This document shows positions 1-12,609 of a stretch of DNA of 12,609 nucleotides, one piece after another. Below the pieces are notes generated by a model. That model was not told where the DNA came from and ran no database searches. It saw nothing but the letters and a program-made list of their open reading frames with translations. Made by a program: the position numbers and the translations under genes. Within the stretch, counting starts at the first letter, position 1, and every line of letters starts with the position of its first letter. Origin of the DNA: Opitutus sp. GAS368 (GTDB lineage Bacteria > Verrucomicrobiota > Verrucomicrobiia > Opitutales > Opitutaceae); assembly GCA_945861645.1 (NCBI GenBank), contig CAMAVZ010000049.1, positions 1-12,609 on the forward strand, read 5' to 3'.

Positions 1-31
1 CCTATGAACTCAAAACTAATTACAATGAGTA

Positions 32-66
32 AGACGGCGTTAATTCAGAAACGTTGAATTTATTTT
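32..66 (-). promoter_or_regulatory. Putative ECF-sigma-type promoter B (AAC-N16-CGTCT), firing leftwards out of the window
   Basis: Minus strand reads AAAATAAATTC-AAC-GTTTCTGAATTAACGC-CGTCT. It is 24/35 identical without gaps to the copy at 235-269, with identity concentrated in the A-tract, AACGTTT and CGTCT. AAC/CGT with ~16 nt spacing is the typical ECF sigma pattern. Confidence 0.5.
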
Positions 67-85
67 AAAAAAAATTCAGCCAGCT

Positions 86-125
86 AAAATATTAAGGGGC
101 CCCTCTTGCGAGCGGCCCCTTAATA
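86..125 (-). terminator. Intrinsic terminator-like hairpin
   Basis: Perfect 12-bp inverted repeat TATTAAGGGGCC (90-101) / GGCCCCTTAATA (114-125), then one mismatch and 3 more bp. The loop reads GCAA (GNRA) on the minus strand, and the stem is followed by TTTT only on the minus strand. Confidence 0.75.
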
Positions 126-185
126 ACCTAAAACACCTAAAACACCTAAAACACCTAAAACACCTAAAACACCTAAAACACCTAA
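126..185. repeat. Tandem repeat (ACCTAAAAC)x6 plus partial ACCTAA
   Basis: Six exact 9-nt units start at 126, 135, 144, 153, 162 and 171, with a partial unit at 180-185. TAATAAC flanks both sides (121-127, 183-189). Confidence 0.97.
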
Positions 186-234
186 TAACTACCAACAATG
201 TTTCGCTATGAACGATTACTGTTATCACGGGGAT

Positions 235-269
235 AGACGCAGTTTAGCGGAAAACGTTAGAATTATTTT
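235..269 (-). promoter_or_regulatory. Putative ECF-sigma-type promoter A (AAC-N16-CGTCT)
   Basis: Minus strand reads AAAATAATTCT-AAC-GTTTTCCGCTAAACTG-CGTCT. A second copy lies at 32-66. Confidence 0.5.
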
Positions 270-448
270 CCGAAATTTATTAGCGAAAATTTTTCACGTA
301 TAAATTCTATAATTATTTTACTAATAATACTTTACAAATTATAAAATTGTATCGATTTGCTCGATTTAGCAAGCGCGGTGTCATAAATCTGTATACTAGG
401 AATCGCATTTTAAAGCTTTTCGCCGGCCGCCATCCGCTCGCTAGACCT

Positions 449-1633
449 TCACAAATGAATTTCTGCTGGCAGAACCAAACCAGCATGGGCCTTGGTCGGC
501 GAAGCCTTGAGTGGATACCGAAATAGCTTACCCTCAAAATTCTTAAAGATCACTTCATCATCGGTGATCGCCTGCACGTAATCAGGATTGATCGGCACTT
601 TGCCGCCGCCGCCAGGAGCATCGATGACATATTGGGGTACCGCGTAACCAGTCGTATGCCCACGGAGTGCACGGATAATTTCAATGCCCTTGCGCACATC
701 CACTTTGAAGTGGGCCCCGCCGGTGATCAGGTCCATTTGGTAAATATAATAAGGCCGCACCCGCATGCGGAGCAAGCGGTGCACGAGCGCCTGCATCACC
801 TCGGCGTCATCGTTGATGCCTTTCAGCAATACGCTCTGGTTACCCAGCGGCACCCCCGCAAAAGAAAGTCGCTCGCACGCTGCTTTTAATTCCTGGGTCG
901 CTTCCTTGGGGTGATTGATGTGCAGGCTCATCCAGATCGGGCCATGCTTCTTAAAAATTTCCGCCAACTCTGGGGTAATGCGCTGCGGTAAGAAAACTGG
1001 GATGCGTGACCCAATACGAATAAACTCCACGTGCTTGATGGCGCGCAGCCGGCCGAGCAAGTGATCGAGCTTCTTATCCGACAACAAAAGGGGATCCCCA
1101 CCCGACAAGAGCACATCGCGCACCTCGGAATGCGCCTCAATGTAACGGAGCGCCTGCTCGTATTCAGGATGAAAATTATAGTCCTGCGCGTTACTCACGA
1201 GCCGACTCCGCGTACAATAGCGACAATAAGCCGCACAGCGATCGGTCACTAAAAACAACACCCGATCGGGATAGCGATGCACGAGACCGGGCACGGGAGA
1301 ATGTTCGTCCTCGCCCAGAGAATCTAACATCTCCCCAGAAGAAACCACCATCTCATCGCTTCGTGGAATGACCTGCTTACGAATAGGACAGTGGGGGTCA
1401 GTCCGATCGATGAGGTTGAAAAAATAAGGTGTGATCGCGAGCGCGAGCTTCTCTTTGGCGAAAAGACAGCCGGCTTTCTCCTCGGGCGTCAGCGTTAGGT
1501 AACGCTCCAATTGCTCGATCGTGGTCAACCGATTCTTCAGCTGCCAAGACCAGTCCTGCCAATCAGATTCAGGAATATGTTGCCACAGCCCCTGGCCTTC
1601 AAACCAAGTGAAGCGGTCGTCAATGTAGGCCAT
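449..1633 (-). CDS. kamA: KamA-family radical SAM protein (lysine 2,3-aminomutase)
   Basis: 394 aa. Contains the radical SAM CxxxCxxC motif (CAAYCRYC), HRYPDRVL, LLSGGDP, RIGSR, NQSVLLKG and the PLP-lysine motif DAPGGGGK. Asp is retained in YQMDL and VIDAP, as in lysine-specific enzymes. Confidence 0.9.
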   Translation of the reverse strand: MAYIDDRFTWFEGQGLWQHIPESDWQDWSWQLKNRLTTIEQLERYLTLTPEEKAGCLFAKEKLALAITPYFFNLIDRTDPHCPIRKQVIPRSDEMVVSSGEMLDSLGEDEHSPVPGLVHRYPDRVLFLVTDRCAAYCRYCTRSRLVSNAQDYNFHPEYEQALRYIEAHSEVRDVLLSGGDPLLLSDKKLDHLLGRLRAIKHVEFIRIGSRIPVFLPQRITPELAEIFKKHGPIWMSLHINHPKEATQELKAACERLSFAGVPLGNQSVLLKGINDDAEVMQALVHRLLRMRVRPYYIYQMDLITGGAHFKVDVRKGIEIIRALRGHTTGYAVPQYVIDAPGGGGKVPINPDYVQAITDDEVIFKNFEGKLFRYPLKASPTKAHAGLVLPAEIHL

Positions 1634-1667
1634 GGATAGAATAAAGTCGTAGCTGGATTCCTAACTC

Positions 1668-1673
1668 TGTCAA
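1668..1673 (-). promoter_or_regulatory. Possible -35 hexamer TTGACA for kamA
   Basis: Exact TTGACA 35-40 nt upstream of the kamA ATG. The matching -10 is poor (TACGACT). Confidence 0.3.
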
Positions 1674-1798
1674 ACGGGGGAATTGCCCCCTCCGGCGCGC
1701 CGTCCTAAGCCCCACCAGCCCCTCATTACATTCAGCGGCGCAAATTTTCCGCTAATACACTTGGCAGGGGCCAACGAAGGCCTTTTCGTCGGGCTTTA

Positions 1799-2971
1799 AT
1801 GCCAGCGACCAATCCCGCTATTCTCGCCCTAGAAGACGGTAGCATATTCCGTGGCGTAGCCTTTGGGGCCAACGCCGCTATCGCCGGCGAGTGTGTTTTC
1901 AACACCTCCATGACCGGTTATCAGGAGATCATCACTGATCCCTCTTACTTCGGCCAGATCGTGACCATGACCGCGCCCCAGATTGGCAACTATGGGGTCA
2001 ACGGTGAGGATGAGGAATCCCGCACCCCGAAATGTTCTGGCTTGGTGGTACGCGAGATCTCCCCGATCGTCAGCAACTGGCGCAGTAAGATGTCCCTCGA
2101 TGAGTACTTAAAAAAGTATGATATCCCGGGCATTAGCGAAATCGACACGCGCGCCTTGACCAAAAAGCTCCGCGTCGACGGCGCGATGAAATGCTGCCTC
2201 AGCACCCTGCCGTTGAGCGACGCTGAGGCGGTCCAGCGCGCCAAAGCCTGGCACGACATGGCCGGCAGCGATTACGTTAAGGATGTCACCTGCCAATCGC
2301 CCTACCTTTGGGGCGCGGATGACGCGACGCGGCATAATACCCAGTATTTGCCCGTCGGTACCCGCGGCGGCACGACGGTCACGCCAGCCAAGAAATTTAA
2401 AGTCGCCGCCTTCGACTACGGGGCAAAATACACGATCTTCCGCAAACTGGTTCGCCATGGTTTCGAAGTACAAGTATTTCCCGCGACCGCTACCGCGGAA
2501 CAAGTGCGCGAATACGGCGTGGATGCGGTATTTTTATCCAATGGCCCGGGCGATCCAGCGGCCCTACCTTACATCCACCAGACGGTTAGCCGGTTGTTAC
2601 CGGATTACCCCATCTTCGGGATCTGCCTCGGCCACCAGATGCTCACGCACGCCCTCGGCGGCACAACTTTTAAACTCAAATTTGGCCACCGCGGGGGCAA
2701 CCAACCGGTGAAAAATCTAGAAACCGGCAAAGTTTCAATTACCGCCCAGAATCATGGCTTTGCCACCGACCCAAAATCGCTGGAGAGCCGCCGTGCGGTC
2801 GTGACTGAAATTAACTTAAATGACCAAACAGTAGAAGGCCTGCGCCATAAGGAACTGCCGGTATTTAGTGTGCAGTATCATCCGGAGGCCGCCCCCGGCC
2901 CAAATGACGCCGATCCCTTGTTTGAGCATTTCTACCAGCTCGTAGCGCAACGGAAGGCCGGGAAGATTTAG
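1799..2971 (+). CDS. carA: Carbamoyl-phosphate synthase small (glutaminase) subunit
   Basis: 390 aa. Motifs LALEDG, FNTSMTGYQE, PQIGNYG, IDTRALT, LSNGPGDP, GICLGHQ (catalytic Cys) and QYHPE (catalytic His/Glu). Confidence 0.98.
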   Translation: MPATNPAILALEDGSIFRGVAFGANAAIAGECVFNTSMTGYQEIITDPSYFGQIVTMTAPQIGNYGVNGEDEESRTPKCSGLVVREISPIVSNWRSKMSLDEYLKKYDIPGISEIDTRALTKKLRVDGAMKCCLSTLPLSDAEAVQRAKAWHDMAGSDYVKDVTCQSPYLWGADDATRHNTQYLPVGTRGGTTVTPAKKFKVAAFDYGAKYTIFRKLVRHGFEVQVFPATATAEQVREYGVDAVFLSNGPGDPAALPYIHQTVSRLLPDYPIFGICLGHQMLTHALGGTTFKLKFGHRGGNQPVKNLETGKVSITAQNHGFATDPKSLESRRAVVTEINLNDQTVEGLRHKELPVFSVQYHPEAAPGPNDADPLFEHFYQLVAQRKAGKI

Positions 2972-2981
2972 TTTCCTTAGC

Positions 2982-3728
2982 TTAATCCCCAAGCAATTGC
3001 TCGAAGCGTTTGGCGTCTTCTGGCGTATCGACTCCAATCGTCGGATCATCCGTTGCGGCAATCGCTATGGGATAACCATTCTCCAGCGCTCGGAGTTGCT
3101 CTAATTTTTCGATCTGCTCCAACTGGCTGGGCGGGAGCGCTACAAACTTTTCGAGAAAATCTGCCTTATACGCATACAGCCCAAGATGCTTGTAACATGG
3201 GTTTCCCGCCACCCAAGCGTCATCAATCGTCAGGCCAAGATCGCGGGAAAAGGGCATCCGGGACCGAGAAAAATACATCGCTCGCCCGGTTTGGGACATG
3301 ACCACCTTGACCTGATTCGTATTAAAGAAATCCACCACGCGTTTAAAGGGAGTGCAGAGCGTCGCCATTGGGCAATCCCCCTGAATCAGACGGGCCAGCG
3401 CCTGCAACTGCCCGCCGCTCACCAGTGGCTCATCCGCCTGCACATTCAGCACATAACTGGCCCGCACCGTGCGATTGGCTTCGGCCATCCGGTCGGTGCC
3501 ACTGGGGTGGTCAGCCGAGGTCATAATCGTCCTAAAACCCGCCCCATCGAGGCACTCGGCTAATAATTTATCATCCACCGCAAACCAGAGGGGATAATCA
3601 GGCGCCTGGGCCGTTATTCGCTCAGCTACCCACAGCACAAGTGGCTTGCCTTTAATTAAATGGAGAAGTTTTCGCGGAAAGCGAGTGGACTCCAAACGGC
3701 AAGGTACAATAATGGCAAAGGCAGGCAT
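2982..3728 (-). CDS. kdsB: 3-deoxy-manno-octulosonate cytidylyltransferase (CMP-Kdo synthetase)
   Basis: 248 aa. Motifs PCRLESTRFPRK, SGTDR, NVQADEP, YFSR, HLGLYAY, LEQIEKLEQLRALENG and GVDTPED. Confidence 0.96.
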   Translation of the reverse strand: MPAFAIIVPCRLESTRFPRKLLHLIKGKPLVLWVAERITAQAPDYPLWFAVDDKLLAECLDGAGFRTIMTSADHPSGTDRMAEANRTVRASYVLNVQADEPLVSGGQLQALARLIQGDCPMATLCTPFKRVVDFFNTNQVKVVMSQTGRAMYFSRSRMPFSRDLGLTIDDAWVAGNPCYKHLGLYAYKADFLEKFVALPPSQLEQIEKLEQLRALENGYPIAIAATDDPTIGVDTPEDAKRFEQLLGD

Positions 3729-3810
3729 ACGGGGGTCTTTAAGATTGCAGGGGGGGGCGCGACCAGCTTTTTAACATTTCCTTTTAACCCGACGACCTAG
3801 CCCAACCGCA

Positions 3811-4107
3811 ATGGAAAAGAACGACCCAACCGCCGCCACCACCTTGGTGAAGGAGCTGCTGGTGCTAAACAAAATGGGGATCCACGCTCGTCCGGCAGCG
3901 ATGATCGTACGCGTAACGAACAAATTTAAGTCGGATGTTTTCGTCGAAAAAGATGAAGAACAAGTGAACGGAAAAAGCATTATGGGGCTCATGATGCTGG
4001 CGGCCGCCAAGGGCAGCAAAATCAAATTTTTGGCGACCGGCGAGGATGCCGATAAAATGCTCACCGAACTCGAAGCCCTGTTCGCCAAAAAATTCGAAGA
4101 GGCCTAA
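3811..4107 (+). CDS. ptsH: HPr-family phosphocarrier protein
   Basis: 98 aa. Has the GIHARPAA phospho-His motif and the NGKSIMGLM regulatory Ser motif. Confidence 0.95.
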   Translation: MEKNDPTAATTLVKELLVLNKMGIHARPAAMIVRVTNKFKSDVFVEKDEEQVNGKSIMGLMMLAAAKGSKIKFLATGEDADKMLTELEALFAKKFEEA

Positions 4108-4136
4108 ACCCGCCACCCGCTCCTCCGCGTCGATCC

Positions 4137-4160
4137 AGCCGGTCTCAGACCGGCTTTTTT
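4137..4160 (+). terminator. Rho-independent terminator of ptsH
   Basis: AGCCGGTC-TCA-GACCGGCT stem running into T6 (4155-4160), 30 nt after the HPr stop. Confidence 0.85.
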
Positions 4161-4164
4161 GGGC

Positions 4165-4971
4165 TCAAGCGCCTAGCCTGAAAAAATCCCGGGCATTTTG
4201 CGTGGTCACCGCCGCCAACTGCTCGGGGCTCACCCCAAACATTTCGGCACAATAGTCGGCCGTGTCCCGCAAATAGGCCGGCTCATTGGGTTTCCCGCGA
4301 TGCGGCATGGGCGTGAGGAAAGGAGCATCCGTCTCGATCATCAACCGCTCCAAGCCCTGTAACCGAGCGGCCGCCCGGACATTCTCTGCTTTTTTATAGG
4401 TGATCACGCCCGTGAATGAACCATAGGCCCCGCGCTGCACCAGCTCAGCCATTTCCGTCGGCCCTTCGCTAAAACAATGAAAAACGACCCGGCGCCAATC
4501 GACGCCAGCGGTCTCAATCATTTGGACACACTCCGGAAACGCCCCGCGTGAATGCACTACGACCGGACAACTGAGCGCCTTCACCACCGCCAACTGCTCG
4601 GCGAACGCTGACTGCTGCCAACTGAAAACCTTCGTCGCCTCGATTGGTTCTTGCGGCAGATGAAATCGGTCGAGCCCAATTTCCCCCAGCGCCACCGGCC
4701 CAGGTGCACTCGACCCACTCCAAAACGGCCTTAATTGGGCAACCCGCTCAGCCCAATCCGCCCCCACGTTACAGGGATGTAAGCCCACGGAATAACACAC
4801 CACCCCTGGATGCTGCTGAGCTAAATCACGGTACAATCCCCAATCATCAGTATCTGTGCCAATAGCCACCAATTGCGCTACCCCAGCAGCTCGCGCGCGA
4901 TCTAGAACTGCCGGCAACTCGCCACTGCGGACGAATGCATCGAGATGAGTATGCGTATCGATTAAGCTCAT
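4165..4971 (-). CDS. tatD: TatD-family metal-dependent hydrolase/DNase
   Basis: 268 aa. Motifs IDTHTH, GLHP, GEIGLD, VVHSR, FHCFS, IETDAPFL and NEPA. Confidence 0.95.
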   Translation of the reverse strand: MSLIDTHTHLDAFVRSGELPAVLDRARAAGVAQLVAIGTDTDDWGLYRDLAQQHPGVVCYSVGLHPCNVGADWAERVAQLRPFWSGSSAPGPVALGEIGLDRFHLPQEPIEATKVFSWQQSAFAEQLAVVKALSCPVVVHSRGAFPECVQMIETAGVDWRRVVFHCFSEGPTEMAELVQRGAYGSFTGVITYKKAENVRAAARLQGLERLMIETDAPFLTPMPHRGKPNEPAYLRDTADYCAEMFGVSPEQLAAVTTQNARDFFRLGA

Positions 4972-5024
4972 AGATTGATTGCGATCAGACGAAAGGTCGA
5001 TGCTCAGCCGATGACATCATTAAA

Positions 5025-5052
5025 TAAACCTTAAACCCTAAATCTTAAAACT
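5025..5052. repeat. Degenerate heptamer tandem TAAACCT TAAACCC TAAATCT TAAAACT
   Basis: Four adjacent TAAAnCY units, read directly from the sequence upstream of tatD. Confidence 0.7.
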
Positions 5053-5117
5053 ATTCCCCCCTGCTTTCTCCGCGTCCGCTGCGTTTCACTTGAGTTGTTT
5101 AAGATAAAAGTGAGCCT

Positions 5118-5207
5118 CTAGCGAGGTTGGGATTTTTTTCGGCCCATCAAATAACAGGTCAGAAAAATAATCAGTGCAATGATTGCCTCCGCCCCCGCGG
5201 CGAACAT
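5118..5207 (-). CDS. Putative 29-aa single-pass membrane peptide (MFAAGAEAIIALIIFLTCYLMGRKKSQPR)
   Basis: Hand-translated from ATG 5207 to TAG 5118. A hydrophobic run is followed by basic RKK. It starts 15 nt after the CBS gene stop on the same strand and is too short for the ORF track. Confidence 0.5.
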   Translation of the reverse strand: MFAAGAEAIIALIIFLTCYLMGRKKSQPR

Positions 5208-5222
5208 TCCGAGACTTTTCTT

Positions 5223-5666
5223 TCAGGTGGAAAGCCCACCCGCAATATACTGCCGCAACGATTCTGCTTCCGCGCGGTGGAGGTTAGCCACCCAACGCGA
5301 TACATCCCCGATTGAAATAACGCCAACTAAGCGACCCGCCTGCATCACGGGTAAATGCCGACAGCGCTTTTCGGTAAAAATATCCATCACCTCTTGCACC
5401 GTAGCACTTGGCTCAACCGTGAGCACATCGGCCGTCATCACCTTGGTGATGGGCGTGAGTTCAGGATCGAGGCTAGCGCCCACGACGCGGCGCAAAACAT
5501 CGCGCTCCGTAAAAATTCCGACCAGTCGCAGGCCATTCATGACCAACACTGAGCCGACCTTGTGCGTGTTCATTTCCTGCACGGCCTCGGCGACCGTCAC
5601 GGTGGAGGGGATCGTGTAAACGCCGCCGCCTTTCTGCTCTAACAAGGTAGTAATAGTCGTATTCAT
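5223..5666 (-). CDS. CBS domain pair protein
   Basis: 147 aa with two CBS motifs: VGSVLV..LVGIFTERD and RHLPV..LVGVISIGD. Confidence 0.93.
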   Translation of the reverse strand: MNTTITTLLEQKGGGVYTIPSTVTVAEAVQEMNTHKVGSVLVMNGLRLVGIFTERDVLRRVVGASLDPELTPITKVMTADVLTVEPSATVQEVMDIFTEKRCRHLPVMQAGRLVGVISIGDVSRWVANLHRAEAESLRQYIAGGLST

Positions 5667-5690
5667 GGGGTGATGAATTGGCCTGAGGTT

Positions 5691-5720
5691 ATAATAGCCC
5701 CGTCCAGTAACAACAGTAAA
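5691..5720 (-). promoter_or_regulatory. Possible sigma70-like promoter for the CBS gene (TTTACT-18-TATTAT)
   Basis: The hexamers lie in the 63-bp hrpA-CBS gap. A direct repeat AGCCCCG at 5696-5702 and 5721-5727 lies alongside them. Confidence 0.3.
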
Positions 5721-5729
5721 AGCCCCGCA

Positions 5730-8700
5730 TTATTTGCGAAATAATTGATCGAGGGAGCCTAGGCTCTTGAGCGGCGCGCCTTTTTCCCCTGATGTAGCCG
5801 GAGCCGGTTTCAGAGTCTGAGCGGGCGCCGGCCGCGCCGAACCGCTGGCCTGATCTTCCGTCAGCGACCCACCTAATTCTGCCAGAGCGCGCGTTAATCT
5901 CACCGCAGACACCGGCTCGGCGGTGCCCAACTCCTGCGCAAATAAACTGATCCGAAACTCCTCCACCAACCACCGAAAATTATCGGCGGCCTCAGCCGCC
6001 AAAGGGGCTACCCCCACCGAGCCAACGCGAGCGCCGCGGCTTTGGCCAGAAATTCGCCGCGCCGCGGCGACAAAGGGCGCCAGTTCTTGCAGGCGCTGCG
6101 CATCCTTCGCGGCATCGCGCTTCCAACGCTCAGTGCGAGCCTGCATGCCGCGCAAATACCGCGACACCTGCTGGAGCCGACTGAAGGGCATTGATCGCAA
6201 AAATTCTGGGGGCAAGAGCACCGCTAAATCGTCCGCTAAACCAGGGTATGCCGGTCGCTGCGTTTCTAAAGCCAAGCGCAGGGTAAAAATTTCCTTGAGC
6301 CACTCGCTGAGCTTCGGCACTAGGCCGCGCAAATCTTGCTTAGCCTGAGCAAGCTCGCGCTCAAAAACTATCTTCGTCAGGAGATAGGGCGCTCCCGAAA
6401 ATTGGTCCGTGCTACGCGCCTCATCTCCACGGCTTAATTTACCTCTCATCCGCTCCGGATCACAGACCCAACGGCGAATGGAGGCTAAAGCGTCGACCTG
6501 CATGGCCTCAGGGGTGATCAGCGTTACCGCTAAAGTGCCCAACATCCGCAACGCCTTAAGATCTTTTTCTAGCCACCCCAAATCAAAGCGTAATTGAATT
6601 TCAAATAATTTCCGTAAGCCCTCGCGTGTGGCCGTCGCCGCTTCTTCGGGCGTGGCAAATAACCGCACCGCTACTCCTGCCGCCACCGCCTTCAGGCCAG
6701 GATAAGCATCCACCGGCACGCCGTAATGTTCGCTCACCGCAATTTTTTCGGGTAGGTCGCCGTATTTCCATTCGGTCATCGCTTCCCCTTCCCACTTCGT
6801 TCGCGCCGCCCGCCACGCCGCGTTATCCACCCGCGCGGCTTGCTGACTGACATCACGTTGCCGCGAATGGAGCAGCGCCTGCAATTCTCCCAAGTCGCGA
6901 CTAGCGCCCAGCACCTTAGCCTGACTATCCACTACCTCCACCCGCACGCGCAGATGATCCGGGAGTAATTTATCCGTCCACATCGCCGGATTAATCCGCA
7001 CCCCCAACCGCGGGGATAGCAATTCAGCCAACGCGCTGGCCAGCGTGGGCGCGGGCATCCGGCCACTCACCAGCGCCAAGTCCCTCGTTAGTTGCTGCGC
7101 CGTCTCCGTCAGGGGAATCAAAGCACGGCGCTGTTCCTTGGGTAGCGCTTTCAGCATCAACTCAACCTTTTCACTCAAATGCCCGGGCACCGCCCAATCG
7201 AGCGCGGCCGCCGTCAGCGCGGCCGCTTCCGCCAGATTTACGCGAACAGTAACCCCGTCGGCCTCTTGCCCCGGCTGATAAGTATACGCCAACGGCAGCA
7301 CACAATTATCCACCGGGAGTTCCGCGGGGAAAGCTTCTGCGCTATGTTCGGTCTCGGCGGGCGGACGCAAGTCCGCTTCGCCCAGAAAAAGAAATTTAGG
7401 CGCGGTCAGCTGTTGATGCCGCACAAAGTCCACCATTTCGCCGACGCTACTAATCCCAAGGGGCGGAGAATTTTCTGGGGGCACGGCTCCCCCCGACTCG
7501 GCGGAACGATCGCTGCGACTGACCGGCAGCAGATACTGCGCATAGAATCGATAGAGCGCTTCATCGATGTTCATGTAACCGGCGCTACGGGTCCGCGTGA
7601 GGATCGTTTCGGTGTGCTCCCGCAGGCGGCGGTTGTGCGCCAAAAAATCAAACGGCCAGGTGATCGTATCTCCCACGAGACCTTCCCGAATAAATATCTC
7701 GGTTGCGTGGCTGGGATTAATTTTTCCATAACTCGCGGAACGCGTCGCCAGTTCCAAGTTGTAGAGCCGGCGCCGCTCCTTCACCAACACGCGACCCGCC
7801 TCCGCGCTCCAGAATGGCTCGCTATGCGCGACGCGGAGGAGGTGCGCCCCCAGATCGAGAATCCATTGCGGATCGATCCGCGCGCAGGTCCGCGCATATA
7901 TTCGCGCCGTCTCCATGACTTCAGCGGCCATCAGCCAACGCGCGACCCGCTTAGCCGGAACCGGGCTGGCCGGCGATTTTGTCGCAGGACTTTTCTTCCG
8001 CGGATCATTCCGTTCAAATAGCACCGAGCCCGGAAAAATTGCCACCCGCCGATCATGAGCAGCGTGATAATCCCCCTCCTCCGCCCGCGTGGCAATATTG
8101 CCCAACAATCCAGCTAAGATGGAGCGATGAATTGAGCGATACGCGGGTGTCGCCAGAGCGAAATCGGAAACCGCAGGCGGGGCGGATCGTCCCGATTTTT
8201 TGGCCGCGGGGCGGGCAGACCCTTCGTCTACGGCGGGTAGGCCGTCATATACCGACGTCCACGCGAGATTTTTTCTCTCCCGCAACGTGTCCTCTAACTG
8301 CCCATAAACATCACGCCATTCGCGCATCCGCATAAACGATAAAAAGTGCGCGGTGCAAAATTTCCGCAACTTGCCGAGCGTCATTTGCTCAAACTCATCA
8401 TGATAGCTCTCCCAAATCGCCAGCAGCGTTAAAAAATCAGAGTCCGGGTGCGTAAATCGCCGGTGGGCCGCATCGGCTTTCTCTTTCAAATCCATCGGTC
8501 GCTCCCGGGGATCCTGAATACTCAAGGCCGCGGCGATAATTAAAACTTCGCGCAGCGCTTTTTCCTGGCTCGCCTGCAGGATCATGCGACCGACCGTCGG
8601 ATCGACGGGTAAATGCGCCAACTCTCGCCCGAGCTCCGTCAGCCCGCCAACCTCATCAATCGCCCCGAGCTCGTGCAATAAGGCATAACCAGCGCGTATG

Positions 8701-10019
8701 CCCTTAGCCGGCGGGGCATTGAGAAAAGGAAACTCCTCAATGTCGCCCAGCCCAAAGGCCTTCATCCGCAAAATCACATCCGCCAAATTACTGCGCTGAA
8801 TCTCCGGCTGGGTGAACCGGGGACGTTCAAGATAATCCTGCTCCGAATATAACCGAATGCACACCCCATCACTCACGCGACCGCAACGACCCTTGCGCTG
8901 GTCCGCGCTGCTTTGCGACACCGGCTCAACCGGCAACCGCCGCGTCCGACTCTGCGGCGTGTACCGACTAAAGCGCGCTAACCCTGTATCGATTACAAAA
9001 CGAATGCCGGAGATGGTCAGTGAGGTCTCGGCAATATTCGTCGCGACGATCACCTTTCTTTTGTGGGAGGACGAAAATACCCGCTGCTGTTCGGCGTTGG
9101 TCAGGCGGCCAAATAAAGGCACGACTTCCACCCGCGACCCACGGCGTCCCTCAATCAAATCCCGCGTTTCGCGAATATCCCGCTCCGTGGGCAAGAAGAC
9201 TAAAATATCGCCGGCGTTACTTTCCTGCAACACACGCTCCACCGCCTCCACGGCCGCCTCAATGTAGGTGTAGTCTTCAGCTCTGATTTTCTTTGGGCCG
9301 GATGAACCCTCCCGTCGAGCCGACGAGCTTTTCAGCTCAGCCGGCCGGTCCGCCATAGCCTTGGCGACGGCGGAAGGATTCGCCCTACCTGCTCCCATCT
9401 CCTCCAGCGGCGCATAAATCACCTCGACCGGATAAACTCGGCCGGAGACCTCAATGATCGGCGCCCCGTCGAACGCTTGGGAAAAAGCTTCGGTGTCAAT
9501 GGTGGCCGAGGTGATGATAATCTTCAGTTCCGGCCGCTGGAGCCGCAGCCGACGCAGATGCCCAAGAATAAAATCAATATTCAGCGAGCGCTCGTGCGCT
9601 TCATCGACGATGATCGTGTCGTAAGCCCGCAGATCTGGATCGGCCTGCAATTCGGCGAGCAGCATACCGTCCGTCATGAATTTAATTACCGTGTCGGCGG
9701 AAGTCTGATCAGCGAAGCGAATTTTACAACCGACCTCACGGCCCAACGACACGTTGAGTTCCTCTGCCACGCGTCGCGCCACTGACGTAGCCGCCACCCG
9801 CCGAGGCTGTGTGCAGGCAATCTGACCACGCTCGCCGCGCCCCGCGACCAAACACATCTTGGGAATTTGCGTCGTTTTGCCCGACCCCGTTTCTCCCGCC
9901 AGAATCAGCACCTGATGATCACGAATGGCGGCAATAATTTCGTCCGCGCGCGCACTGATCGGCAACTCGGGCGGATACTCGATCCGGAAGGGCCAAGGTT
10001 TGGGGGTGCGGGGTGGCAT
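5730..10019 (-). CDS. hrpA: ATP-dependent DEAH-box RNA helicase HrpA
   Basis: 1429 aa. Motifs GETGSGKTT, TQPRR, MTDG, DEAHERSLN, SAT, ATNIAETSLT and QRKGRCGR, plus the HrpA-type C-terminal WLVEEFRISLFAQELGT. Confidence 0.96.
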   Translation of the reverse strand: MPPRTPKPWPFRIEYPPELPISARADEIIAAIRDHQVLILAGETGSGKTTQIPKMCLVAGRGERGQIACTQPRRVAATSVARRVAEELNVSLGREVGCKIRFADQTSADTVIKFMTDGMLLAELQADPDLRAYDTIIVDEAHERSLNIDFILGHLRRLRLQRPELKIIITSATIDTEAFSQAFDGAPIIEVSGRVYPVEVIYAPLEEMGAGRANPSAVAKAMADRPAELKSSSARREGSSGPKKIRAEDYTYIEAAVEAVERVLQESNAGDILVFLPTERDIRETRDLIEGRRGSRVEVVPLFGRLTNAEQQRVFSSSHKRKVIVATNIAETSLTISGIRFVIDTGLARFSRYTPQSRTRRLPVEPVSQSSADQRKGRCGRVSDGVCIRLYSEQDYLERPRFTQPEIQRSNLADVILRMKAFGLGDIEEFPFLNAPPAKGIRAGYALLHELGAIDEVGGLTELGRELAHLPVDPTVGRMILQASQEKALREVLIIAAALSIQDPRERPMDLKEKADAAHRRFTHPDSDFLTLLAIWESYHDEFEQMTLGKLRKFCTAHFLSFMRMREWRDVYGQLEDTLRERKNLAWTSVYDGLPAVDEGSARPAAKKSGRSAPPAVSDFALATPAYRSIHRSILAGLLGNIATRAEEGDYHAAHDRRVAIFPGSVLFERNDPRKKSPATKSPASPVPAKRVARWLMAAEVMETARIYARTCARIDPQWILDLGAHLLRVAHSEPFWSAEAGRVLVKERRRLYNLELATRSASYGKINPSHATEIFIREGLVGDTITWPFDFLAHNRRLREHTETILTRTRSAGYMNIDEALYRFYAQYLLPVSRSDRSAESGGAVPPENSPPLGISSVGEMVDFVRHQQLTAPKFLFLGEADLRPPAETEHSAEAFPAELPVDNCVLPLAYTYQPGQEADGVTVRVNLAEAAALTAAALDWAVPGHLSEKVELMLKALPKEQRRALIPLTETAQQLTRDLALVSGRMPAPTLASALAELLSPRLGVRINPAMWTDKLLPDHLRVRVEVVDSQAKVLGASRDLGELQALLHSRQRDVSQQAARVDNAAWRAARTKWEGEAMTEWKYGDLPEKIAVSEHYGVPVDAYPGLKAVAAGVAVRLFATPEEAATATREGLRKLFEIQLRFDLGWLEKDLKALRMLGTLAVTLITPEAMQVDALASIRRWVCDPERMRGKLSRGDEARSTDQFSGAPYLLTKIVFERELAQAKQDLRGLVPKLSEWLKEIFTLRLALETQRPAYPGLADDLAVLLPPEFLRSMPFSRLQQVSRYLRGMQARTERWKRDAAKDAQRLQELAPFVAAARRISGQSRGARVGSVGVAPLAAEAADNFRWLVEEFRISLFAQELGTAEPVSAVRLTRALAELGGSLTEDQASGSARPAPAQTLKPAPATSGEKGAPLKSLGSLDQLFRK
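9296..9389. repeat. Degenerate inverted GTAG-REP-like pair with a nested palindromic element, inside hrpA
   Basis: Minus strand reads GGTAGGGCGAATCCT[30-nt insert]CCGGCTGAGCTG (9389-9333). Without the insert it is 18/27 identical to plus-strand 9296-9322. The insert contains the imperfect palindrome TCCGCCATAGCCTTGGCGACGGCGGA (9349-9374). Confidence 0.6.
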
Positions 10020-10054
10020 GACAGGTAAATTAGAGGTTCCGTGCGGCGCCTAGA

Positions 10055-10600
10055 ATGGCAAAGTCAAACCGCATGCCCAACCCCGCTCTCTCGTCCGCTG
10101 AAAAATCCCTCCAGCGCATTCTTACAATCTCGCGGCTCAACGGCTGGAGCGTGATCGTCATCTCCGCGCTCGGCAGCTTACTGGCTCTGGCCATTGGAGA
10201 TCTCCTGAGCGTCTTAATCGGCCTGCTCGTTTTAGCGGCCGGCCTCATGGAAGTTCGCGGACACCAGCAATTGAAACGACGCGACCCCGCCGGCCTGACC
10301 TTGCTCGGGCGTTCCCAATTATTTCTGCTCGCCGTCATGCTGGTCTACTGCGCCGGCCGGCTTGGGAGCTTCGATGCCGACACGGCCTTAGCGAGCCTGA
10401 CCCCTGACCTGGAAGTAATGCTCGCGGAAGCCGGTCTCGATAAAAGCTCCCTTTTACCCTTAGTCCGCACGGCGTTTTTCGCTCTCTATAGTGTCGTCGC
10501 TGCCATTACCCTCATTTACCAAGGAGGCCTCGCGCTGTTTTATCGGAGTAAAATCAAACTTGTCACCGAGGCCCTGACCGCCCCGCCGCCGGCATCCTAA
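10055..10600 (+). CDS. Hypothetical integral membrane protein (start may be ATG 10073)
   Basis: 175-181 aa with about four long hydrophobic segments. It fills the gap next to hrpA without overlap. No family recognised. Confidence 0.8.
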   Translation: MAKSNRMPNPALSSAEKSLQRILTISRLNGWSVIVISALGSLLALAIGDLLSVLIGLLVLAAGLMEVRGHQQLKRRDPAGLTLLGRSQLFLLAVMLVYCAGRLGSFDADTALASLTPDLEVMLAEAGLDKSSLLPLVRTAFFALYSVVAAITLIYQGGLALFYRSKIKLVTEALTAPPPAS

Positions 10601-10602
10601 TC

Positions 10603-10748
10603 GCACCGGACCTTCCAGAATTTTTGCCACAAAAAACAAAAAAGGGAACGACCGCGGGTGCAGCCCGCAATGCGCCTATAGGCGCGCGGAACATTTTCCG
10701 AGGCAAGACAGACAGTTTTTGTGTTTTTCGTGGCCAACCCTCCGGTGC
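10603..10748. repeat. Nested inverted-repeat element
   Basis: Outer perfect 8-bp IR GCACCGGA (10603-10610) / TCCGGTGC (10741-10748). Inner IR 10626-10643 / 10717-10734 has 16/18 matches. Three internal hairpins. Confidence 0.7.
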
Positions 10749-10761
10749 CTTGGTCGCTGTC

Positions 10762-10818
10762 TTGTCGGGGCTGGTTACAGGCGATCCCAGGCAATCGCTT
10801 GCAAGCAAGCTCCTACAA
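10762..10818. repeat. Inverted doublet of GTAG-family REP sequences
   Basis: Intact copy on the minus strand, TGTAGGA-GCTTGC-TT-GCAAGC-GAT (10817-10794). Degenerate partner on the plus strand, TGTCGGGGCTGGTTACAGGCGAT (10763-10785), 18/24 identical with one gap. Confidence 0.75.
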
Positions 10819-10833
10819 CCTACCCTAAGCCCC

Positions 10834-11475
10834 ATGTCCAAGGAACGCTACATCGCAGCCAAACAAAAATGGGCCGAAAAACAACTGGCCCGCGGCTTCA
10901 AACCGCGCGTGGTCGCCGCGACCGACCGCCTGCCGCCCGGGCAGAAACTCACGACGGGATTTCCCGTGCTCGACCTCGGCGTGCAACCTGAGATTGCCCT
11001 GCAGGATTGGACCCTGACCGTCGATGGTCTCGTGGAAAAACCAACCGTCCTTTCTTGGGCACAATTTAATGCCCTCCCCCAAGTCACCGATGAAAGTGAT
11101 TTTCACTGCGTGACCACTTGGAGCAAGTACGACTGCACTTGGAGCGGCGTGGCGTTCACCTCCCTCTTCGAACTCGTTCAACCGAAACCGGAGGCGCAAT
11201 TTGTTTATTTCACGAGCTACGATGGCTACTCGACGAATGTCCCCCTCGCGTACTGTCTCGATGACGACGTGCTCGTGGCGACCCAATTCGGCGGCGCCCC
11301 GGTCACCCGTGAGCACGGTGGCCCCGCCCGCATTATCATTCCCAAACTCTACGCCTGGAAGGGCGCAAAATTTGTCAAAAGCATCACCTTCCTCGCCGAG
11401 GATCGACTTGGCTTCTGGGAAGTTCGCGGCTACCATAACCACGGCGACCCTTGGAAAGAAGAGCGGTACGCCTAA
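10834..11475 (+). CDS. Sulfite-oxidase-like molybdopterin-binding oxidoreductase (YuiH-like), 213 aa
   Basis: Motifs RLPPGQ, FPVL, DFHCVTTWS (Mo-ligand Cys), EHGGPAR, LYAWKGAK and GFWEVRGYHNHGDPWKEERY. I moved the start to ATG 10834 because the ORF-track extension from TTG 10624 runs through repeat elements. No Tat signal is visible. Confidence 0.9.
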   Translation: MSKERYIAAKQKWAEKQLARGFKPRVVAATDRLPPGQKLTTGFPVLDLGVQPEIALQDWTLTVDGLVEKPTVLSWAQFNALPQVTDESDFHCVTTWSKYDCTWSGVAFTSLFELVQPKPEAQFVYFTSYDGYSTNVPLAYCLDDDVLVATQFGGAPVTREHGGPARIIIPKLYAWKGAKFVKSITFLAEDRLGFWEVRGYHNHGDPWKEERYA

Positions 11476-11590
11476 GGTCCGTTCTAAAATCCGCTGATGC
11501 TCACTAGGGACCGTCATTCCGATCTGGCCGCGAAGGGCTTAGCCCTAAAAATCACGACGAAGCGCGCGCGGCCAGTCACTCATTAATTTT

Positions 11591-12609
11591 ATGAGCCCCC
11601 CTTTTTTTCCTCAAGATATCATCATTAAAAAACGCGATGGCGGCAGCTTAACCGAAGCGGAAATTAAATTCTTCGCGCAGGGAGTAACCGATGGTCGTTT
11701 TGCAGATTACCAGGCGACCGCGCTCCTGATGGCCATTTTTCTCCGCGGGATGACCCCGCAGGAAACCGCTTGGCTCACTGATGCCATGATGCGCTCAGGT
11801 GAAATGATTGACCTGCAATCGATCGCGGGCGCAAAAGTAGATAAACATTCTACGGGAGGCGTCGGTGATAAAGTATCCCTCATCCTCGCCCCGCTCGCGG
11901 CGGCTTGTGGCCTCAAAGTTCCGATGATGAGCGGTCGCGGTCTTGGTCACACCGGCGGGACGCTCGACAAACTGGAAGCCATCCCCGGCTTTCGCGTCAT
12001 GCTCAGCGTAAGCGAATTTCGGGCCATTTTGGAAAAAGTTGGCGCCGCGATGATTGGCCAGACGCCGCAAGTGGTCCCCGCGGATCGCAAACTTTACTCC
12101 CTGCGGGATGTCACCGGTACGGTCGAGTGCATTCCACTCATTTGCGCTAGCATCATGAGCAAAAAACTGGCGGAAGGGATCGACGCCTTAGTCCTCGATG
12201 TAAAATTCGGAAAAGGAGCATTTATGAAACGCAAGGAGGACGCCCTGACGCTTGCTCGGGCGATGGTGGCCGTGGGTCGCGCTGGGGGCAAACCGGTGTG
12301 GGCGCAACTCACCGCGATGAACCAACCGCTCGGTCGCGCCGCGGGCCACACCACCGAGGTGATTGAATCGATTGAGTGTCTCCAAGGCCGCGGCCCCGCC
12401 GACTTAATGGCAGTAACCTACGCGCTTACCGGGCATATGCTGATCTTGGGGGGAGCGGCTAAAAATGCCGCGGAGGCCCAAAGGCAAATGTCCGCCGCCA
12501 TTACCTCCGGCGCTGCGCTCGAGAAGTTTCGGCAAATGTGCATCGCCCAAGGCGGCGATCCCCGCGTGATCGAAGATTATAAATTGCTACCCACCGCCAA
12601 AAAACTTTT
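11591..12609 (+). CDS. deoA: Thymidine phosphorylase / pyrimidine-nucleoside phosphorylase, 3'-truncated by the window edge
   Basis: Hand-translated: MSPPFFPQDIIIKKRDG..., DKHSTGGVGDK, VPMMSGRGLGHTGGTLDKLE, ADRKLYSLRDVT, ASIMSKK, LDVKFGKGAFM, AQGGD. The frame stays open to 12609. Confidence 0.95.
   Translation, partial: MSPPFFPQDIIIKKRDGGSLTEAEIKFFAQGVTDGRFADYQATALLMAIFLRGMTPQETAWLTDAMMRSGEMIDLQSIAGAKVDKHSTGGVGDKVSLILAPLAAACGLKVPMMSGRGLGHTGGTLDKLEAIPGFRVMLSVSEFRAILEKVGAAMIGQTPQVVPADRKLYSLRDVTGTVECIPLICASIMSKKLAEGIDALVLDVKFGKGAFMKRKEDALTLARAMVAVGRAGGKPVWAQLTAMNQPLGRAAGHTTEVIESIECLQGRGPADLMAVTYALTGHMLILGGAAKNAAEAQRQMSAAITSGAALEKFRQMCIAQGGDPRVIEDYKLLPTAKKL

Follow-up and report, generated by a model that had tools for sequence, protein, structure and literature searches.

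Two tandem units at a contig edge of Opitutus sp. GAS368 as predicted members of an undescribed small RNA family of the order Opitutales

The left end of the analysed stretch of DNA (12,609 nt, the start of contig C49 of Opitutus sp. GAS368, in the following referred to as the window) carries two units on its minus strand which, judged by their sequences, appear to be members of an undescribed small RNA (sRNA) family of the order Opitutales (Verrucomicrobiota). Unit 1 extends from about position 228 to 85, and positions 1–66, directly downstream of its terminator, contain the promoter and the 5′ end of unit 2. Homology, structural covariation, near-universal presence, a multi-copy and tandem layout and the restriction of the promoter motif were all obtained in the present analysis, and we are highly confident that the units are real, conserved sRNA genes. 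Taken as a whole, tandem siblings of a conserved sRNA family which are transcribed from an ECF-type promoter and pair with receptor mRNAs would provide the best explanation, a reading we hold with moderate confidence.

The initial annotation had regarded the blocks 32–66 and 235–269 as copies of one promoter motif, each followed by the same 8-mer, and had deduced a probable tandem array of paralogous sRNA genes. The ungapped identity of the two blocks indeed amounts to 24 of 35 positions, compared to 20 of 35 for the next best 35-mer on either strand of the window, and both contain AGACG, AAACGTT and TTATTTT (plus strand). The 8-mer CTATGAAC is found in the window at 2–9 and 206–213 only; on the minus strand, where it reads GTTCATAG, it is separated from the preceding CGTCT by 22 nt (unit 2) or 21 nt (unit 1). 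It is rare in the genome, with 25 sites on both strands versus ca. 70 expected from length alone. The resemblance of the two window blocks is not due to chance. Family covariance models (see below) matched unit 1 at 75–266(−) with 55.9 bits (model R1) and 76.2 bits (model R2), and a second match at 1–63(−) with 29.5 bits (E = 1.7e-4) is truncated 3′ by the window edge.

The sequence beyond this edge is provided by contig C16, the end of which is a 100% identical copy of window positions 1–149 and which adds ca. 1500 nt to the left of the window (locus L002). On C16, GU-rich TTAGG-type sequence directly follows GTTCATAGG and is succeeded by a hairpin and a T-tract, as had been anticipated for a sibling gene. 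The terminator, predicted to lie 100–150 nt further on, is thus present as a hairpin with T-tract, but ends already ca. 65 nt left of position 1. The suspicion that more units follow beyond the left edge proved wrong: the array comprises two units and is followed by a spacer of ca. 230 nt, a TPP riboswitch (RF00059, 63.3 bits) and a Plug-domain TonB receptor gene. Upstream of unit 1 resides a lysine-2,3-aminomutase-like (LAM-like) radical-SAM gene (449–1633, minus strand). The metagenome-assembled genome L025 of a close relative displays the identical gene order, i.e. LAM-like gene, unit 1, unit 2, TPP riboswitch and TonB receptor, and G082 shows the order of L025 but with a single sRNA unit. 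Because of this matching order in L025 and G082 we consider the C49–C16 join to be real; the assembly break was probably caused by the repeat array of unit 1 described below.

A first DNA search revealed related units in three other genera, all with GTAGTTCTTACGGTTTGCTTGGTGTTAGGTC, a hairpin and TTCATGTTT. L007 was rejected as a family member, its match reflecting terminator similarity only, and the matches in L008 and L010 were left out of the family set. As a BLAST-type DNA search of 101 Opitutaceae genomes, with matches in 8 of them, was too insensitive, covariance models were used, R1 being built from an alignment (A2) of 127 distinct units and R2 from 106 model-aligned matches. This kind of search of related genomes had been envisaged in the initial annotation, and with R2 it detected the RNA family in 96 of the 101 Opitutaceae genomes (81 of the 84 high-quality genomes and 61 of the 63 genera), with one to five matches per genome, often in tandem. 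R1 matched 37 of 151 genomes in a sample of the order, and in a sample of the phylum 22 of 151 genomes matched, all but one of which belong to Opitutales; the exception has two weak matches. The exact 20-mer GGTTTGCTTGGTGTTAGGTC, the single-stranded word of the RNAs, occurs in at least 117 loci of a species-representative genome collection. Nearly all of the 80 matches listed are titled Opitutaceae, Opitutales, Opitutia or Verrucomicrobia, and the taxa among them include Opitutaceae, Opitutus, Lacunisphaera, Oleiharenicola, Rariglobus, Nibricoccus and related taxa. Members from other Opitutales families retain the promoter, the terminator and a GU-rich stretch of the GUUUGUAGUUUG type, while the 20-mer is absent.

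The genome of Opitutus sp. GAS368 contains four members, namely unit 2 (106.4 bits), unit 1 (55.9 bits), C4:80328-80448 (54.7 bits) and C10:3853-3971 (37.7 bits). Tandem arrays are formed by four units in G373, by four units and a further promoter in G077, and by pairs or triplets in many other genomes. With unit 2 as a full-length match to an RNA family of this distribution, the proposal of two paralogous sRNA genes in tandem was borne out. The same applies to the view that they reflect selection and not a recent duplication, since both units are kept in the related L025, where a compensatory change is found in a hairpin, and the family is spread as described. The neighbouring genes vary among the loci and include the LAM-like gene, SIMPL, rsmE, MlaD and sulfatases, and a conserved ORF was not seen in the alignment of the units. 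The sequence features expected of trans-encoded sRNA genes are found, with promoter boxes in 128 of 130 units, a short non-coding body, a GC terminator hairpin with a U-tract and varying neighbours. A comparison of the window with Rfam 15 gave no matches at E ≤ 1, and for nine loci with canonical units the only overlapping entry was SprD, with 23.4 bits versus a gathering score of 100 (E = 0.33). A full-text literature search found no description of an sRNA family of Opitutaceae, Opitutus, Verrucomicrobia or Opitutales.

The members of the family are composed of an A/T-rich stretch with the promoter boxes, an optional 5′ hairpin, a G/U-rich unstructured stretch (the putative seed), which in Opitutaceae is the invariant GGUUUGCUUGGUGUUAGGUC, and a GC-rich intrinsic terminator. 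Long forms with the 5′ hairpin account for 101 of 128 units and separate the −10 box from the seed by 56–63 nt, whereas 27 of 128 units, including unit 2, are devoid of this hairpin. RNAalifold applied to a MAFFT alignment yielded no useful structure; in its place, the structure was drawn by hand and then tested by covariation. Standard pairs are formed by 91.4% of the cells in the model-fitted alignment (106 sequences), compared to 66.3% after shuffling and to 42–53% in slid-partner controls. Double-sided changes are found at all 22 pairs, and the covariation score of 0.572 (versus 0.197) was reached by none of 500 shuffles. The 5′ hairpin is 81% paired and the terminator helix 97%, the latter with double changes at 12 of 12 pairs. 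These pairing figures are favoured because the alignment was fitted to the structure; even so, both the 5′ hairpin and the terminator are well supported. In the folds of the four RNAs of the genome the GU-rich stretch is unpaired in the centroid.

The promoter of unit 2 (28–63, minus strand) consists of an A/T-rich stretch, the −35 box TTCAACGTTT (AAC at 55–53), a 16-nt spacer and the −10 box CGTCT (36–32), and is aligned to its counterparts in 127 homologous units. The inferred start site leaves a 5′ part of ca. 25 nt within the window (1–25, minus strand), and the RNA is predicted to continue on C16 (L002 1500 to ca. 1444) with the GU-rich seed, a hairpin and a U-tract, giving a length of ca. 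85 nt in all. Along the minus strand, the promoter (63–28) is followed by GUAAUUAG, by UUUUGAGUUCAUAGG, which ends at window position 1, and by GUUUGCUUGGUGUUAGGUC. Past the window edge C16 contains the 20-mer, a GC hairpin and a T-tract, the arms CAUGCAGGGCGUCCC and GGGGCGCCCUUCAUG of the terminator hairpin being succeeded by AUUUAU. The full-length covariance-model match is located at C16:45346-45474(−) and scores the 106.4 bits given above. The 5′ hairpin of the long forms is deleted, and the fold (z = −5.2) shows an unpaired seed and a single terminator hairpin. The word GTTCATAGG of unit 2 (1–9, minus strand) aligns with the conserved GTTCTTACGG of the family just 5′ of the seed (alignments A2 and A3) and is complementary to ACCTATGAAC, which spans the start codon of the TonB receptor gene C21:30071.

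In unit 1, the promoter (231–266, minus strand) contains the −35 box TCTAACGTTT (AAC at 258–256), a 16-nt spacer and the −10 box CGTCT (239–235), a layout repeated in L025. The predicted transcript of ca. 145 nt (85–228, minus strand, ends inferred) comprises a 5′ region, a repeat-expanded seed and the terminator. The terminator hairpin (92–123, minus strand), assigned from sequence and fold, is built up by TTAAGGGGCC and GGCCCCTTAA with an inner 3-bp stem and is followed by UAUUUUAG at 91–84; one mismatched pair of it is restored by a change in L025. An unusual feature of the family is the expansion of a seed by tandem repetition, as found here. A perfect 9-nt tandem repeat of 6.7 copies (126–185, minus strand; RNA sense UUUUAGGUG; Tandem Repeats Finder: period 9, 100% matches) sits on the seed columns of the family in the model alignment. 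The canonical seed reads GGTTTGCTTGGTGTTAGGTCA and that of L025 GGTGTTTTAGGTGTTTTGGTTA, corresponding to about two copies of the 9 nt, and contigs from two RNA libraries include a variant that leaves the array after ca. 2.5 copies. Because of these different copy numbers in L025, in the genome studied and in the libraries, the array is interpreted as a recent, strain-variable seed expansion. Unit 1 is regarded as a diverged sibling, in which point changes in the seed created a 9-nt direct repeat that slippage then extended to 6.7 copies, and its array provides an observable example of how an sRNA seed can evolve by slippage. Longer matches in G035 and G085, considered as further expansions of this type, were rejected, as they contain longer 5′ regions instead.

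The 8-mer shared by both units had been taken for a conserved seed-like word, an assignment that holds only in part. The invariant word of the family is the 20-mer, and the two copies of GTTCATAG occupy non-homologous positions. The copy of unit 2 aligns with the GTTCTTAC element of the family (GAGTTCATAGG on GTAGTTCTTACGG), whereas that of unit 1 (206–213, minus strand) falls into the part that corresponds by homology to 5′ hairpin and linker in the long forms, which reads CGTTCATAACGAAAC in L005 and L043 (in the alignments, CGTTCATAGCG lies on CGTTCATAACG of these two loci). As the copies align to different elements, the 8-mer was not inherited from one ancestral position. It may nevertheless serve as a seed, given that two TonB receptor genes carry the complementary CUAUGAAC at their start codons. 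In unit 1, CGUUCAUAG is predicted to be capable of pairing with CUAUGAACG at the start codon of one of the receptor genes (C43:7726-10479(−)).

The promoter boxes follow the pattern TT(G/C)A(A/G)CGTTT-N12-CGTCTATC and are preceded by an A/T-rich stretch. The spacing AAC/AGC/AAT-N16-CGTCT is kept in 120 of 128 units; in the box pattern C, T and T are invariant, and G and C nearly so (114 and 125 of 128). A weight matrix derived from 122 homologous units scored 30.4 bits at 63–28 and 25.3 bits at 266–231, the highest values in the 2.3-Mb genome, in which the C4 paralog ranks third behind units 2 and 1. The strict pattern has seven matches in four complete genomes, six of them at sRNA genes. Protein-gene promoters with the motif were found neither by regular expression and weight matrix in the genome of Opitutus sp. 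GAS368 nor by the strict pattern in the four complete genomes. Simple sigma-70 and terminator scans of the minus strand flagged neither the promoter nor the hairpin of either unit. The layout is that of ECF promoters, with AAC in the −35 box, CGT/GTC in the −10 box and a spacing of ca. 16 nt. E. coli sigma-E, as described in PMC6648896 and PMC1804206, recognises GGAACTT(TT) and GTC(AAA), and the boxes of micA and rybB are near this consensus. ECF-type transcription is deduced from this similarity in box sequence and spacing, and measured against the E. coli consensus the promoter is probably ECF/sigma-E-like. The genome harbours 12 sigma-70 region-2 genes. An ECF-FecR gene pair is located in divergent orientation beside the C4 paralog, but no other member in the genome has such a neighbour, and a conserved association was rejected, since ECF genes are nearby in 2 of 37 inspected loci and those ECFs are 24% identical. 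Neither regular expression nor weight matrix revealed a sigma gene in the genome that would be autoregulated through the motif, and the neighbourhoods of the 37 loci likewise did not point to a cognate ECF sigma factor.

With respect to function, the family probably tunes the production of outer-membrane nutrient receptors, as suggested by sequence complementarity; whether receptor or porin mRNAs would constitute its main targets we judge as evenly balanced. Among the best perfect 10-mer complements to unit 2 in the vicinity of start codons are those of two Plug-domain receptor genes. In gene C21:30071, ACCTATGAAC at the ATG is flanked by CCTAACACC on either side, and C43:7726-10479(−) carries CCTAACACCAA at −34 and the 8-mer (plus-strand form) at its ATG. 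With gene starts taken from ORFs and not from annotation, CTAACAC occurs in the 40 nt preceding the ATG in 4 of 18 Plug-domain receptor ORFs versus 2 of 1483 other long ORFs (Fisher 2e-7), although the four leaders are not independent because two look like paralogous copies. Among 140 permutations of its letters CTAACAC ranks first, the runner-up ACACCTA being part of the same leader.

The word CCTAACACC has 23 sites in five other Opitutaceae genomes, eight of which are antisense to sRNA genes and one of which belongs to a further paralog. Seven of the other 14 sites lie 9–20 nt upstream of an ATG, and the genes concerned encode three Plug receptors, one beta-barrel porin, one glycoside-hydrolase-like secreted protein, DnaN (dnaN) and NuoJ (nuoJ). 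A site in L205, considered as a 17-nt target, was rejected, as it is another sRNA paralog on the opposite strand. The word is rarer than its reversed control, which may be due to stop or rare codons inside it and not necessarily to selection. In the nearest relative G382, the leader of C21:30071 has three substitutions, all of which keep the pairing through G-U, and CTAACAC is changed in two other receptor leaders, so that two of the three leaders checked lack the exact word. The motif is absent from the leaders of the C21:30071 orthologues in G091 (80% identity) and G043 (76%). The predicted duplexes span ca. −12 to +6 with z values of −0.1 to −4.1 against shuffled targets (ca. −4 for unit 2 and the C10 paralog). 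An energy ranking of start regions weakly favours receptors (Mann-Whitney p of 0.007 to 0.28 for the four RNAs), the energies of GU-rich duplexes being noisy, and a pre-filtered whole-genome duplex scan produced a continuous, uninformative energy distribution. A target conserved enough to explain the 20 invariant nt was not found in these searches.

From these findings we suggest the following scenario: An ECF (sigma-E-like) sigma factor would transcribe the sRNAs, and their GU-rich stretch would pair in trans with CA-rich translation-initiation regions. The main candidates would be mRNAs of TonB-dependent receptors or outer-membrane proteins with the leader CUAACAC(AC)CU-AUG. Translation would be lowered through masking of the start codon by the paired sRNA, and the multi-copy seed of unit 1 would offer several pairing sites per molecule. 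In a bolder version, which we put forward as a speculation and consider quite unlikely, unit 1 might be a multivalent decoy dosed by its repeat number (seven UUAGGUG sites, strain-variable), titrating several receptor mRNAs or an RRM-type protein, and the family might form a central post-transcriptional switch for outer-membrane transporters in the Hfq-less Verrucomicrobiota, driven by a dedicated ECF sigma factor with these RNAs as its main output.

Several elements of the proposed scenario can be read differently. The upstream boxes might represent the site of a dedicated transcription factor, e.g. a response regulator, acting together with a weak housekeeping promoter. The confinement of the motif to sRNA genes, the lack of a sigma gene carrying it, the lack of an ECF gene as conserved neighbour and a −35 box resembling TTGACA in its first four bases would fit such an arrangement. 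However, the −10 box CGTCTA has neither the A2 nor the T6 of TATAAT, the minus-strand sigma-70 scan was empty at both units, and AAC-N16-CGTC is a classic ECF layout close to the sigma-E elements GGAACTT/GTC, which renders the transcription-factor site rather doubtful compared to an ECF-type promoter. In E. coli, too, the strongest sigma-E promoters are found at sRNA genes. A different role of the RNAs themselves would be that of protein decoys, the UUAGG/AGGU words titrating an RNA-binding protein, e.g. with an RRM domain, as CsrB/RsmZ do for CsrA. These words are present once in unit 2, about seven times in unit 1 and two to four times in the C4 and C10 paralogs, their number differing between paralogs and strains, and the promoter motif is almost confined to these RNA genes, as it is with the GacA-controlled Rsm RNAs, whose promoter element is largely restricted to the RNA genes. 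The inventory of proteins points in the same direction: Hfq-family proteins were detected in none of 41 Opitutaceae genomes (completeness of 95% or more in 40) nor in the genome studied, CsrA-family proteins not in the genome studied (84% complete), and RRM_1 proteins in 40 of the 41 genomes, with two, encoded at C3:50228-50437 and C6:8768-8977, in the genome studied. Moreover, the Bacteroides protein RbpB is described in PMC11697453 to bind the FopS sRNAs. Nevertheless, a protein site of 5 nt would not require a contiguous stretch of 20 nt to stay unchanged in at least 117 loci, members in other Opitutales families retain GUUUGUAGUUUG yet frequently have no UUAGG, and the complement of the seed is enriched at receptor start codons, which a pure decoy does not predict. 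We therefore regard a decoy function as unlikely and give preference to pairing with mRNAs.

The position of the units upstream of, and codirectional with, a riboswitch-controlled TonB receptor gene in the genome studied, in G082 and in L025 might also suggest cis-acting leaders or attenuators of this downstream receptor operon. Such a role is very improbable in view of a promoter and a strong terminator with U-tract in each unit, the TPP riboswitch between unit 2 and the receptor gene, the widely differing neighbours and the occurrence of arrays of two to four units as well as dispersed copies. Finally, an identity of merely 24 of 35 positions and the diverged sequence between the blocks could be explained by a chance resemblance or by a decaying recent duplication devoid of function. 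As both units are full-length matches of the family model, both are kept in L025 with the compensatory hairpin change and the family is present in nearly all Opitutaceae genomes, this explanation is practically negligible, and trans-acting siblings of a conserved family remain the preferred reading.

The RNAs would work like known kinds of regulators (sibling, sigma-E-type, GU-seed and FopS-like sRNAs), but share the defining features of none of them in full. In Bacteroides thetaiotaomicron, according to PMC11697453, 14 FopS paralogs repress SusC-like transporters by pairing beside the start codon, an effect counteracted by the RRM protein RbpB. As described there, the FopS/GibS system resembles the Opitutales family by paralogous sRNAs in a bacterium that has no Hfq or CsrA but small RRM proteins, by pairing (here predicted) beside the start codon of mRNAs for SusC-like/TonB-dependent transporters and by a polysaccharide-degrading host rich in TonB-dependent receptors. 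By the same account, the FopS/GibS seed is located at the 5′ end, in contrast to the internal position just 5′ of the terminator found here, and the FopS promoter is of the housekeeping type and not ECF-like; the phylum differs as well. No sequence relation between the two families is known, and Rfam gave no match for the present one. MicA, RybB and MicL, as portrayed in PMC1804206 and PMC6648896, have in common with the Opitutales units a near-consensus ECF-type promoter, a short RNA and an intrinsic terminator, and lower the synthesis of outer-membrane beta-barrel proteins, as would the family according to the proposed role. They are Hfq-dependent products of single-copy genes with a 5′-terminal seed, in contrast to the internal seed, the tandem family and the lack of Hfq in 41 Opitutaceae genomes observed here. 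Sequence similarity to them was not detected via Rfam.

Adjacent siblings with a shared seed region and a diverged remainder are also realised in OmrA/OmrB, and receptor mRNAs are the targets there and the candidate targets here. OmrA and OmrB are adjacent sibling sRNAs that repress TonB-dependent receptors, but are OmpR-controlled, Hfq-dependent and unrelated in sequence to the Opitutales family. GcvB likewise possesses a long unstructured, conserved G/U-rich region that is directed against C/A-rich elements just upstream of start codons; it is a single-copy, GcvA-activated and Hfq-dependent RNA targeting amino-acid transporters, and the Opitutales units gave no match to it in Rfam. The protein-sponge RNAs CsrB, RsmY and RsmZ present GGA in hairpin loops to their partner CsrA/RsmA and are similar in having several paralogs, a variable number of short words and a promoter element found mostly at the RNA genes. 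In the Opitutales units the word is UUAGG/AGGUG (as in UUUUAGGUG) and resides in unpaired sequence, and CsrA was not detected in the 84% complete genome.

The RNA family is near-universal in one large bacterial family of freshwater, soil and gut polysaccharide degraders. As it is multi-copy and near-universal, has a distinctive promoter and keeps 20 nt invariant across genera, it may provide an easy entry to riboregulation in an Hfq-less phylum. If the link to receptors holds true, it would represent a second, independent paralogous sRNA family gating receptor translation, after FopS of Bacteroides, and one that is coupled to an ECF-type promoter.

Public RNA data were inspected as well. Six RNA-labelled runs contain 25–36% of the sampled words of the 650-nt flank. 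In four RNA runs (one per study, from four studies) contigs cover parts of the units and neighbouring sequence; such contigs do not reveal transcript ends, strand or level and may include DNA, and in this form they are compatible with transcription of the units. Some of the RNA runs leave parts of the stretch without contig cover, and at L002 1509 a contig of one study adjoins a contig of another.

The first 149 bases of the window (1-149) are identical to G000:C16:45412-45560 and form an overlap of two contigs of the Opitutus genome, and the end of contig C16 falls within the 9-nt repeat. A variant found on RNA-library contigs carries fewer copies of this repeat. The assembly break between C16 and the window was probably caused by strain differences in repeat number. 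Approximately 300 nt left of the window, C16 carries a TPP riboswitch (RF00059, 63.3 bits; minus strand, positions 1090-1203 of L002, the extracted left flank) followed downstream by the gene of a Plug-domain TonB-dependent receptor. The position of the riboswitch in front of this gene suggests thiamine-regulated uptake, and the same arrangement is present in the genomes G082 and L025.

TonB receptor genes of the genome share a CA-rich leader, CTAACAC(AC)CT, immediately 5' of the ATG, as found in front of the Plug-domain genes at G000:C21:15934, C21:30061, C86:2061 and on C43; the start context reads CTATG in 7 of the 18 receptor genes listed. Within the window, the leader region of a TatD-like gene (4165-4971, minus strand; start context CTATGAGC) contains an imperfect 7-nt repeat, TAAACCT, in 3.6 copies (5020-5055). 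It is GU-rich when read on the minus strand (TTTAGGGTTTAAGGTTTA), and the small-RNA models gave no match to it.

The small-RNA paralog on contig C4 is separated by ca. 280 nt from divergently oriented genes for an ECF sigma factor (172 aa) and a FecR/DUF4880 anti-sigma factor (L140 1902-3119, corresponding to G000:C4 ~80729-81946). The adjoining sigma factor is a candidate regulator of the small RNA; the pairing is not conserved at other loci. In other Opitutales families, a related small-RNA gene adjoins rsmE, which encodes a 16S rRNA methyltransferase domain (loci L151-L157, L161, L162, L164, L168 and L169), often with an MlaD gene on its opposite side, a synteny unlike that in Opitutaceae. 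An additional short paralog in Oleiharenicola sp. Vm1 (L205, G101:C1 ~2861560-2861640, minus strand) reads GTTCATAGTGTTTGCTTGGTGTTAGGG followed by a hairpin. The pre-seed element in its GTTCATAG variant therefore recurs beyond the lineage of the window as well.

Follow-up and report, generated by a model that had tools for sequence, protein, structure and literature searches.

The window, meaning the whole 12,609-nt stretch analyzed here, makes up the first 12.6 kb of contig C49 in genome G000 (a 2.3-Mb assembly that is 84% complete). Its minus strand carries a kamA-like gene (449–1633), which encodes a lysine-2,3-aminomutase-like radical SAM protein (Pfam LAM_C, 3.2e-21; Radical_SAM, 4.4e-14), and, downstream of this gene on the same strand and 190 nt past its stop codon, a compact group of elements that we call P1. 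Reading along the minus strand, the P1 promoter (231–263) comprises a −35 element, TCTAACGTTTT, with AAC at 258–256, a 16-nt gap, and a −10 element, GCGTCTATC, with CGTCT at 239–235. A predicted sRNA of about 143 nt (86–228) follows, backed by conservation and by covariance model R1, which is described below; the position of the −10 box gives its putative 5′ end, and the U tail marks its putative 3′ end. The 5′ stem-loop of this RNA (194–223) consists of outer arms 223–218/199–194, inner arms 215–213/205–203 (6 + 3 pairs), and a UUCAUAG loop that lies inside GUUCAUAG (213–206). Next comes a perfect tandem array (126–185) composed of UUAGG, six copies of UGUUUUAGG, and a final U; the six exact TGTTTTAGG units span 180–127, and Tandem Repeats Finder assigned the array a period of 9, 6.7 copies, 100% matches, and a score of 120. 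The terminator (86–123) has a 14-pair stem (123–110/105–92) with one G–G mismatch, a GCAA loop at 109–106, and a UAUUUU tail at 91–86. A promoter motif, a hairpin, six repeats, and a GCAA-capped terminator stem had been claimed for this interval in a first-pass annotation, and all were confirmed by reading the minus strand, by Tandem Repeats Finder, and by RNAfold.

The terminator hairpin was present in the MFE and centroid folds alike, and the array was unpaired in the centroid; the folding z-score of P1 as a whole was just −1.89, with 10 of 200 shuffles folding equally well. A simple consensus scan for promoters and terminators missed both the P1 promoter and the P1 terminator on the minus strand, and the promoter was the top-scoring match (29.2 bits) to a PWM derived from 87 family promoters. 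Tandem arrays scoring at least 60 number 35 in the whole 2.3-Mb assembly, and only two of these have a period of 7–12, at least four copies, and at least 95% matches. Because this class of array is rare and the promoter motif is confined to sRNA genes in the assembly (see below), the anatomy of P1 goes beyond chance. ATG is absent from 269–86 on the minus strand. A coding reading of the array, as six two-codon GUG-UUU-UAG frames that each follow AGGUG, was set aside as a by-product of the repeat.

Past the P1 terminator lies a second copy of the promoter (55–32), followed by GTTCATAGG at 9–1, which the first-pass annotation had overlooked. These elements belong to a paralog, P2, whose minus-strand promoter (26–60; AAC 55–53, CGTCT 36–32) scores 24.8 bits against the PWM and whose 5′ part (1–25, minus strand), which carries the GTTCATAGG segment, is cut by the contig end. 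Contigs C49 and C16 share a 149-nt identical overlap, and P2 continues on the minus strand of C16 (L001, about 4897–4784), where it has a canonical core, GUUCAUAGGUUUGCUUGGUGUUAGGUCAUGCA, its own G+C-rich hairpin, and then UUCAUGAUUUAU. Beyond P2, C16 carries a TPP riboswitch (RF00059, 63.3 bits) and also encodes a TonB-dependent receptor. A third paralog, P3, lies on contig C4 (PWM, 15.6 bits; R1, 29.1 bits), back-to-back with a FecI/FecR pair in G000. Within the window, P1 is the long partner and P2 the short partner of a tandem pair.

P1 and its paralogs belong to a family with a conserved sequence and structure, as multiple analyses indicate. First, a 21-base core taken from P2, TTGGTGTTAGGTCATGCAGGG, recurs exactly in 87 stretches of a species-genome collection, all of which have titles naming Opitutaceae, Opitutia, Lacunisphaera, Oleiharenicola, Didemnitutus, Opitutus, or Verrucomicrobiota. 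Selection of these stretches fixes the 21 bases, and the flanking segment UUGUAGUUCUUACGGUUUGC, which is free of that selection, likewise shows little or no variation in an alignment of 81 full-length genes. Second, R1, built from the 81-gene alignment with its structure set by hand, matched 105 of 151 Opitutaceae genomes (92 of the 125 of high quality) and 42 of 63 genera, and it matched none of the 96 genomes that represent the order's other families. Many R1-positive genomes contain two matches 150–250 nt apart, and the genes often occur in long-plus-short tandem pairs. Third, the helices covary. Among 72 aligned R1 matches, 20 of them at loci picked because they diverge, 90.8% of cells were paired, compared with 71.5% for shuffles and 37–54% when partners were slid, in an alignment (A3) that was itself fitted to R1 and in which about seven rows are antisense matches of the near-palindromic terminator. 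All 25 modeled pairs change on both sides, and none of 500 shuffles reached the observed value; double changes were found for 12/12 pairs of helix 1, where 84.2% of cells were paired and to which the P1 5′ stem-loop corresponds, and for 13/13 pairs of helices 2 and 3. Fourth, a single-stranded G/U-rich core, GGUUUGCUUGGUGUUAGGU, is at least 90% conserved in 64 full-length R1 matches, as is GGUUUG.UUGGUGUUAGGU. Finally, a coding explanation of the family was rejected, as the frames that start at an AUG past the core are not consistent in length and encode residues that vary with the compensatory stem changes. No Rfam 15 family came up to its threshold in searches of the window, L001, and three typical loci of the family, and E-value mode returned matches at chance level only; a literature search covering Opitutaceae, Opitutus, and Verrucomicrobia/Verrucomicrobiota found no description of an sRNA. 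The conservation of P1 in four genomes (see below), the R1 match, the helix covariation, and the lack of an Rfam match support the initial proposal of a self-contained sRNA gene of an unrecognized family.

P1 itself is an atypical member. R1 matched it at 73–234 on the minus strand of the window with 33.1 bits (E 1.6e-5 over 195,541 bases; E 1.8e-4 per genome), a weak score compared to the 75.1 bits of P2 (E 1e-15), and with 25.9 bits when filters were off. In the alignment to R1, the canonical core GGUUUGCUUGGUGUUAGGU is missing from P1, and the UGUUUUAGG array occupies its exact place. Apart from a 2-nt insertion, the aligned P1 stretch, GGUGUUUUAGGUGUUUUAGGU, agrees with the core at 15 of 19 positions; each unit equals GGUGUUAGG plus two extra U residues and retains AGGUGUU, a part of the core. 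P1 otherwise has the traits of the family, namely a dedicated promoter, a long-form 5′ stem-loop, a G+C-rich hairpin, whose loop varies among members, with a U-rich tail, and a significant R1 score. Because its core is replaced, we classify P1 as a diverged paralog rather than a canonical member. Judged from its sequence, P1 is a diverged paralog of an sRNA family that lacks an Rfam 15 match; we regard the Opitutaceae family as a new sRNA family, with P1 as a diverged member in which the recognition motif has been tandemly amplified.

The sRNA genes are directly preceded by a shared promoter motif, TT[C/G]A[A/G][C/T]GTTT-N11/12-GC[G/A]TCTATC, with the consensus ATTCAACGTTTT-N11-GCGTCTATC in the 87 close members. 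The first-pass annotation had called the P1 promoter ECF-type. In this genus, the sequence is indeed of ECF form (AAC-N16-CGTCT); in more distant genera, the −35 element can read TTGAGCGTTT (20/64) or TTGAATGTTT (3/64) with spacing and −10 unchanged. A relaxed AAC form occurs in 38 of 64 distinct full-length matches, 23 have TTGAGC or TTGAAT with the −10 unchanged, and 3 are cut by the search window; the AAC hallmark of the ECF reading is thus not invariant, as AGC or AAT replaces it in those 23 matches from other genera. The scan proposed at the outset, for AACGTTT-N12-CGTCT across the assembly, found three sites, all at sRNA genes and two of them representing one site on overlapping contigs. 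In the complete Oleiharenicola genome (G041), AACGTT-N13-CGTCT occurs at two sites, both at tandem sRNA genes, and a control pattern occurs at none. In both scanned genomes, the promoter motif stands in front of these sRNA genes alone, and neither the G000 scan nor the complete-genome scan found a protein-coding regulon that shares it. In a PWM scan of G000, two coding-region matches (19.2 and 17.8) outscored P3 (15.6).

A search through genes and neighbors for the sigma factor that might read this promoter assigned none. G000 has about 12 ECF-type sigma genes. A scan upstream of 15 sigma-domain matches found AAC-N15-17-CGTxx or a relaxed match in four (on C103, C39, C46, and C56), and among these only the C46 gene has CGTCT as a −10 element close to the start codon. 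This conserved ECF gene (C46:3708–4301) is preceded, 29 nt ahead of its start codon, by an AAC-N16-CGTCT promoter of its own; the −10 is CGTCT in five of six orthologs and CGTCA in the sixth, and the −35 flank differs from that of the sRNA genes (GTAACC). Across 151 genomes, 99 have both this sigma gene and the sRNA, 33 the sigma gene alone, 6 the sRNA alone, and 13 neither, a weak co-occurrence that is confounded by phylogeny. Intergenic AAC-N15-17-CGTC sites, 61 in number, precede unrelated genes, such as those for ribosomal proteins and a LacI-type regulator, as read from translations. The FecI/FecR pair is not a conserved neighbor of the sRNA: a FecI-like sigma gene adjoins P3 in G000 and G016, whereas in G004 the query matched through its sRNA part and not through the neighboring sigma region. 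A sigma-28 (FliA) promoter, TAAA(G/T)TT-N11-GCCGATAA, which has a similar −35 and spacing, was rejected on the grounds that the −10 is GCGTCTAT in the sRNA genes; two flagellin genes (in G004 and G041) clearly carry a sigma-28 −10, GCCGATAC or GCCGTTAC (GCCGATA or GCCGTTA), and other copies are less clear. None of the 12 largest clusters of neighboring genes was an ECF sigma factor. Recurrent neighbors of the sRNA genes are kamA-like genes, SIMPL-like genes, and TonB receptors.

The P1 gene is retained in close relatives. BLAST of window positions 1–460 against 41 related genomes matched five, including G000 itself, and both P1 and P2 are present in G016 (80% identity) and G004 (76%). As the first-pass annotation had suggested, comparison of the kamA 3′ flank revealed a conserved promoter and terminator in G016 and G004; the array was not conserved. 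P1 orthologs that keep the promoter, hairpin, and terminator were found in G016, G004, L045, and L193–L196. In an alignment of four genomes (G000, L045, G016, and G004), columns were invariant at 28/35 positions of the P1 promoter, where the columns that vary fall in the spacer, 37/42 ungapped positions of the P1 5′ part (228–186), 37/40 positions of the P1 terminator, and 23/25 positions of the P2 5′ part. Corresponding values were 95/166 for the kamA–P1 spacer, 15/24 for the P1–P2 spacer, and 53/72 for the 3′ coding end of kamA, so that 80–93% of columns are invariant in the P1 promoter, hairpin, and terminator versus 57% in the kamA–P1 spacer. In the G004 terminator, the position of the G–G mismatch is an A–U pair.

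Six RNA-library runs contain parts of the stretch; the analysis drew on four runs, all in the form of contigs. A contig from X17 extends from about 296 across the promoter, P1, and P2 at a depth of 10.9, compared with 13.5–17.8 for kamA; because its depth is kamA-like throughout, a transcript cannot be told apart from read-through or DNA carry-over in this contig. Run X16 covers kamA alone. In X15, a 39-nt repeat unitig has a depth of 393.6 against 3.8–5.4 in the flanks, with zero coverage over 165–386, and these contradictory depths led us to leave X15 out as evidence of expression. Neither X17 nor X15 reveals a discrete transcript. Repeat words are about 30-fold more abundant than flanking words in one RNA library.

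The X17 contig fits a reading that denies P1 a gene of its own and takes the array for a chance microsatellite within the 3′ UTR of the kamA-like mRNA, and the hairpin at 123–92 for the terminator of that mRNA. P1 does lie on the kamA strand a short distance past the stop codon, and the consensus scan found no other terminator between the two. We nevertheless regard this reading as highly improbable. The conserved promoter motif stands before every paralog, including those away from kamA (at P3 on C4, in G019, and at tandem second copies), the kamA-to-motif spacer shows the lowest conservation of any segment, and at 30 loci an opposite-strand gene separates kamA from the sRNA. A kamA-like homolog is one of the two nearest same-strand ORFs upstream of the family sRNA at 42 of the loci that were fetched.

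The number of repeat units differs among lineages. One UGUUUUAGG unit is present in L045 and in metagenome contig L196, two are present in L195, one unit plus a partial one is present in G004, L193, and L194, and G016 has two degenerate units. The six-unit array is therefore private to G000, as the seven other P1-type genes carry one or two units, and the six repeats highlighted in the first-pass annotation are not a feature of the family. A contig in an RNA library from another study, derived from a related strain, contains a P1 form 37 nt shorter. In DNA run X9, repeat bins were 292–466 deep compared to about 95 in the flanks, roughly a 3-fold excess; this depth approximates a 60-nt array collapsed onto nine 31-mers, and the six-unit form is thus not obviously an assembly artefact.

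Variation of copy number between such close lineages, together with the shorter form in the related strain, would be expected if P1 were a transcribed but drifting, neutral paralog, in which the core had decayed to a slippage-prone microsatellite of functionless copy number while P2 and P3 kept the working core. The replacement of the conserved P1 core, the break in the assembly at the array (where C49 and C16 overlap), and the canonical P2 and P3 genes in the same genome also accord with this reading, which we consider rather unlikely. Against it, conservation of the P1 promoter, hairpin, and terminator exceeds that of the neighboring coding end and spacers, the units keep AGGUGUU from the core, the repeat seed of P1 ranks the start region of a TonB receptor first among 1862 in the energy test described below, and the array is 100% perfect, indicating that it is either recent or maintained.

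With moderate confidence, we favor a different interpretation, in which positions 258–86 of the minus strand constitute an independently promoted, terminator-ended sRNA gene whose product acts as a base-pairing regulator of C/A-rich start regions. In the P1 lineage, the core would have been remodeled to (A/U)UAGG-UGUUUUAGG, and in G000 replication slippage would have expanded the 9-nt unit into a perfect run of six. The unstructured G/U-rich stretch would then pair with C/A-rich initiation regions that lack a Shine-Dalgarno sequence, with GGUGUUAGG in the sRNA and CCUAACACC in receptor start regions as candidate pairing words, and the UUCAUAG loop, which is complementary to CUAUGAA start-codon contexts, may add to this pairing. 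Initiation would be blocked without Hfq, and mRNAs for TonB-dependent receptors would be the leading candidates for such control.

Target predictions in G000, made with 1862 start windows (−40 to +20) from a crude ORF set that includes 17 windows of TonB-dependent receptors, are consistent with this proposal. First, CTAACAC, the complement of GUGUUAG, occurred in 6 of the 1862 windows, and 4 of these 6 belong to TonB-dependent receptors (Fisher 7e-8), a value to be read with the facts that the word was picked after the top matches had been seen and that receptor paralogs share ancestry and are not independent; control words (reversed and same-sense) hit no receptors among 4 matches each. Second, GUUCAUAG is the exact complement of the start-codon context CUAUGAAC in two of the receptors. 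Third, when seeds were ranked by energy against all windows, the P1 repeat seed favored receptors (Mann-Whitney p 0.028) and placed three of them in the top 20 (ranks 1, 9, and 14 of 1862). The P3 core seed gave p 0.009 with no receptors in the top 20, the family core seed gave p 0.13 with two, and control seeds gave p 0.27–0.95 with zero or one (0.62 for the reversed P1 repeat seed). Fourth, the site of one receptor has A>G and C>U substitutions in G016 and G004 that retain pairing with the G/U seed. Enrichment of 9-mers near starts was modest (1.61×, versus 0.57× and 0.46× for controls), and RNAduplex with long seeds and 110-nt windows gave −29 to −37 kcal/mol for real and reversed seeds alike.

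The first-pass annotation had envisioned pairing with C/A-rich, SD-less start regions, and the word and energy tests in G000 lend that idea some support, but no excess appeared in G041. There, 30 receptor start regions contained 3 complement words and 5 reversed words, and 10 of 30 shuffled seeds scored as well as the core in energy against these regions. Because G041 shows no excess, the receptor hypothesis is suggestive for the G000 lineage only. For G000, these sequence comparisons suggest mRNAs of TonB-dependent receptors as the leading candidate targets. As P1 is without the conserved family core, its own targets may differ or be lost.

Pairing is not the only role that a string of short G-rich motifs might play. 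P1, and perhaps the whole family, could be a protein decoy in which regularly spaced (U/A)(A/U)GG motifs in an unstructured U-rich stretch would bind and titrate several copies of an RNA-binding protein, the more so the more units there are, with one of two RRM proteins as the candidate. By analogy, this possibility draws on several observations, although we find it doubtful. In the family core, too, GG recurs quasi-periodically (CUUACGG-UUUGCUUGG-UGUUAGG), and the single strand of about 19–45 nt that is nearly invariant across genera is long for a pairing seed. Each of four genomes encodes two RRM_1 proteins, and Pfam Hfq was found in none of the four, with control genomes positive. The excess of repeat words in one RNA library and the binding of FopS sRNAs by RbpB, an RRM-type protein of Bacteroides thetaiotaomicron, as described in PMC11697453, offer further parallels. 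Opposing this reading, the expansion is private to one lineage. CsrA in particular is an unlikely client for the protein sponge raised in the first-pass annotation, and a CsrA sponge was rejected: GGA is absent from P1 (228–86), CsrA is encoded in three relatives within a flagellin-like/FliW/CsrA module, flagellin leaders carry the canonical AAGGA, and a search of the 84%-complete G000 assembly did not turn up CsrA.

Equally doubtful, in our estimation, is a reading in which the array is a copy-number-variable seed cassette, with 1, 2, or 6 AGGUGUU-type units tuning valency toward receptor mRNAs or an RRM protein. If this reading were true, P1 would be a "VNTR-tuned" sRNA with a private promoter and a private sigma factor or regulator, in the first described sRNA family of Verrucomicrobiota.

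Several well-studied RNAs resemble P1 in one respect or another. MicA, RybB, and MicL are SigmaE-dependent sRNAs of enterobacteria, and AAC ... CGT is the ECF promoter form. P1 shares with them this promoter form (in this genus), a short terminator-ended RNA, and suspected targets among mRNAs for outer-membrane proteins, but it differs in having no Rfam match, no Hfq found in the four genomes, an AAC element that is not family-wide, and no protein-coding regulon with the motif. GcvB uses a G/U-rich unstructured region to bind the C/A-rich start regions of many mRNAs, and its targets include those for amino-acid transporters; P1 likewise has a G/U-rich unstructured region and predicted C/A-rich pairing sites, whereas the lack of an Rfam match, the different promoter logic, the missing Hfq, and the receptor mRNAs as candidate targets set it apart. 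The initial comparison with MicA, RybB, and GcvB presupposes Hfq, which was found in none of the four genomes, and the SigmaE-dependent sRNAs and GcvB are analogies of form only. CsrB, RsmY, and RsmZ are sponges with GGA motifs, mostly in hairpin loops; like P1, they line up short G-rich motifs at regular intervals within a single small RNA, but P1 has no GGA, the centroid fold gives its array no structure, and CsrA belongs to a partner-switch module with FliW.

The closest working analogy is FopS/GibS (PMC11697453), although the Opitutaceae family is not a FopS member and did not match this Rfam-deposited family at threshold. According to that paper, FopS are multicopy sRNAs of B. thetaiotaomicron that act near the start codon of SusC-like transporter mRNAs to keep them from being translated and that use a housekeeping promoter (PMC11697453). 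Likenesses to FopS include several paralogs per genome, a single-stranded seed followed by a terminator hairpin, an organism with RRM-type proteins and no Hfq, and targets, here predicted, at SD-less start regions of mRNAs for TonB-dependent, SusC-like transporters (PMC11697453). The differences are that the Opitutaceae family is from another phylum, has no Rfam match and a dedicated promoter, and carries its seed internally, after a 5′ hairpin, in contrast to the 5′-end seed of FopS (PMC11697453).

One window has led to a family whose sequence hardly varies across dozens of genera, with covarying helices and several paralogs per genome. The family promoter offers a handle on the sigma factor or regulator behind it, and lineages with 1, 2, or 6 seed units constitute a natural experiment on sRNA seed multiplicity. 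Should P1 prove neutral, the family, as represented by genes of the P2 and P3 type, stays the useful result. The family is a candidate for post-transcriptional control of TonB-dependent receptors in polysaccharide-degrading bacteria of freshwater and soil that lack Hfq.

The assembly of the source genome, G000, breaks at the tandem array of the predicted sRNA gene P1, where contig C49 (at window position 1) and the end of contig C16 have 149 identical bases in common and were left unjoined. The location of this break at the array suggests that array copy number is heterogeneous within the sampled population. Elsewhere in the G000 assembly, only one other perfect 9-bp tandem array is present (CAGCCGCTA x 8.2, C5:74311-74384). 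Window positions 1799-12607 encode ordinary housekeeping proteins by Pfam: CarA (1799-2971, plus strand), a KdsB-like cytidylyltransferase (2982-3728, minus), TatD (4165-4971, minus), an HrpA-like DEAH helicase with DUF3418 (5730-10019, minus), and a TrpD-like protein (11591-12607, plus); minus-strand ORFs at 10825-11517 and 10030-10338 had no Pfam match.

On C16, a TPP riboswitch (RF00059, 63.3 bits; minus strand, locus L001 4441-4554) lies ~230 nt downstream of P2, the short paralog that follows P1, and is followed by a TonB-dependent receptor gene. The same order of sRNA, riboswitch, and receptor occurs in locus L087 and, by eye, in genomes G015 and G019. The third paralog, P3, is on the minus strand of contig C4 (~80445-80330; L101 526-647, minus), and has the promoter type of its paralogs, a GGGUUAUUUGGUGUUAGGU core, and a clean intrinsic terminator. 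P3 is divergent from genes for a FecI-like ECF sigma factor (C4 80729-81247) and a FecR-like protein, and G019 contains three P3-like matches. Many family genes (L009-L095) have a conserved TT(A/G)TTCACAAAA box ~25 nt upstream of the -35 element, which could be a regulator site or a piece of a divergent promoter; this box is missing upstream of P1 and P2 in G000.

Four TonB-dependent receptor genes of G000 (C21:30061-30090, C43:10513-10474, C21:15935-15955, and C86:2062-2095) have in common a CUAACAC(N0-2)CCU-AUG start region that is C/A-rich and contains no Shine-Dalgarno sequence. At C21:30071, the best-matching receptor, CCUAACACC flanks the AUG on either side. Its ortholog in the complete Oleiharenicola genome G041 (C1:1007615; 71% identity) is located ~3.8 kb downstream of a tandem sRNA pair (C1:1003528-1003800).

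Flagellin genes of G004 and G041 (L187, L191) have canonical sigma-28-type promoters and leaders containing AAGGA, and are adjoined by a FliW-CsrA module; the 84%-complete G000 assembly yielded neither a flagellin nor a CsrA match.

An ECF sigma gene on contig C46 of G000 (C46:3656-5084 with two downstream genes; L100) is kept in most family genomes at 62-83% identity, with some second matches at 45-61%. This gene carries its own AAC-N16-CGTCT promoter. Behind it lie two further genes, one for a membrane-anchored protein of 97 aa and one for a protein of 163 aa that has no Pfam match. Together, the three genes look like an envelope-stress module.
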